The position numbers were made by a program, and so were the translations under genes. Positions 1-64,000 of a DNA stretch of 64,000 nt are shown piece by piece. The stretch's first letter is position 1. Every line of letters begins with the position of its first letter. Location: positions 1 through 64,000 of the IMG/VR virus record IMGVR_UViG_3300046694_000202; one strand, given 5' to 3'. The DNA comes from a virus. Below the pieces are notes generated by a model. It saw only the letters and a list, made by a program, of their open reading frames with translations, did not search any database and was not told where the DNA came from.

Positions 1-860
1 TCCTCGGTCGGCGTCGTGCAGACCTTCTCCAGCGCCGCGTCGAGCTGCGCGCTGCGCTCGCCCTGCGGACGCAGACAAACCTGCTGATCCCACTCCACGC
101 GGGTGAGCCAGTCGTAGGCATAGAAGCGCAGCGCCGAGCGGTCAGCGCCCTCTTTCTTCGACTTCATCGTGGCCGAGTACGACGGGTGCTTGGCTGACGG
201 ATCCACAATGTGGATCATCGCCTCGCCGTCTAGCACCATCGGCTGATCACCGACCAGCTCTTGGCGCAGGGCCTGCATCTCGCCGTCGAACAGCCCGCCG
301 ATCCAGTACGTCTGGTCGAGGCCGTCGCGCGAGTAACCAACCACTGGTCGGCCGGGTGTGATGAAGACCGTCGTGCGCTGGCCATCCATCTTGAATTCGA
401 TCTGTGCCGGGAACTTCGGGTCGTGGTCGCCGTACTTCTCGGCCAGCATGATGTCGAACACCGGGATCAAGCCGGGAAAGACCTTATTGATTTCGGTCGC
501 GCCGATGCCGATACGCAGATTCTTGCGCAGCACAGCCGCAAGGTTCTCGGCGGTCTCGGTGGTGTACTGGCTCAGCGTCTGGGTGATCGCAGTCAGCGCG
601 CGCTTGCCAGTGAACTGGCGCGTCGACAGTGACAGCAGGAGCTGCACGAAATGCTGGCCTTCGTCGATGTCGGCAGCGGCGGTCACGTGCGGCATGTCGA
701 AGTCCTTCACGCCATACGTCACGAACGGGGTGAGCGCGGCGACCAGCATCTTCTTCGCGAACTCTTCCGGGTCCGCGCCGAGCTTGGTCAAAGCTTCCGT
801 CCTCTCGATCTTGCTGTTGGTGGCCTTGCACTCAGCCATCAGTCGGTTAAAGCGTCTCAT
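1..860 (-). CDS. ATP-dependent DNA ligase (3' part runs off the window)
   Basis: Manual translation from ATG at 860 (ATGA overlap with the polymerase stop): MRRFNRLMAECKATNSK...LRKNLRIGIG...IEFKMDGQR, containing the KxDG adenylation motif (Lys codon 390-392, in frame). Absent from the ORF track because it is truncated. Confidence 0.9.
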   Translation of the reverse strand, partial: MRRFNRLMAECKATNSKIERTEALTKLGADPEEFAKKMLVAALTPFVTYGVKDFDMPHVTAAADIDEGQHFVQLLLSLSTRQFTGKRALTAITQTLSQYTTETAENLAAVLRKNLRIGIGATEINKVFPGLIPVFDIMLAEKYGDHDPKFPAQIEFKMDGQRTTVFITPGRPVVGYSRDGLDQTYWIGGLFDGEMQALRQELVGDQPMVLDGEAMIHIVDPSAKHPSYSATMKSKKEGADRSALRFYAYDWLTRVEWDQQVCLRPQGERSAQLDAALEKVCTTPTE

Positions 861-3577
861 GCTGTTGCTTCCTCTTCTTGCTCGACGGGCATCCCGTCAA
901 GGATGTAGTCCAAAATCGCCTTGCGTTCTTCCCGCGTGGCACGTTTGCCGTAGCGGTCCTCGGAGATGCAAGGCAACCCCTTCTGCATTTCCATCAGTTC
1001 AACCTGCCCGTTCGTCGAAGACTTCGGGTTCCACGCCTGCAAGGTCTTGCCGATCGCAAGCGACGAGTCGAGCTTCAGGTTCTTCATCAGGCCCGCGTCG
1101 TCGATCATCACTTCATAGAAGTCGTCGCAGAAGTCGATCACCTGTGAGCGCGGTACGCTGTAGATCAACTCGTCATGCACGAGCAGATAGAAGCGAGCGC
1201 GGTAACCCTTGCTGCGAATCATGTCGTCCATGCGGATCATGGCGCGCTTCGCGAGCGACCCACCGAGGCCCTGCACCTTCGCGTTCACACACTGGTTACC
1301 AGCTCGGCGGTTGATCTTCTTGATCACCAGCTCGCCGAACGCTGCGATGCCGGGGTCGCGGTAAGTGTCGAACTTCATCCGCATGACGTTGACCCACTCG
1401 GTCGTCGCTTCGAACCGGTCGCGGCGATGGTGGTCGGGCAGCTCGACGTAGCCCAGCTCGCGCGCTTCGTTGATCGTGGTGACACGCCACTCTTCAGCGA
1501 CCGAGAACGTAGTCCGGTACTTCTCGACCATCTCCCACATGAAGTCGCTCGACCAGCCCAGCGCTTCGCCAGTCGTGCCCAATGCCCCGCTGTACCAGTA
1601 CCCGAAGTTCGCGGGCTTGCCGATGTCGGTTCGCAGTTGCTTCTTGTTCGGGTTGTTCTCGTACTCTTCGTCGGTCAAGCCCATCAGACCGACCACGGCT
1701 TCCTTGTGCAGATCTTCGTGCGGGCGCTGGCCATAGGCCTTGCGGAACTTCGGATCGTTCGAGTAATCCCCGATGATCACCAGCTCCACCGCTGACCAGT
1801 CGGCCGACACGAGCACGTGCTCTTCGCCTTCCGCGTCGTCGTCGTCGGCCTCGAAGAAGCCACGAACGTACGCGGCCTCGCCGAACTTGCTCAGCTGCTG
1901 GCCGTTCGGGTTCGAGCATGAGCTGCGGCGCGTGGCCAGCATCGAGCTGAGCTGCGGATAGACGCGGCCCGTCTCCGGATCCACGAGGCACAGGTACGGC
2001 GTCAGGTAGAGCTTCACGCGCTGCGCGAGGCCTGCCATCTCCTTGTACGTGCGGAACACCGTGGCGCCCGCCTCGTAGCGCTCGATCTGCTGGCGCGTGG
2101 CGAGGTTGCCGAGCGTGTTCCAGTCCTCGGCCATCTTCACCGCAGGATCGACCTCGCCCGTCTTCTCGTCGATGGGCAGGCCCGCGTCGACGAACTTCTT
2201 GGTCCAGCGGCGCTGCAGCTCCTCGCGGCAGTCACCGTCGCTCTGCGTCTTGCCATCGGCCTGCATGTACGAGCCGCGCAGCAAGTCATAGATGATGGTC
2301 CGCATCGGCATGTAATGAACGAGGTTCACGCCGCTCGATTCCTTCACGCCGCGCTCGATCGACCATGCCGCGGAGACCGGGCTGCGCACCTGATGGCACT
2401 GCTCGAAGTCGTCGCCGCTGTCGGCCGACATCGCCCACTTCTCGATCTGCGCGCGGTACTTCTTATAGCCCGTCGAACCCTTGACCGGGTCCACGTACCA
2501 TTTGTCGTACTTGGCCAGCTTCTCGTGAGGCTCATCATCGAACGGCAGCAGCGCGCGGATCGCAGCCTTCATGGTTCGCAGGCAGCGCGCCTCATTGCCG
2601 CGCTCGATGTCGCGGCGTGCGAGGACGGCCGGCCCGTTGAGCTTGATGCCGTGCTGCCACGCTTCCGACGCCTTCCGAACGAAGGGCATCTCCTGCTGCA
2701 TGAACGTGCCGAAGACCGGAGGGTTGGTCTGCATGATGAACTGCATCAGGCGGTGGAAGAGCTGCACACACCAGTACGCGTCGTCCACGCCGTACTCGAA
2801 CACTTCCTCGCCCGTCAGCATCCCCATGTGGACTTCTTCGCCCAGCGTCTCTTCGAAGGTCGCCATCTGGTAGCCGAACCAGCTCAGCACTGCGCGCTTC
2901 AGGTCGTAGCCGATCTTGATCGATGCCACGTATCCGTTGTAGCTGTGCGCCGAGGTCGACTCCTTGGCCGTGACCTTGTAGACGAGATCTTCCTGATCGG
3001 CGTTGAGCGTCATACCCTGCTCGTAGCCAGCGAACGTGCGTGCCACGATAGGCAGCAGCTTCTCGATGCCACCGAGTCCAGGCTCGCGGAACTTGTCTTT
3101 GAAGTACGTGTCGGGGCTGTACGCGGTCACGCACATCTGCAGCGTGCAGATGACCTTCGTGCCGAGATCGTAGCCGAGCGACTTCTGCATCATGGTCCAC
3201 TCGAAGCCCGCGTTGTGGATCAGCCAGTACGAGTCAGGCTGCTTCGCGTCGAGCAAGCGCTTCGCCCGCGCCCAAGACACGCGGTTCTCCACGTCCTTGT
3301 GCGCAAGGTTCACGTAGTAGCCGTGGTAGTTGCCGTCCGGATAGATCGAGAAGCCCGTCACAGTCGTGCGGTTCGTGTCGAAGATCAGGCGGGTGGACGA
3401 CGACTTCTTGCCTTCGTCATCCACCTTCATGAAACGGTTCAGGCCTGCATGGCGGCGGCTGTCTTCCGTCTCGATGTCGAAGCCGACGAAGCCAGCAGCA
3501 GCCACTTCAGCGATGATCTTGTCGGCGTACTGGTCCCAGTTGCGCGCGTCGATCAGAATTTTTTGGTCGCGGTTCAC
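857..3577 (-). CDS. DNA polymerase, family A, with N-terminal 3'-5' exonuclease
   Basis: Exo I FDIETED; motif A ADWSAVEL; motif B RTDIGKPANFGYWY; motif C LVHDEL; 906 aa. Confidence 0.95.
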   Translation of the reverse strand: MNRDQKILIDARNWDQYADKIIAEVAAAGFVGFDIETEDSRRHAGLNRFMKVDDEGKKSSSTRLIFDTNRTTVTGFSIYPDGNYHGYYVNLAHKDVENRVSWARAKRLLDAKQPDSYWLIHNAGFEWTMMQKSLGYDLGTKVICTLQMCVTAYSPDTYFKDKFREPGLGGIEKLLPIVARTFAGYEQGMTLNADQEDLVYKVTAKESTSAHSYNGYVASIKIGYDLKRAVLSWFGYQMATFEETLGEEVHMGMLTGEEVFEYGVDDAYWCVQLFHRLMQFIMQTNPPVFGTFMQQEMPFVRKASEAWQHGIKLNGPAVLARRDIERGNEARCLRTMKAAIRALLPFDDEPHEKLAKYDKWYVDPVKGSTGYKKYRAQIEKWAMSADSGDDFEQCHQVRSPVSAAWSIERGVKESSGVNLVHYMPMRTIIYDLLRGSYMQADGKTQSDGDCREELQRRWTKKFVDAGLPIDEKTGEVDPAVKMAEDWNTLGNLATRQQIERYEAGATVFRTYKEMAGLAQRVKLYLTPYLCLVDPETGRVYPQLSSMLATRRSSCSNPNGQQLSKFGEAAYVRGFFEADDDDAEGEEHVLVSADWSAVELVIIGDYSNDPKFRKAYGQRPHEDLHKEAVVGLMGLTDEEYENNPNKKQLRTDIGKPANFGYWYSGALGTTGEALGWSSDFMWEMVEKYRTTFSVAEEWRVTTINEARELGYVELPDHHRRDRFEATTEWVNVMRMKFDTYRDPGIAAFGELVIKKINRRAGNQCVNAKVQGLGGSLAKRAMIRMDDMIRSKGYRARFYLLVHDELIYSVPRSQVIDFCDDFYEVMIDDAGLMKNLKLDSSLAIGKTLQAWNPKSSTNGQVELMEMQKGLPCISEDRYGKRATREERKAILDYILDGMPVEQEEEATA

Positions 3578-4359
3578 AGCAGGAAGTCCTTCAGCACGTC
3601 GTTAAGCACGCGGTCATCCTTCTGGCCGACCACGAGATTTTCGAAGATGTCTTGCAGGGGCACGTCGTAGAAGCCAGTGATCTCCCACATGGCCTTCAGC
3701 GTCGGCTCGTTGTTCTTGACCCATTCGAGGGTCTTCTTGCCGAGATTGAAGCTCCCCGATTCGCTGTCCCAGCAAGGCACGTAGCCTTCCGTGAAGTACT
3801 GGAGCCAGCGCTCACGGTCACAGTGCTCCCATGCCTTCGGGCCGAAGCCGGGGATGCCGGGGATCTTGTCCGAGGAGTCGCCGACGAGCGTCTTCATCAA
3901 CCGCACTTCGGTGTGGTCGGTGTTCTCGTACGAGTCCTTCTTCGTGCCGGTGATCGTCGTGTGCGCGCCGTCGCACACCGCGAGATAGTCGCCGTCGTTA
4001 GAGTGGATCCTGATGGAGTCCGTGTTCGGGCGGTAGTGCCGAGCGAGCTGGACGATCACATCATCAGCTTCCCACCCCTTGATCTCCAGCGACATGCAGC
4101 GCGTGAAGCGCAGCACTTGCTTGAAGAGATCCATTGTCTTGTAGAACGAGTCGGATGCCGGTTGGCGTCCAACCTTGTAGCCGGGGAATACCTTGCGCCT
4201 ACGGTCTTTGGAACCATAGCCGTCCCATACCCAGATGATCGTGTCGAACATCGGGAGCATGTTCATCTCGAACAGCACATCGCGGATGGTGCCATTCGCC
4301 TCGAATTTGATGCGGAACTGGTTGTTCCCATCGATCAGATGCAGAGTGCGTTGTGACAT
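3574..4359 (-). CDS. 5'-3' exonuclease / flap endonuclease (T4 RNase H / PolI N-terminal family)
   Basis: LIDGNN, R..FPGYK..R, EADD, SNDGD, and H3TH motif LVGDSSDKIPGIPGFGPK; start placed at ATG 4359. Confidence 0.92.
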   Translation of the reverse strand: MSQRTLHLIDGNNQFRIKFEANGTIRDVLFEMNMLPMFDTIIWVWDGYGSKDRRRKVFPGYKVGRQPASDSFYKTMDLFKQVLRFTRCMSLEIKGWEADDVIVQLARHYRPNTDSIRIHSNDGDYLAVCDGAHTTITGTKKDSYENTDHTEVRLMKTLVGDSSDKIPGIPGFGPKAWEHCDRERWLQYFTEGYVPCWDSESGSFNLGKKTLEWVKNNEPTLKAMWEITGFYDVPLQDIFENLVVGQKDDRVLNDVLKDFLL

Positions 4360-4379
4360 GTGAACCTCAGATGGCGTAG

Positions 4380-4412
4380 AAAAAGCCGCGAACCTTTTCA
4401 AGTTCGCGGCTT
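4380..4412 (-). terminator. Intrinsic terminator after the 4432-5142 gene
   Basis: Inverted repeat AAGCCGCGAAC...GTTCGCGGCTT with an A-run on the left, read as a U-tail on the minus strand. Confidence 0.75.
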
Positions 4413-4431
4413 CCCAGAAGCGCGTTACTGC

Positions 4432-5142
4432 TTACGCTTCTGCGTCGACTTCGACGTACTCACCGAGGCTTTCGAAGCACATCACGCCCCAGGCGTTACC
4501 CGCCTTGTTCGTCATGCGCTTGGACGTGACCTTCACCAGCACGCGTGCGCCGAGCAGGCCTTCCTGCACGACCTTCTGGTAAAAATCTTGCCACTCGCGC
4601 CAGTTGGTCGTCGACGTGGCATAACCCACGCGCGTACCTTCCTTGGCGAGAAGCACACCCTTCGGCGACTTGAGGTCTTGCGTCAGGACGATCGGGATGT
4701 CGACCGAGCGATACGGCTTTTGCTTGTTGTCGATAGCTGCGGCCTTCGCCACTGCTTCGTTCCAAGGAATGCCCTTGTCGCTCTGCACGCCGTCATACGT
4801 CGACCAGTACTGCGCGGGATTGCCCGCCTTGATCGACATCTTCGGCGCGAAGCCGATGCCTTCGCTCATGTCGATGTAGCCTTGGAACTCGGTGATGAGT
4901 TCTTCGCCGCCGACCAACAGACCGAATTCCTTCACCTTCGCCCAGATGTCGACGTTCATCGCGCCGGTCATCAGCTCGTCCATCGAGAGCTTCTTACCGG
5001 GGAGTGCGACCGGTCCACCCGTGGGGGCGGCGACTGCTACTGCGCCGCCTGCTGCTGCGACCGTTGCTGCCGGGGTGGATTGTGCGAGGTTGCCCGCTGC
5101 TGCTTGGGCTTTTGCGATTGCTTCTGCAATGGGATCCGACAT
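4432..5142 (-). CDS. Replication-module protein, possible ssDNA-binding protein
   Basis: 236 aa between helicase and exonuclease; Ala-rich N-terminus and acidic C-terminal tail EYVEVDAEA; function inferred from position only. Confidence 0.45.
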   Translation of the reverse strand: MSDPIAEAIAKAQAAAGNLAQSTPAATVAAAGGAVAVAAPTGGPVALPGKKLSMDELMTGAMNVDIWAKVKEFGLLVGGEELITEFQGYIDMSEGIGFAPKMSIKAGNPAQYWSTYDGVQSDKGIPWNEAVAKAAAIDNKQKPYRSVDIPIVLTQDLKSPKGVLLAKEGTRVGYATSTTNWREWQDFYQKVVQEGLLGARVLVKVTSKRMTNKAGNAWGVMCFESLGEYVEVDAEA

Positions 5143-5231
5143 GGTAATGCTCCGTAGAAATGTATAAGCGCCAGTTTCAGTTTCAGTTTCGTACCACCTC
5201 GCTGCCGGTGGTGTCAGCAGCGAGTACGAAG

Positions 5232-5260
5232 ATCATAGCTTCGATCTTCTAACCATTCAA
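5232..5260 (-). promoter_or_regulatory. Sigma70-like promoter
   Basis: Minus strand TTGAAT (5260-5255), 17 bp spacer, TATGAT (5237-5232), upstream of the ATG at 5142. Confidence 0.65.
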
Positions 5261-5316
5261 TCGCAACTAGACGATAGATGCGACCAAATGATGTCCTTTG
5301 TGCGATTACCAACAGA

Positions 5317-6753
5317 TCACATGAAGTCGGCCATTGCGATCTTGCGTGCCGTCGCCTTGCTCTTGTCAAACATTTCCTTCTCTTCCTGCTTGCGCTGCTC
5401 TGACAGAGCGAAGATCTCTTTTGTCGGATCAACAAGGTGTGCTTCCCTCGACTTCTGCTCGATGATCTGCATGATCCGCTGGTCGATCGAGTCGCGGTAT
5501 TCGAGCACGTAGATCAGCAGCGCATTGGTTCGAGCACCACGGATGCCACGCCGGTAGGCCTGCACGAAACTGTCGTCCATATAGTTCAGAGACGTGAAGA
5601 CCATGACTTGCAGATGGTGCCAGTTGAAGCCCACACCGGCCGTGTCGGGTGACGCAACCACGCAGTCGAGCTGGCCAGCACGGAAGGCCTGATCGATCGC
5701 GGCGCGGCGCGACGACGACACGTTGCCGTTGATCAGTGCGACGCGCAGGCCAAGGCCCTTGGCGATCTCGACGATCCGCTCCTGCTCGGGGATGAGCGCG
5801 GCGAAGATGGCGATCGGTTCGCCCGACTGCTTGGCGTCGCCCAGGTGGATCAGCAGGCGCTCGTCCTTGCCCGTCTTCTCGCCCTTCCCGATCCCGAACG
5901 TCTCGGGGTGCGCCATGATCTGGCGGCAGCGCATCGCGTTGACAGCCGGCGTCTGGCCTTCGAGGAACGAGTCGGCCAGCTCGACCAGCGCTTCGTCTTC
6001 CATCTCCTCATAAGCGGCGCGCTGCTTGGGCGACATGTCGCACAGCTCGGTCAGGATCACCTTCGCTTCCGGCCCGTGGACCTCGGTGAAGGTGTGGCGC
6101 ACGGCGACGCGCGCCAGCACCTGAGACAGCTTCTCGTGGTTGGTCCAGCCGACCGTCGTGCCGTACTCGTCCTGAATCCGGTGGTATCCAAGGAAGCCGC
6201 CGAACGAACCGTAGAAGCGCGGCTCGATGACCTCGATCGCCGGGTAGGCACTCCCGAGGTTGCCCTTGATGATGGTCCCGGTCATGCCGAGGAAATACGT
6301 GAACTGGCGCATCCCCGTGATCCAGTTCGTGGTGCGCTTCGCGTTGTAGCCCGCGTAGCCGAGATGCAGCTCGTCGACGACGCACGCGTCCAGATCCGGG
6401 TGGATCTCCTTGAAACGTTCCCAGTCATCCGAGAAGCGCTGGAAGCCCATCAAGAAGACCTTGGCGTTCGGGTTGCTCATCTGCTTCTCGCGCTGGGCCT
6501 TCGTGCCGTCGATGATCTGAACTTCCTCGGCCTTGAAGTGCGTGAAGAGAACGATCTCGTCCTTGTTCTTGCGAAGCAACGACATCGGCATCACGAACGC
6601 GGTCTTGACCTTCAGCACGTCCCAGAGGTACCACATGTACACGACCGCGCTGCCAGTCTTCTGGCAGGCCGGGTCACTGAGGTTGAGGCAGCGCTTCGTC
6701 GCGATATAGAACGCGAGGTCGGCGATCTGGTGATCACGCAGGGTGGGTTTCAT
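5317..6753 (-). CDS. SNF2-like superfamily 2 helicase
   Basis: Q-motif LRDHQ, Walker B VVDELH, motif III GMTGT, motif V AGVGFN, motif VI QAYRRGIR; Walker A atypical (DPACQKT). Confidence 0.9.
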   Translation of the reverse strand: MKPTLRDHQIADLAFYIATKRCLNLSDPACQKTGSAVVYMWYLWDVLKVKTAFVMPMSLLRKNKDEIVLFTHFKAEEVQIIDGTKAQREKQMSNPNAKVFLMGFQRFSDDWERFKEIHPDLDACVVDELHLGYAGYNAKRTTNWITGMRQFTYFLGMTGTIIKGNLGSAYPAIEVIEPRFYGSFGGFLGYHRIQDEYGTTVGWTNHEKLSQVLARVAVRHTFTEVHGPEAKVILTELCDMSPKQRAAYEEMEDEALVELADSFLEGQTPAVNAMRCRQIMAHPETFGIGKGEKTGKDERLLIHLGDAKQSGEPIAIFAALIPEQERIVEIAKGLGLRVALINGNVSSSRRAAIDQAFRAGQLDCVVASPDTAGVGFNWHHLQVMVFTSLNYMDDSFVQAYRRGIRGARTNALLIYVLEYRDSIDQRIMQIIEQKSREAHLVDPTKEIFALSEQRKQEEKEMFDKSKATARKIAMADFM

Positions 6754-6965
6754 CTTTGTTTTCGCAATCGTCCGAGATGCCAGCAACCGCACATCGGACA
6801 TTCGAATGCAATGCACTCGGAAAAGGACTCAGGCAGCGTGGCGTGATGCGCTTCTGCCTTCGCCCTACTGTGGTACTGACGCTTCTTCTGGCAGGCCTCG
6901 GTGCGCAGCTTGCGGCGATCCTCCTCCGAGACCGGCTTGTCCATCAGGTCGGCCATCGTGAGCAT
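6750..6965 (-). CDS. Small Cys/His zinc-finger-like protein
   Basis: FECPMCGCWHLG motif; overlaps the helicase start. Confidence 0.6.
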   Translation of the reverse strand: MLTMADLMDKPVSEEDRRKLRTEACQKKRQYHSRAKAEAHHATLPESFSECIAFECPMCGCWHLGRLRKQR

Positions 6966-6967
6966 GG

Positions 6968-7687
6968 TTAGGCCCTGCTTCGTGCCGCTGGTAGGTTGCT
7001 CAACGGATCTTCACGCCGCGCGTGCCGCTTGAGCACCGTCATGCCGAGCGATTCCAGCGGCATCGAAACGATATGCGCCTCCTCACCAGCGAGCAGTGCG
7101 GTGCGCAACCGAACGGCGGGCTTGCTCACGATCAGATCCGCGGTGCCCGTCACGATCACACGGCGGGCGCTGTAGCGAGCCTGCTCGATGATCCCGTCGA
7201 GCAGCCGCTGGTGCTTCGGGTTGGCCTGCGTCAGCACCAGCGGCTGCACGTTCGTGCGGTCCAGCTCGATGTTGAGGTCGGCCTTCGTGTAATGCCAGAT
7301 CGGCCGCACGATCGGAGCCAGCGGGCTGCTCATCCGCGAGAGCATGAGCAGCGTCAGGTTCAGCTCGTTGTTTGTGTCTTCCATCACATACACGCCTGCT
7401 TCGTTGTCGTCCTTCGGCAACGGCAGCATGGCCTGCACGAGCGGGTCGCGCGCCAGCGCCTGGAACTGGCTCCAGTGCAGCGGATCCGGGATCGCGGCGC
7501 CGGTCGGGAACAGGTGGTTGCACGGCACGCGGCGCGACGGGATCACCACGAACGGCGACGGTGCCTTGAGCGACAGGAAGTTCAGGGCCGAGCGGCCCTG
7601 ATGCAGATAGGCGATGCCGTCGGCGGTCCAGTGCAGACCGTACGTACCGATCTCGGTCTTGTGTTCGGGGGTAGCGATTGCGTTCAT
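6968..7687 (-). CDS. Hypothetical protein
   Basis: 239-aa ORF tightly coupled to both neighbours. Confidence 0.7.
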   Translation of the reverse strand: MNAIATPEHKTEIGTYGLHWTADGIAYLHQGRSALNFLSLKAPSPFVVIPSRRVPCNHLFPTGAAIPDPLHWSQFQALARDPLVQAMLPLPKDDNEAGVYVMEDTNNELNLTLLMLSRMSSPLAPIVRPIWHYTKADLNIELDRTNVQPLVLTQANPKHQRLLDGIIEQARYSARRVIVTGTADLIVSKPAVRLRTALLAGEEAHIVSMPLESLGMTVLKRHARREDPLSNLPAARSRA

Positions 7688-8085
7688 GCTTTGATCAGCT
7701 CCTGAATGGGTTTGCCGGTGTAGCGCATCAGGTCTAAGAGATCCGTGACGGTGGCGTCGATGTGCCCGTTCTCGATGGCGGCGATCTTGTGCGTCGTCCA
7801 GCCCAAGCGCTCCGCAGCTTCGGTGCGGCCCTGCTTGAGTTCGAGCATACGAACGGAGGCCACCAGCTCGCCGAGGCGTTCTTGGGTCTGGCCGAGGGAA
7901 CGGCGCAACCGCTTCGTCTTTACAGCCGCGTTCTCTTTGTCCTTGGGCATCCGCTTCGCGCCCGTTGCCTTGACGATCGACCGGATGGACGGAATCGAAA
8001 GGGCGAAATTGCGGGCGAGCGACGAAGCGGAATGGCCAGACGTGTAGAGATCCGCGATCTGTTGATCGCGTTCTGCTTTACACAT
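7684..8085 (-). CDS. Helix-turn-helix DNA-binding protein (two HTH-like segments, the C-terminal one XRE-like)
   Basis: RDQQIADLYTSGHSASSLARNFALSIPSIRSI and GRTEAAERLGWTTHKIAAIENG. Confidence 0.7.
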   Translation of the reverse strand: MCKAERDQQIADLYTSGHSASSLARNFALSIPSIRSIVKATGAKRMPKDKENAAVKTKRLRRSLGQTQERLGELVASVRMLELKQGRTEAAERLGWTTHKIAAIENGHIDATVTDLLDLMRYTGKPIQELIKA

Positions 8086-8093
8086 GGCGGGCC

Positions 8094-8321
8094 TTAGACC
8101 TTCTGGTACGGGAACGCGGAGGGGTTCTTCTTGATCAGGGAGCTGAACGTGCTACCGAACGAAGCCGCAGTGGCCAGCGTGTCGACGGTCTTCTGGTCGA
8201 CGTTGCTGTACTGGTACTCATCGCCGTTCTTCACGAAGACGATGTTGAGCTTCTTCGACGCTGCGTCGTAGGCGAATGCGGAGATTTGTGACGAGGTCAC
8301 AGGCGTGTAGCCAGGTTTCAT
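8094..8321 (-). CDS. KTSC domain protein
   Basis: PVTSSQISAFAYDAASKKLNIVF..GDEYQYSNV...A.SFGSTF matches the KTSC pattern; start placed at ATG 8321. Confidence 0.85.
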   Translation of the reverse strand: MKPGYTPVTSSQISAFAYDAASKKLNIVFVKNGDEYQYSNVDQKTVDTLATAASFGSTFSSLIKKNPSAFPYQKV

Positions 8322-8411
8322 GATTTCAAATCCAGGTTGAAAGTAAATGTTTCGATCCTTAACACTCAGCATCTCAGGCGGTGGTGGACGCCAGTCGATA
8401 CCGTTTCCTGC

Positions 8412-8690
8412 TTAGAGAACTGCGGTGATGTGCTCCTTGGTCACCGTGTGCTCCATATGGACGGCCACGACTGGGTGCGAGTTGCCATAGATGGTCAGGC
8501 AAATCGGCTCCCCCGCCTTAAGTCTTTCCAGCTCTTCCGAAGAGGGAAGCCAGAAGGACGAATGCGATATGAAGTCGCCGATCTTGCTGCGCACAACCGG
8601 CAGGGTCTCGCACGATCCGTCGCGTTCGTGGTTCCAGTCAGCTGGGGCACCAAGGTGGTTGGTGGTCAGCGTCGTATCAACAATGTTCAT
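8412..8690 (-). CDS. Conserved-looking phage hypothetical protein
   Basis: LGAPADW...C..LPV...SFWLPS.EEL..L..G..I.L...G..HPVV pattern. Confidence 0.7.
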   Translation of the reverse strand: MNIVDTTLTTNHLGAPADWNHERDGSCETLPVVRSKIGDFISHSSFWLPSSEELERLKAGEPICLTIYGNSHPVVAVHMEHTVTKEHITAVL

Positions 8691-8980
8691 GCGTTCCTCT
8701 TAAAAATTCCGACGATTTCGGGGCCGTCTGCGTGTTGTCCAAAAACGAACTCATCATCCAAGCGGTCGTTGATGCGGTTCTCGATGTCCTGCCACATGCT
8801 GAAGCCTTCGTTGCGCCAGAACATATGCGAGTGGTCCCGCATCGCCTTCTTCAAGCCGAACTCCAGGTACTTGTCCTTCAGCTCAACGAACGCGTGGATG
8901 TCGACCATGAACAGAATGGAGAGGCCGGCATCAACGACATCACGTGGATGCGTGCTGTCGGCCTGTACGGTGACCTCCAT
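8687..8980 (-). CDS. Hypothetical protein
   Basis: ATG at 8980 overlaps the upstream stop (TAATG). Confidence 0.6.
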   Translation of the reverse strand: MEVTVQADSTHPRDVVDAGLSILFMVDIHAFVELKDKYLEFGLKKAMRDHSHMFWRNEGFSMWQDIENRINDRLDDEFVFGQHADGPEIVGIFKRNA

Positions 8981-9198
8981 TACTTCGTGATCACCGTGTT
9001 GGCCGGGAAGGCATTCACGGGGAACACATCGCACTTCTCGATGACGCCCAGCGCCTTGAACGTCTTCATCGTCGCCTGCCACGCTGCACAGACATACGCG
9101 TCATCGAAGTTGCGAACAACGACGCGGTGCGGGCTACCTTCTGGGTACGTCGTGAACATCATGAGCTTAGCTGCAGAGATAGTCTTTTCCGAGGGCAC
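8980..9198 (-). CDS. Hypothetical protein
   Basis: GTG at 9198 preceded by AGGAGG (9210-9205). Confidence 0.6.
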   Translation of the reverse strand: MPSEKTISAAKLMMFTTYPEGSPHRVVVRNFDDAYVCAAWQATMKTFKALGVIEKCDVFPVNAFPANTVITK

Positions 9199-9712
9199 GT
9201 AATACCTCCTTGATGACAGCGGGGGGGAAATCCACCATGTACGGGTGGTTCTGGATGTCGGCAAAACCACGCGGCTGGGTGACGGCCAGCAGCGCTTCAA
9301 GCAGCTCGGCGCAATCGCTCTTCATTTCCAGATCGGGGTCGGCCGGCGCGCTGGCTGCAGCGCTCTTCACGGCTTCGGCTTCACGATCATGCAAGCGCCA
9401 ATGCTGCGGGTTACAGCATAGCGTGTTACTGCACTTGTTATAAAGCCGGTATGACGGGGTTTTTAAAAGCTGTTGATTCGACCATTCGTAAATGATCTTA
9501 TGAACCGGGATACGCTTGCCCTCGACTTTCACGAGGCCGAATGAGCGTGCAATAACCGGTTGGTAGAACGGGACATTATCGCGGTCGCGCATCTTCTGCA
9601 TACGCGGGCCAGAGGCGGTTCGCGCACCGGTCCAAGGCCAACAAACGTTGGGCTTCAGAAAATCGGTGATGCGCCCCTTGATGCGTTCGACGACGGCATC
9701 GAGGTCTTCCAT
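9167..9712 (-). CDS. HNH / zinc-binding-loop endonuclease-like protein, possibly degenerate
   Basis: CWPWTG...VHKIIY...CSNTLCCNPQH; the usual H before the first Cys of the loop is absent (YNKC). Confidence 0.6.
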   Translation of the reverse strand: MEDLDAVVERIKGRITDFLKPNVCWPWTGARTASGPRMQKMRDRDNVPFYQPVIARSFGLVKVEGKRIPVHKIIYEWSNQQLLKTPSYRLYNKCSNTLCCNPQHWRLHDREAEAVKSAAASAPADPDLEMKSDCAELLEALLAVTQPRGFADIQNHPYMVDFPPAVIKEVLRALGKDYLCS

Positions 9713-9735
9713 GTTGACGATCCTGTCAGGGGTTG

Positions 9736-9763
9736 AAAAAAGCCGCGCTTGATGCGCGGCTTT
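9736..9763 (-). terminator. Intrinsic terminator
   Basis: AAAAAA-GCCGCGC-TTGAT-GCGCGGC-TTT. Confidence 0.75.
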
Positions 9764-9781
9764 CTCTACAGCGGAAGCAGC

Positions 9782-10186
9782 TTAGTGTGCCGACTTGACG
9801 AGCGTCGGGATCAGCTTGAAGTGCTTCGACAGATACGTCAGCACGTGGTCGCCGTGCTCGGCGATGTTCGCCAGCAGCTGCGCTTCCGTGACCGATGCGT
9901 CGAGGGTGCGGCCTTCGGCGATGATGTTGCCTTCGGCGTCCTTGATGGCGGCGATCGTGTGAACGTCCGCGCCCTTGAACAGAAGGCTCGCCACTTGCTT
10001 CAGGGAAGCAGTGCGCTCCGCCACGAACGCTTCGCGAGCCTTCTGTTGGTCCTGGAACTTCGCCTCGTCCGCTGCCGTCCAGTTCGTTGCAGCCTTCGGG
10101 GCGCCGCGCAATGCACGCGGCGACTTACCGTCGTTGCCGCCCTTATTTTTCTTCAGGGCGGTCGCGGTCTTCGTGGTGGATTCCAT
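9782..10186 (-). CDS. Hypothetical protein with basic N-terminus
   Basis: 134-aa ORF with phage-typical codon usage, followed by a terminator. Confidence 0.7.
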   Translation of the reverse strand: MESTTKTATALKKNKGGNDGKSPRALRGAPKAATNWTAADEAKFQDQQKAREAFVAERTASLKQVASLLFKGADVHTIAAIKDAEGNIIAEGRTLDASVTEAQLLANIAEHGDHVLTYLSKHFKLIPTLVKSAH

Positions 10187-10281
10187 CGTTGTGATCTCGT
10201 AGATTGAATAATGGTTAAAACAAGCAGGCCAGTGCTTTAAAACTTCGCTTTAAACCGGGTGGTGACCGGCATTAAAACGAT

Positions 10282-10515
10282 TTACAGCCCAGGGTTCGAC
10301 GCGACTTCGGCGTTGAATGCCTTACCGCGCACGGTGTTACCGCGCAGCTCGTAATCGACTTGAGGGTTTTGAAACTGACGGGCGATGTAAGCTTGAAGCT
10401 CAACGTCCGTCCACGTTTCGGGCATTACTTCAATCGCCTTGACGACCTTATCGGTCGCCGCCTTCAATTGCTCTTTCACGAACTTCTTCTTCTGGGCCAG
10501 TGTCAGGGAAGACAT
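10282..10515 (-). CDS. Hypothetical protein
   Basis: 77 aa, AAGGA SD upstream. Confidence 0.65.
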   Translation of the reverse strand: MSSLTLAQKKKFVKEQLKAATDKVVKAIEVMPETWTDVELQAYIARQFQNPQVDYELRGNTVRGKAFNAEVASNPGL

Positions 10516-10758
10516 TTACTTACATCCTTCGAGGTCTGAATATTACATTACCGATTACTTCCGTGGTGGGGGATTTAATCGGCAACTTGTGTGTTATTTA
10601 CGACATCGGCAATCTTGACCGGGCGGTTAAGTGCTTGACATCGCGATTCGAACTGAATTTCGGGGTCTGTGCGGGTTGACACATACATCGAAGGTTTGAA
10701 TTGTATGGTCAAACCTTCGATCTTTGGGTGTCAACTAGACGATAGTTCCGATTTTGTT

Positions 10759-11490
10759 TCAAATTGTCTCGACATCGCGTTCTTCCCAGTACACGCGTTC
10801 GTTTTCCTCGCGAGCGGCCTGCTCCAGTTTCTCCTTGTATACAGCGAGGATGTTGCTGGCGTTTTCGTATGCCTGCTCCATGTGGTAATCGTCATACGTT
10901 TCTACACCCCACAGCGCATCTTCCAGCTCGGGGTCATCGCTCTCGACGAGATCACCATCTTCATCGGGCAGCATGAGCTTGACGACAACACCAGTGTAGG
11001 ACCACTTGTCTTCGCACCAGCCTTGCAGGTACTCGAAGTCGCGGCGCACGGCCTCGGCCGTGATCTCGCCCTTCGTGAGCGGCTTGCTCGGGTCACGGCC
11101 CGGAACTTCGACCATCTCGTAGGCGGTGATCCGATCCTGCCGGATCCCGTTCTCGACGTGGTACTCGCTCTTCGCCACCCGCTTGAACTTCTTGGGGGCG
11201 AGGCGCTGGATCAGCTCGGCCTTGTGCTCATCGCTCAAGCCCCAGCCGTCGCGCTTGGCCGTCTGCGTGGATTGCTGAACATCGTAGTAACGCTTCAGAT
11301 TACGATCGGATGACAAGACGCGCTCACCGGGGCGCTTATCGCGGCGGGTCCACTCGCTCACCACGCCGTGGCCGTCGCTGCGCTCCCACGGCGCCTCGGC
11401 GTCGTCGTCGTTCTCGAAGCGGACTTTGAAGGTCAGGCCTTCATGTTCGAAGGTGTCGCCGTCATACAGAAACAATTTAGAGCGGTCCAT
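10759..11490 (-). CDS. Acidic hypothetical early protein
   Basis: Start placed at ATG 11490 (MDRSKL). Confidence 0.7.
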   Translation of the reverse strand: MDRSKLFLYDGDTFEHEGLTFKVRFENDDDAEAPWERSDGHGVVSEWTRRDKRPGERVLSSDRNLKRYYDVQQSTQTAKRDGWGLSDEHKAELIQRLAPKKFKRVAKSEYHVENGIRQDRITAYEMVEVPGRDPSKPLTKGEITAEAVRRDFEYLQGWCEDKWSYTGVVVKLMLPDEDGDLVESDDPELEDALWGVETYDDYHMEQAYENASNILAVYKEKLEQAAREENERVYWEERDVETI

Positions 11491-11494
11491 GTTC

Positions 11495-11989
11495 TTATTC
11501 CCCAGTGAATTGGTCGGGCACTTCGACTTCAGCTTTGAAGATCGAGGCCACGTAGCAGCGCATCGCGGCGATCTTTGCGGTCGGTCCATACGTCAGGCTA
11601 TCCACGTAGAACTGATACATCGCGTCATGCTGCTGATGCTCGGTCGATTCGGACCAAGACTGCTGTCCGTGCTCGGCGCACCATACGGGGATGCGGACAT
11701 TGTTGGTGTAGCCTTGCGCGTCCTTGCCCCAGTCGTCATCGCTGCGAATGATGCTGATCCCTTCGCGCTCGATGATGTCCATCGCCTGCAAGGCGTCGAC
11801 GGACGGACAGAAGCGGTGGAAGTGCGGCACAGAGCCAGGGTGGTTCTCGCGCTCGATCCAGAACGGCGTGCCCGGTTCGCGCTGCATGACCTTGATGACG
11901 CGGTCTTCCTTCCACTGCTTGTTGAGTGCGGCGGCGACCGTCCAGTCCAGCGCCGCGCCAATCAGCTCACTTGTTTTGATCTTAGCCAC
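11495..11989 (-). CDS. NinX/DUF2591-like phage protein
   Basis: GTG 11989; KTSELIGAALDW.VA...PS.D...AM.IIER..I...GPT..IAAMRCYVAS pattern. Confidence 0.7.
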   Translation of the reverse strand: MAKIKTSELIGAALDWTVAAALNKQWKEDRVIKVMQREPGTPFWIERENHPGSVPHFHRFCPSVDALQAMDIIEREGISIIRSDDDWGKDAQGYTNNVRIPVWCAEHGQQSWSESTEHQQHDAMYQFYVDSLTYGPTAKIAAMRCYVASIFKAEVEVPDQFTGE

Positions 11990-12317
11990 GGTTCGCCTCT
12001 TCTTGTTTGATGATGCCGGCCGCGACCAGCGCCTTCGGCCACCAGCGCTTGGCGCGGTCGTTGGCCGGGTGGAGGGAGATGTTGCGATAGTCGCCGGTCC
12101 TGAAGTCCATGTCACCATAGGCCGTGACCCAGTCGGGCACGCCACGGCTACAGCTCGGCTCGGCGCCGTAGTACTCGCGTTCGAGCCTGTGGACCAGCTC
12201 GCGGAACGTGAACGGGTCGTCCTGCCAGTCAAAGCCGGTTTCCTCGGCCTCCCCGTGCTCGGCGCTCTCTTCCGTGATGACTTCGAACGTCTGGTGGAAC
12301 TTCATGGGTTCTAGCAT
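11982..12317 (-). CDS. Hypothetical early protein
   Basis: 111 aa, coupled to neighbours. Confidence 0.65.
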   Translation of the reverse strand: MLEPMKFHQTFEVITEESAEHGEAEETGFDWQDDPFTFRELVHRLEREYYGAEPSCSRGVPDWVTAYGDMDFRTGDYRNISLHPANDRAKRWWPKALVAAGIIKQEEANRG

Positions 12318-12326
12318 GATCGCCCC

Positions 12327-13109
12327 TTAAACGTTGCGGTCGAAGAAGTGGCCCTGCTCTTCGTAGAAGCTGTGCTGGAGGTCACCCGTCCAGTAATACT
12401 CCCAGTTGATGTAGCAGAACATCGGGTGGTCCTCCGCGATCTGCCCGGTCTCGACAGCCCACTCCTCGGCGAAGGCCTTGGTGCTCTCGTAGTGGCCGCG
12501 ATACGCGTCGCGGAACTTGTCGACCGTCACGTCCTTGATGTCGCCGCCCTGGCAGTCGTTCACGAAGATCATGAAAGCCTCGATCTCTTCGTCGCTGCTC
12601 AGCTCCCCCAGCTTCTCTTCGAGATCCGCGATCTCCGACATCGACGTGTACTCGCCGATCAGGCCGTTCGGGAAACCTTCGTGGTCGTGGATCGCGTACT
12701 CCTCGGATGCCGGCAGCTTACCGGCGCCGTGGCAGCGCTTGCACACGTCCACCTTGATGCCCTCACCCGTCTGGAACGCTTCGAGTGCGTCGATGCGCGT
12801 CGGGCCGACGTAGTTCATCGCGTCGATGCCCTTCTCGACGACCCAGCGATTGTCGCGGGTCATGTGGATGTCGAAGCCAGCGGTTTCGGCCGCGTTGTCC
12901 AGCTGCTCTTCGAGCGTGTGGTCGCCCTCGCAGTCGGGACACGTGATCATCACGTTCGGGAAACGACTGGTGAGATAAACCTTGTCGCGGATCTCCGCGT
13001 AGAGATCGTCCGCGTCCATGCCTTCGGTTTCAATCCAAGTGCCGTGCAGCACACCGTTGTTATATGACGCGAGACATGCGACGTAGATACGACGTGTGGT
13101 GGTGTCCAT
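12327..13109 (-). CDS. ardA: ArdA-family antirestriction protein (DNA mimic) with an inserted Cys4 module
   Basis: RIYVACLASYNNGVLHGTWI, EEYAIHDHEG, YRGHYES..AFAEE, YINWE; strongly acidic. Confidence 0.88.
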   Translation of the reverse strand: MDTTTRRIYVACLASYNNGVLHGTWIETEGMDADDLYAEIRDKVYLTSRFPNVMITCPDCEGDHTLEEQLDNAAETAGFDIHMTRDNRWVVEKGIDAMNYVGPTRIDALEAFQTGEGIKVDVCKRCHGAGKLPASEEYAIHDHEGFPNGLIGEYTSMSEIADLEEKLGELSSDEEIEAFMIFVNDCQGGDIKDVTVDKFRDAYRGHYESTKAFAEEWAVETGQIAEDHPMFCYINWEYYWTGDLQHSFYEEQGHFFDRNV

Positions 13110-13184
13110 GATGCCTTCCTTGGCAGTAGAAGTGCAAACAGCGCCTTAAAGGCGCTGTCTGTGGTGGTGAGTTAAAGCTGAATT

Positions 13185-13544
13185 CTATGCTGCTTTCTTT
13201 TCTTTCTTGAGAGGGATCAGATAATCATCGCGCGGGCCAGTCATCCAGCGCGGCTGCATACCTCGGCCGCTCCACGTGGTGCCCGACTCCGGATCTTGGT
13301 ACAGGGCCGGGAGTGCCGACTTTGCCTTTTTAGCCGGGAATGTCTTTGTGGCTTTCGGGTCTTTCTTCGACTTGATTTGCTGGACTTTGACAAAGCCCAG
13401 ATCCTGCGCGGTCAAACCATACTCGTTGATGATTTCCATCGCCTTTGCAATACCGATCTTGCGCTCTTCAACTTCAGCAATCTCGGCAAGCCGAGTAAGC
13501 TCGGCGATTTGTTCCATCAACTCTTTGTATGTGGGTTGCGACAT
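13185..13544 (-). CDS. hns: H-NS family nucleoid-associated protein (Burkholderia Bv3F-like)
   Basis: N-terminal TYKEL..QI..L...I.EYGLTAQDLG; C-terminal YQDPESGTTWSGRGMQPRW. Confidence 0.9.
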   Translation of the reverse strand: MSQPTYKELMEQIAELTRLAEIAEVEERKIGIAKAMEIINEYGLTAQDLGFVKVQQIKSKKDPKATKTFPAKKAKSALPALYQDPESGTTWSGRGMQPRWMTGPRDDYLIPLKKEKKAA

Positions 13545-13635
13545 TTACTAGCCCTCTCATGATTCCAGTTTCCGCACTGGAAGGCGCTAACGTTTAATAC
13601 GTTGTGCGGCACCTTACAACAAGTATTCCCCTTAA

Positions 13636-14724
13636 TCAACTAGGGATAGTTTCTTTCTCTGCGACTGCATAACCGCACTCGCGCATCCAGTCGATCACGA
13701 TATTGGCCCAGTCCTCATCGCCCATCGTCCAACCGAAAAGCTCTTCCAGCTTTTCAATTGGGGACATGGCAAGAATTTCCGCGTCTTTACTCGCGTCGGT
13801 TTCGTCCAGCTCTTTGCGCTGGCGGATGATTTGAAGCAGATCAAGTCTCATGGTCTCTCACCAAAAGAAGGTGCCGCTGGTTATAGGTGATTGCTTTCTC
13901 GCATACGTCGACAGGCGGGGAATCACAGGGGTTATCCATCCGAATGCCGCAATACTCGCAGGGTTCCCGGTCGTCCTGCGAGTCCATCTTTGAGAGTTGT
14001 CGCAGCATATCGGCGTGTTGGTCTTTCAGCTGCTCGATGCGGTCTTCAATATCCTCGATGTCCGCTAATAGCTCTTCCCGTTCGTTCACGGTTTCTCGCC
14101 TTCCATAAGAAATAGAACGCCAGTGTAGCTGCACCACACACAGCGGCCAGTGAGAGCGCGTTCGCGATGAACAACCACCACGGCGAGTTCCAGTGGCTCC
14201 AAAGGTTCCAGACCTGGATGAAGATCGCGACCGTCTCGATGGTCCCCGCGAACCAGCAGAGTTGCCGAAAGTTCATCATGTCGAGAACTTGTAGTTATGC
14301 GGCGGGTGTTTCACCGCTAGGTTCGCCGACAGGAGGACGACTCTGTAACCCCGAGCCTCGAAGCCTTCCCGGCCCTTGTATGGCATGTGCGCTGCATCCT
14401 CCAGCAGCGCCTCCCACGCTTCATCCTCGGTGTTGCGCGGGAGCCACCGGATAACTGTGCCGGCCGGTGTCATCGGATACCACTTGTTCATAGTTAATGT
14501 TTCCAAGCCAGAATGATCGCGGCGAGTCCACCCATGAACGTACCAAGGGTTGCCATGACCCCGAGGATGACCGCAAGCCATTTTTCGCGGTCGAGCTTCG
14601 AGCGTTCAGCCTTGAGCTTTTCACTCTCGGCGCGCATTAGATCAGCGGTGGGCTTCAGGTTTTCGGTGGCTCTCATGGTGTGCTCTATCTGGGCGATTTT
14701 GAGTTGGTCATCCAGTCCGCTCAT
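13636..14724 (-). CDS. Cluster of about five small hypothetical genes (13636-13851, 13841-~14090, 14046-14279, 14276-~14490, 14494-14724); two have hydrophobic segments
   Basis: Tiled and overlapping minus-strand ORFs with lower GC; some starts uncertain. Confidence 0.55.
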
Positions 14725-14740
14725 TTATTATGCCCCTGTT

Positions 14741-15421
14741 TTAATGGGAATAAACCAGCTTGTCGTCGCCGAGGTACAGGTCGACGCCGCCATCGGCGTG
14801 CGCCGCTTTCGTCAGTTTCTCGCCGAGACCCCCCGCGTACAACTCGAATCGGTCGAAGAACCCCGCGCCATGATGGTTTCTCGTGAGCCAGTAGTCGTGG
14901 CCGGCGCGCTCAGCGGTGTAGCCGTTGCGCTTGAGCGCTTCGAGCAGCAGCGGCTCGTAGAAGTCGACGAACTGCTTGCAGTCCTCGCGGAACTCGGCTT
15001 TCGTCGACTCAGCGGCCTCGTAGTTGTCCAGCTCGACGTTGTGCATCGGGTCGTCCGGATCCACATCGGTGCTCGACCAGAGCGCCGCCTCCTCGTAGGC
15101 CTGCACGAAGTCCTCGAACCACGCGTCTCGAGGAGTGTCCACAATGTGGACAGCCGGATACTCCTCACGGACGACCTCCAGAGCCTCCCAGCGGTCCTTG
15201 GCGCGGATGAAGAACTCCACGGGGCCTTCGATCTCGGTAGCCCGCCAGAGCGGCCCTCCACCGCCTCCCCAGTAGGCTCCACCCGAGTCATAGTCGCCGT
15301 CGACGAACGGAAGGTGGTGGACCATCAGCTCGATCGGGGCGTCCTGGTCGTCCGCATGAGTGTCACGGCGCCCCATCGGGGCGCCGTATTTGCTGCTGAC
15401 TTCAGACAGTTTGAGCGGCAT
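14741..15421 (-). CDS. Acidic hypothetical early protein
   Basis: Start MPLKL at 15421; YGAPMGR, GDYDSGGAYWG and AGHDYWLTRNHHGAGFFDR blocks. Confidence 0.7.
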   Translation of the reverse strand: MPLKLSEVSSKYGAPMGRRDTHADDQDAPIELMVHHLPFVDGDYDSGGAYWGGGGGPLWRATEIEGPVEFFIRAKDRWEALEVVREEYPAVHIVDTPRDAWFEDFVQAYEEAALWSSTDVDPDDPMHNVELDNYEAAESTKAEFREDCKQFVDFYEPLLLEALKRNGYTAERAGHDYWLTRNHHGAGFFDRFELYAGGLGEKLTKAAHADGGVDLYLGDDKLVYSH

Positions 15422-15422
15422 G

Positions 15423-16082
15423 TCATTCGTCCTCGTCGTCTTCTTCGTCGTTGACCGGCACCAAGCGCTTGCCGGCGAAGTGGTCTGCGAGCGTCTGCTT
15501 GACCTCACGCGCCCCGTTGCGCCATGCGATCGGGTTGATGAAGCCGTTGCACCCGAGCTGCTGCTCGGCTTCCTCGTCGGTCAGTGCAGCGACGCGATCG
15601 GCCATCTTGCCAAGCGCGTCCATGATGAAGAGCTGCACGATCGGGCCGCTCTTCGCGAAGTTCATCAGGTGGGCGACCGCCTCATCGTTCGTGGTGGTAC
15701 GCATCCGTCTTGTAGTTTTCATGATCTCGATCCGTGAGAGTGAAAAGTGCGACCGTCGCACTTAAGAGTGTGTGGTGTACTTCGTGCCGTTCTCGCGGGA
15801 GACAGCCGCCATCGTGAAGCCCTGCGCGGTGCTCGGCGCGTCCGCGTCACGGTAGTTCAGGCAGATCTCGACATCACCCATGTCCTTGCCGATCTGGATG
15901 CCCCCGCGCACGTCCGAGTCCTTCTCGGAGTTGGACATGCCGTACCAGACCATGTAGCCGAGGGCCTTGATGAACTCGTTGTACTGCTGGTCGGACAACT
16001 TCGACTCTTCCAGCGTGTTCGCCGGGAACAGCATCTTGTCGGAGTTGAAGTGAATCTCGATGGTGCGTTTTACGAAGGGCAT
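15423..16082 (-). CDS. Two hypothetical early genes (15423-15722, 15762-16082)
   Basis: Tiled ORFs separated by one copy of the palindrome. Confidence 0.6.
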
Positions 16083-16259
16083 GATCTCAGTCCTTGAGAG
16101 TGACTTCTTCCAGTTGGATTCTCACGTGCTTCACCCGATTCGACTGCTTGCTCTTCATGACGCAGCAGTCATGGTGATTCATCGGGTAGCCCGTGAGGTA
16201 GTACTTGCGGCCGGTGCGCTCGTTGAGCGCGATGATGTGATACATGCGCTCGGTTTCCA

Positions 16260-16631
16260 TTACATCCTCACCCAGTAGGTTGCGCCGCCGAAATCGACTT
16301 GACCGTAGTCCTGCTTGAGCGCGTCAGCTGCCTTGTCCCAGTCGATGTGGTCGCACGGCCACGTGTTGATGACTTCACCGCCGTGGATGCCCTCGGCGTA
16401 CTCTTCGCAATACGCCTTCCAGAACTCATCGTGGATGAGCAGGAACTGCTCCGGGGAGCCAGCGCGGTTGGCCGCGTCAACGAGCAGCATCTGGAGCGAC
16501 TTCAGCTCGTCGGTCATCCATTGCCAGTCGTCGGAGTCGAGCGGCAGCTCTTGGAGCGCCTGCTTCAGCTCGATGATCGCGGCACGCAGATCGTGCGAGC
16601 TGATGGTCTGGTAGTGGTTGTCGATGGTCAT
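16260..16631 (-). CDS. Acidic protein resembling the ArdA C-terminal domain
   Basis: YCEEYAE...WPCDHIDWDKAADALKQDY...GATYW. Confidence 0.55.
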   Translation of the reverse strand: MTIDNHYQTISSHDLRAAIIELKQALQELPLDSDDWQWMTDELKSLQMLLVDAANRAGSPEQFLLIHDEFWKAYCEEYAEGIHGGEVINTWPCDHIDWDKAADALKQDYGQVDFGGATYWVRM

Positions 16632-19600
16632 TCTTGTGTCTCCTCGCGGTAACGGTCTTGTGCTTGCCTCAGCGCGATATGGAAATCCACCTTTTCGCGA
16701 TCACACCAGTGCATGAGGTCGCACAGCAGATCAGCGAGTACGGTTTCATCCTCCTCGTCGCATGACGTGTCGCGCTGGAACTTGCGCAGCGCTTCTTCAG
16801 CCCACGCAGCACGCTCGTCGTTCATGTTTTCCGGATCAGGTGGCAGCGTCTTCACACGGCCTCCTCGATCAGCTTGTCGAGCCTCTTAGCAGCGAAGTCG
16901 TCGACTACCTCGATGTAGTTCTCGCGGCGGTCATCGTCCTGCGGCAGCTCTTCCCAGAACGCGTCGAACTCGCTGGCCCACTGCACGATCAGATCCATCA
17001 GGCCGCGCGTGCCCTCGATGGGTTCGAGGATCTTCTGGCAGATGTCGATGTGCAGCGTGCGCCAGCGGTGGCCGACGTAGAAGCCGATGTCCGCGATGAT
17101 CTCCTGCATCCGCATCGCCTTAGCGAGCTTGGCGCGCTGCACGATCAGCTCACGGTTCAGATCGTCGTACGAGTTCACCGCGTGCTTGATGAACTCTGCG
17201 TGGAAGATCATATCTTCCGTCTTGTCGAACTCGCAGATGACCTGCTCGCCGGGTTCCTTGAGCAGCAGCCCGACGCCGTAGTGGTCGGATTCGCTGAGGA
17301 TGAGTTTCTTCTTGAACGGGTTTGTGGGTGTGAATGACATTAAAGTAGCTCCTCAATTGCGCGAATGGCCCGCATAAGCGGGCCAGCCGAGATTTTTGTG
17401 TTGCGGGATAGGCTGTTGAGAATGTCAGCGCGGCGGATGTAGTCCTGCGTGACATAGTGGGCGATGTATTGTCGCTCACCTATCATCAGCTTCTCAACCT
17501 TTCGATTCGTCTTCGCTGTCGTCATCGGGTTTGTAGTCCAGCATCTTCTGGAAGAACCACGGTTGATAGGGTTCGCCTACTTCGCTGATGCTGTCGAACA
17601 CGAAGGCGAAATCTTCGGTCTCGTAGTGAAACCGCAACGTTGCGGGCCACGCCCACTGGTATGTGAGGATGTACGAGACGCCATCTACCAGCTCGTGCGC
17701 GACGAGCTTATAGCGCTTACCCTTCTTGCTGTAGAAGCGGTTCACGTCGGCGATGTGGTCGTCGTGCATCTCCCAGTCGCGGTTGCGGTTCTCGTCTTCG
17801 AGCCATACCCATGCCTGGACGAAGCAGCCGTCGTCCCCTCGCGAGACCAGCGCGTTGCTGTCGATCTCGATGTTGTCATCGGAACCGAGCGCGTACTTCT
17901 CACGAGCGCGCTGGATCTCCTCTTCGGTGGCTTGTTCTTTTATGCTGTCGTCGTCCATGACCAGAGTCTCCGGTAATAAGCGAAGCGGCGTTGTTTGCGG
18001 TTACGGAGGCGTCGGCGGTCTTCCCGCTTGACGAACTCCGTGTAGCCGTTGAAGTGGTTGCGCATCGTGTGGCGCGAGATGCGGCGGACTTTCATTCCGT
18101 GTCTCCCGAGACCGGCATCTTTGCGGCCAGCTTCCACGTTCCGTCGTGGAAGAGCGTGAGCGCGAGCGGTTCATCGAGACCATCCTGCTGGACCTGAAAG
18201 TTCATCATGAGGTCGTCGGTGTGGTCGCCGTTGTTCACAGCTACGAGATGGAACGCCCACTCGGATTTTGAGTAAGCCAGCATCAGCTTGAGCGCGTCTT
18301 CCGGGACCAGAACGACGGGGATCATTTGTGTGGTGCTCATTCGAGGCTCCCGAAGATACGTTGCATGGCCATGATCTCGGCCGGGTTGTGTTCACGCAGG
18401 TAGTCGAGCGCCTTCTTGTGGTACTCGCTGCCGCCCTTCGCGCACTGCACGACGTACTGCCATGCCTGAACATCCTTCTCGAACACGTCGTCATCGTCAC
18501 AGCACTGGAGCTGGTACGGGCCGTTGTCGGAGCCGTCGCACGTGAAGATAGACCAACCTTCCTTGACGGCTTGCGAGTTGTCGAACTCGGGGATGCGGGG
18601 AATCATGCTGCCACCGCGGCCTTCACCGAGTCGCTATGCCACACGACTTCGGTACGTGCTGCGCCCATGAAGCCGGGAGCGTAGGTCTGGCGCTCGATGT
18701 AGCCCACGGCGCCCTCATTGACCATCTGCGTGGCCCACTTGATGGCGCTCTTTTCGGAAGCAGACTCGCGAACTCGATAGACGCCCTTCTTGGTGGTCAT
18801 GCGGGCGCGATAGATAGCTTTGCTCATTTGATGTTCTCTGTGTGGTGGTGATTACTGTTCGTTGAAAGATGCAAGCTTCTTGCGCAGCTGCGCCTCATCC
18901 TTTGGCAGCATGAAGTCGATGCCGCTGTCACCGTCGATGATGTCGTGAAACAGGGCACCAGTTCCCTCGATGGCTGCTAGAACCGTTTCAGCAGAATCCG
19001 CCTGCACCCAAAACACGCGGTCATCAGTAGCATCGCTGCTGCCGTCGAAGCCAGCCGCCGTTACCTCGAACGATTTGTTCATGGTAGCGACGCCTCGATC
19101 TCGTCTGCGAGATCATTCGCGCCTTTCATGAGTTCGCGGAAGCGCGGCGTATCGGTGTGGTCGCAGATCACGTCCCAGCCGTCGTTGCCGTAGACGAGGT
19201 ACACGTCGCCGACGCGCTTCACGGTCACGCCGTCATCGACGCTGAAGACCAGCCGCTCGTCGTCGGTAGCAAACATCTCGGCGAGAATCGCGTCCTTGTC
19301 CGTGCTCAGAAGGATCTCGTAGCTGTCGCCGCCGTTGTCGACGGAAACCTTGAGGCCCGAGGCGAGCGCGTCCTCGACCAGCTTCGTGACGATGCGGCGC
19401 TCGATGGCTTGGCGTTCTTGTACGTTCATCACCAGATCTCTCCCATACGGTCTTTGTAGACTTCCAGAATTGCGGCGTGGTTCTTGATGTCTCCCTCGCG
19501 GTACATGAAGCGGACCAGCTCGTCGACCATCCAGAGGTTGTGCAGCAGGTCGCTGTGATAGTGCGCCCCTTCATCACTCCAGCGGGCGCCAGTGCAGAGG

Positions 19601-22600
19601 CCCATGCGGCTTCCTTCGAGGCGCAGCACATAGCACTCGACCTCGCGCCCTTGGAAATACGGCTTCAACTCGGTCGGCCCTTTGATCAGGCGATCCGCGA
19701 GGATGAAGCGCTCCATGACCGGAGTCGCGACCTTGATCATGCGATCGGTGTTGTGCGCAGGCTCGAACTTCCACTCACGGCCGAACTTGTCGATGTGTGG
19801 CATGGTCACTCCCCCAGGAACTTGGTGAGGTCTTCGATTGTGGTCTCGATGTGGCGCAACCCCTCGTTGATTGCGTCGACGGCCTTCTCCAGCTCGTCAC
19901 GTGAGATCTCCAACTCCTCGATTTCGCGCTCCACCTTCTGGCCACCCGTGGCCTCGCGCCAGTCTTCGTCCCGCGCGAGGAAGTCGTCTTCGTACTGCAC
20001 GTGCGCGTCGTGGAGCTGCGAGTGCAGGTCTTCGAGCGGCACGATCTGGATCGTCTCCAGATAGGCCTGGAGTTCGTTGCGAATGCGCTTGATGTCGTCG
20101 AACTGGGTCTTAGTCAGCATCACTGTCTCCATACGCAGACTGGATCTTCTTGTTGGTATGGGAGCAGTACAGATCGACATCTTCCCAGTTGATGTCGAGC
20201 GCGATCACACGCCATCCGTTGCTCCGGTCGTTCGCGATGATCGCGTTGCGGATCTCGTTGGCGTTCGCCACTGCTGCGTCCCACGACAGCGCTTCGCCGT
20301 CCGAGCAGATGAAGTAGCACGGGTAGCCACCGGGCCATGCATAGGGTCCATCTTCACGATGGATGGCCTTGTTGAAGTCCCACAGGGTTTTGATAAGCAT
20401 GATTGTCCTCGTTAGCCCGCCGAAGCGGGCGAATGCAGGTTGATGTGGGATGTCAGGAGATGGTGCAGCCGTGGGTCTTCGAGTACGTGAAGACGCGCAC
20501 CTTGCCCTTGTAGTCGACGTTCACGGTGTCAACACGTGAGCCGGTTTCTTCGCGGAAGTCGCGCAGCATCGATTCGATCTGCAGGGCCAGCAGCTTCACT
20601 GCGGTGCTCATCTCGCGCTCGGTGTACGGTGCGGCTTCAGCGGGCGGTGCAGCGAGTTCGGTGGACTCGACGGCTGCGTGTTCGTTGTTCGTGATTGCGT
20701 TCATGGTGTCTTGATCCAGTGAAAGTGCGACAGTCGCACGTTGTGGTGGTGTTGAACTGCTCAGTACTCGCGGTCTGCTTTCTGGAACAGGTGATCGAAT
20801 GCCTTTTCGATCGCTGCCCGGTTACTGCTGTCAGCGTGTTGCCACGTCCCATACAACCTTGCTGCGAACTCGCCGAGGTTGATGAGCTTCTGGGCTGTGT
20901 GCTCTCGCTGCTCACGTGACATCGATCCCATGTGCGTGCTCTCACGCTCGTAGTGCTGCCATGCGTTTGCAAGTGCTTCATCGATCGACTTGAAGTACAG
21001 ACTCTTGCCGAGTTGGCGCGTCTGCCAGTAGCTACCCTCGGGGTTTTCGAGAATCTGATAGCCCCAAGGTGGCGGCATCTTCATCTCAGTGACCCAGTAG
21101 TCGGTGCCTTCGCACTCGCTGTCGATGAAGCTCGACACGTGGTCCGAATCCTCGAACGGGCCGTGATAGAACAGCCCCTCCACCGGGTTGCCGGTGATGA
21201 CGAGTAGTTGCTTCTTCATGCCGCCACCTGTTCGAACTGCTCGCCGAACACTTCAGCTTCTACGAGCTGATACGTGTAGCGCGGCCGGCCGTGGAAGTAC
21301 TTCGTGTCGATGACGAGGCCGCATTGCTTGGCCAAGCGATCGATGATCTCTTCCGGGTGGTGCGAGCCGTGATAGTCCATGTGATGGAAGATCTGCTCTT
21401 CGAGCGCTGCGTGGAACGCGGCCTCGACGTAGGGTGCCCGGTCTTTCGCGTCGTCCATCATCTGCTCGAACGTTGCGAACGGGCCATGTGTGGTGGTCAT
21501 GGTGTGTTGATCCGTGAAGGTTGAAGGTTAAAAGTGCGACCGTCGCACTTTACATATCCGGCGTGTGCGTCACTTGCTTGCCGTGCCCATCGGGCTGCAC
21601 ATCCGTCTCGGCCAGGGTGACGGACACCAGATGCTGCTTGCTCTTCGGTGCCTTGAACTGGGCGATTGCCTTGGTCTTGGCTTCGAGTAGCGTGTTCGCG
21701 TAGATCTCCGCGCGTTTGCTGTTGAAGAAAGCGATGTATCCGTTCATTGCATCTCCTTTAGGTGCTGCTGCTGAATCCCGCCAACAGTTCGACGGTAAGC
21801 GGGCCTTGAAACGTGCCGACGCGATCGCACTGGTGAACGTAGTGGTCGCGGTCTTCCGGGTCATAGCCGTTGTCGTAGTACAGGCTGTGAACGAACAACT
21901 CAGTGGCCTGCTTCTCGGACTCAGCCGGGATCAGGTCAGCGACATCATCGTCCCAGCCATCGAGTCGGCCGCAGAGAAGGAACAGGTGTTTCATTTACGT
22001 CTCCTTTTCTTGGTGGTGCGCAGGATGTCCCTTCGAATCGTCTGCACGAAGATCGCCAGCACGAATGCACCGATTGCGAGGAGGACGAACCAGACCAGGA
22101 TCAGCCCGAGCGGGTTACTCGGATCGATGGGCGTGCGCTCTTGGAAGAGACCACGAACCATGCCGCTCGTTTCCGCCAGTGCTGTGCGTGCTGGGTTCGT
22201 GAGCAGGTACACGAGCAGCGCGACGTGCTTATTCATCAGCGTCCTCCACGCCTTCGATCGAGATCTCGATGTCGTAGCCTTCAACCGCGCCCGTGATGGT
22301 CGGATCCCCGTCGAACACCATCGTGCCTTCGGTGTCGAGATAGTTGTGGACCCACTCCAAGCGGCCCTCGGGCGGCACGTCATCGGGTACCTTGATGAAC
22401 AGCGTCTCGCACTCCCACACCGCTTGCATACGGTGGACAGTCAGGATCTTAGGCATCAGGAACCTCCACTTCGTTGAAGGACTTCACATCAGTCGAGCAG
22501 TCGTCGCAGAAGCCGTCGTCAAAGATGCCCGAGAGTTCCCAATCCTGCTTCTCGATGTTCCAGCGCACCGTCGCATCGCGGCCCACGTCATCGCCGCCGC

Positions 22601-22980
22601 AATATGGGCAGACCATCTTGATCTTAGGCATGGCTCCCTCAGACGTTCATGTATTCGGAGATCTCGACGAAGTACTTCCGTCCCTTGACCTTCTTCGCAC
22701 GAGCACGCGCCTGCCAGTGCCCGCAGCAGTCGTGCTCGCAGCGGCAACCGTAGTCCAGCTCGAATTCGAGCGCCTTGACCGCATCGCGCTTCTTCACACC
22801 ACGCGGTGCGACGACCGACAGCAGCCGGGTACGGTGCTCACCATCCGCGGAGTAGATGACGTTGTCGAATGAGTTGCCGAGCAGCTTGAATGCGCCTACA
22901 TACTCCGAGCGTTCGAGATGACTCCAACCCGAGCGGTACTGGCTCGTGAGCGGCTTATGGGCGTACAGGATCTCAGGCAT
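16628..22980 (-). CDS. Array of about 20 small hypothetical early genes (e.g. 16628-16855, 16852-17340, 17340-17525, 17494-17958, 18092-18340, 18337-18606, 18603-18827, 18852-19082, 19079-19432, 19429-19809, 19806-~20132, 20110-20400, 20453-20704, 20761-21219, 21216-21500, 21550-~21747, 21758-21994, 21991-~22236, 22229-22456, 22449-22631, 22639-22980)
   Basis: Head-to-tail minus-strand ORFs with frequent ATGA overlaps, mostly acidic; 22449-22631 has a CPYC...CDDC zinc-ribbon pattern. Confidence 0.65.
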
Positions 22981-23278
22981 GAGCAGGCTCCAGCGGCAGG
23001 TACATGGATGCCTTCGAGTACTCGTCGAGCACATCGCGAATCAGGCGTGCATTGCGGCGATCGACCGTGAGTGCGTTCACGACGTTGGCGAGCGTGAACT
23101 GCGTGGCTACATCGGGTGCCCCGAACTCGGCGGCGTACAGCTTGAACAGACGCTGTCGCAGCTTGGCGGGGATGGCAGTCTCGCATTCGTGCTTTGCTGC
23201 TTCAGCCATCGTGGCGAATTCGAGGCCGTCGCAACTCTTGTAACGCTTGAGTTCGCGCATGTTAGGCCTCGTCTTCAA
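22973..23278 (-). CDS. Hypothetical protein, paralogue 3 of a tandem trio
   Basis: YKSCDGLEFATMAEAAKHECETAIPA. Confidence 0.7.
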   Translation of the reverse strand: MKTRPNMRELKRYKSCDGLEFATMAEAAKHECETAIPAKLRQRLFKLYAAEFGAPDVATQFTLANVVNALTVDRRNARLIRDVLDEYSKASMYLPLEPAHA

Positions 23279-23600
23279 TGATACGGTCGACGATCGAGCG
23301 CTTCGATTCGAGGAACGATTTCATGTTGTCGAGCTGCTGCACATCGTGGCGCAGCTTGGTGTAGTCCGAGAGGAGTTCCCCGAACACTACCGACTGGCTC
23401 ACAAGCACCAGCGCGAGCTTGTCAGCCGCAGAGGGTGAGAGTTCGATGCCCTCTTGCGTGAGTGCGCAGTGCTTGAGCAGCTTGGAGATGGAGCGCGGGA
23501 TAGCAATGCCGTGTTCATGGCGTGTGGCTTCTTCACGGCTGGTGAAGGTGGCGCCGTCGCGCGTTTCGTAGGTCTCGATGACCTTGAGGGGTTTGTGCAT
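23262..23600 (-). CDS. Hypothetical protein, paralogue 2 of a tandem trio
   Basis: YETRDGATFTSREEATRHEHGIAIPR; ATG 23600. Confidence 0.7.
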   Translation of the reverse strand: MHKPLKVIETYETRDGATFTSREEATRHEHGIAIPRSISKLLKHCALTQEGIELSPSAADKLALVLVSQSVVFGELLSDYTKLRHDVQQLDNMKSFLESKRSIVDRIIEDEA

Positions 23601-23686
23601 GGTCTTGATCCGTGAGATTAGAAGTGATGGTGGAAAGTGCGACGGTCGCACTTTCCACTTCGAAGCTCAGTGGTGGATGAGCTGTC

Positions 23687-23983
23687 TTACGCTGCTGCCT
23701 GTTCGTCGTGGTGCTTTTCGAGCGCGTCGATCTGAGCCACGGTGTCGCGGGCTGCGATGTACTGATCGAGGAACGATCGCATCGCGTTCGGGTTCTGCAA
23801 CATGGCGGTCACCAGCGGCTTGAGGCCGTCAGGGTTCAGCACCATGTTGTTGAGCGCTGCGTATGAGCCTTGGATCTGCTCGATGATCGCAGCCGGGATC
23901 GCCTTGGTCATCTCGTGGCGCAGGCCGTCTTTCTGCGTGTTGTGGTTGACGCCGTCACGCGATTGGTAGAGTTGTTTCAACAT
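23687..23983 (-). CDS. Hypothetical protein, paralogue 1 of a tandem trio
   Basis: YQSRDGVNHNTQKDGLRHEMTKAIPA. Confidence 0.7.
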   Translation of the reverse strand: MLKQLYQSRDGVNHNTQKDGLRHEMTKAIPAAIIEQIQGSYAALNNMVLNPDGLKPLVTAMLQNPNAMRSFLDQYIAARDTVAQIDALEKHHDEQAAA

Positions 23984-24210
23984 GATGTTTGTTATCCGTT
24001 AGAGATTAGAGTTAGGTACAGCTCGAAGCTCACTGCATCAGTGCGACTGTCGCACTTTTCGTTCGTCTTCCACTACGTTGACCGTCTGGCGCGGCCTATC
24101 TGTTGCCCACACGCGCAGGTCATTCGCGCGTATGAAATCGATGGCTTCATCGATTGTCTTGAACTCGCCGAATTCGTGGCCAGTTCGCTTGTGCTTCACG
24201 GTCCACGTGT

Positions 24211-24821
24211 TCATGCTGGGAACACCGCAAGCACGCTCTCCGGGAACAACAGCCGGCCACCCGAGAAGAAGATGATCCCGCTTCGTTCACCGATGCGGAC
24301 GATCACATCCTGCTTCTCGACGCCGTAGTTGATGTAGCGCACGGTGTCGCCGACTTTGTACAGGTTGAGCGGGGGATTCGACTCGATCAGCTCGCTCATG
24401 ATGCGGCCTCGATCTTGACCTTCTGGAAGTCGTAGGGGTTGACCTGCACGAACATCACTTGATGGAACAGATCGGCGAGGTAGTCCTTGATCCCGTTGCG
24501 GTCAATGCCAGAGATCTTGAGAACCGCGCCATATTCGAGCGAGGGTGTGACCACGACTTGATGGTCTGTCCATCCGGCATACACGCCGTGCTCGTTCATG
24601 TGGTGAAACGACGTGTTGAACACGAGCTTGTTGCTCTTGCACTCGTCTTTCGCGAGCTTGACGCCCGCATCGAGGCCTGAACCAGAGGGCAAGTGCTCCT
24701 TGAGCATGGCGTCGAGGGTGTTGCGGTGGTGGTCGCGCCACTCGGTGTTGCCATCCGCGTCGCAGCGTTCGATGGTTGCCAGCAGCGATGCGATGGCTGA
24801 GTACAGCGGTACGGTGGTCAT
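24211..24821 (-). CDS. Two hypothetical early genes (24211-24399, 24396-24821)
   Basis: Coupled ORFs; the larger has LPSGSGLD and FHHMNEHG.Y.GWT blocks. Confidence 0.7.
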
Positions 24822-25419
24822 GCGTCATGTCTCCGTGGTGGAAGGGTTTACCAGAGGCTCTACAACGGCCTCGTGCGGGCCTCTGGCTACGTGGGCCTAT
24901 CCGAAGGCTCACGAGCGGCGTGGCGGTACCGCAAATCAAGCGAGAAGTGCGACGGTCGCACTTTATGAGAGTGCGATTGCTGCGAGGCTGAGGAGAATGA
25001 GCACGCAGACGGCTCCGATTGCTCGATCCCAGCGATGCGCGGATTGCTGCTGTGCGGGCGTCAGGTGCAGGGTCACTCGCAGGTCGAGCGATGCGGAGCG
25101 TTGAGCGCGAGCACGAGCGCGGAGCGGGAGCTGGAGCGGCCACCTGATGGCGTCGAGCGCGGCCTCTACGTCGCGTAGCGATCGGAGGGCGTGACTAGGG
25201 CAGGAGCTGGAGCTAGAGCCGAGAGCAGGAGCTGAGAGCATGGTCGTGTTGTGTGGCGGTGTAGCTGTAGCGGCTTGCGTGGTGGTGGCCGCATTACGAA
25301 GGTGCAAGGATACCGGTTTCTTACGATCGGGATTCATGGTCGTGGTGGATTTATCTGATAGAGAGGCCAAAACGCAACACGGGCCAGCGTGCAGCGTCCG
25401 CAGAGGGACAAGTAAAGGT

Positions 25420-25780
25420 TTCGTTTTTCCTTTTTTCTATTAAAAATTAAATATCTGATACTTGTTGCTCATGCATGAAAGAGAAATTCCTAATGCTTTC
25501 CTTGTCCCCTCTCTCTTTGATACTTCTTCTTCTTTTATTCTTTGAAAAGGAAGGAAGAAAGAAAGAATATAATATATAGCTAAGTACTTGATTTTAAAGG
25601 ACTTTTGCCTCAACTATCTGATAGTTGAAACGAGGAAAAATCCGCGCACGGCGCCCATTTTGGTTCCACTGTGGTCTCTTGGTGCCCCGCGAACCACCAC
25701 TGTGGTACCGCGACGGTGCGGTCGGTTTATCCACAATGTGGACAGCCGATGGTTACGCCCCCCACAAAATTCCACAATGC
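25420..25780. other. AT-rich tract with adjacent DnaA box; candidate origin or terminal control region
   Basis: Visibly AT-rich 25420-25610 in a high-GC genome; perfect TTATCCACA at 25727-25735. Confidence 0.45.
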
Positions 25781-25877
25781 GTAACGCATTTCACACTGTT
25801 GAACGCGCGCCGGCTACAGCTCCACCGCCGATTTCAACACGCACACAGTGCGGTTACCCACTAACCCGCACTAACTC

Positions 25878-26318
25878 TCACCGCGCCGGCTTCACACGCA
25901 CGGAGCAGCCCCATGCCTCAGCCAACATCTCCACGCGCAGTACCCGCACCCGCTCCTGCGCCTTCTCCTGCTGCACGGCACGCTCCCGCGACCGGCTCAG
26001 ACGCCGCTCCACATGCGTGCTAAAGCGCACTGGTTCAGGCGCTGGAGCTGTAGCGGGTTCCGCGTCAGGACGCGCCCATTCCGGCATCTGTTCCAGAGTC
26101 GTGTCACCGCGCGCCAATGCACGGCGCAGCATGGCGATCTGGGCCTCGCGCGGCGTGAAGTTCTGCACGAGCTTCGGCTTGTCCAGCTGGTCCGTCTTGG
26201 GCGCATAAGCACGTGTCACAGACAGCGGCTTACGCCAGCGACCGGGGCCACGCTCCGGATCATCTTGCCCATACTCTTTCACGTACATCCACGAGAGCGC
26301 GCCCATCTTGGTCTCCAA
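25878..26318 (-). CDS. Hypothetical early protein
   Basis: Basic 146-aa ORF immediately downstream of a palindrome copy; start may be the ATG near 26306. Confidence 0.5.
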   Translation of the reverse strand: METKMGALSWMYVKEYGQDDPERGPGRWRKPLSVTRAYAPKTDQLDKPKLVQNFTPREAQIAMLRRALARGDTTLEQMPEWARPDAEPATAPAPEPVRFSTHVERRLSRSRERAVQQEKAQERVRVLRVEMLAEAWGCSVRVKPAR

Positions 26319-26600
26319 TAAAGTGCGACCGTCGCACTTTTCAAATAACGTCGCAAAAACGGATTATTAGACGCGCTACCACTCCAGCCGCTGCGTGAGA
26401 ATTACGCGGCTGATAATGGCGCACGAGCAGACGCTGCCCCTGAAGCGGGAGCAGTTTTCATAATCGACCTCTTTAAATTTTGGTCCGATGAAGGGCCAAA
26501 ATTTAAAGGGGCGCCTCTATAGGGGAAGCGCGAAAAGAACCAACCGGCGCGAGCCGGTCGGCTTTTTTAAAACGCGCCACTAGTGGCGCGCGCTAGGCGC

Positions 26601-27464
26601 TTACACTGCTACGGTTTCGGCCTTTGCCTTGCGCTTACCCTTCGGCGCGGATTGTGCGACCGTCGCACGTTCTGCTGCTGCTGCTGCCGCGCGTTCTGCG
26701 TCAGCCTTTTCCGCCTCTTCGCGCCGTGCGTTGCGTTCGATGCGTTCCTTGTTACCCTCAAGGAGTGCATACACCGTATCAAGCGGCAGCGTGTTCAGAA
26801 CCGCGCTAGGCGCATACGGGAATAACTCCAGAATAAACGCTTCCGAGAATCGAACGCGTTCCTCATGCGGCAAAGCATCGAACGCGGCGCGCACATGTGC
26901 GACCAAGTCTGAACCCGTGCTAGGCGTACCGTTCACGCCGACAGGGGTTTGGCGTTCCTCATCATCGGCGGGCGCTGCGGGCGCTGCGGGTTTCTTGGAG
27001 GGTTCCTTACCCTTGCTTTGCGCGAAATTGAAGTGCGCGAAAAGCGCTTCCTGAGTGTACAAATCGTTATCGGAAAAGAAACCTTTCACGAGTTCAATTG
27101 CCACCTCTTCAGATTCTGCCGCTTGCACGTCCGACAGATTCAAACCCTTTGCCGTCGCTTGCTTGCAGATACCCGTTCCTTTCTCCGCATAGCGCTTTGC
27201 CGTCGCTTGCGCCGCTTGCACTTTGGTCGCTTGCTCTTCGACCGTCAGGTTTTCCCAAGCGGCGCCAACGCGCGCCGCAGCAATGGAAACCTGCAAGCGG
27301 GGGATATTGTCCGATGCAAACCCGCGTTCCTCATATCCGCCAACGCGGGCGAATGCAGCGACCGTCGCGGCATATCCGCGCATAACAACAGACGATTCGC
27401 CCGCGACGATATGCGCGCCAACGAGTGCGGCAACTTCTTTCGAAACGATTTTCTTATCGGACAT
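26601..27464 (-). CDS. First gene of the leftward early unit; Ala/Glu/Lys-rich hypothetical protein
   Basis: 287 aa with AGGGG SD; atypical codon usage; three palindromes upstream. Confidence 0.75.
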   Translation of the reverse strand: MSDKKIVSKEVAALVGAHIVAGESSVVMRGYAATVAAFARVGGYEERGFASDNIPRLQVSIAAARVGAAWENLTVEEQATKVQAAQATAKRYAEKGTGICKQATAKGLNLSDVQAAESEEVAIELVKGFFSDNDLYTQEALFAHFNFAQSKGKEPSKKPAAPAAPADDEERQTPVGVNGTPSTGSDLVAHVRAAFDALPHEERVRFSEAFILELFPYAPSAVLNTLPLDTVYALLEGNKERIERNARREEAEKADAERAAAAAAERATVAQSAPKGKRKAKAETVAV

Positions 27465-27665
27465 TTTGAACCCCTATCGATTGGTACGCTTTGGTACCGA
27501 TTAGTTAAAAGTGCGACCGTCGCACTTTCCGTCGCGCTTAGTGCGACCGTCGCACTTTGCGCACACGCTATGTGCGACGTCGCACATGGCGCGCGAACCC
27601 AACGAGCGCACGCGCCCCTTGGCCCCGCCTCCAGCCCTACACCTGCATCCATCTCCCACGTACAC

Positions 27666-27766
27666 AGGATACCACACTTTAATAGGCTGTGCGGGGCACG
27701 CCGTGGGATGGCTGTCAAGACCTTCTTTTGAATTTTTGAGATTTTCCAGGTGTGGTATGCTATAGT
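27666..27766. promoter_or_regulatory. Divergent pair of extended -10 promoters
   Basis: GTGTGGTATCCT on minus (27677-27666) and GTGTGGTATGCT on plus (27750-27761) at the point where gene orientation switches. Confidence 0.5.
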
Positions 27767-27799
27767 CTACGCAACGCCCCAACTTATGCGCTGAAAACC

Positions 27800-28168
27800 A
27801 TGATCCACACCGACTCCAGCCTGCAGATCCTGCGGGCCATCACCACCGGCCGCGACCGCTTCACAGTCAGCACCGAAGACCTAACCGCCTACTTCCGCAC
27901 CAACCCCCGCGAGTGGTTCGGGCGCAGCTACACCGCCCTCACCCTCGCCGACATCGTGGTGCCGATCGGCAAGCGGGGCCACGGCCTGTTCTCGAACCTG
28001 ATCCTCGAAACCGAATTCGTCGCCCAGGCCTGCCGCTTCGAGGCGGTCCTCATCGAGAACGCCCGCGACAGCCTCGTGAAGCCGCTCACGAAGCGCGGCT
28101 ACATGCTCCGCACCCGCGGCTATCTCCTCGCCGGAGGCGGAATCGATTTGCTCAAGGAGATCAAGTAA
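27800..28168 (+). CDS. GNAT-like acetyltransferase
   Basis: LADIVVPIGKRGHGLFSNLI (acetyl-CoA motif A-like) and N...L.KRGY; ATG 27800. Confidence 0.55.
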   Translation: MIHTDSSLQILRAITTGRDRFTVSTEDLTAYFRTNPREWFGRSYTALTLADIVVPIGKRGHGLFSNLILETEFVAQACRFEAVLIENARDSLVKPLTKRGYMLRTRGYLLAGGGIDLLKEIK

Positions 28169-28731
28169 TGCCCATGAAACCCCTGCCCCGAGATGAGTTC
28201 ACTGTCGCAATGGCGCGCGAGTGGTTCGCCTATGACTCCAGCGCCGGCTGCGTCATCCGAATCAAGAATCCAAAGAGGGGAAAGAAGACTGCGGGAGAGA
28301 GAGCTGGGTGTCTGCACAAAGCCTCGGGATTCTTCCGAGTGGCCTTCCAAGGCCTCAACGTCTATGAGCACCACCTAGTCTGGGCACTCTGCAAGGGGTA
28401 CTGGTCTCCTTTCCCTCTGAGACACAGAGATGACAACCCGACAAATAACCGTATCGAGAATCTGGTTGAAGATACAAATGCCGGAATTGGTTACAACGAG
28501 TTACAAACTCCTTCCGATTCTTACCCAGAATCAATGTCTGGAGTGGTCGCTGTAAAGAGCGGGAGATTCAGGGCACAAATTTTCAGAGAAAAATTAAGGT
28601 ACCTTGGTACCTACGACACCCCTGCGGAGGCCCACGCAGCTTACGTTCGGGCCAAACAAGTACTCCACAGTCCTCTTAATGTTGGGAAACCAACTGAAGA
28701 ACTGCTCTCTCAGCTGTTGAATGTTTCATAA
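28168..28731 (+). CDS. HNH endonuclease with C-terminal AP2-like domain (homing endonuclease type)
   Basis: HHLVW...LRHRDDNPTNNRIENL; GV...SGRFRAQI...YLGTYDTPAEAHAAY..AK..LH; lower GC; ATG 28168 with AAGGAG upstream. Confidence 0.85.
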   Translation: MPMKPLPRDEFTVAMAREWFAYDSSAGCVIRIKNPKRGKKTAGERAGCLHKASGFFRVAFQGLNVYEHHLVWALCKGYWSPFPLRHRDDNPTNNRIENLVEDTNAGIGYNELQTPSDSYPESMSGVVAVKSGRFRAQIFREKLRYLGTYDTPAEAHAAYVRAKQVLHSPLNVGKPTEELLSQLLNVS

Positions 28732-28975
28732 GCTTCATATGAGACTGACATTTCAGTGTTGAGTGTTGTCAAATTGCTAACAAGAGAGAGATTTGGCAGT
28801 TGAGAGTTGCTAACACAAAGTTGAGTGTGTATATTTCGCATCAATGCTTCGTGATCTGTGGTGGTGAGCGAAGCGCCTTGCAGCGGCCTCTAGGTCCACA
28901 AGGTCAAGATAGAAAGGTGGCCAGCCTGACTATCGGTCCCGATCCAGGGATATGTTTTGATCCGTAGAAGTGATA

Positions 28976-29011
28976 AAAGCCCCGATGACTAGCTATCATC
29001 GGGGCTTTTCC
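28976..29011. terminator. Bidirectional intrinsic terminator between convergent units
   Basis: AAAAGCCCCGATGA-CTAGCTA-TCATCGGGGCTTTT. Confidence 0.8.
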
Positions 29012-29057
29012 CATTCCAACTGTCAATAGTCTCGCTCTTTGTTGAATATTTGTAGAG

Positions 29058-31577
29058 CTAGACGGTGCTCAGCTGCTCTCCAGAAGGGGCTGCTTTCGTA
29101 TTCGACGACCCCGTCACGCCCGCAAGAATGAGATTTTCGTAGGTTATCTCCTGTCCCCCCATCTCCGTGCCTCTGATTGAAAGCTTGAATCCGAACTCTG
29201 TAGCCAGCTCCCGCATCTTGGCTCTGAACTGAGTCGATCCAACAGGCCTGGCACTGCCCGGTCCTACGCAGAAGGACCAATATGCCTGATAGAGCTTCAC
29301 CTCCTGAACTGAGGTGAGGGTTGAAGTCTTCGCGCCAGCGGACGACGGATTTTGGAGAGGGGCTATCCGCACCTTGCCGCTCTCCATCAGAAAAAAACGT
29401 ACAGAATTGTTCAGATTCGCCACTTCACGCATTGTTTGCGCGTGCGACGCGGGAATCGTGTACTCGTTGCGCGCCCGCAGCCGGGGCATCGACTGCACCG
29501 CCCAAGCAACGATCGCTTCGCGCTCCTCAACCACGATCACATCACCGAGATCGAGCCTGCGCTCACTGGCCTTCACCGGACGGTTAAATTGGAGCACCAA
29601 CCATCGACGGTTAAATCCCTCGGATGTGTCCTCAGTCCTCGGATAATGGTTCGATGCGAACCAATGCGTGCAGACGGGGGAGAAACGGAAGATCTGTCCA
29701 CCCTTCAGCTGCCCTGACATCTCAGCTCCGTCGATGATGTCCTTGAATCTTTGGCCATCCACAGCCTTCTTTTCAGAAAGCTCACCCGCGACGTTGATGA
29801 TTTTCTCGAACATTTGGGTCGGCAGGAACTTGTCTGCCCACTCATTAGGCGGCACCGCTGCCCGAGCTGAGTCCGGAACCAGCGCTTGAGCGATCTTCAG
29901 CAGCTGTGATTTCCCAGATTTTGGGGCACCTTGCAGCAAAATCGCACGTTGATAGCGAGGTCCGAGGCCGAAAAGCGTGACCGCGAGGGCTTCCTGCAGA
30001 GCTGCGATCTTCTCCTCGCAGTCGTCATCATCACCCCAACTTTTCCGCAGAAACTCGAAAAACATGTCACTTTTACCCGCAGTTTCGGGCAAATACCGGA
30101 ACGGCAGCGTGTAAGTCATGCCATAACCGGAGTCGTGCGGCAGCAATTTCAGGTCTTCCGTGAGGAAACCATTGGCGAAATTCACGCCTTTCACGTCGAT
30201 CGTCTTGATGCCTTGGGTCAACAGCATCCGCATGACCGCGTAGACACCCTTCATGTCGTTGAACTTCTTGCACGCAGCCAGATGGCCGTAGTCGGAGCTG
30301 ATCTTCGACAGGATGAACTGGTCGTCGACCTTGTCCCAGTGTGACCCCGCCCACTTCCAGATGAAGCCATTGTGGGCACGGATGGCATACAGCGCCTCCA
30401 GATCCTTGATCGCCGCGCGTGCGATCTCCGACTGGTCCTGGCCCTTGATGTCGCCCATGCGCAGCTCTTTCACGCGCGAGCGCAACGTCCCCACCTTCAC
30501 GCCCATACCACCCGAGAGCGCGATGAACTCAAGCAACCGGTCCTCTTCGAGCTTATTGAGGTTCGACGTGGTCGCCACCTTGAAGAGCGCCTTGTCGATC
30601 GCAGCCGCGCGCTGCGGGCTGTCCTTCGGGAAGCGCTCGAACTCGTCGATCAGGAACGACTTCAAGTCCTCGAACGTGGCCTCTTCCTGCTCTTTCGAAA
30701 ACTCAAGACCATAGGCCTTCTTGTCTTCATCGGTCAGGCCCTCGTCCCAGCCAGTCGGCAACACCTTCGCCTTCTCAAACACGTCACGCTGCAGGAACTT
30801 GAGCATGTTGCGCACGTGCTTGTCGATATCGATCGGGTCTCCCGCGACGTTCTCGACGAAGTCCGCGGCGTAGGCCTGCAGCATCCCGATCGCTTCCTTC
30901 ACGCTCCGATCGCCGCGCATCACCGCGTACGCGAAGAGGCCCGCGCGCTCGGTCAGCGACGTGTCGCGCGAACCAGCGGATGCGTAATCGACCACGCGCG
31001 TCCAACCCGAGTGCGACAGCTCGACGCCGGCCTCGGTGAGCGCCGCGCGCAACATCGCCTCGATGTTGTCATCGAGCGGCACCAGATTCTTGTGAACGTC
31101 CACCAGATCGCAGTTCGCCAGATACGGCTGCATCGTGTCGGGGTGGATCGAGGGCGGCAGCACGGACTGCGTGCGCGCGGAGAGCATTTCGCAGATCGTC
31201 TGGCCGCTCGTGTTCTTGATCCGGAACGTCTTCAGGCCCGAGTAGCGGTAAGCGAGCATGAAGCCCTTCTTGCCGACGCGGCGCCACGGCGAGCGCGGCA
31301 GCAGCTGCTCGATGACGTTCATCAGCTTCACGTCTTCCGTGTCGATGTCCATCATCACGATGCCGGACTGCGGCCCGAGCACGATGCCGATGTTCCCGTC
31401 GCGGCACGACTCAATCCACTGTGCCTGCTGCTCGGGTTCGACCGGATGATCGAAATAGCGCGACCAGTCGTTCGGGACTGGCTTCTTTTCCATCGGATAA
31501 AGCGGGATCACTGGCAGGCCCGCCGCGTAATAGCGCGGCGCTGTCAGTGCAAAGATAGGTTGGCGTTCGGCTTTCAT
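29058..31577 (-). CDS. Bifunctional primase-polymerase fused to a D5-like SF3 helicase
   Basis: N-terminal VIPL...KKP...NIGIVLGPQSGIVMMDID...VLPPSIHPDT (Prim-Pol); C-terminal Walker A GAPKSGKS, FASNHYP, GFNRRW. Confidence 0.9.
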   Translation of the reverse strand: MKAERQPIFALTAPRYYAAGLPVIPLYPMEKKPVPNDWSRYFDHPVEPEQQAQWIESCRDGNIGIVLGPQSGIVMMDIDTEDVKLMNVIEQLLPRSPWRRVGKKGFMLAYRYSGLKTFRIKNTSGQTICEMLSARTQSVLPPSIHPDTMQPYLANCDLVDVHKNLVPLDDNIEAMLRAALTEAGVELSHSGWTRVVDYASAGSRDTSLTERAGLFAYAVMRGDRSVKEAIGMLQAYAADFVENVAGDPIDIDKHVRNMLKFLQRDVFEKAKVLPTGWDEGLTDEDKKAYGLEFSKEQEEATFEDLKSFLIDEFERFPKDSPQRAAAIDKALFKVATTSNLNKLEEDRLLEFIALSGGMGVKVGTLRSRVKELRMGDIKGQDQSEIARAAIKDLEALYAIRAHNGFIWKWAGSHWDKVDDQFILSKISSDYGHLAACKKFNDMKGVYAVMRMLLTQGIKTIDVKGVNFANGFLTEDLKLLPHDSGYGMTYTLPFRYLPETAGKSDMFFEFLRKSWGDDDDCEEKIAALQEALAVTLFGLGPRYQRAILLQGAPKSGKSQLLKIAQALVPDSARAAVPPNEWADKFLPTQMFEKIINVAGELSEKKAVDGQRFKDIIDGAEMSGQLKGGQIFRFSPVCTHWFASNHYPRTEDTSEGFNRRWLVLQFNRPVKASERRLDLGDVIVVEEREAIVAWAVQSMPRLRARNEYTIPASHAQTMREVANLNNSVRFFLMESGKVRIAPLQNPSSAGAKTSTLTSVQEVKLYQAYWSFCVGPGSARPVGSTQFRAKMRELATEFGFKLSIRGTEMGGQEITYENLILAGVTGSSNTKAAPSGEQLSTV

Positions 31578-32119
31578 GCGTTTTCGTCGGTGGTGGTAGC
31601 AGTCGCGCCATCGTCGGACATGTCCTGACGGGCCAGGGCGCTTCTAAGTCGATCCATTACCTCGGTGCGCTGGTCAGGCGTCATCGAGTCCTCCATGATC
31701 GCGAGCACGGTGTCCTGGAAGCCCTTGATCTGCTTGACTCCCAGTGCTCGCTCTCGCGCCGTCACAAGCCGTTCGAGAAGACTGGTCGCCGTGCGGAAAT
31801 ACGCCATGCGCTCAGTTTGATCCGACTTCCCGATCGTCTTGCCATAATCTTTCAGCTCTTGAAACACGCCGTATAGATCCTCAGCCAGCGTGTTGTCGAT
31901 CTCATCCTCTGAAATCGGGGATGACTCTGTATTTTCCTGCTTGTTCTCGCTCGTATCGAGCCTCATCCAGATCGAGTCCTGGATCAACTTCTTGAGTTGA
32001 TCGTCATAAGGACAATCCGGACTCTTAAGGTAATTGCTGTCCTCACGAGCCAACGTGACGACTGTCTTGAAGGCCCACTGCGCGTGGTCCGTGATATCCG
32101 GATAGTGGTACTCGCTCAT
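31574..32119 (-). CDS. Hypothetical helical protein; candidate terminase small subunit
   Basis: ATG 32119; divergent from terL; no other TerS candidate seen; assignment positional only. Confidence 0.4.
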   Translation of the reverse strand: MSEYHYPDITDHAQWAFKTVVTLAREDSNYLKSPDCPYDDQLKKLIQDSIWMRLDTSENKQENTESSPISEDEIDNTLAEDLYGVFQELKDYGKTIGKSDQTERMAYFRTATSLLERLVTARERALGVKQIKGFQDTVLAIMEDSMTPDQRTEVMDRLRSALARQDMSDDGATATTTDENA

Positions 32120-32284
32120 GCTGTGCCTCTTTGAAAGAGGGCAAGAATAGCGTCTGTTGTCCCACATAAAAAAGGAAATCAACACAACTATCAGATAAAG
32201 GACCGTAAATATCGTCTAGTCAGTTTTCCTTTGTGTTGCGCGCACGCGTCATCGAGAATAGCGCCTGTCCAACGGCCTGCCCTC

Positions 32285-34081
32285 ATGAGCAACCAGTACC
32301 TCCAATCTCTCCTCGATCGCGCCGCAAGTCGCTGGTCTACCGACCGGGCGTCGATGACCTATGGGGATTGGATGTGCGAGAACACCCATCTCGCCGACCG
32401 GCCGTTCAGCTTCAAACGGTACCCGTTCCAGAAGCAGATCGCCGACGACATGCATCCGAACATGGACGTGGTCAAGCCATCGCAGGTCGGCCTGACCGAG
32501 CTGCAGATCCGCAAGGTGCTCGCGTTCATCTCGCGCAATCGCGGCGTGTCGGTCATCTACACGCTGCCCGACGAGAAGATGATGGAGCGGATCGCGGCGG
32601 GCCGGATCCGCCCGATCGTCGACGAAGAGAAGGTCTTCAACCTCGAATCCATCGGCAGTGGCAAGCCCACGCGCACGAAGGAAATGATCCAGGTCGGCAA
32701 GAGCTTCCTCTACGTGACCGCTGCCGGCGAAGGCGCCGCGACCTCGATCTCGGCCGACATGGTGGTCAACGACGAAGTCGACTTGACCGATCAGGCGATC
32801 CTCGCGCTCTTCAGCTCGCGCTTGCAGGGTTCCGACTACCGGATCGCGCACCGCTTCTCGACCCCGACGTTCGAGGACTTCGGCATCGACCAGACGTTCA
32901 AGGTGAGCGACCAGCACCAGTACATGCTGAAGTGCTCGCACTGCAACCACTGGCAGACGCCGGACTTCAACAAGACGTTCGTGCAGCTCCCCGGCCTCGG
33001 CGACCTGGAGTTCGAGGAGATCGAGCAAGGGATGATCGACGAAGGCCGCATCGACCTCGATCTCGCGACGGTCAACTGCGAGCACTGCGGTGGGCTGCTG
33101 GATCTCGGCGACCACGAGCGCCGCGAGTGGGTGGCCAAGTTCCCGAACCGCAAGCACGCGCGCGGCTATCAGGTGCTCCCCTTCTCCACCGAGCGCCTGA
33201 ACCCGAAGTACATCATCACCCAGCTCTTCATGTACAAGCGCAAGGACTTCTTGCGGGGCTGGTACAACACCGTGCTCGGGCGCTCACACACAGGTGGCGA
33301 CCAGCGGCTGTCGGACGCCGACATCGCCGCGGCTTTCACCGAGCACGCGCTCAAGCAGCCGCCGATCAATGGCCTGCCCGCGTGGATCGGCGTCGACATG
33401 GGCCAGACCTGCCACATCGTGGTCGGCCAAGGCTACGACGTGAGTTCGATCCACGTGCGCGAGTTCATCGCCGTACCGGTCGGGCGCCTCCTCGAAGAGC
33501 TGGGCCGCATCTGCGCGGAATACCGCGTGGTCGGCGGCGCCTGCGACCGCCACCCGTACACGCCGACCTCCGAGGCCGCGCGCGACGTGACCTATCGCCG
33601 CGTGCTGCCGAACGAATATCGCGGCGCGAAAGAGATCAACCTCGTCAAAGACCCGACTGGCCAGATCCTGTACATGCAATCGAACCGCACGATGCTGCTC
33701 GACGAGGTCGCGCGCGCCATCCGCTTGCGCAAGATCAAGTTCTCGGGCTACGGCACGCAGCGCGCGGTGATCGTCGAGCACCTGAAGGACATGGTTCGGA
33801 ACGAGGAGCCGGAAAAGGAAGCCGAGTGGAAGAAGCTCAACGGCAACGACCACTACTTCCACGCCATCGGCTTCCTGTTGAGCGCCGTGAAGCTGCACAC
33901 GACGAACGCCTCGGCGCTCTTCGGCGGCGAAGTGCGCAGCGTCATCGCCATTGCTGGCGCTGACATCGGATTCAACTCGACTCCGGGACTGGTTCAGACG
34001 GCGAAGCCGAAGCAAAACCCCGGTGACACTCAACTACGACAGCTCTATGGCCACTCCCAAAACAGCATCTTCCACTTCTAA
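32285..34081 (+). CDS. terL: Terminase large subunit, GpA (lambda gpA-like) family
   Basis: YPFQ, KPSQVGLTE Walker A variant, NDEVD Walker B, STPT coupling motif, CSHC/CEHC zinc finger, GVDMG nuclease motif, NDHYFH. Confidence 0.92.
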   Translation: MSNQYLQSLLDRAASRWSTDRASMTYGDWMCENTHLADRPFSFKRYPFQKQIADDMHPNMDVVKPSQVGLTELQIRKVLAFISRNRGVSVIYTLPDEKMMERIAAGRIRPIVDEEKVFNLESIGSGKPTRTKEMIQVGKSFLYVTAAGEGAATSISADMVVNDEVDLTDQAILALFSSRLQGSDYRIAHRFSTPTFEDFGIDQTFKVSDQHQYMLKCSHCNHWQTPDFNKTFVQLPGLGDLEFEEIEQGMIDEGRIDLDLATVNCEHCGGLLDLGDHERREWVAKFPNRKHARGYQVLPFSTERLNPKYIITQLFMYKRKDFLRGWYNTVLGRSHTGGDQRLSDADIAAAFTEHALKQPPINGLPAWIGVDMGQTCHIVVGQGYDVSSIHVREFIAVPVGRLLEELGRICAEYRVVGGACDRHPYTPTSEAARDVTYRRVLPNEYRGAKEINLVKDPTGQILYMQSNRTMLLDEVARAIRLRKIKFSGYGTQRAVIVEHLKDMVRNEEPEKEAEWKKLNGNDHYFHAIGFLLSAVKLHTTNASALFGGEVRSVIAIAGADIGFNSTPGLVQTAKPKQNPGDTQLRQLYGHSQNSIFHF

Positions 34082-35645
34082 GGGCATCGGCGGCGCCATC
34101 AGTTCGGCGCTCGCGATCATCCTTCCGCGCACGAAGGGAGCTGGGAAAGGCTCGTCGATGCCGGGGACGTACAACCCGAGCGCGCCCGAGCAGATCCTCT
34201 CGCTGCCAACCTACCGCGAGCACCTGACCGACATCTTCACGACGCGCTCGGCGAACGACTCGCGCACGTTGATCAAGAGCCTGTTCACGCAGGATCCGGA
34301 CATGTCGGCGGCGGTGAACGCGTACCTGACGGTGGCCAACACCGATATGGTCGCGGTCGTCCGTGACGTGAACGGGATGATCGACCGCGAGGGGCAGAAG
34401 CTCCTGAACGCGGCGATGGAAGCCTACGACACCCGCTTCGACTATTCGAAGGGGTTCGACCTGCGCCCGTCGTGGAAGGAGCTGGCCGAGAACTTCCGCT
34501 ACCTGCTGCTCGCGGGCGGCACGCTGCCGGTCGAAATGGTGCTCTCGAAGACCTTCGCGCCGCAGGAGTTCCGGATGATCGATCCGGTCACGCTCAACTG
34601 GAAGCAGACGCAACCGGGCGTGTTCGCGCCGATCCAGAAGACGACGAGCGGCGAAATCATTGACTTGAACATCCCTACGTTCTTCGTCAAGTTCTTTCGT
34701 CGTGACCCAACCAATCTGTACACCTACTCACCTTTCGTTTCGACGATCAACACCATCGCCGCGCGACAACAAGTCATCAACGACCTGTATCGCATCATGC
34801 AGCTGACGGGTTATCCCCGTATGGAGATCGTTGTAGTCGAAGAAGTCGTGACTCGTAATGCTCCGCTTGAGATCAAGGCGGATCAGGAGAAGCTTCAAGC
34901 GTACGTGCAGCAGGTTCTCGCCTCGATCAGCTCGTCTGTCGCCAACATCCGGCCGGATCAAGCGTTCGTCCACACCGATGCTGCTGAAGTGAAGATGACG
35001 AACGAGAAGAACCCAGGCATGGCCCTGGACATCTCGAAGATCATCGACACGCTCAACTCGCAGAACCAGGCGGGCCTGCGGATCATGGGCACGATCATCG
35101 GTCGGGGCAACGCGGGTGTGAATACGGCCTCCGTCGAGGCGCGCATTTTCTCGATGATCGCCGAAGAGCTGAACCAGCCGATCGCCGACCTCTTCTCCGA
35201 CATGCTGACACTGGCCATCCGCCTGCAAGGCTCGCAGTCGTCCGTGTCCGTGAAGTTCAAGCCCGTCGAGCTGCGGCCGGCGACCGAACTCGAACCGCAG
35301 TTCACGATGCGTCAAGCGCGCCTGAAGGCTGACCTGTCGCTCGGCATCATCGACGACGACGAATACCACCTTGAGATGTACGGCCGCTTGCGTCCGGACA
35401 GCGCACCAATCCTCACCGGCACGAACTTCATGCCAGGGACCAACGCGCAGGCTCAAGCCCAGCTTGATCAGCAAACCGCCGCGGCGAGCGCGGCTGTGGG
35501 CGATCAGAACAACTCGAACAGCACGACGAGCAAGAACAATCCGTCGTCGAACGCGAAGAAGGTCTCGCCCAATTCTGACCCGATGGGACGCTCGCTTTCA
35601 CCGAGTGGTTCGAAGTCCGCATCAAGCAACGGTGTGAAGCCTTAA
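34047..35645 (+). CDS. Portal protein
   Basis: About 530 aa directly after terL; ATG 34047; low-complexity C-terminal tail. Confidence 0.75.
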   Translation: MATPKTASSTSKGIGGAISSALAIILPRTKGAGKGSSMPGTYNPSAPEQILSLPTYREHLTDIFTTRSANDSRTLIKSLFTQDPDMSAAVNAYLTVANTDMVAVVRDVNGMIDREGQKLLNAAMEAYDTRFDYSKGFDLRPSWKELAENFRYLLLAGGTLPVEMVLSKTFAPQEFRMIDPVTLNWKQTQPGVFAPIQKTTSGEIIDLNIPTFFVKFFRRDPTNLYTYSPFVSTINTIAARQQVINDLYRIMQLTGYPRMEIVVVEEVVTRNAPLEIKADQEKLQAYVQQVLASISSSVANIRPDQAFVHTDAAEVKMTNEKNPGMALDISKIIDTLNSQNQAGLRIMGTIIGRGNAGVNTASVEARIFSMIAEELNQPIADLFSDMLTLAIRLQGSQSSVSVKFKPVELRPATELEPQFTMRQARLKADLSLGIIDDDEYHLEMYGRLRPDSAPILTGTNFMPGTNAQAQAQLDQQTAAASAAVGDQNNSNSTTSKNNPSSNAKKVSPNSDPMGRSLSPSGSKSASSNGVKP

Positions 35646-35652
35646 AAACTCT

Positions 35653-35690
35653 TTGACTCTCGTGTAGCCCGTCGAAATAATACGGGCTAC
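35653..35690 (+). promoter_or_regulatory. Sigma70-like promoter overlapped by an inverted repeat
   Basis: TTGACT-17-AATAAT; GTAGCCCGT...ACGGGCTAC flanks the -10. Confidence 0.5.
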
Positions 35691-35722
35691 TTAAACCAGC
35701 CCGTCTCAACAGCACCACCACC

Positions 35723-36856
35723 ATGCCGAAGAGCGTAGTCATCACACCGAGGATTCAAGCCCTCATCGCCCAGAACAACGGCGGGGAGTCGGTCGATCTG
35801 AATTCGATCGGGGTGTTCGAGGCGTCGGTGCTGAACACGCGCGCGCTGTCGAAGCCGGGATCGATTTTCGACAAGGGTCAAGTGAGCGTTGCGACGCTCA
35901 ACGAGATGGCGACGTACCTGAATAGCGGTGGATTCGTCCCGCTCCAGACGTTGCACCCGATGGGTGACGAGCTGCCGATCGGCCGCTTCTTCCACGGCCA
36001 AGTCATGCCGTCCACGCTCGGCGACGGTTCGAGCGAGCTGGTTTGCCTCTTCTACCTGCCGAAGTCCGATGCGAACTTCGAGAAGCTGGATCAGGGAATC
36101 ATCGACGAAGTCAGCGTCGGTGTTGTGGCTCAGCACCTGAACTGCTCCCAGTGCAACTGGGATTTCATGGGCGCGGACGCGACCACTGAGAACTTCTGGG
36201 ACCGCACGTGCGCCAACGGCCACGTGCTCGGCGTCGACGGCGTCCACCTTGCCCTCAACGGCCTCGACCGCTGGACGGAAACGTCGCTGGTCTCGAAGGG
36301 CGCCGCGAACAACGCAAAGATTCTGGGGCGCGCGAAGCAGCGCCTTGGACAAGAGCAGTACGACCGCTTGGCAGCTTCGGGCGTTGCACCCGAGCAGAAA
36401 ATGTTGATTGCCACCACCACAGATACCCCTCGGAGCCTGAAGATGGACAAGGAATTGAAAGAACTGATCGAGCAAGCCGCCGAACTCAAGGCCGATGCAA
36501 AGCATCACGGCCTCGTGCTGACGGCCAAGGACACGGAAATCACCGCGCTCAAGGCATCGGTCGAAGCGAAGGACGCAGAGATCGCCACGCTCAAGGCTGG
36601 CACGGAGCTGGCAGCAGCGACCGCCCAGCTGGCTGCAGTTCAAGGTCAAGTCACCACGCTGACCGAAGCAAAAGACACCGCCGAAACCGCGCTGACAGCT
36701 GCACAAGCTGAACTCGCGACGGCTCAAGCGCAGATCGCAACGCTGCAAGCAGGCGCCGGCAACGGTGGCAAGGCTCAAGGCGCGGCGAATGCAGACGTGA
36801 AGCTCGGACAAGCCTCGCCGTCGTCGGCGTTCAAGGCTGCACCGCGCGCACGCTAA
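35723..36856 (+). CDS. Prohead protease / scaffold protein
   Basis: H...LPIGR, EVSVG, C..C, ETSLV..GA pattern followed by an Ala-rich coiled coil. Confidence 0.75.
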   Translation: MPKSVVITPRIQALIAQNNGGESVDLNSIGVFEASVLNTRALSKPGSIFDKGQVSVATLNEMATYLNSGGFVPLQTLHPMGDELPIGRFFHGQVMPSTLGDGSSELVCLFYLPKSDANFEKLDQGIIDEVSVGVVAQHLNCSQCNWDFMGADATTENFWDRTCANGHVLGVDGVHLALNGLDRWTETSLVSKGAANNAKILGRAKQRLGQEQYDRLAASGVAPEQKMLIATTTDTPRSLKMDKELKELIEQAAELKADAKHHGLVLTAKDTEITALKASVEAKDAEIATLKAGTELAAATAQLAAVQGQVTTLTEAKDTAETALTAAQAELATAQAQIATLQAGAGNGGKAQGAANADVKLGQASPSSAFKAAPRAR

Positions 36857-36877
36857 TCCGCAACCCGAGAGGAAAGA

Positions 36878-37282
36878 ATGGCAAACGTAATTGGTAATGG
36901 CGTAAGTCTCCGTGGTCTCTACCATGACGACTTCCAATACCCGTTCCTGCTCGCCGCTGGTATCACCAAGGCCGATCAAGGCAAAGCCGTTGCTCTCGAT
37001 GCGACGGCTGCGAACACGGTGAAGCTGGCTGGCGACGGAGACCGGATCATTGGTCGGCTGGAAGTGGTTGAAAACCGCGTTCAGGAAGGCATCAACATCG
37101 GCACGGTCTCGATTCAAGGTGGTCTCGACTACCCGGTCAAGGTCGGCGAAGCGCTCGTCAACGGCGATAGCCTCGTCGGTTCGGCGGGTGGTCTCGTCAA
37201 GAAGGCCGGCGCAGGCGTGCTCACGAACTGGGTGGTCGTTCAGGTTCTCACGAACGGCAACGCAGTCGCGATCAAAGGCTAA
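36878..37282 (+). CDS. Head decoration (cement) protein
   Basis: 134 aa, Gly/Ala/Val-rich, between scaffold and major capsid genes. Confidence 0.7.
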   Translation: MANVIGNGVSLRGLYHDDFQYPFLLAAGITKADQGKAVALDATAANTVKLAGDGDRIIGRLEVVENRVQEGINIGTVSIQGGLDYPVKVGEALVNGDSLVGSAGGLVKKAGAGVLTNWVVVQVLTNGNAVAIKG

Positions 37283-37353
37283 AGAAGCTCCGCAGCCCTG
37301 TCCACCACCAGGGCTGTTGAGCGGTTTCACAACACCACCACACGGATCAGAAC

Positions 37354-38541
37354 ATGCCCGATTTGATTGATATCAAGCGCGAAGCGCCTGAAGCAGTCCT
37401 CAGCAACCTGCGTCCCGCAGATGCTTCGGACCAAGGCAAGTCGGTGGATGCAGGCAAGCGCCTCATCCGCCTCGCTGCCGACGCAGGCCTCGGTCTGCGC
37501 GACTACCTCACGCTGGCGATCGACCCGCGTAAGGCCGCGGAACCCGCTCGCTACGATGGCCTCAACGGCTACGAAGCAGCTCTCTCGTACCTGAACCTCC
37601 CGGTTCGTACGGACCTCGAAAACGGCGTGCTGCTGCAAGCTGCATCGGAAACGTTCCAAACGTATCCGGGCACGCGTGCGATGTTCCCGGAAGTGATGGA
37701 CGACGTGCTGCGCTGGCGCAACCGTCAGGACCAGCTCGAACAAGTCGCTCCGCTGCTCGCGCAATCGCGCACGATCAACGGCACCGAGATGATCTCGACG
37801 TTCGTCGACGACGACTCGGCAGAGCGCACGACGCACTCCGTCGCTGAATTCGGCCGCGTGCCGGTTCGCACGATCCGCACGTCGCAACAAACCGTGGGCA
37901 TCTTCAAGCACGGCTCGGGCTACCGTACCTCGTACGAGTTCAACCGCCGCGCTTCGCTCGACATCATGACGCCGTTCGCGTCGCGTGTCGGTCGCGAGCT
38001 GGAAATCTCGAAGGTCCGCGCAGCAACCAGCATCCTGATCAACGGTGACGGCGTCAACGCTGCAGCTCCGGTGGTCGGCGTGTCGGCATTCGGCGGCAAT
38101 CAAGCCAACGCGTTCTCGACGAACTACAAGGCTTTGGCCAAGTGGCTCATGAAGCGCGCGAAGGACGGCTACCCGATCGACACGATCGCAGGCAACTACG
38201 ACATGTTCGTGGAACTGCTGTTCATGTTCCAGCCGGTCACGAACCTCGGCTCGAACACGGACATCGAAGCGATGGTTGCGCACGGCACGCCGAAGATCAA
38301 CACGTCGCTGCCGATCCTCAACAAGTCGGTGAACTTCGTGCTGTCGAGCGGCGTCCCGGCTGGTCAGCTGATCGGCTTCACGAAGGGCGAAACGCTGGAA
38401 GAGCTGGTCGAAGCTGGTTCGAACATCGCTGAAAACGAGCGCTCGATCATCAACCAGTCCATCACCTACGTGCGTACCGAGAACACGGGCTACAAGCTCG
38501 CGTTTGGCGACACGCGTCAGATCCTGGACACCACGGCCTAA
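37354..38541 (+). CDS. Major capsid protein
   Basis: 395 aa; VAEFGRVP, K.G...SYE..RR pattern typical of HK97-fold capsids; highly biased codons; followed by a strong terminator. Confidence 0.85.
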   Translation: MPDLIDIKREAPEAVLSNLRPADASDQGKSVDAGKRLIRLAADAGLGLRDYLTLAIDPRKAAEPARYDGLNGYEAALSYLNLPVRTDLENGVLLQAASETFQTYPGTRAMFPEVMDDVLRWRNRQDQLEQVAPLLAQSRTINGTEMISTFVDDDSAERTTHSVAEFGRVPVRTIRTSQQTVGIFKHGSGYRTSYEFNRRASLDIMTPFASRVGRELEISKVRAATSILINGDGVNAAAPVVGVSAFGGNQANAFSTNYKALAKWLMKRAKDGYPIDTIAGNYDMFVELLFMFQPVTNLGSNTDIEAMVAHGTPKINTSLPILNKSVNFVLSSGVPAGQLIGFTKGETLEELVEAGSNIAENERSIINQSITYVRTENTGYKLAFGDTRQILDTTA

Positions 38542-38560
38542 CAGCCACTGGGTTGAGGTA

Positions 38561-38591
38561 AAGGCCCGCCCCGATCGGGCGGGCCTTTTTC
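38561..38591 (+). terminator. Intrinsic terminator after the capsid gene
   Basis: AAGGCCCGCCC-CGATC-GGGCGGGCCTTTTT. Confidence 0.85.
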
Positions 38592-38614
38592 GCACCTGCT
38601 CTGGACTCCTACAC

Positions 38615-38935
38615 ATGAAAGTCATCGCCATCACCACCGGCGCGTTCCAGCTGCTCGACTCGCTCACGGGCGACTTGATCTCTGCGTTCCGCCCGTCCGT
38701 CGTCGAGAAGACCTCGTTCCTGACCGCGCGCCACGCGATCGATCAGGTGAAGGTGCTCGCCGAAGTCGCGGACAGCGCAACCGACGACGAATTTGCCAAG
38801 CACTGGCACGAGGCCGGCAAAGACATCGACCTCGCCGTTCAGTCGTTCACCGCAATCCACAGCCTCGTTGCCGCGGCTGCACCGGAAGCCGACCCGGCCC
38901 CGGCGAAGAAGTCGGCGAAGAAAGCCACTGAATAA
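38615..38935 (+). CDS. Hypothetical protein in the head module
   Basis: ATG 38615; Lys/Ala-rich tail. Confidence 0.65.
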   Translation: MKVIAITTGAFQLLDSLTGDLISAFRPSVVEKTSFLTARHAIDQVKVLAEVADSATDDEFAKHWHEAGKDIDLAVQSFTAIHSLVAAAAPEADPAPAKKSAKKATE

Positions 38936-38946
38936 CCGGAGCCATC

Positions 38947-39360
38947 ATGGCAAACGATCTCAAGTACAGCCCCACGCTGAAGAACGCGCAGCAGGACGCA
39001 ATTACCGCCACGCTCGGCGCGAACGCTGTCCTCGAAATCTACAGCGGTTCAAAACCCGCTGGCCCGACGACCGCGATCGGCGCGCAAGTGCTGCTCGCCT
39101 CGCTGGCCTGCAACGCCACGTTCGCACCGGGTTCATCGAACGGCGTGCTGACGTTGAACAGCATCGCGAACGGCACGGGTACGGCCGGCGCTGCGGGCGG
39201 CACGGTCGCCACGTGGTTCCGTTTGAAGACCTCGGGCGGCACCGCGCACGTCGACGGTACGGTCGGCATCAGCGGCTGCGACCTGAATATCAACAACACG
39301 AACATCGCGACGGGTCAGACCGTTAGCGTCACGGGCTTCACGCTGGCTAACGCTAACTAA
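38947..39360 (+). CDS. Virion structural protein
   Basis: LEIYSG.KP....A.....LA...GTA.WFR......DG.VG..G.DL.....I..G..VS pattern; Gly/Thr/Ala-rich. Confidence 0.7.
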   Translation: MANDLKYSPTLKNAQQDAITATLGANAVLEIYSGSKPAGPTTAIGAQVLLASLACNATFAPGSSNGVLTLNSIANGTGTAGAAGGTVATWFRLKTSGGTAHVDGTVGISGCDLNINNTNIATGQTVSVTGFTLANAN

Positions 39361-39372
39361 GCGGGGTAGCAA

Positions 39373-42081
39373 ATGGGTGCGCTGTCCGGCTCCAATTCCG
39401 TAACGAGCAGCGCTACCACTTTCAACCTGTCCTCGCCGGCACAGACGGATTACATCGTCTATCCGGCGACGACAACGCCGACCAGAAAGAGCGGTGCTGG
39501 CTCGACGATCATCGCGGCGGCGGTGCTCGGCGCCGTCTCGTTCGCGACGTTCAACTACGGCAACAACCTGTTCACCTGGACAGGGGGTGCGCCGACCGCG
39601 AGCGGAACGGCGGTCGCGGGCGGGATCTACACGAACCCCACCACCGCTTCGGCGGTGGGTCAGGGTATTCGGCTCGTCCTTCCGGCCGATACGAATTCAC
39701 GCACGGCCGTCATCTACTGGGGCGCGAATAGCTGCGCGCCGCAGCTCGTCGCGACGCTCTCGGACGGCAGCGCCACACCCCTGACGCTCACGCCGACCGC
39801 GACCGGCTCGAACATCGACATCTACTACGCCGCGACCATCACGTTTGCGGCGAACAGCGCGGGCCAGACGCTGACGATCGACATGACGGTGAAGACGCTC
39901 CAGTCGGGCGGCAACATCTTCATCGGCGCGGCGAAGTATCTGACGGCGGTCTCGTCAATCACCGGCTCGGGCGCGGGTGTCCAGAACGCGAACACCAGCT
40001 CGGCGTCGGGCACGGTGGGCATCACCGGCTCGGGCGCCGGCACGCAGGCGAAGGACACCGCAGCGGCCACCGGTACGGTCAGCGTTTCTGGGGCCGCTGC
40101 ATCGACGCAAGCGCCGGATAGCGCGGCGGCAACCGGCGCCGTGGGCATCAGTGGTACGGGCGCAGTCACCGAGGGCAAGGACGTAAGCACCGGCACCGGC
40201 GCGGTCGCCGTCTCGGGGTCTGCAGCGCTCACCGAAGGCAAGGACGTAAGCACGGCCACGGGCGCCGTAGGCGTGTCTGGGGCAGGCTCCGCGACCCAGG
40301 CGAAGGACAACGCAGCGGCAACCGGCGCCGTAGGCGTGGCGGGCCTCGGAAGCGCTTCCCAGGCCAAGAACACGGGCAGCGCGACCGCCACGGTTGGCAT
40401 CAGCGGCTCGGGCGCGGCGACGCAGGCGAAGAACACCAGCTCGGCGACGGCGCAGCTCGGCGTGTCGGGCGCGGCCACGGGCACGCAGCAGAAGGATGTG
40501 AGCGCGGCGAGCGGCGCGACCGGTATCAGCGGCGCGGGCGCGGCCACGCAACAGAAGGACTCGGCGAGCGCGGCCGGCGCGGTTGAGGTTAGCGGCGCGG
40601 GCGCGGCGACCCAGCAGAAGAACACGGCGTCGGGAACCGGCGTCGTGCTCGATGGGATCGTCGGCAGCGGCGCGGGCACACAGGCACCGAACGCGGCAGC
40701 AGCCACTGGCACGGTGAGCGTGTCTGGCTCCGCTGCGGCGACGCAAGCGAAGGACACCAGCTCGGGAACGGGCACGGTCGGTATCACCGGCGCGGGCGCG
40801 GCGACGCAAGCGAAGGACACCAGCTCGGGAACGGGCACGGTCGGTATCACCGGCAGCGCGGCGATCACGCAGCAGCCGAACGTCAGCACCGCGACCGGCG
40901 CGATCGGCAACGTCTCGCAGGGCAGTGCGGCGATCACGCAGCAGCCGAACGCCGCCAGCGGAACAGGCACGGTCGGCATCACCGGCACGGGCGCGGCGAC
41001 GCAGAAACCGGACGCGAGCGCGGCGAGCGCGGCGGTCTCAGTCGACGGCAGCGCAGCGGCGAGCGCCGCGCGCGACGGCGCGAACGGATCTGGCGCGGTC
41101 GAGATCACCGGCACGGGCGCCGCGACTCAGGCGCGCAACGTCATGAATGGCGTCGGCTCGGTCTCGAACAACGAGATCACCGGCACGGGCGCGGGTGTGC
41201 AAGCCCCGAACGTGTCGGCGGCGACGGGCGCCGTGGAAATCACCGGCACCGCTGCGCCCGTGCAGCGCGCCAACGTATCGCACGCAACAGCCTTCGTCGA
41301 TAGCGGCGAAGCACCCCCGGCCCCGAGCCATAACCCTGTTTTGAACAAAGGACGAACCATGAAATGGTTCCAAGCTGGTGAAGACCTCACCTTCGATATC
41401 GAGATCCTGGTCGGCGGGGTGCCCTCGCAGCCGGACCCTGGCACCGTCACGTTCACCGTGCGCGATCAGAACGGGGTGGCTATCCCCGGCCTGAACAACC
41501 AGCCGGTCAACGTGCCGGGAACGACCGCGTCGATCTCTGTGCCCGCCGCCTCGAACATGCTCGCCGATGGCGCGGAGAGCGAGTCGCGCTTCGTGACGCT
41601 CGCCTACATCGCATCGGGTCAAAGCCGGCAGCTGCGCACGTCGTACAGCCTGCACGCGTTCCTGCCGATCGAGGCCTCGTGCGACGCGGTGCGCAGCCTC
41701 GTCGGTGTGTCCTCGGACGAACTGCCGGACGATGACATCGCGCTGGTGCTCAGCTACTTCGACCTCGTGGCCGAAGAGGGCGACACGTTCAAGGACGCCT
41801 TCCTCGCGAAGAACCAGACTCGAGCCGCGGCGAACCGCGCGCTCGCGCTGCGCGCCGCGCTCGAAGCGGTCCCGTCCTTGCAGCTGCGGATCTTCCAGTC
41901 GCGCCAGAGCGAGAACTCCTCGTTCAGCCGCTTCGGCGCCGTCGACTGGGAACGCCTGAAGCTCGACTTGCGCGACCAGCTCGCTGCAGCGCTGAAGTTC
42001 ATTTCCTCGCCCACCACGACCGCCGCGATCCCGACGTACTTCATGGTGTCCGCTCCGACCGATAACGTGACGAACTCATAA
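39373..42081 (+). CDS. Repeat-rich fibre protein fused in frame to a probable head-tail adaptor
   Basis: 902 aa: beta-rich N-domain, 21 repeats of about 21 aa, Pro linker, then a 240-aa domain with VR..VGVS.DELPDDDI. Confidence 0.75.
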   Translation: MGALSGSNSVTSSATTFNLSSPAQTDYIVYPATTTPTRKSGAGSTIIAAAVLGAVSFATFNYGNNLFTWTGGAPTASGTAVAGGIYTNPTTASAVGQGIRLVLPADTNSRTAVIYWGANSCAPQLVATLSDGSATPLTLTPTATGSNIDIYYAATITFAANSAGQTLTIDMTVKTLQSGGNIFIGAAKYLTAVSSITGSGAGVQNANTSSASGTVGITGSGAGTQAKDTAAATGTVSVSGAAASTQAPDSAAATGAVGISGTGAVTEGKDVSTGTGAVAVSGSAALTEGKDVSTATGAVGVSGAGSATQAKDNAAATGAVGVAGLGSASQAKNTGSATATVGISGSGAATQAKNTSSATAQLGVSGAATGTQQKDVSAASGATGISGAGAATQQKDSASAAGAVEVSGAGAATQQKNTASGTGVVLDGIVGSGAGTQAPNAAAATGTVSVSGSAAATQAKDTSSGTGTVGITGAGAATQAKDTSSGTGTVGITGSAAITQQPNVSTATGAIGNVSQGSAAITQQPNAASGTGTVGITGTGAATQKPDASAASAAVSVDGSAAASAARDGANGSGAVEITGTGAATQARNVMNGVGSVSNNEITGTGAGVQAPNVSAATGAVEITGTAAPVQRANVSHATAFVDSGEAPPAPSHNPVLNKGRTMKWFQAGEDLTFDIEILVGGVPSQPDPGTVTFTVRDQNGVAIPGLNNQPVNVPGTTASISVPAASNMLADGAESESRFVTLAYIASGQSRQLRTSYSLHAFLPIEASCDAVRSLVGVSSDELPDDDIALVLSYFDLVAEEGDTFKDAFLAKNQTRAAANRALALRAALEAVPSLQLRIFQSRQSENSSFSRFGAVDWERLKLDLRDQLAAALKFISSPTTTAAIPTYFMVSAPTDNVTNS
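39958..41300 (+). repeat. Tandem 21-aa (63-bp) coding repeats, 21 units
   Basis: Consensus approximately ITGSGAATQAKDTSSATGTVG; near-identical 63-bp duplication around 40735-40855. Confidence 0.9.
41359..42081 (+). CDS. Nested in-frame gene: probable head-tail adaptor (short isoform)
   Basis: AAAGGA SD 7 nt before ATG 41359, same frame as 39373. Confidence 0.6.
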   Translation: MKWFQAGEDLTFDIEILVGGVPSQPDPGTVTFTVRDQNGVAIPGLNNQPVNVPGTTASISVPAASNMLADGAESESRFVTLAYIASGQSRQLRTSYSLHAFLPIEASCDAVRSLVGVSSDELPDDDIALVLSYFDLVAEEGDTFKDAFLAKNQTRAAANRALALRAALEAVPSLQLRIFQSRQSENSSFSRFGAVDWERLKLDLRDQLAAALKFISSPTTTAAIPTYFMVSAPTDNVTNS

Positions 42082-42596
42082 TGTCCGCACTCCCTAACCT
42101 CACTCGCGTCCTGATCAACCTGACGCGCGGCAACGCGAAGATCTGGGGCAACGTCAATCTGCCTAGCGCCGGTTCGGGCGGCAGGATTGCGTTCGGCCCC
42201 GTGGCCAAGACCCTGCTCGCAAAGCGCGGCTCGGTCGCGCAACCGGGCGACACGGTGCTCGATCTCGGCGACCGCTACGTGCTCGGCTACTTCAGCGAGT
42301 CGGCAAACGACCAGCTGTATCGCATGTTCCGCACGCCCTACTCCGCCGATGTCATGCGCGCGAGCGCGGGGCACGACCCGGTGACCGGCTTCGACAAGGG
42401 CAGCAAGGCGGTCAAGGTCGGCTTCGCCTGGTTCGACGTGCAGACGAGCGGCATGGCCGCAGACGTTGATTCCCTCAAGCGCACGAAATATCGGATCCTC
42501 ACCGGCTATCCGCTGCAGGTCAACGACGTGATCAACGGGATGAAGATCACAAGCGTCTCGGATGAGCTGGGCATCAAAATCGCCGAGGCCGAGTAA
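42081..42596 (+). CDS. Head closure protein (putative)
   Basis: Position in the neck module; DPVTG motif. Confidence 0.55.
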   Translation: MSALPNLTRVLINLTRGNAKIWGNVNLPSAGSGGRIAFGPVAKTLLAKRGSVAQPGDTVLDLGDRYVLGYFSESANDQLYRMFRTPYSADVMRASAGHDPVTGFDKGSKAVKVGFAWFDVQTSGMAADVDSLKRTKYRILTGYPLQVNDVINGMKITSVSDELGIKIAEAE

Positions 42597-43432
42597 TGGA
42601 ACTCGACCGCCCCTTTGAAAAAGACTGGGACGACCTGAACGCCTACGTCGAGAACGTCTTCTTCACGAACGTGAACAAGGTGGTCAATGGGGCGGCGTAC
42701 GACCTTGCGGATGACATCGAGAGGAAGCTCACGAAGCAGCTCGACACCTTCTTCTCGAACCTCTCGGACATGGTCGGCCGGTGGAAGAACGCCGCGCCGA
42801 AGTGGGTCCAGGACATCAACGGGCCGTGGACCGACTACAGCGACGACTACGCCGACTTCAAGCAGGTCAGGGAGCGCGGCGCGCGCGACTACTTCGTGCT
42901 GCGCGAGATGGCGCCGGTCGCGCGCAGCAGAACCCGCCTCGCGCGCCGGCTACGCCGTGAGCGCTTCACGCGCGGGAAGAAGAAGGGAAAGCTGCGCGGG
43001 CCGAGTCTGAAGCAAGAACTCAAGACGCTCGGCAACCCCTCGGCGTACTGGGGTAGGGTCGTCGTTACGATCGAGTCGATGACGAACACGGACACGGGCA
43101 GGCGGCGCTACAACAAGGGCACGCAGCGTCGAGGCAAGCGCCCTGGTGGGCAGATCCTGAGTCCGGCCGCTGACTATCTCACCCTGCACATCGAATGGCT
43201 CCCCTCTCTGGAGGGGCTTGACGTGCTCGACCGCGGTGTGACCGAAGAGCCGCGGGAAGGAATGCTGGGTCTGCCGGGCGAGATCGCCGTGAAGCTTGAG
43301 ACGATCCAGTGGCGCAAAGACGGCAAGCAGGCATATCGTCCGCTGCTCGGCCCGTACATGCTCTGGTATCAGGACACAACGGTGCGACAGACAATCCAGA
43401 AAATCACGGCTCAACACGGAGCACAACTATGA
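42596..43432 (+). CDS. Neck / tail completion protein (putative)
   Basis: Basic Arg-rich protein with YRPLLGP near the C-terminus; position. Confidence 0.5.
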   Translation: MELDRPFEKDWDDLNAYVENVFFTNVNKVVNGAAYDLADDIERKLTKQLDTFFSNLSDMVGRWKNAAPKWVQDINGPWTDYSDDYADFKQVRERGARDYFVLREMAPVARSRTRLARRLRRERFTRGKKKGKLRGPSLKQELKTLGNPSAYWGRVVVTIESMTNTDTGRRRYNKGTQRRGKRPGGQILSPAADYLTLHIEWLPSLEGLDVLDRGVTEEPREGMLGLPGEIAVKLETIQWRKDGKQAYRPLLGPYMLWYQDTTVRQTIQKITAQHGAQL

Positions 43433-43890
43433 TCAGCACCAATGTGTATGGCGACCATCTCGCCAGCTTGATGAAGTTCTGCAAGGACTTCGCCACTCAA
43501 CTCAATGTCGTCGACGAAGATCCGTTCGAGCCGGTGCTTCTCGATGCGTACGACGACTATGAGCAGCTGCCGAAGGGGTCGTTGATTGGAGTCGCGGGCT
43601 ACGCGATCGACATCGACGAGCACATCGTGTCGGTGAAGGTGATGATCGGGATCGGCACGGAGAATGACACCAACACGTTCCGCTTGACTGCGGCGATGAA
43701 CAAGCTCGTTCAGCGGCTCTTGCCGACGAAACGTCTTGATGTGGTGGATTGCGAGACGGGGGCGCTGCTGGGGGTGATGACTATCGAGAACGGCGTTCGA
43801 GTGATGCCGGCGAGTAATGCTGGAGGAAGGACCATGAAGTATGTCGCTTTCATGGCCCAATCCGGTGTCACTGTGGATCTTGGTTCTTAA
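43429..43890 (+). CDS. Tail terminator protein (putative)
   Basis: ATG 43429 (ATGA overlap); acidic, about 150 aa, precedes the major tail gene. Confidence 0.55.
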   Translation: MISTNVYGDHLASLMKFCKDFATQLNVVDEDPFEPVLLDAYDDYEQLPKGSLIGVAGYAIDIDEHIVSVKVMIGIGTENDTNTFRLTAAMNKLVQRLLPTKRLDVVDCETGALLGVMTIENGVRVMPASNAGGRTMKYVAFMAQSGVTVDLGS

Positions 43891-44062
43891 GGCTCTCGAT
43901 CAACCGCAGATCGCTCGCCGTTCCGGCGTCGATGCCTGCTTCAATCAGCAAGATCAGCTCGGCGTTCTTTGTGCGCCGGTTGATCTTCGCCCGATTCACT
44001 ACTTGCTCGTGGACCTCGCGCGGCAAGCGGAGGGTGGATGCGATGAGATCTTCTAATTCCAT
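43868..44062 (-). CDS. Arc-family ribbon-helix-helix DNA-binding protein
   Basis: TLRLPREVHEQV..RAK.NRRTKNAELILLIE matches the Arc pattern (LRLP..l...l...A..n.RS.N.Ei); AGGAG SD. Confidence 0.85.
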   Translation of the reverse strand: MELEDLIASTLRLPREVHEQVVNRAKINRRTKNAELILLIEAGIDAGTASDLRLIESLKNQDPQ

Positions 44063-44158
44063 TTGTTGGTTCTCCTATCAACCAATAAAAACCTTTGATT
44101 CTCAAAGGTAGCACAGCTACGATCCCGACTACCAGATTTTTCAACCGGAGAACCCACG

Positions 44159-44950
44159 ATGGCTGGCGAAGCAAAGTCAAATAAGTTCATGCTGGGCACA
44201 GCCACCGTGATGGTGGGCGCCCAGTCTGACCTGTTCAACCTGAACCCCACCGACCACTCGATCGGTCTCGTGAAGAACTTCACGATCAGCGGCCAACCGT
44301 CGTACACCGAACTCACGCAAGGCGTGAAGAACTCGGTCGTGTACTCAGTCATGACGGGCAACCCCGTGACCGCGACGATGGAAGTCTACGAGCACACGGC
44401 GAAGAACTTGGCCTACGGCCTCGGTCTCGACGGCTCGGCGATGGCTCCGACCACGGTCGCCACCACGACCAACGCTGACGTGGCCGCGAACGTCGCCGGC
44501 ACGAAGCTCATCCCGTGCGCGGCCGTCACCGGCTTCCTGGTCGGCGACTGGATTCAGGCTCTGCCGGTCGGCCCGACCGACAAGGTGCTGGTCGCGAAGA
44601 TCAAGTCGATCGACGCAACCGCCAAGACGATCACGGTCCAAGACGACCACGGCTTCTCGTATGCCCTCGCCAGCGGCTCGCTGGTCAAGAAGGTGAACGT
44701 GGTTGGTATCGGTTCGAAGTCGGATCAGCCGTTCCTCTCGGCCAAGATCGTCGGCAACCTCGCGGACGGTACGCCGGTCGCGCTGTTGATCCCGAAGATC
44801 CGCGTCACGGGCGGCTTCACGCTGGCGTTCAAGTCGGACTCGTTCGGCAACCTGCCCTACAAGTTCCAGCCGTACGACCTGACCCAAGCGGATCCGTTCT
44901 ACGACACCTTCCTGCCGTACGGTCAGGCGATGTTGGCATCGGCCAACTAA
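44159..44950 (+). CDS. Major tail (tube) protein
   Basis: 263 aa, GGAG SD, biased codons, followed by a terminator and chaperone genes. Confidence 0.8.
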   Translation: MAGEAKSNKFMLGTATVMVGAQSDLFNLNPTDHSIGLVKNFTISGQPSYTELTQGVKNSVVYSVMTGNPVTATMEVYEHTAKNLAYGLGLDGSAMAPTTVATTTNADVAANVAGTKLIPCAAVTGFLVGDWIQALPVGPTDKVLVAKIKSIDATAKTITVQDDHGFSYALASGSLVKKVNVVGIGSKSDQPFLSAKIVGNLADGTPVALLIPKIRVTGGFTLAFKSDSFGNLPYKFQPYDLTQADPFYDTFLPYGQAMLASAN

Positions 44951-44986
44951 GGTTCTTAGCGGTACGAAAAAGATCCTTGATGCACC

Positions 44987-45019
44987 AAGCCTCCAGACTC
45001 ATAATCTGGAGGCTTTTTC
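44987..45019 (+). terminator. Intrinsic terminator after the major tail gene
   Basis: AAGCCTCCAGA-CTCATAA-TCTGGAGGCTTTTT. Confidence 0.75.
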
Positions 45020-45034
45020 ATTCCTGGATCCACC

Positions 45035-45457
45035 ATGACCACCACCCAAAAATCCGCGCCGGCGCCCCGCCTCAAAGTCACCGTCAATGACGTGCAGCGC
45101 GAGCTGTTCATGTCGTTCGGCTTGCTCAACGAGCTTTGCCGCGGCGTCGGCAGCGTCCAGTCGGCGATTCAAATCCCGACCGATTCCGAGCTGCGCGACT
45201 ACACGCTGCTGGCTACCCTGTCCGAGCGCAACGAGAACGGTGAAGTCGACACGCCGATCAACCTGCGTCTGATCGACATGTCGCTCGAAGATGCCGAGAA
45301 CCTGCTGTCGTGGGCCTCCGATCACTGCGTCGATTTTTTTCTGCGGACGATGGAGAGAGTCGTCAAGACGCAGGAGAAGAACCTGGATCGGTTCGCAAGC
45401 CTGAAAGCAAAAAGCCCGGAAAGCTCACAGCCTTCGTCGACTGGTTCCGCGACCTGA
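45035..45457 (+). CDS. Tail assembly chaperone (gpG-like)
   Basis: Position between the tube and tape measure genes; DFF codons form a slippery run. Confidence 0.75.
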   Translation: MTTTQKSAPAPRLKVTVNDVQRELFMSFGLLNELCRGVGSVQSAIQIPTDSELRDYTLLATLSERNENGEVDTPINLRLIDMSLEDAENLLSWASDHCVDFFLRTMERVVKTQEKNLDRFASLKAKSPESSQPSSTGSAT

Positions 45458-45744
45458 GCTTCACAGACGGGGTGTGCTGGGCATTCGACGTGGTGCCCTC
45501 CGAGCTGCCCCGAATTCTCTGGAAGTACACCCGAGAGGACATTAAAATTCGCACACGCTTGAAGCTTGGCGAGGGTCAAGCTCATCATGTGCAGCAATTC
45601 CAGACGATCGCCACCCTTCTCTCCGGATTCTTAGGTGGGGAAACTTCAGAATCAAGTGGCTCAGATAGTGAGTCGTCCTCTGAAAAGCCTAAGAACTTCG
45701 AGGATGCGCAACGTCAACTAGCAGCAGTCTTCGGGAAATCGTAG
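45334..45744 (+). CDS. Tail chaperone -1 frameshift extension (gpT-like)
   Basis: T TTT TTT at 45334-45340; the -1 frame stays open to 45744. Confidence 0.6.
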   Translation, partial: FFSADDGESRQDAGEEPGSVRKPESKKPGKLTAFVDWFRDLSFTDGVCWAFDVVPSELPRILWKYTREDIKIRTRLKLGEGQAHHVQQFQTIATLLSGFLGGETSESSGSDSESSSEKPKNFEDAQRQLAAVFGKS

Positions 45745-45746
45745 GA

Positions 45747-48700
45747 ATGGCAGATAACCAGCAGATCAAAGATGTCGAAGTAGGCATCGGCCCCGCCGAA
45801 TCTTCCTTCAGGAAGTTCGAACAGTTCTCCGACATGCTGAAGGGCGTGCATCGCGCACTCCTCGAAGTGAAGGAGGTCGCCGCGGGCATTCAGGTCGGGG
45901 AGAAGAAGGACCAGCAGTCCTTCATCCAAGAGCTGAAGGGTCTGCAAAGTGAGATGCGGGTTCTGCTCAACTCCGTTCGCTCGGGGGCCCCGAACATCCA
46001 GGCGAACGCTGCCGTCCTCTCGGGCGCGGAACAGACGCGCAAGTTCGCCGACAAGAACATGGAGCTGCTGTCGAACCAGCAGCTCATCGCGTATTTGGAG
46101 CGCCGTGTCCTGCTCGAAAAGCAGCTGGGTGTCGCGAGCGAGGCGAACCGCCAGTACGCAGCCGGCCAGATCAGCATCAACAACGAGATCGAGGCGACGA
46201 CCAAGCGCGTCGTGCTGCAGGCCGAGCGCTACAAGCAAGCGCTGATCGAAGGCGACCGCACCGCGGAAGACTCAGCCAAGCGCGAACTGCGCAATGGCCG
46301 CGACCGGATCGAACTGCTTCAGAAGGAACTTGAGCTGCGCGAGCGCGGCGCGAAGGTGCGCCTCGGCCGCGCGCTCGACCAGCAGAACAATCAGGACGCC
46401 ACGCTCGCGCGCGCTCAGCTCGATGAGTTGAACGACGACAAGAGCAGCGTGGCTGCGGCCCGCCGCACGATCGGCTCCGCTCAACGCCAAGCCGAAGCGC
46501 TGGCCAAGGCAGAACTCGACCGCACCGGTAAGCAGATGCGCAGCGCGCAGGTTGAGGATAACCGCCGTGCCATCGCCGAAGGCCTGCAGCTTGAGCGCCA
46601 GATGCGTGAGGCTGAAGTCTGGAAGCGCATGGACGATGCGAAGAAGGAAGCCGCGCTCGAAAAGATGATGCGCGCGGCGCTCATCGAAGACACGGCGCGC
46701 ACGAACGCGCAAGCCGCCCAGCTCGAAAGTCGCACCCGTCAGGCCGAACTCTGGAAGCGGATGGACGACTCGCAGAAGGAAGCCGCGCTCGAAAAGATGA
46801 TGCGCGCGGCACAGGCCGAGGACGCGCGGCGCGACCGCAACGAATCAGCCAGGATCGATGCACAGATCCGTGCAGCTGAAGTCTGGAAGCGTCAGGATGA
46901 CGCGAAGAAGGAGGCTGCGGCCGAGAGGATGCTGCGCGCGGCACAGGCCGAGGACAAGCGCCGCGAAGAAACCGAGGCGGATCAGCTCGAACGGCGCACC
47001 CGTCAGGCCGAACTCTGGAAGCGCATGGACGATGCGCAGAAGGAAGCCGCGCTCGAAAAGATGATGCGGCAGGCGAGCGCTGAGGACAAGCGCCGCACGC
47101 TGGCCGAAGCCGACAAGCTCGAAACGCAGACCCGTGCAGCCGAAGTCTGGAAGCGGATGGATGACGCGAAGAAAGAGATCGCGCTCGAAAAGATGATGCG
47201 CGCAGCAGCGGCCGAGGACGCGCGGCGGGACCGAAAGGAAGCTGCGCAGCTCGATGCGCAGATCCGCCAAGCCGAAGTGTGGAAGCTCCTCGACGACCGG
47301 AAGAAAGAGCAGGCGCTCGAAAAGGCGATGCGTCAGGCCTACGCCGAAGACCTCCGCCGTGATCAAGCCAAGCAGAGCCAGACGCCCGCCTCGCAAGAAG
47401 CTCGGGACGCGGCGACGCGCGAGCGCCGCTACAACCAGACCTTCGGAGACGGCGGCGCTGCCATCGCTCTGACGCAGACCGCCCTGTTGGCCAACTACAC
47501 GGTCACGCAAGGCTTCATGCAGGCGTTCAGGTCCGCGATCCAGTTCACGGTCGAGTACGAAGAAGCGCTGGCCCACCTGAAGACGATCACGCAAGCGACG
47601 AACTCCCAGATGATGGAGCTGTCGGGCACGATCGAGGGCGTCTCGAACGCGTCGCGCTACAGCGCAGTGGATCTGGCCAAGGCCGCTGCGGCCCTGTCCG
47701 AGACCGGCGTCACGGTCAGCCAGATGGGCGTCGCGCTCAAGGGCGTCGCGGATCTCGCGACCGCCACGGGCGAGAGCTTCGACCAGACGGTTCAGACGGT
47801 CACCGGCGCGTTCGGCGCGTGGAACCTGTCGGCCACCGACACGCTGCAGATCACGAACCAGATCGCGCAGGCGGTCAACTCGTCCCGCCTGACGATGGAC
47901 AAGCTGCGCATGTCGATCGAAACGGCCGGCGAGACCGCGAGCGAAGCAGGCGTCTCGTTCAAGGACATGCTGGCCGCGACCGTGGCAATCACCGACAGCG
48001 GCACCGCCTCGGGCGCGACGCTCGGCGGCGGTCTGCGCCAGCTCCTCATCGATCTGGAAAAGCCCAGCAAGTCGATGAAGGCGATCCTCGACCAGCTCGG
48101 TCTCACGCAGGAAGACATCAGCGTCAAGACGCACGGCTTGGCCGGCGCTCTGCAGAACCTGAAGGACGCGGGCTTCACGTCGGCCGACGCGATGCAGGCG
48201 TTCGAAGCACGTAGCGCCTCCGCGTTCACGTCGCTCTCGACCAACCTGCCACGCATGGCCGAGTTCCAGCTGTCGCTGAACAACACCGACGCGGCCGCGC
48301 GCGCCAACGCCGACCAGATGAACACGCTCGGCGCGCAGTTCGATCGCTTCAAGAACCAGACGAGCATCCTGGTGGGCGAAGCGTTCAAGCCGCTGCTCGA
48401 CGGTTTCAAGAACCTGTTGATGGTGGTCTCGGACTTCGAGTCCGCGATGCGCGAAAGCACGCTGCTGGTTGAAGGTCTGGGCCTCGCCTTCGGTACGGGC
48501 GCGCTGGCGGTAGCACTGCGCTACATCGGCGGGCTGCTGGGGGGTCTGGCAGGCCTCGCGGTCGGTGGCTTCGAAGCAGCAGCTGGGGTCGCGGCGATCG
48601 GCGCGGCGATCGGCCCGGTCGTTGCCCTCGTCGCGGGTCTCGGCGCGGGCCTCTACTTCCTCATGCAGAAGGCGAACGAATCGACGGACACGTTCGAGAC

Positions 48701-51700
48701 GCAGCGCACCGCCGTCAACGGTGCGAAGGACGCGATGAAGGAATCGAAGCAGGCCTACGATAGTGTCGGCCAGCAGATCGAAACGCTGCGCAACAAGACG
48801 CAAGCGCTGAACAACGATCACGGCCTGCTGAAGCAAGCGACCGACGACGCTGGCCAGCAGTTCGAGAAGTACGGCGTCCAGCTCGACAAGAACGGGATCG
48901 AGAAGACCGAAGACCTGATCCAGAAGCTCGAAGATCTGCGCGGCCAGCTCGCCAAGCGCTACGAGATGAACACCGATGTGCTCGGCGCGCAGCTCGGCTA
49001 CATGGTCCAGAAGGCGCAGGAGGCCGCAGGCGAGCGCGCGCGCGAGCTGCAGGGCCGCATCGCTGGCCCGAACGGTCTGATCCGGAAGGCACTCGATAAC
49101 GACCTCCCGACTGTCGATGGCGGTGAGGGCTTCCTCTCGCGCACTGAGCGCGACCAGTCCAGCTTCGGTCTGCTCACCGGCCGCAAGCAGTCGCAGGGTG
49201 GCATCCCGCTCAGCACCGGCCTGAACGCTCAAACCATCCCCGGCGTCGTCCAGTACCTGAAGGATCTGGGCGTGAACGTCACGGAGAAGGTTGTGGCGGG
49301 CTTCGTCGACGCGGCTGGTGTCAACGGACAGCCTCACGACCTCGTGGCCCAAGGCGCGGCAGCTACGGCCCTCAACGAAGCACTGGGGAACGTGACGCGC
49401 GCGCGGCGCGCGCCGGGGATGAGCGAAGACGACAAGCTCATCACGAAGGCGCAGGAGCAAGCGCTCTCGAACCTGCTCGCGGAAATGACGAAGGTCACGC
49501 AGGGCGTCCAGACCGCAGAGAGCTACCAGCGGGATCTGAAGCGCGAGCAGGAATCGTCGGCGAACCAGAAGTTCGCGAACAGCGACCCGCGCGCGAAGGC
49601 GATCAGCGACGCCGTCACGGCGGCACGTCAAGACACGCTGAACACGCTCGGCCTTGCCACCGGCCCGGTCGAGCGCGTCTGGTCGGCGCTCAAGATGCAG
49701 GAGAGCGGCAACCGCCAGCTGGACGCGAACGGTAACCCGATCCGCTCGATGCCGGGGAACCCTGACAGCCCGGTCGGCATCGCACAGATCAAGCCGAGCA
49801 CGGCGCGCGATGTCGCGCAGCGCAACGGTATCCCGTTCGACCAGCACGCGCTCGAATACGATTCGGCCTACAACGAGCGTCTGGGCAAGCTTTACCTGAA
49901 GCAGAACATCGACGCCTACGGCGGCGACGTGAACATGGGCCTCGCCTCATACAACTGGGGACCGGGAGCCTTTGCGAACTTCGTCTCGCAGAAGACGAAG
50001 GACGGCCGCTCGTACGACTATCGAGACCCGACTGGTGTCACCAAAGACGAGTTCATCCAGCTCCTGACGCAAGCGCACCCCGAGACCGGTAAGTATGTCT
50101 CGCAAGTGGGGCGCGGCCTTGGCGCGCTCGGCCGGCTCAACACGCTCGAAGGCAACTCGGCTCTCACGCAGCAGAGCGCGTCGAACGCCACCCTGCTCCG
50201 TCAGCTCGAAGGCGAGCTGGCCGAGACGACCGAAGGGCCGAAGAAGGAATTCCTGAAGGGGCAAATCGACGATCTGCAGAAGTCGCAGAACGAGGTTCGC
50301 TCGAAGCTGGAATCCGCTCGTGCAGAAGCTGCCTCGGATCTGAAGAAGACCGACGAGGCCTCGGCAAAGGCTCTCAAGGCGCGGCTCGGCGAAGTCAACC
50401 GGCAGATCGAAGGCACGCTGGACCCGAAGAAGGCAGGCGCACTCGGCGACGACGCGGTTGGCCTCATCCGCGAAACGTATCAAGGTCACATCGACACGAT
50501 CGAGCGATCGAGCGCGAAGATGGGCAAGACCGGGGAATTCTCGGACGCGGTGAAGCAGCAGCTCGAATCGCTTCACGAGGAGATGGACGCCGCGATCCGG
50601 ACACAGATCGACAAGAACAAGCAGAAGGTCGACCAGCTCAAGGAGCGGATCGAGCAACTGAAGTTCAAGTCGGATCTGCGTGCGAGCGACCGCGCGTTCA
50701 GCTCCTTCATGCAGAGCATGAAGGACTTCGAGGATGCTCGTGCCAACCGCATGGGCATCGAGCTGAAGGAGAACGCCCGCCCGGTGTCGATGGACAACGC
50801 GCGCGCGGCGCTCATGGGCGACCCGCGCTACGCCGCGCGCTTCAGCGGTGTCCAACGCCAGAGCCTCAGCATGAGGACGGCGGTGGATCAGGACAACACT
50901 GACGCGAAGGACATGGTCACCTACGCGGCGAACCTGCGTCAGCTCCAAGAAGAGAAGGCCCGGTATGCCGCCGCGCTCGCCCAGACAGCGGCGCTCGGCG
51001 TCGAGGGGGATGGCACGAAGGGGTCCGCAACCGGCCTGTACGCGAAGCGCGACGAGCTGGAGCTGGACCCCGAGAAGCAGAACGAACTCAAGCGCGTCGA
51101 GCAGACGATCGCCGACCTCGCGAAGAAGCGCGAAGCGTCGCAGGCCGCGCTCAACGACCTGAAGCTCAAGGAGAACACGCTCACCGAGAAGCAATCCGCG
51201 CTGCAAGCGAAGCTGGCCGCGAAGGACGGGACGAAGGCCTATACGCTGATGGAAGGCATCAACGAGGCGAACCAGAACTTCCTGCTGACGCACGATGAGA
51301 TGGCCCTGGCGATCGACGGCTACAACAGCCTGCTCGGCACGGCCACGACTGGCTTCGCCACGTTCTTCGACAACATCGTCACCGGCTCGATGTCAGCGGG
51401 TGAGGCGATCAAGTCCTTCGCCAGCTCGTTCATCAAGGCGATGCTCCAGATCCTCGAACAGCAGGCCGCGCTGGCTATCGTGAAGACGATCATCGGGGCC
51501 TTCGGCGGGGCGATGGCTGGAGGCGCCTCGGGCACGACGACCGGGAACAACACCTTCAACTTCGACTCCGGGATCGCCCCTGCCGTGGGCACCGAAGGCG
51601 TCGGCAACAACACCTTCTCGTTCTCGATTCCCGACGTGTCGAAGATCCAAGGCGGTAAGGTTGGTGGCGCTATGGTGCGCTTCGCACGCGGTGGCACCGT

Positions 51701-52025
51701 GCAGGGTTCGATGGTCACGCGGGACTCGGTCCACGCACTGCTGCAACCGGGCGAAGTGGTCATGAACACGGGCGCGGTCGGCGCGGTCGGCGAAGACTTC
51801 CTCAACGGGCTGAACGCACAAGGCAACCGCGTGATCTCGAAGAGCACGCCGGCCCCGCAGGCGAAGCGTGAAAAGCAACCTGACCACGTGAACGTGTGGG
51901 TCGTCGCGCCTGACCAGAAGCCGCAGCTCGGCCCGCGCGACATCCTGGCCACAATCTCGGACGACGTGATGCGCGGCGGCACGACGAAACAACTCATCAA
52001 GCAAGTTGCAATGGGGCAAATGTAA
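45747..52025 (+). CDS. Tape measure protein with an SLT-type lytic transglycosylase domain
   Basis: 2092 aa, helical and Ala-rich; hydrophobic Gly/Ala stretch; MQESGN...GIAQI...LASYNWGPG SLT motifs near 49690-50100. Confidence 0.92.
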   Translation: MADNQQIKDVEVGIGPAESSFRKFEQFSDMLKGVHRALLEVKEVAAGIQVGEKKDQQSFIQELKGLQSEMRVLLNSVRSGAPNIQANAAVLSGAEQTRKFADKNMELLSNQQLIAYLERRVLLEKQLGVASEANRQYAAGQISINNEIEATTKRVVLQAERYKQALIEGDRTAEDSAKRELRNGRDRIELLQKELELRERGAKVRLGRALDQQNNQDATLARAQLDELNDDKSSVAAARRTIGSAQRQAEALAKAELDRTGKQMRSAQVEDNRRAIAEGLQLERQMREAEVWKRMDDAKKEAALEKMMRAALIEDTARTNAQAAQLESRTRQAELWKRMDDSQKEAALEKMMRAAQAEDARRDRNESARIDAQIRAAEVWKRQDDAKKEAAAERMLRAAQAEDKRREETEADQLERRTRQAELWKRMDDAQKEAALEKMMRQASAEDKRRTLAEADKLETQTRAAEVWKRMDDAKKEIALEKMMRAAAAEDARRDRKEAAQLDAQIRQAEVWKLLDDRKKEQALEKAMRQAYAEDLRRDQAKQSQTPASQEARDAATRERRYNQTFGDGGAAIALTQTALLANYTVTQGFMQAFRSAIQFTVEYEEALAHLKTITQATNSQMMELSGTIEGVSNASRYSAVDLAKAAAALSETGVTVSQMGVALKGVADLATATGESFDQTVQTVTGAFGAWNLSATDTLQITNQIAQAVNSSRLTMDKLRMSIETAGETASEAGVSFKDMLAATVAITDSGTASGATLGGGLRQLLIDLEKPSKSMKAILDQLGLTQEDISVKTHGLAGALQNLKDAGFTSADAMQAFEARSASAFTSLSTNLPRMAEFQLSLNNTDAAARANADQMNTLGAQFDRFKNQTSILVGEAFKPLLDGFKNLLMVVSDFESAMRESTLLVEGLGLAFGTGALAVALRYIGGLLGGLAGLAVGGFEAAAGVAAIGAAIGPVVALVAGLGAGLYFLMQKANESTDTFETQRTAVNGAKDAMKESKQAYDSVGQQIETLRNKTQALNNDHGLLKQATDDAGQQFEKYGVQLDKNGIEKTEDLIQKLEDLRGQLAKRYEMNTDVLGAQLGYMVQKAQEAAGERARELQGRIAGPNGLIRKALDNDLPTVDGGEGFLSRTERDQSSFGLLTGRKQSQGGIPLSTGLNAQTIPGVVQYLKDLGVNVTEKVVAGFVDAAGVNGQPHDLVAQGAAATALNEALGNVTRARRAPGMSEDDKLITKAQEQALSNLLAEMTKVTQGVQTAESYQRDLKREQESSANQKFANSDPRAKAISDAVTAARQDTLNTLGLATGPVERVWSALKMQESGNRQLDANGNPIRSMPGNPDSPVGIAQIKPSTARDVAQRNGIPFDQHALEYDSAYNERLGKLYLKQNIDAYGGDVNMGLASYNWGPGAFANFVSQKTKDGRSYDYRDPTGVTKDEFIQLLTQAHPETGKYVSQVGRGLGALGRLNTLEGNSALTQQSASNATLLRQLEGELAETTEGPKKEFLKGQIDDLQKSQNEVRSKLESARAEAASDLKKTDEASAKALKARLGEVNRQIEGTLDPKKAGALGDDAVGLIRETYQGHIDTIERSSAKMGKTGEFSDAVKQQLESLHEEMDAAIRTQIDKNKQKVDQLKERIEQLKFKSDLRASDRAFSSFMQSMKDFEDARANRMGIELKENARPVSMDNARAALMGDPRYAARFSGVQRQSLSMRTAVDQDNTDAKDMVTYAANLRQLQEEKARYAAALAQTAALGVEGDGTKGSATGLYAKRDELELDPEKQNELKRVEQTIADLAKKREASQAALNDLKLKENTLTEKQSALQAKLAAKDGTKAYTLMEGINEANQNFLLTHDEMALAIDGYNSLLGTATTGFATFFDNIVTGSMSAGEAIKSFASSFIKAMLQILEQQAALAIVKTIIGAFGGAMAGGASGTTTGNNTFNFDSGIAPAVGTEGVGNNTFSFSIPDVSKIQGGKVGGAMVRFARGGTVQGSMVTRDSVHALLQPGEVVMNTGAVGAVGEDFLNGLNAQGNRVISKSTPAPQAKREKQPDHVNVWVVAPDQKPQLGPRDILATISDDVMRGGTTKQLIKQVAMGQM
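46600..47360 (+). repeat. Six 44-aa (132-bp) repeats in the tape measure protein
   Basis: Trp codons of AEVWKRMDDAKKEAALEKMMRAA at 46620, 46752, 46884, 47016, 47148 and 47280. Confidence 0.9.
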
Positions 52026-52420
52026 TGGCCGTCTCACCGACATTCGATTTCTCAAACCACATGGTCGAGGAGAAGTACCCGGATCCGGGTACGACTCTCC
52101 AGCTCGGCAACTCGTACCGGTTCGCGACGCCGCCGACCGCGCCGGACCAGCGCATCTTCGTGCTGTCGTTCGAGTCGATGTGGCGTGGCATCACGTCAAC
52201 CGGCGCGCTCGACGCGACCACGAACTACATCAACAACGCGGGCGCCCTGCTGCTCTTCTACGAGAACTACAAGCTTCATAAGACCTTCCAGTACAAGCAC
52301 CCCTGGCTCGGGGTGATCTTGAACGTGCGCTTCAGCAAGCCACTCGAACTGCCGAAGGGCATCAAGGGCGGCGACGGATGGACCGAGGGCTTCAGCGTTG
52401 AATTCGTGGAGATGCCATGA
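52025..52420 (+). CDS. Distal tail protein (lambda gpM-like position)
   Basis: 131 aa immediately after the tape measure gene. Confidence 0.65.
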   Translation: MAVSPTFDFSNHMVEEKYPDPGTTLQLGNSYRFATPPTAPDQRIFVLSFESMWRGITSTGALDATTNYINNAGALLLFYENYKLHKTFQYKHPWLGVILNVRFSKPLELPKGIKGGDGWTEGFSVEFVEMP

Positions 52421-52914
52421 CGATCGATACGATTCCGCAGTCCCACAAGGACGACGCGTACCTACTCGACGCCGATGCCAAGGTCGATCTGTTCCGGATC
52501 GTCCTCAATCAACAGGGCGGGAACGTCGTCATCTGCCTCACGGCGAAGAAAGCTGTGGCGTGGCAGGGGATGATGTTCGAGTCGATCCCGGTGAGCTTGG
52601 CGCAGGAAGGCACGAATGCAACCGGCGAGTGGAAGCGGCCGAAGTTCACGCTGGCCAACCCCGATGGTGTCTGGTCGGCGTTCATTGCGCAGGGCAAGCT
52701 CGACGGCGCGCAGATCACGCGCTACCGCGTGCTGCTCTCGCACCTGAATGCGAACGCGGGCATCTATCAGATGAACACGTGGCGCATCTCGAAGCCGCTC
52801 CAATTGAACAAGACGCTCGCCGTGTTCGAGCTGCGCTCCCCGCTCGACGGTCAACAGTTCCTGCTGCCCGGTCGTGCGTTCTATCCGCCAGAGTTTCCTC
52901 ATGTCTCTCTATGA
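52417..52914 (+). CDS. Minor tail protein (gpL-like)
   Basis: RPKFTLAN...L.GA..TRYR...FELRSPLD..LP.R pattern; lacks the C-terminal Cys cluster of lambda gpL. Confidence 0.7.
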   Translation: MTIDTIPQSHKDDAYLLDADAKVDLFRIVLNQQGGNVVICLTAKKAVAWQGMMFESIPVSLAQEGTNATGEWKRPKFTLANPDGVWSAFIAQGKLDGAQITRYRVLLSHLNANAGIYQMNTWRISKPLQLNKTLAVFELRSPLDGQQFLLPGRAFYPPEFPHVSL

Positions 52915-53416
52915 AAAGTACACGGTAGGCTACGAAGGCGTGCCGTACAAGGTTGGCCGCGACGACTGTTATGGTCTCGCGCGCCGTTGGCTGAAGGACA
53001 AGTACGGCGTGACGCTGACCAACTACGCGCGCCCGTTCGGCTTCGAAGAGGAAGGCCTCAACCTGCTCACGGACTTCTTCCAGAAGGAAGGGTTCGTCAT
53101 CGTCAGCGTGCCGTTCAACCGGCTCGAAATCGGCGATGGTTTGATCATGCGTCTCGCGAACCGCAGCGGGAACCCGAACCACGTCGGCGTCTACGTCGGC
53201 AATGGTTACATGCTGCACCACCTGTACAACCAGAAGTCAGTGGCCGACCCTCTCACCACGCGATGGACTAGCCGCGTGGTGGACATCTACCGCCACCCTG
53301 ATGTCACAGCTAAAAATCAGGAGTTGAATGCGAAAGTCGACATCTTGAACTTCCTGCCACCGCACTTGAAAGCGAAATATGAACGAGCTTCTGCCGCTAT
53401 GGAATCCGCAAGTTGA
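52901..53416 (+). CDS. NlpC/P60 tail tip protein (gpK C-terminal-like)
   Basis: PY..GRDDCYGL.R, PNHVGVYVGNGYMLHH. Confidence 0.85.
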   Translation: MSLYEKYTVGYEGVPYKVGRDDCYGLARRWLKDKYGVTLTNYARPFGFEEEGLNLLTDFFQKEGFVIVSVPFNRLEIGDGLIMRLANRSGNPNHVGVYVGNGYMLHHLYNQKSVADPLTTRWTSRVVDIYRHPDVTAKNQELNAKVDILNFLPPHLKAKYERASAAMESAS

Positions 53417-53744
53417 GCGCTGCGGTTTCATCCTCACCGATGGGTCGATCATCGAGTGTCCTAACGTTGATCTTAACCCTGAGAAATCCTTTGAAATCAG
53501 TGTGGATTGCATCGGACAATACGAGGGCCGCGTGTCAGCCACCTGGCACACGCACCCGAGGACCGGGCCGAACCTATCGGCCGAGGACTATCGGGCCTTC
53601 GTGAACTACCCCGACTGGTTTCATTACATCGTCGCCGAGAACGAGGTGTGGTGTTACTTCGTGCGGAACAAAGCGGTGATCCTGCTCGATGAAGACGATC
53701 TATCTACATGGCTCCCTGAAGGAGCTGCATCCGGAGCCGATTAA
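53379..53744 (+). CDS. JAB/MPN metallopeptidase (gpK N-terminal-like)
   Basis: ERCG...WHTHP.....LSAED JAMM motif. Confidence 0.85.
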   Translation: MNELLPLWNPQVERCGFILTDGSIIECPNVDLNPEKSFEISVDCIGQYEGRVSATWHTHPRTGPNLSAEDYRAFVNYPDWFHYIVAENEVWCYFVRNKAVILLDEDDLSTWLPEGAASGAD

Positions 53745-54324
53745 GGTCCACGCTCAGACGGTGGCCGAAGCGCTCACCATCCTGAAGCAGTACCCCGGCT
53801 TCGATGTCGAGAACCCTATCCCGGTGCGCGTGAAAGGCGTCGAGTGTCGCGACGGGGTCTACGCGCAGACCGAAGAGACCGAGCTGCACGTGTACCCCGC
53901 GCTCGCTGGCTCGGGTGGCAACGGCGGCGTTCTGCAGATCATCATCGGCGCGGTGATGGTCGTGGTCGGCGCCATCATGATGATCTTCCCGGCGACGGCC
54001 CCCTACGGCTTTGCCATTGCGATGTCGGGCGCGATGATGATCTTGGGCGGCATCCTCCAGCTGCTCGCGCCATCCCCGAAGTCGAGCAGCAACTCCAGCC
54101 AGTCGCTGTACGTCCCCTCGAATCAGAACACGGTGAAGATCGGCACGCGCATCCCGCTGATCTACGGCCGCGTGCGGCACTTCGGCCACTACCTCTCGTT
54201 CAACGTCGACGCGAAGCGTCTCGACGACAGCACGATGAACCTTGCTGGCTATTGCTCCGGTCGCACCGACGCCAATGGCAACCGCTATTCGTACGGTCAA
54301 GATGGCCACTGCCTGCTTGCCTAA
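53689..54324 (+). CDS. Tail assembly protein (gpI-like)
   Basis: Beta-grasp-like N-terminus ending PALAGSGG, hydrophobic Gly-rich middle, G.RIPLIYG. Confidence 0.85.
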   Translation: MKTIYLHGSLKELHPEPIKVHAQTVAEALTILKQYPGFDVENPIPVRVKGVECRDGVYAQTEETELHVYPALAGSGGNGGVLQIIIGAVMVVVGAIMMIFPATAPYGFAIAMSGAMMILGGILQLLAPSPKSSSNSSQSLYVPSNQNTVKIGTRIPLIYGRVRHFGHYLSFNVDAKRLDDSTMNLAGYCSGRTDANGNRYSYGQDGHCLLA

Positions 54325-54336
54325 CCAGAAGACAAT

Positions 54337-57300
54337 ATGACCGACGCAGTAATTCCCTTCCGTGGGGCGGGCGGTGGCCAGAAGCAGCCGACCCGCACCG
54401 ACGACAACCTCTTCTCTCGCGACGTAGTCGAGATCGTCTTTGCCCTCGGCGAAGGCCCGATCCGCGGCCCGGTCGACGGTATGAAGTCGATCTACGTGGG
54501 CGGCACGCCCGCGATGTCGCAGGACGGCTCCACGAATTTCGACAGCTTCAACGTCGGTATCATGCGCGGCCACGCGGGCGATCCGCCGGTCAACTATCGG
54601 CTCGGTGGCGAAACCTCGAACACGTCGGTCGGCGTTCGACTCTTCCAGAACACGTGGGTCTCGCGCACGACCGATGACTCGCTGCGCAACAAGGTTGACC
54701 AGCTCCAGGCGCGGATTCTCTTCAACACGCTGTACAAGTCCAACGACGATGGCACGTTCAACAACACCGCGTCGTTCGAACTCCAGTATCGCCAGTCGAC
54801 CAACCCGAACTGGTCAGCGGTCAACGGTGGCACGATCAACGTCACAGGCAAGACCACGGCTGGCTATGTGGTCGACTATGTGTGGGACGTGCCGCGCGTG
54901 AATGACACGTGGGTCATCCGCGTGAAAAAGAACAACCCGGATTCGAGCAACACCGACTTCTGTGACTTTAGCTGGGAGAGCTTTCAGGAAGTCACGAAGG
55001 GCAACCGCACGTACGACCGCGTGGCCCTCATGCACATCGTCGCGCTCGCGACGAGCCAGTTCTCGTCGGTGCCCGACATCGGCATCGATCTGGACGGTCT
55101 CGAGATTTTGGTCCCGACGAACTACAACCCCGACGCGCACGCAACCGCTGGCACGTGGGATGGCTCCTTCAAGCAGGCGTGGACGAACAATCCGGCGTGG
55201 ATCCTGTACGACCTCATCATGAACACGAGCTACGGGCTGCGGAAATATTACCCGTGGCTCACGTGCAACCGCTTCGACTTCTACGACGCGGCAGCATGGT
55301 GCGACGCGCCTGTCCCGAACGGTGTGGGTGGCTCGCAGCCGCGCTACACGTTCAGCATGGTCGTCAAGGACCAGCAGTCGGGCCTCGACATGCTCCAATA
55401 CGTGGCGGGTTCCTTCGGCGCGTGCATCTTCGATGACGCGACGGGAACGGTGCATCTGCGCGTGGACAAGTGGGAAGAGCCGTCTATGCTCTTCACCCCA
55501 GAGAACGTGACCCCGGAAGGCTTCGCCTACACGTTCTCGGACATGAGCACTCGATACAACGACATCGAGGTCAAGTTCGTGAACCCGGACCTGGACTGGC
55601 AGCAGGACATCCGGCCCGCGCGCAATCAGGATCACATCAATCTCAACGGCAGCATCCCACTCTCCTTTGACGCCATCGGCTGCACGAACGAGCACGAAGC
55701 ACTGCGCCGCGCCTACTATCGCCTCGTCACGGCCACGACGGAAGTCGCGACGGTGCAGTTCACGACCACGCGCCTCGGCGTGCTGCTCGACCCCTTCAAG
55801 CCGATCTACGTCGCCGACCCGGTGACGGGCTGGGCCGAGAGCGGCCGGATCAAGTCGATCATCAACGGCAAGATCAACCTGCGCGACCCGATCTACTTCA
55901 CGAGCAACCAGAACTACACGCTGAAGCTGCAGACCACCACGGGCATCTCGACGTTCACTGTGAACCCCGGCATGATCGGCTCGGTGTATGCGCTCAACAT
56001 CGTGTCTGGCATCGTGCCGGCGAACGTGCCTGATCGCTCGGTGTTCTCGCTGGAGGACACAGGTGGCTTCGGTCTGTCGAAGCCGTTCCGTGTGATCTCG
56101 GTGGAGCCGGCCGACAACAGCCCGAACGCATACTCGGTCACCGCTGTTGAGATGAACATCAACAAGCAGTGGGCCGCAGACAACTGCATCCCGATCGGCT
56201 CGGTCCCGTACTCGTTCAAGAACCCGCTGATTCCGCCGCCGCCGAGCAACCTCGTCTGCGAGTCGGGCACGGACATGCTGCTGCTCGGGCAAGACGGCTC
56301 GATCATGGCGCGGATCTTCGCCCACTGGGATCCGCCCGGTAGCGCGCTGGTCGACCGCTACATCATCCGCTGGAAGGAAAGCCTCCAGAACACGTGGTTC
56401 GAGACGAACTCCACGGGCGAGAGCGTCATCCTCGCACCGTGCAAGACCGGCACGACCTACGACATCGTGATCGAGGCGGTGAGCGCGTTCGGCTATCGCA
56501 GCTCGCAGCTGCAGCTCTGGAACTATAAGTGCGTCGGCAAGGACCAGCCGCCGAGCAACGTGAAGAACTTCCGCTTCACGCGCCGCGCGCTCGACATCCT
56601 GCTGACGTGGGATGCGATCCCTGACTTGGACCGCTTCGGCTACGAGCTGCGCCTTGGCTCCACGTGGGACACCGCGAAGGTGCTCGTGACCGACTACGCG
56701 GCCACGCAGTTCGCCTGGACGACGGACACGGGCGGCAGCTACAACTTCCTGATCCGCGCGAAGGACACGTCGGGCAACCTGTCGCTGCAAGCGACGATCT
56801 GCTCGGCGCTGCTCACCGGCCCGTCGCCGGTTGGCGGCGTCATCGCGATCCAGTCGGGCAACCGCGTGGACTTGCGCTGGGATCCGAACCCCGAGGACAA
56901 CATCCTCGACTACGAGATCCGCGAAGGCTCGACGTGGGCCACCGGCATCTTCTTGGCGAAGGTCAAGTCGACGAGCTACAGCGTGACCGCTGGTTCGTCT
57001 GGCACGCGCCTCTTCTGGCTCAAGGCCATCGCCTCACCGGGGATCTACTCCGACAAGGCGACGTTCGTCACGACCGACATCGCGAAGTCCGACAACACGA
57101 ACATCATCTACACCACAGACGAAGTGGTGAACCAGTTCGCCGGCACGAAGTACAACATGGTCACCTACGGCCCCGCGCAGCTGCGGATGGACGACGGCAA
57201 GGCCAAGTCGGAATACATGTTCTCGGTCGCGCTCGCGGACGTGTTCAAGGCACAGAACTCGCTGTTCATCGGCCTGGACGCGATCGTCGACGACAAGACG

Positions 57301-57921
57301 ACCTGGGCGCAATCGACCTATCCTTGGAAAGACCCGCAAGCGAACAAGGGCTGGACGACCCCTGGCGACGTGGCGTCGATCAAGTACTCGATCCAGATCT
57401 CGATGTCGACGGGCAACCCGACCGGCGTGCTGTACCAGTGGCGCATGGACAACACGCTGACTTACGCGGGCGTTGGCGAAGATGGCTCGGTCACCGAAAG
57501 CCAGACGGTCACGTACAAACCGAGCAAGTACGGCGCCGGACTCTACTGTCAAGTCGCCCCGCTGCAACCGCTGCCGACGAAGGTCACGTTCAGCACCAAC
57601 GTGCCGAACATCTTCAGCACCACGTTCTGGATCCTGCCGGATGACCTGACCGACAAGGTGTTCATGACGGTGGTCGGCCGTGACGGGAAGTTCATCAAGC
57701 TCGGCTACACCGCCGCCACCCTGTCGCTGTATGCGATCGACAACGATGGCACGAAAGTCTCGATGCCGATCGGTCTCGCAGTGGGCGAGCGCTTCCTCGT
57801 CGGTCTGTCGCAAGACACGAACGATCGCCGGATCTACTTCGCGAAGGAAAGCGGCGCGTGGTATCGCGCGTCGATCGCCAAGGGTGGAATCGGCGCTGGC
57901 GTCCAAGTCAAACTCTACTGA
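54337..57921 (+). CDS. Central tail tip / host specificity protein (gpJ-like)
   Basis: LGEGPI.G, WDGSFKQAWTNNPAWILYD, QPRYT and Fn3-like repeats; 1194 aa. Confidence 0.92.
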   Translation: MTDAVIPFRGAGGGQKQPTRTDDNLFSRDVVEIVFALGEGPIRGPVDGMKSIYVGGTPAMSQDGSTNFDSFNVGIMRGHAGDPPVNYRLGGETSNTSVGVRLFQNTWVSRTTDDSLRNKVDQLQARILFNTLYKSNDDGTFNNTASFELQYRQSTNPNWSAVNGGTINVTGKTTAGYVVDYVWDVPRVNDTWVIRVKKNNPDSSNTDFCDFSWESFQEVTKGNRTYDRVALMHIVALATSQFSSVPDIGIDLDGLEILVPTNYNPDAHATAGTWDGSFKQAWTNNPAWILYDLIMNTSYGLRKYYPWLTCNRFDFYDAAAWCDAPVPNGVGGSQPRYTFSMVVKDQQSGLDMLQYVAGSFGACIFDDATGTVHLRVDKWEEPSMLFTPENVTPEGFAYTFSDMSTRYNDIEVKFVNPDLDWQQDIRPARNQDHINLNGSIPLSFDAIGCTNEHEALRRAYYRLVTATTEVATVQFTTTRLGVLLDPFKPIYVADPVTGWAESGRIKSIINGKINLRDPIYFTSNQNYTLKLQTTTGISTFTVNPGMIGSVYALNIVSGIVPANVPDRSVFSLEDTGGFGLSKPFRVISVEPADNSPNAYSVTAVEMNINKQWAADNCIPIGSVPYSFKNPLIPPPPSNLVCESGTDMLLLGQDGSIMARIFAHWDPPGSALVDRYIIRWKESLQNTWFETNSTGESVILAPCKTGTTYDIVIEAVSAFGYRSSQLQLWNYKCVGKDQPPSNVKNFRFTRRALDILLTWDAIPDLDRFGYELRLGSTWDTAKVLVTDYAATQFAWTTDTGGSYNFLIRAKDTSGNLSLQATICSALLTGPSPVGGVIAIQSGNRVDLRWDPNPEDNILDYEIREGSTWATGIFLAKVKSTSYSVTAGSSGTRLFWLKAIASPGIYSDKATFVTTDIAKSDNTNIIYTTDEVVNQFAGTKYNMVTYGPAQLRMDDGKAKSEYMFSVALADVFKAQNSLFIGLDAIVDDKTTWAQSTYPWKDPQANKGWTTPGDVASIKYSIQISMSTGNPTGVLYQWRMDNTLTYAGVGEDGSVTESQTVTYKPSKYGAGLYCQVAPLQPLPTKVTFSTNVPNIFSTTFWILPDDLTDKVFMTVVGRDGKFIKLGYTAATLSLYAIDNDGTKVSMPIGLAVGERFLVGLSQDTNDRRIYFAKESGAWYRASIAKGGIGAGVQVKLY

Positions 57922-57923
57922 TC

Positions 57924-58391
57924 ATGCCGCATACCATCTCCGACATCACCTTCAAGTCGACCGTGCTCGACGACGACAGCTTCGTGAAGAAGGTCAACTA
58001 CGACGCCCCGGAGGGGTTCTCCCCCTTCCAGAACTTCTTCGCGGGCGACTACACGTACAAGAACGCGATCTTCCGGCTCGGGATGGAGTCGGAAGCAGGC
58101 GACCGCGGCATCATCAACAAGCTGCAGCTGGTGGTCGACGTGCCCGACATCTTCGACCGTGGCCTCACGATCGTGAACACGGCCGGCATCATCCGCGTGT
58201 TCTTCAACCGCCCTTTTCACATCCCGCCCACGATGGTCGTGGCGGTGGAAAGCGCGAGCGACGCCTGCGTGGCGCGCGTGGTTTCCGGAGCGCTCGGGGT
58301 CACAAAGACCTACTTCGACTGCTATCTCGAACGCACGAGCGACAAAGCGAAGATCACCGGAGCGTTGACGTGGGCCGCGCACGCCTACTAA
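57924..58391 (+). CDS. Tail tip accessory protein
   Basis: ATG 57924; VDVPD, F..PF..PP.., W.A..Y beta-sandwich-like pattern. Confidence 0.6.
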   Translation: MPHTISDITFKSTVLDDDSFVKKVNYDAPEGFSPFQNFFAGDYTYKNAIFRLGMESEAGDRGIINKLQLVVDVPDIFDRGLTIVNTAGIIRVFFNRPFHIPPTMVVAVESASDACVARVVSGALGVTKTYFDCYLERTSDKAKITGALTWAAHAY

Positions 58392-58451
58392 AACTCCTGG
58401 GCTGCGCTGGCCCGCGCCCGTAAAATCCGGATAGCTTAAGGACACCACACC

Positions 58452-59936
58452 ATGCAGAATTACACCCAGATTCCGGACAGCCAGCGGATCTCCGATTCGC
58501 TGCTGCCGCTCCTGAATAACGACCAGACCGGGATCTCGCGCAACGCCGGGGACAACTACCCGACCATCGGTCTCGTCGTGGGGATGCCCTACTACAGCAC
58601 GAGCCAGAACAAGCTGTTCCGCCTGTCGAGCCTGTCACCGCTCACGTGGGTGGTCGAGATCGACTACAACCGGCCGTACGCGTATCAGGATAGCGTCGAT
58701 GCTGCAAACGCAAACGCCAACGGGCGCGTGTCGCGGGCCGGCGACATCATGTCGGGCTTCCTCACGCTGAGCGGCGACCCGACCGCCGCGCTGCACGCCG
58801 CGTCGAAACGGTACGTCGATGCGCAGACCACCGTCGCGATCAACAGCGCGAACTCGCGCGTCTCGCGCGGCGGCGACAGCATGTCTGGTTTCCTGACGCT
58901 GTACACCGACCCGCAGCAGCCCTACCACGCCGCGACGAAGAACTACGTCGACGTGTACATCAACAGCTTGGCGGGCAGCAAGCTCGCGAAGAACGGCGAC
59001 ACGCTCGGCGAAGTGTTCAACAACGGCTGGTATCGCTCAAACGGCGCGGTGGGCTGGTACAACCAGACGTATGGTGGCGGCATCTTCCAGAACCAGGGGG
59101 GCTACGTCAGCACCTTTGGCGGCACAGGCTTCCTGACTCCGTGGCACACGCTCGAAGTGAACACGGGCGGCATCTGGACGGCGCGCTACGGCTGGCTCGA
59201 AAACCGGTTCGCGGACAAGAGCGCCGAGGGCAGCTTCAACTCGTGCGGCACGCTGAACAACTCGACGAACCCGACCGTGGTCCCCGGCTCGTTCTATCTC
59301 CAGGCGAGCGGCCGTCAGGTGCAGCTCGTGCGTACCTTCGGCAACTGCAACTGCAACTGCGCCTGCACGTGCTTCCCCGCAGGCACGCGGATCCTGATGG
59401 GCGACAAGAAGACGTGGCGCGCGGTCGAGACGCTGCAGGTCGGCGAGATCGTCATGACCCCGACCGGCCCCGAGCCGATCCTTGAGATCGAGACGCCGTA
59501 CCTTGGCTCGCGCAAGATGTGCATGTTCGCCGACGGCTCGCTGAAGTGGACCGATGACCACGCGTTCTGGACGCGCCGCGACGGCGTGCAGGGATTCTCG
59601 GTGGTCGACAAGGACTCGTTCATGAACGGCGTCGAGGCGGGTCTCGTGAAGGGCCTGAAGAACCACGACGACCTGCTGGTGATGAACGACCGCCTGGACG
59701 AGTTCGCGCACCTTGAGGGCTGGAAGAAGAAGCGCGTGTTCCGCTACACGCAGCCGGCCGAAACGAAGGTCTATCTGCCGATCGTCGGTGGCTCGCACAT
59801 GATCATCGCTGAAGGCTTCGTCGTCAGCGCGGGCATGGACGAAGAGACGTTCGACTACAAATCGCTGGACTGGAAGGGCATGGACATCGCTCACCAGCCA
59901 ATCAACCGTGAGGCGTTCTTCGATGCTCGTTCATAA
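58452..59936 (+). CDS. Tail fibre with Cys-X repeat and C-terminal Hint autoprocessing domain
   Basis: Fibre repeats VSR.GD.MSGFLTL..DP....HAA.K.YVD (x2); GNCNCNCACT then CFPAGTRILM (Hint block A), TDDH (block B), VYLPIVGGSHMIIAEGFVVSA (block F/G-like). Confidence 0.85.
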   Translation: MQNYTQIPDSQRISDSLLPLLNNDQTGISRNAGDNYPTIGLVVGMPYYSTSQNKLFRLSSLSPLTWVVEIDYNRPYAYQDSVDAANANANGRVSRAGDIMSGFLTLSGDPTAALHAASKRYVDAQTTVAINSANSRVSRGGDSMSGFLTLYTDPQQPYHAATKNYVDVYINSLAGSKLAKNGDTLGEVFNNGWYRSNGAVGWYNQTYGGGIFQNQGGYVSTFGGTGFLTPWHTLEVNTGGIWTARYGWLENRFADKSAEGSFNSCGTLNNSTNPTVVPGSFYLQASGRQVQLVRTFGNCNCNCACTCFPAGTRILMGDKKTWRAVETLQVGEIVMTPTGPEPILEIETPYLGSRKMCMFADGSLKWTDDHAFWTRRDGVQGFSVVDKDSFMNGVEAGLVKGLKNHDDLLVMNDRLDEFAHLEGWKKKRVFRYTQPAETKVYLPIVGGSHMIIAEGFVVSAGMDEETFDYKSLDWKGMDIAHQPINREAFFDARS

Positions 59937-60630
59937 AAGCCTGATCCCCACGGATCTCACCGAAGAGGAAGCGCAGCAGACCGTTGACATCGTCAACGTT
60001 CTGCCGGTCGGCAACGGCTTCACGATGCAGTGCGCGTCGCTGAGCCTCTACTGGCAGTTCAATCTCGACCTCGTCAAGTACGGCAACGACGTGATGTACC
60101 TGTGTCGTACCCGTACCAACCAGTGGGTCGTGATGTGGGCCACGGATCTGCACGAGTCGAAGGACAGCTTTTCCTCGGCTATGCTGCGCAAGAACGTGGA
60201 TGAGTTCAAACCAGTGGTGATGATCGGCATCAACGCGGACAAGACCGACTACACCGCCCTCTTCTTCTGCAACTCGCGCGAACCTAACAACCCGAATCCC
60301 CAGGTTGATGACGCCGCCGAGAGTGGTGACATGACGATGAAGCGGTTGATGCCATCGATCGAGCCGTTGTTGCAACGTCATTGGGCCAAGCACAAGCTGC
60401 TCAAGGACACGAAAACGAACGACTCATTGGCCGCTCTGGAGGCCCAAGTGGACCTGCTCACGAGCTGGCTGCTGATGCTCCTGCCCCTGCAGGCCGACAA
60501 GCTCCAAAGACTCCTTGACGTTGGCGTGCTGACGTTGAAAGATAGTGACGTAGCCCTGGATGACGTGGTCGCATTTAAAAGCGCACTCCGTGAAAGGCAG
60601 GCGCTTTACCTCGCGACTATCGGCAAATGA
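59923..60630 (+). CDS. Hypothetical protein coupled to the tail fibre and radical SAM genes
   Basis: ATG 59923 overlaps the fibre 3' end; ATGA overlap with the radical SAM gene. Confidence 0.75.
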   Translation: MLVHKSLIPTDLTEEEAQQTVDIVNVLPVGNGFTMQCASLSLYWQFNLDLVKYGNDVMYLCRTRTNQWVVMWATDLHESKDSFSSAMLRKNVDEFKPVVMIGINADKTDYTALFFCNSREPNNPNPQVDDAAESGDMTMKRLMPSIEPLLQRHWAKHKLLKDTKTNDSLAALEAQVDLLTSWLLMLLPLQADKLQRLLDVGVLTLKDSDVALDDVVAFKSALRERQALYLATIGK

Positions 60631-61988
60631 CAACCTTCGTTCTCAAGACGCTCGACGCTAACAACGTCGAGCGTCGGTTTTTCTACAACAACATGCGCAG
60701 CACGCTGGTCGAGGCACAGACCGGCCGCTCGGTGATTCCGACTCGAGCCGCAGACACCCCGCAAAGCCCCGCCCAGCAAGACTTCCGCAAATCGAAAACG
60801 ATCCGGACGCTGAAGATCCAGCTCGGTCTCTCGTGTAATTACAGCTGCGATTACTGCTCGCAGCGCTTCGTGCCGCACGACGAGCCGACTGGCCCCTACT
60901 CCGTCGACCACTTCATCTCGCGCTTGAGCTGGAACGCCTCGCTCGCCGACGATGCCACGATCGAGTTCTGGGGTGGCGAGCCGCTGGTCTACTGGAAGAC
61001 GCTGGTCCCGCTGGTCGAGCAGCTGCGCATCCGCTACCCCGCGCTCACGTTCCGCATGATCACGAACGGCTCGCTGCTGGACCCGATGAAGGCGAGCTGG
61101 CTGATCACGAACGGCTTCCACATCGGCATCAGCCACGACGGTCCTGGCCAGCACGTGCGCGGCCCCGATCCGCTCGATGATCCGGAGAAGCGCGAGGCGA
61201 TCCTCATGCTGTACCGGCGCCTGCGTCCGCTCGGCCGTATCAGTTTCAACGCGATGCTGCACTCGCAAAATACGTCGCGCGCGGCGATCCAGCAGTTCTT
61301 CGTGAAGCTCACGGGCGACGAGGAAGTGCCGGTCGGTGAAGGCATGTTCGTCGATGCCTACGATGAAGGTGGCCGGGGCATGTCTTTCCTTGACGCCGCG
61401 GATCACGTCGAATATCGTCGCAAGGCGTTCACCGAGCTGAAGTCTGGGCTGGCCCTCAACTTCGGATCGGTGACCGAAAAGATTCACGACTTTGCAGAGT
61501 CAGTCGCCACGGGTCGGCCGGCGTCTACCGTAGGGCAGAAGTGCGGTTCCGATCGCGCGGACACCCTCACGGTGACACTGACAGGCGACGTTCTCACTTG
61601 CCAAAACGTCTCGGCTGTTTCCGTTGCCCCGAACGGGAAGAGCCACCGCGCTGGCAATTGGGACGAAATGGATCAGGTGCGGGTCGCCTCCTCGCGCCAC
61701 TGGTCGACTCGTGAGCACTGTTCGAGCTGCCCGGTCGTGCAATTGTGCAAGGGCAGCTGCATGTTCCTCGAAGGCGATCTCTGGAATGTCACGTGCGATA
61801 CGGCCTACAGCGATAACGTCGTGTTCCTCGCGACCGCCCTTCTGGAGCTGACCGGCTGCACCCTGCAACGCATCGAGCCGATGACTGGCTCGTTGCCTGA
61901 GCACCGCCAGGACGTTTTCACGCCACTGGCGAAAAAGAGCGGGACCACCACCCCGCGCAAAATCATACGGATCAACACGGAAAAGTAA
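60627..61988 (+). CDS. Radical SAM enzyme with SPASM domain
   Basis: CNYSCDYC (CX3CX2C, 60834-60857), FWGGEPL, TNG, ISHDG; SPASM-type CGS...GDVLTC and CSSCPVVQLCKGSC...C. Confidence 0.93.
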   Translation: MTTFVLKTLDANNVERRFFYNNMRSTLVEAQTGRSVIPTRAADTPQSPAQQDFRKSKTIRTLKIQLGLSCNYSCDYCSQRFVPHDEPTGPYSVDHFISRLSWNASLADDATIEFWGGEPLVYWKTLVPLVEQLRIRYPALTFRMITNGSLLDPMKASWLITNGFHIGISHDGPGQHVRGPDPLDDPEKREAILMLYRRLRPLGRISFNAMLHSQNTSRAAIQQFFVKLTGDEEVPVGEGMFVDAYDEGGRGMSFLDAADHVEYRRKAFTELKSGLALNFGSVTEKIHDFAESVATGRPASTVGQKCGSDRADTLTVTLTGDVLTCQNVSAVSVAPNGKSHRAGNWDEMDQVRVASSRHWSTREHCSSCPVVQLCKGSCMFLEGDLWNVTCDTAYSDNVVFLATALLELTGCTLQRIEPMTGSLPEHRQDVFTPLAKKSGTTTPRKIIRINTEK

Positions 61989-61990
61989 TC

Positions 61991-62266
61991 ATGGATCAGC
62001 AACCGCAACAGCAAGACCCGACGCCCCTCATCCGCGCTCTGCAAGGCCAGCGCAACGAAGCGCTCGACCACATGGCCGACGCACGTGCCGCACTCGAATT
62101 CACGCAAGCACAGCTGCGCGGCGCGACCGAAGCGCTCGCCGTGCAAGAGTCGCTGGTCGACGACCTGCGTATGCAGCTCGACACGACGAAGGCAGCGATG
62201 GCCGTTCTGCAAGAACAGCTCGAAGCCGCGCGCGCACCGCAGGCTGAACTCACACTGGTGGAGTAA
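61991..62266 (+). CDS. Small coiled-coil protein
   Basis: 91 aa, Ala/Gln/Leu-rich heptads, starts 2 nt after the radical SAM stop. Confidence 0.7.
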   Translation: MDQQPQQQDPTPLIRALQGQRNEALDHMADARAALEFTQAQLRGATEALAVQESLVDDLRMQLDTTKAAMAVLQEQLEAARAPQAELTLVE

Positions 62267-62269
62267 GCC

Positions 62270-62353
62270 ATGCCGCTCGGCCTGATCATGTGGCTGTTCT
62301 GGGGCGTCCTCCTCTCGCCGACGCGCCCCGGCGACAAACTACCGAAAGCCTGA
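62270..62353 (+). CDS. Possible 27-aa membrane micro-protein
   Basis: GGAG SD then MPLGLIMWLFWGVLLSPTRPGDKLPKA; below the ORF-track cut-off. Confidence 0.35.
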   Translation: MPLGLIMWLFWGVLLSPTRPGDKLPKA

Positions 62354-62449
62354 CCTGAACACTGGCACTTAAACAGCGCTACAAGGGGTGCTCTGTTCCC
62401 CGACATTACTGCCGCTTGTAGCGTGCGCGAATGGTTCAGCGTGGTTCAC

Positions 62450-62475
62450 AAGGACACCTACGGGTGTCCTTTTTC
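62450..62475 (+). terminator. Intrinsic terminator closing the tail / radical SAM unit
   Basis: AAGGACACC-TACG-GGTGTCCTTTTT. Confidence 0.8.
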
Positions 62476-62556
62476 ATTTGCCGTCCGAAACTCTTTGTAT
62501 CGAGTAAACCCCGTCGATAAAATTTGGGCCACTCACCACCACAACGAGTGCCCACG

Positions 62557-63090
62557 ATGTCAATCACATCCGACCAACTTCGGCAGATCTGGAGAAACGC
62601 TTCGGCCACGCGCTGCGAGAAGTTTGCTCCCCTCCTGTCCGATGCGATGGCGCGCTTCGGTATCGATACGAACGAAGAGATCGTCTACTTCCTCGCGCAA
62701 GTCTCACACGAGTCTGGCGAAGCCCAATGGCTGGAAGAGCTGGCATCAGGCAAGGCGTACGAGGGCCGCAAGGATCTCGGCAATACGCAGCCCGGTGACG
62801 GTGTTCGTTACAAGGGCCGAGGCCTCATCCAATGTACGGGCCGGACGAACTATCAGCTGATGGGGATGATGCTCGACCTCGATCTGATCTCGAACCCCGA
62901 GCAGCTGTGTGAGCCGAAGAACGCTGTCGATAGCGCTGCCGCCTTCTGGTGGAACCACAAGCTCGACAACATCGCGCTCAAGAAAGACTTCGTCGCTGTG
63001 ACGAAGGTCATCAACGGTGGCACCAACGGTCTGGCCGACCGGCAGTTGTATCTGTCGCGCGCTCGGGCAGCGATCCCGGAGGCGGCATAA
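62557..63090 (+). CDS. Endolysin, glycoside hydrolase family 19
   Basis: FLAQVSHESG, EELASG.AYEGR.DLGN..PGDG.RYKGRGLIQ.TGR.NY, TKVINGG.NGL.DR; ATG 62557. Confidence 0.93.
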   Translation: MSITSDQLRQIWRNASATRCEKFAPLLSDAMARFGIDTNEEIVYFLAQVSHESGEAQWLEELASGKAYEGRKDLGNTQPGDGVRYKGRGLIQCTGRTNYQLMGMMLDLDLISNPEQLCEPKNAVDSAAAFWWNHKLDNIALKKDFVAVTKVINGGTNGLADRQLYLSRARAAIPEAA

Positions 63091-63477
63091 ATGACCCGGA
63101 AAGACTTCTTCGTTCGTGCGGCATTCACATCGTGGGCGTTGGTCGTTGCGGGGATCGCGGTAGGCAATACGTGCGCCGTTGGCGGCTGGGGCTTCACCGC
63201 CCTGATGGTGGTTGTGAGTGCTCTGCTCGTGGCTGACTTAGTCGTCAACGACTTCATGCCAGAGCGATTCACTTTCACGTGGGCTTTGGATGCACGCAAG
63301 TGGACTTACACGCTTGCTTCCTTTTCCTACGCAAGTCATCTGTTCGTAGCTGAACAGTCATCCCGAAGCGTGCGTTTCGACATGCTCTTCATTTTTAGCT
63401 CAATGGCGATATTCGCCCTGACCTTGAGTTTTCGAAATCTTTTACACATGCGGGGCCGAGAGTGCAACAGACCTTAA
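63091..63477 (+). CDS. Multi-pass membrane protein in the lysis cassette
   Basis: About four hydrophobic segments. Confidence 0.6.
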   Translation: MTRKDFFVRAAFTSWALVVAGIAVGNTCAVGGWGFTALMVVVSALLVADLVVNDFMPERFTFTWALDARKWTYTLASFSYASHLFVAEQSSRSVRFDMLFIFSSMAIFALTLSFRNLLHMRGRECNRP

Positions 63478-63863
63478 AGCAGTGGACCGTCTTCCTGGCC
63501 CTTATGTGGTCAGCCACCGCTTATGCGGCCACTCATGCTGAGATCGCGTTCGGCGCGGACTTGGCAAGCATCCCGGTGATCGCGTACCTGATCACCTTGA
63601 TCCTCAGTGGCATCGGTGGATCGGCGTCTACGCTTCAGCGCCTCTCGGTCGCACCTGATCTCTCTCGATGGAAGCTCGAAGTCGCGAAGGATCTCGTGTG
63701 CGGCATGGCGTCAGGTCTCGTCACTTTCTTCTTCTGCGAAGCACTCGGGTGGTCCTCGGTCAGCGAGGCCGGCGCAATCACGATCGCTGGCTACGGCAGC
63801 TCGAAGGTGCTTGATCTTTTCCTCTCCCGCTTCACGCAGCAAGTCAGCGACGCCAAGTCTTAA
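63462..63863 (+). CDS. Holin-like membrane protein
   Basis: Several hydrophobic segments; LSGIGG.A, AGYG.SK.LD pattern. Confidence 0.6.
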   Translation: MQQTLKQWTVFLALMWSATAYAATHAEIAFGADLASIPVIAYLITLILSGIGGSASTLQRLSVAPDLSRWKLEVAKDLVCGMASGLVTFFFCEALGWSSVSEAGAITIAGYGSSKVLDLFLSRFTQQVSDAKS

Positions 63864-63873
63864 AGGATTCTAA

Positions 63874-64000
63874 ATGGCCAATACCGGTCTTCCGACAAAC
63901 CCGGATGGGCAGTCCGTAACCACGGTCATCGCCCCGGTTCTGTCGACCTCCCCTCACGCAGCGATCAAGATCCTGTATGGCTCGGGTGTACCCGCGACCA
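63874..64000 (+). CDS. Start of a further gene (truncated)
   Basis: AAGGA SD, ATG 63874, MANTGLPTNPDGQ..., open to the window edge. Confidence 0.55.
   Translation, partial: MANTGLPTNPDGQSVTTVIAPVLSTSPHAAIKILYGSGVPAT

What the first reader, a model, noticed from the sequence alone, without database searches (positions are those of the whole stretch)
58452..62266. Candidate new system: tail fibre with Cys-X tip, Hint domain and dedicated radical SAM/SPASM maturase
Seen: four tightly coupled genes at the end of the tail module, closed by a terminator at about 62450-62475. They are a 494-aa fibre, a 235-aa unknown, a radical SAM protein (CX3CX2C plus SPASM-type cysteines) and a 91-aa coiled coil. 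The fibre body ends in FGNCNCNCACT immediately before a Hint domain. Established: SPASM radical SAM enzymes mostly modify peptides or proteins at or through Cys (sactipeptide and ranthipeptide thioethers, anaerobic sulfatase maturase). Inference: the C-x-C-x-C-x-C segment is the substrate, so the phage would apply RiPP-like chemistry to a structural receptor-binding protein, with Hint cleavage exposing or activating the modified tip. No nucleotide-modification or cofactor genes lie nearby to explain the enzyme otherwise. I do not know of a characterised example, but cannot exclude one without a literature search.
Basis: partly seen in the sequence, partly recalled or inferred. Interest (0 to 1): 0.95.

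Follow-up and report, generated by a model that had tools for sequence, protein, structure and literature searches.

The report
Radical-SAM module for cysteine-laddered phage fibre
This 83-kb phage makes a tail fibre whose body ends in an Asn-Cys "ladder" capped by a self-cutting Hint domain, and the iron-sulfur (radical SAM) enzyme two genes downstream sits beside such ladders in almost every related phage locus sampled, so phages probably modify the tips of these fibres enzymatically, a step described in none of the papers my searches returned.

Summary
Four coupled genes follow gpJ: a 494-aa fibre, a 235/240-aa unknown, a 453-aa radical SAM/SPASM enzyme and a 91-aa protein, closed by a terminator.

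The fibre body ends N298-C-N-C-N-C-A-C-T306. Cys307 then opens a Hint-like domain (profile versus PDB inteins, E 3e-6).

- **Enzyme to ladder:** of 163 rSAM-homologue loci with at least 2.5 kb upstream, 157 carry a same-strand ORF with an Asn-Cys ladder.
- **Exceptions:** at least two of the six are deletion or rearrangement remnants.
- **Ladder to enzyme:** 9 of 13 loci with an in-frame NCNCNC in an ORF of 150 aa or more have the enzyme, against 0 of 67 other loci.
- **Ladder position:** it lies at the extreme C-terminus, or directly before a Hint whose Cys1 and block-B His are conserved. Hint is therefore an optional cap that would expose the same end.
- **Non-core genes:** the 235-aa and 91-aa genes are lineage-specific.

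The chemistry is inferred, not shown. Thioether cross-linking is most likely.

Earlier notes of this scan report the same module on other genomes. My paper searches found no description.

The parts
57858..58391 (+). 177-aa protein between gpJ and the fibre. It is a conserved neighbour, possibly a fibre adaptor. It is context only and not shown to belong to the module.
   Evidence: ORF; homologues precede the ladder fibre in L001 and L004-L011. In L012, L017 and L019 the homologous part is the C-terminal portion of a 396-455-aa protein.
58452..59936 (+). Tail-fibre precursor, 494 aa: N-terminal anchor, two fibre repeats, a beta-rich body, the Asn-Cys ladder and a C-terminal Hint-like domain.
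   Evidence: weak PHROG tail-fibre hits. (residues 85-186 match annotated tail-fibre proteins). (same gene order in Achromobacter phage JWF). (alignment A1).
59343..59369 (+). Asn-Cys ladder N298-C-N-C-N-C-A-C-T306, the proposed substrate of the radical SAM enzyme. It would become the C-terminus of the mature fibre after Hint cleavage.
   Evidence: DNA. (C299, N300, C301, N302, C303 and C307 invariant in 9 fibres). (the ladder recurs next to the enzyme).
59370..59933 (+). Hint-like autoprocessing domain, C307 to S494. Cys1 is C307 and block B is T366-D-D-H369. There is no terminal His-Asn and no C-extein, so it is predicted to cleave only.
   Evidence: profile versus PDB: 8w20_A E 3e-6 over residues 303-377; PI-SceI 0.0023. 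(three Pfam Hint models below threshold). (His about 63 residues after Cys1 in 16 of 16 Hint-type fibres).
59923..60630 (+). 235-aa protein of unknown function (240 aa from GTG 59908). It has an invariant helical motif near its C-terminus. It is an accessory confined to a narrow lineage.
   Evidence: no family. (alignment). (19 clusters, all 'hypothetical'). (in 20 of 127 related loci). (no relatives by profile, PDB or Atlas).
60627..61988 (+). Radical SAM/SPASM enzyme, 453 aa. CX3CX2C lies at 60834-60857 and the seven-Cys SPASM motif at 61542-61796.
   Evidence: PF04055. (TIGR04085 above cut-off; the named maturase families are all far below theirs). (phrog_1802, E 8.4e-62). (anSME aligned over 68-379). 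(invariant Cys). (266 representatives at E<=1e-30).
60647..60685 (+). Terminator-like hairpin (11-bp stem, then a T-run) inside codons 7-20 of the enzyme gene. It may attenuate enzyme expression.
   Evidence: scan. (folds of homologous sites). (12 pairs, 5 of them with compensatory changes in 9 sequences).
61991..62266 (+). 91-aa protein coupled to the enzyme gene. It is lineage-specific and its role is unknown.
   Evidence: (homologues only in L004-L006). (weak match to JWF gp031, E 9e-5). (no match to the small protein that follows the enzyme in L014).
62450..62481 (+). Intrinsic-terminator-like site that closes the unit, ahead of the lysis cassette.
   Evidence: JWF has an annotated terminator at the same position.

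Best explanation
This is a fibre-tip maturation module of a JWF-like siphophage.

The 494-aa side fibre is made as a precursor. Its body ends in an Asn-Cys ladder (N298-T306) and is capped by a cleavage-only Hint domain. The radical SAM/SPASM enzyme encoded two genes downstream acts on the ladder.

The most likely reaction runs as follows:
1. A ladder Cys thiolate binds the open iron of auxiliary cluster I.
2. The enzyme abstracts a hydrogen from a neighbouring residue (Asn, Ala or Asp).
3. A thioether (ranthionine- or sactionine-type) cross-link forms. It could lie within one chain or between chains of the fibre.
4. The reaction repeats along the ladder.

The Hint domain then, or beforehand, performs an N-S acyl shift at Cys307 and cuts between T306 and C307. 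The modified ladder is left as the free C-terminus of the fibre. The product would be a covalently stapled, reduction-proof tip.

Shown: the genes and motifs, the Hint and SPASM signatures, and the near-obligate genomic pairing of enzyme and terminal ladder.

Inferred: that the ladder is the substrate, the thioether chemistry, the order of events, and the effect on the virion. The 235-aa protein is probably a lineage-specific helper (chaperone or recognition partner).
For: **1. Pairing of enzyme and ladder.** fetched 160 loci with an alignment of the enzyme.
- 127 loci have at least 2.5 kb upstream, and 121 of these carry a same-strand Asn-Cys ladder ORF within 7 kb.
- A further scan with distant representatives gave 36 of 36 new informative loci.
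- The loci span siphophage-like prophages of Burkholderiales, Rhodobacterales and Rhodospirillales, an Ackermannviridae phage (RSP15) and a jumbo phage (RP12). The genes lying between ladder and enzyme differ among them.

**2. Reverse test.** The enzyme is present in 9 of 13 loci with NCNCNC in frame in an ORF of 150 aa or more, and in 0 of 67 other loci that share the same 18-mer.

**3. Ladder rule, from 88 distinct ladders.**
- 79 start NCNC.
- Residues between the Cys are N 59%, A 18% and D 11%.
- In the 70 Hint-less cases the ladder ends 0-2 residues from the stop in 57 cases and within 5 residues in 69.
- In Hint cases, Cys1 follows the ladder by 0-3 residues.

**4. Hint catalysis is kept.** Cys1 is invariant and the block-B His is present in 16 of 16 Hint-type fibres.

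**5. Enzyme type.**
- SPASM domain with exactly seven invariant Cys.
- The CrpC paper states that a seven-Cys SPASM leaves an open iron on AuxI that could bind a substrate Cys (PMC13692751, Discussion).
- The best partial NCBIfam hits are peptide and protein Cys-modifying maturases: PapB, QhpD-type, anSME and CcpM.

**6. Precedents read here.**
- CrpC installs thioethers in a 28.8-kDa protein (PMC13692751, abstract and Discussion).
- PapB can use a C-terminal carboxylate as the acceptor site (PMC12373016, abstract).
Against: - There is no direct evidence of any modification. No mass spectrometry, virion proteomics or structure was available.
- Pfam's Hint models are all below threshold.
- The enzyme scores far below the cut-off of every named maturase family. 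Its best PDB match by sequence is a cyclopropylglycine-type RiPP synthase (8VPO), over the rSAM core only. The sequence therefore does not fix the chemistry.
- Six informative loci lack a clear ladder: L085 (degenerate ladder), L090, L101, L134, L175 and L182.
- Adjacent N-C spacing would give very small rings if the links were intrachain.
- Most related loci carry an extra 2OG-Fe(II)-oxygenase-like gene that is absent here. The pathway may therefore differ between lineages.
- The loci are sampled from related sequence families, so the counts are not independent events.
Confidence: 0.68

Rival explanations
1. The enzyme acts on the ladder, but the chemistry is not thioether cross-linking. It could convert Cys to formylglycine as anaerobic sulfatase maturase does, epimerise residues, or form C-C bonds between side chains.
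For: - anSME is the only solved structure that aligns over both the core and the SPASM domain (residues 68-379, E 7e-6).
- JWF's GenBank record calls the homologue 'anaerobic sulfatase-maturating enzyme'.
- The best PDB hit by E-value, 8VPO, is cited in a paper on radical SAM cyclopropyl synthases (listing only).
- The sequence is far below every family cut-off.
Against: - There is no sulfatase-type motif around the Cys and no sulfatase gene nearby.
- Strict alternation and invariance of Cys, with N/A/D between them, fits donor-acceptor pairs better than single-residue oxidation.
- The seven-Cys SPASM with a putative open AuxI site fits the reading given for the thioether-forming CrpC. That anSME's auxiliary clusters are fully ligated is recalled, not tested here.
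Confidence: 0.15
2. The ladder is a metal- or iron-sulfur-binding site on the fibre's three-fold axis, comparable to the HxH iron sites of T4 gp37. The enzyme has another role, or merely helps load or protect it.
For: - Alternating Cys in a trimeric beta structure would point inward on every second residue (inference).
- An earlier first-stage note on this window raised the same idea (e1-6118280).
- The Crp paper speculates that its modified Cys-rich protein may bind metals.
Against: - A metal site alone does not explain the near-obligate pairing with a radical SAM/SPASM enzyme across unrelated phage backbones.
- It does not explain why the ladder must be at the free C-terminus.
- It does not explain the preference for Asn/Ala/Asp between the Cys.
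- The gp37 analogy is recalled, not tested.
Confidence: 0.08
3. The enzyme's substrate is something else, such as a host envelope component, a nucleotide or a small peptide. It travels with ladder fibres only because both sit in one mobile tail-fibre cassette.
For: - The enzyme lies at the junction of the tail and lysis modules, a common place for morons.
- A few loci keep the enzyme without a ladder (L090, L101, L182).
Against: - The fibre bodies, the intervening genes and the phage types differ widely, while the ladder-enzyme pair persists.
- Even the 27%-identical enzymes of jumbo phage RP12 have a 65-aa ladder ORF upstream.
- Two of the ladder-less loci are demonstrably deletion or rearrangement products.
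Confidence: 0.05
4. The Hint domain is a ligase rather than a simple cap. Its thioester at T306 would be resolved by a specific nucleophile, such as a ladder thiol, the 235-aa protein or a host molecule. The result would be a cyclised or conjugated fibre end.
For: - Hedgehog-type Hint domains transfer the upstream chain to a nucleophile other than water (established knowledge, recalled).
- Cys1 continues the ladder's register.
- The 235-aa protein accompanies 10 of the 21 Hint-type loci.
Against: - Most ladders (70 of 88 distinct) have no Hint and end in a plain C-terminus.
- The 235-aa family also occurs with 10 Hint-less ladders.
- Hint state changed at least 4 times on the enzyme tree. This argues that capped and uncapped ends are equivalent.
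Confidence: 0.04

Closest known systems
CrpC/CrpA of Methanococcus voltae (Dieter et al. 2026, PMC13692751; abstract, Discussion and passages read)
   Same: A radical SAM enzyme with a seven-Cys SPASM domain is encoded next to a Cys-rich protein rather than a short peptide. It installs thioether (ranthionine) links in repeated Cys motifs. A neighbouring non-enzymatic protein may help.
   Different: - CrpA is a cellular protein of unknown function with a leader-like N-terminus, and CrpC has an RRE.
- Here the substrate would be a virion tail fibre and no RRE was detected.
- The motif here is a strict x-C alternation at the extreme C-terminus, sometimes capped by Hint.
- The paper's text does not mention phages. 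Its Supplemental Data set 1, which lists similar clusters across all domains of life, could not be opened.
NxxcB/NxxcA, a streptococcal radical SAM RiPP (review PMC9389541, passages read)
   Same: A Cys-to-Asn beta-thioether is made by a radical SAM enzyme. The acceptor tolerance (Asn, Ala, Gln, Asp) matches the residues found between ladder Cys (N, A, D and a little Q). N-C-N-C also contains the N-x-x-C spacing.
   Different: NxxcA is a short quorum-regulated peptide with one motif.
PapB/PapA (freyrasin) ranthipeptide system (NCBIfam NF047865; PMC12373016, abstract read)
   Same: It is the best-scoring named NCBIfam model (55.6 bits). It makes multiple consecutive Cys thioethers. It is carboxylate-directed and can use a peptide's C-terminal carboxylate, which may parallel the rule that the ladder is terminal.
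   Different: The score is far below the family cut-off of 340 bits. PapA has six spaced motifs pairing each Cys with a downstream Asp (CxxxD spacing recalled, not read; the abstract read gives Cys to Asp/Glu). It is a small peptide, not a fibre.
QhpD/QhpC maturation of quinohemoprotein amine dehydrogenase (NCBIfam TIGR03906; named as a precedent in PMC13692751)
   Same: A SPASM radical SAM enzyme modifies Cys residues of a protein subunit that stays part of a larger assembly. It is the second-best NCBIfam hit (45.9 bits).
   Different: The score is far below the cut-off of 453 bits. The target is a periplasmic enzyme subunit, not a virion part. The Cys-Asp/Glu link details are recalled, not read here.
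Self-cleaving C-terminal domains of phage fibres and spikes, and Hedgehog/BIL-type Hint domains
   Same: A C-terminal domain is removed autocatalytically after it has served during folding. Cys1 and the block-B His are conserved.
   Different: The known fibre chaperone domains (endosialidase and T5 L-shaped fibre type, recalled) are not Hint folds. My one search for Hint domains at fibre ends ('Hint domain' plus 'tail fiber') listed 4 papers. The one I opened describes a terminase intein.

Membership tests
Radical SAM superfamily (PF04055) | CX3CX2C cluster motif and a Pfam score above the gathering threshold | tested here: met
   30.9 bits against a cut-off of 29.5. C70, C74 and C77 are invariant in 13 homologues.
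SPASM-domain radical SAM enzymes (TIGR04085) | C-terminal seven-Cys motif CX9-15GX4C...CX2CX5CX3C...C, and the domain model above its cut-off | tested here: met
   32.5 bits against a cut-off of 27 (residues 306-380). C306-x13-G320-x4-C325, C365-x2-C368-x5-C374-x3-C378 and C390 are all invariant.
Anaerobic sulfatase maturase (TIGR03942) | Equivalog score of at least 349 bits | tested here: not met
   43.7 bits.
Anaerobic sulfatase maturase (TIGR03942) | A sulfatase substrate gene nearby | tested here: not met
   No sulfatase gene is among the neighbours.
PapB-family ranthipeptide maturase (NF047865) | Equivalog score of at least 340 bits | tested here: not met
   55.6 bits in two stretches.
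PapB-family ranthipeptide maturase (NF047865) | A small precursor peptide with spaced Cys...Asp motifs (spacing recalled) | tested here: not met
   The candidate substrate is a 494-aa fibre with x-C alternation.
QhpD (TIGR03906) | Equivalog score of at least 453 bits | tested here: not met
   45.9 bits.
QhpD (TIGR03906) | qhp operon context | tested here: not met
   The context is a phage tail and lysis module.
RiPP biosynthetic cluster | A short precursor with a leader and a core that is released as a peptide | tested here: not met
   The ladder is part of a 494-aa fibre-type protein with a conserved N-terminal anchor. Small ladder proteins of 65-138 aa do exist in other loci.
RiPP biosynthetic cluster | A RiPP recognition element (RRE) in the enzyme or in a partner | tested here: inconclusive
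   No Pfam or NCBIfam RRE hit was found in the enzyme's 60-residue N-terminus or in the 235-aa protein. No structure prediction was available.
Hint / intein superfamily | N-terminal nucleophile Cys1 directly after the cleavage site | tested here: met
   C307 is invariant in 9 fibres. It aligns with Cys1 of PI-SceI.
Hint / intein superfamily | Block B TxxH | tested here: met
   T366-D-D-H369. The His is present in 16 of 16 Hint-type fibres. The Thr varies (T, S, A or P).
Hint / intein superfamily | A curated Pfam model above threshold | tested here: not met
   Hint_2 13.8 bits, Hom_end_hint 13.1 bits and Vint 12.7 bits, against cut-offs of 27-32. The profile of nine fibres does reach E 3e-6 against an intein-domain chain in the PDB.
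Splicing intein | Terminal His-Asn plus a downstream C-extein nucleophile | tested here: not met
   The protein ends about 188 residues after Cys1, with no His-Asn at the domain's end and no C-extein. It is therefore cleavage-only at most.
Phage tail fibre | Position in the tail module | tested here: met
   The gene lies two genes after a gpJ-like protein (phrog_31, E 7e-162).
Phage tail fibre | Similarity to known fibre proteins | tested here: met
   Residues 85-186 match annotated tail-fibre proteins. PHROG tail-fibre hits reach E 3e-5.
Phage tail fibre | Presence in the virion | not testable with these tools
PHROG 1802 (phage radical SAM domain-containing proteins) | A significant match to the family profile over most of its length | tested here: met
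   E 8.4e-62, residues 36-418 against profile positions 23-416 of 556.

The most novel reading that the evidence does not exclude
Many tailed phages and prophages use a dedicated radical SAM/SPASM enzyme to staple the extreme C-terminal Asn-Cys ladder of a receptor-binding fibre with thioether cross-links, possibly between the three chains. The enzyme family has at least 266 clusters at 50% identity. This would be a RiPP-type post-translational modification of a virion structural protein. In several lineages a cleavage-only Hint domain has been recruited independently as a removable cap that delivers the free C-terminus the chemistry needs.
Probability: 0.45. Interest if true: 0.9.

Novelty: new variant of a known kind. 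Interest (0 to 1): 0.8.

Why it matters
- **A new place for known chemistry.** Enzymatic covalent modification of phage receptor-binding fibres by radical chemistry is not part of current phage biology, as far as my searches show. If real, RiPP-type chemistry would extend to virion structural proteins.
- **Unannotated genes explained.** It would account for a large, unannotated family of phage radical SAM genes.
- **Fibre properties.** It would point to a way of making fibre tips resistant to reduction, heat or proteases, or of giving them unusual binding surfaces.
- **A handle for study.** The (N-C)n tail next to this enzyme is a simple sequence rule for picking distal fibre-tip proteins out of metagenomes.
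- **Enzymology.** It would add a natural system in which one enzyme processes 3-10 adjacent Cys at a protein's C-terminus.
- **Hint biology.** The Hint cap would be a new use of Hint domains in viruses.
- **Testability.** Achromobacter phage JWF, a cultured phage, carries the same gene set, so the idea can be tested directly.

Tried and rejected
- **Structure prediction and complex prediction.** The Hint fold, the fold of the 235-aa protein, the ladder geometry and an enzyme/partner/ladder complex are all untested.
- **The 235-aa protein.**
  - No Pfam, PHROG or NCBIfam family.
  - No PDB relative by profile.
  - No usable Atlas hit; the Atlas's own model has pLDDT 0.42.
  - No profile similarity to the ~290-aa partner family of other loci, nor to the oxygenase-like or other intervening families.
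  - The homologue search gave 19 'hypothetical' clusters. Its role stays open.
- **The 91-aa protein.** No family was found. It is not related to the small protein that follows the enzyme in L014. I dropped it as a core part.
- **Fixing the chemistry from sequence.** NCBIfam and PDB hits are all partial and mixed: PapB, QhpD-type, anSME, CteB and a cyclopropyl synthase. I do not assign the enzyme to any of these families.
- **Reverse search by DNA pattern.** Most of the 80 loci hit the 18-mer in other reading frames or in short spurious ORFs. Only 13 were usable, so that sample is small.
- **Literature.**
  - Nine searches were run. None returned a paper on radical SAM enzymes acting on phage fibres, or on Hint domains at fibre ends.
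  - One search was wasted by a loose term setting.
  - The library lacks most subscription journals, and supplements were closed. In particular, Supplemental Data set 1 of PMC13692751 may list such clusters.
- **Rejected reading: the fibre acts as a giant leader for a released peptide.** The N-terminal anchor and fibre repeats are conserved, and no protease or exporter gene is present.

Full report
**What is there.** The window is the first 64 kb of an 83,429-bp virus record with direct terminal repeats. A gpJ-like central fibre protein (54337-57921; phrog_31, E 7e-162) and a 177-aa protein come first. Four coupled genes follow:
- a 494-aa protein (58452-59936);
- a 235/240-aa protein (59923 or 59908 to 60630);
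- a 453-aa radical SAM protein (60627-61988);
- a 91-aa protein (61991-62266).

A terminator-like hairpin with a T-run lies at 62450-62471. A GH19 endolysin and a holin follow. Achromobacter phage JWF and phage 2-1 have the same order, including an annotated terminator.

**The fibre.**
- Residues 85-186 match annotated tail-fibre proteins of many phages. PHROG tail-fibre families hit weakly.
- The N-terminal 70 residues are conserved in fibres that otherwise differ.
- The DNA at 59343-59369 is three exact AACTGC, then GCC TGC ACG. This gives N298-C-N-C-N-C-A-C-T306, followed by C307-F-P-A-G-T.
- C299, N300, C301, N302, C303 and C307 are invariant in nine related fibres.

**The Hint domain.**
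- Pfam's three Hint models match residues 306-344 only below threshold.
- A profile of the nine fibres matches an intein-domain chain in the PDB at E 3e-6 over residues 303-377. It matches PI-SceI at 0.0023, with Cys307 aligned on the intein's Cys1.
- T366-D-D-H369 is block B. A His about 63 residues after Cys1 is present in 16 of 16 Hint-type fibres examined.
- There is no terminal His-Asn and no downstream extein. The domain can only cleave at its N-terminus. Cleavage would leave the ladder as the C-terminus of the fibre.

**The enzyme.**
- PF04055 and the SPASM domain model TIGR04085 are both above their cut-offs.
- C70-x3-C74-x2-C77 and exactly seven SPASM cysteines are invariant in 13 homologues of 41-87% identity.
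- It belongs to phrog_1802 (E 8.4e-62).
- Every named maturase family scores far below its cut-off: PapB 55.6 against 340, QhpD-type 45.9 against 453, anSME 43.7 against 349.
- By sequence, the nearest solved chains are as follows:

| Chain | Identity | E-value | Region matched |
|---|---|---|---|
| 8VPO | cited in a cyclopropyl-synthase paper; listing only | 7.5e-8 | rSAM core only |
| 4k37 | anSME | 7e-6 | core plus SPASM |
| 5wgg | depositors' name 'Radical SAM domain protein'; that this is CteB is recalled | 7e-4 | residues 54-173 (rSAM core) |

- A search of 1.84 billion representatives gave 266 proteins at E<=1e-30 and 717 at E<=1e-10. This is a large family of its own.

**Does the enzyme go with the ladder?**
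- A first scan showed that nearly every homologue in viral contigs has an upstream ORF with an Asn-Cys ladder.
- I then fetched 80 viral and 80 genome loci with an enzyme alignment.
  - 127 loci had at least 2.5 kb upstream.
  - 121 of these had a same-strand ladder ORF within 7 kb.
  - 101 ladders were at the C-terminus and 16 were followed by Hint according to my pattern. Four more are Hint variants by inspection; three of them (L069, L095, L136) were also checked, and L097 is identical to L095.
- The six exceptions:
  - L085 has a degenerate ladder.
  - L134 has an enzyme identical to that of L133. It lacks a 1.16-kb piece that holds the ladder and the next gene.
  - L175 shares sequence with L174 only from just upstream of the enzyme.
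  - L090, L101 and L182 remain unexplained.
- The 32 loci with less upstream sequence say nothing either way.
- A further scan used ten distant representatives.
  - It added 41 non-duplicate loci, 36 of them informative, and all 36 had a ladder.
  - 34 ladders were terminal. One is Hint-type (L352). One lies inside a 2,090-aa ORF (L354).
- Control: 10 of 18,999 minus-strand ORFs end in such a ladder. At least three of them (L132, L137, L139) are antisense frames of real ladders.
- Reverse direction:
  - 80 loci hold the exact 18-mer.
  - 13 of them have NCNCNC in frame in an ORF of at least 150 aa, and 9 of those 13 carry the enzyme.
  - None of the other 67 does.
  - The four without the enzyme are L244 (only 608 nt of room, and the same contig as L011, which has the enzyme), L228 (3.9 kb of room), L255 and L265 (implausible contexts).

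**The rule of the ladder.** There are 88 distinct ladders.
- 79 begin NCNC.
- The residues between the Cys are N 59%, A 18%, D 11%, then R, C, T and Q.
- Uninterrupted runs hold 3-10 Cys, mostly 4-5.
- In the 70 Hint-less cases the ladder ends 0 residues from the stop in 39, within 2 in 57, and within 5 in 69.
- In the 18 Hint cases, Cys1 follows the ladder by 0-3 residues, often in register.

The mature protein would therefore end with the ladder in both forms.

On a FastTree of 131 enzymes, the Hint versus terminal state needs at least 4 changes. Shuffled labels gave a mean of 19.9 and a minimum of 16. This is FastTree only, with long branches flagged. Hint-type loci fall into a JWF-like group, a small L069/L136 pair, and a clade of loci whose record titles mostly name Rhodospirillales or Rhodospirillaceae MAGs. 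Hint thus looks like an interchangeable cap.

**Other genes.**
- The 235-aa protein has no family, no PDB relative and no usable Atlas hit. It has only 19 clusters of relatives. It occurs in 20 of 127 related loci, with and without Hint.
- Elsewhere its place is taken by other proteins:
  - a ~209-aa family in 74 loci, with two invariant His. One member of this family hits 2OG-Fe(II) oxygenase models;
  - a clear 2OG-Fe(II) oxygenase in 8 loci (PF13640, 34.3 bits);
  - a ~290-aa family in 36-37 loci;
  - in some loci, a second radical SAM gene.
- The 91-aa protein is confined to the JWF-like lineage.
- The conserved core is therefore ladder plus enzyme.

**How it probably works.**
- The pairing argues that the ladder is the enzyme's substrate.
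- Cys invariance, a seven-Cys SPASM and the N/A/D preference point to thioether formation.
- The CrpC paper reads a seven-Cys SPASM as leaving an open iron on auxiliary cluster I for a substrate Cys (PMC13692751, Discussion).
- NxxcB links Cys to the beta-carbon of Asn and also accepts Ala, Gln and Asp (PMC9389541, passages).
- CrpC shows that such enzymes can modify a whole protein (abstract).
- PapB can use a C-terminal carboxylate as its acceptor site (PMC12373016, abstract). This suggests why the ladder must be terminal and why a Hint cap would be useful.
- All of this is inference. Other radical chemistries, a metal-binding role and a ligase role for Hint are kept as rivals.

**What is known.**
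- Nine full-text searches returned no paper on a radical SAM enzyme acting on a phage fibre.
- The RP12/RP31 genome paper merely lists the radical SAM genes.
- The Crp paper's main text has no word starting with phage, viral or tail. Its supplement could not be opened.
- Earlier notes of this scan describe the same module on other genomes, with the same reading. I used them as leads to the Crp and NxxcB papers and repeated the counts myself.

**Verdict.** The chemistry is untested. I rate it a new variant of a known kind (radical SAM/SPASM maturation of Cys-rich substrates) in a new setting, the tip of a virion fibre.

Noticed in passing
window 60647-60685: A strong terminator-like hairpin (11-bp stem, 8 G-C pairs, then GGTTTTTC) lies inside codons 7-20 of the radical SAM gene. 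Homologous sites in JWF-like phages keep the stem, with compensatory changes (5 of 12 pairs in 9 sequences), and mostly keep the T-run. It may attenuate transcription so that the enzyme is made in smaller amounts than the fibre.
   Followed up: partly
L003 (Ralstonia jumbo phage RP12, NC_041911) 954-1151: An ORF of 65 aa, not among the record's annotated features, ends in an Asn-Cys ladder five residues before its stop. It lies just upstream of a cluster with three radical SAM genes (ORF076, 077, 079). One of these is 27% identical to the window's enzyme.
   Followed up: partly
related loci, e.g. L033 6379-7005, L035 6189-6812, L012 5264-5890: In 74 of 127 related loci, a ~209-aa protein with two invariant His lies among the genes between the ladder ORF and the enzyme. 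One member of this family hits 2OG-Fe(II) oxygenase models. In 8 more loci a clear 2OG-Fe(II) oxygenase (PF13640) lies between them. The window has the unrelated 235-aa protein instead.
   Followed up: partly
L134 versus L133; L175 versus L174: These are natural variants that keep the enzyme and have lost the ladder. L134 lacks a 1.16-kb piece that holds the ladder and the next gene, yet has an identical enzyme. L175 is related to L174 only from just upstream of the enzyme gene. They could be defective prophages or assembly artefacts.
   Followed up: partly
G000:C1 63874-68181 (starts in the window at 63874): A second, 1,436-aa fibre-like ORF follows the lysis genes and has no Cys ladder. The closest relative, L004, has a 1,196-aa protein at the same place that clusters with the ladder fibre by BLAST.
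   Followed up: no
L354 (about 4967) and L148/L149 (about 3331-3430): Unusual ladder placements. In L354 the ladder sits inside a 2,090-aa ORF, followed by a Gly run and 590 more residues. In L148 and L149 the ladder-bearing ORF lies downstream of the enzyme and continues for more than 100 residues.
   Followed up: no
L002 (Ralstonia phage RSP15, NC_030948) 3395-4267: The 'putative side tail fiber protein, fragment' of this Ackermannviridae phage ends in a minimal two-Cys ladder two residues before the stop. Two unknown genes and a 48%-identical enzyme follow it.
   Followed up: partly
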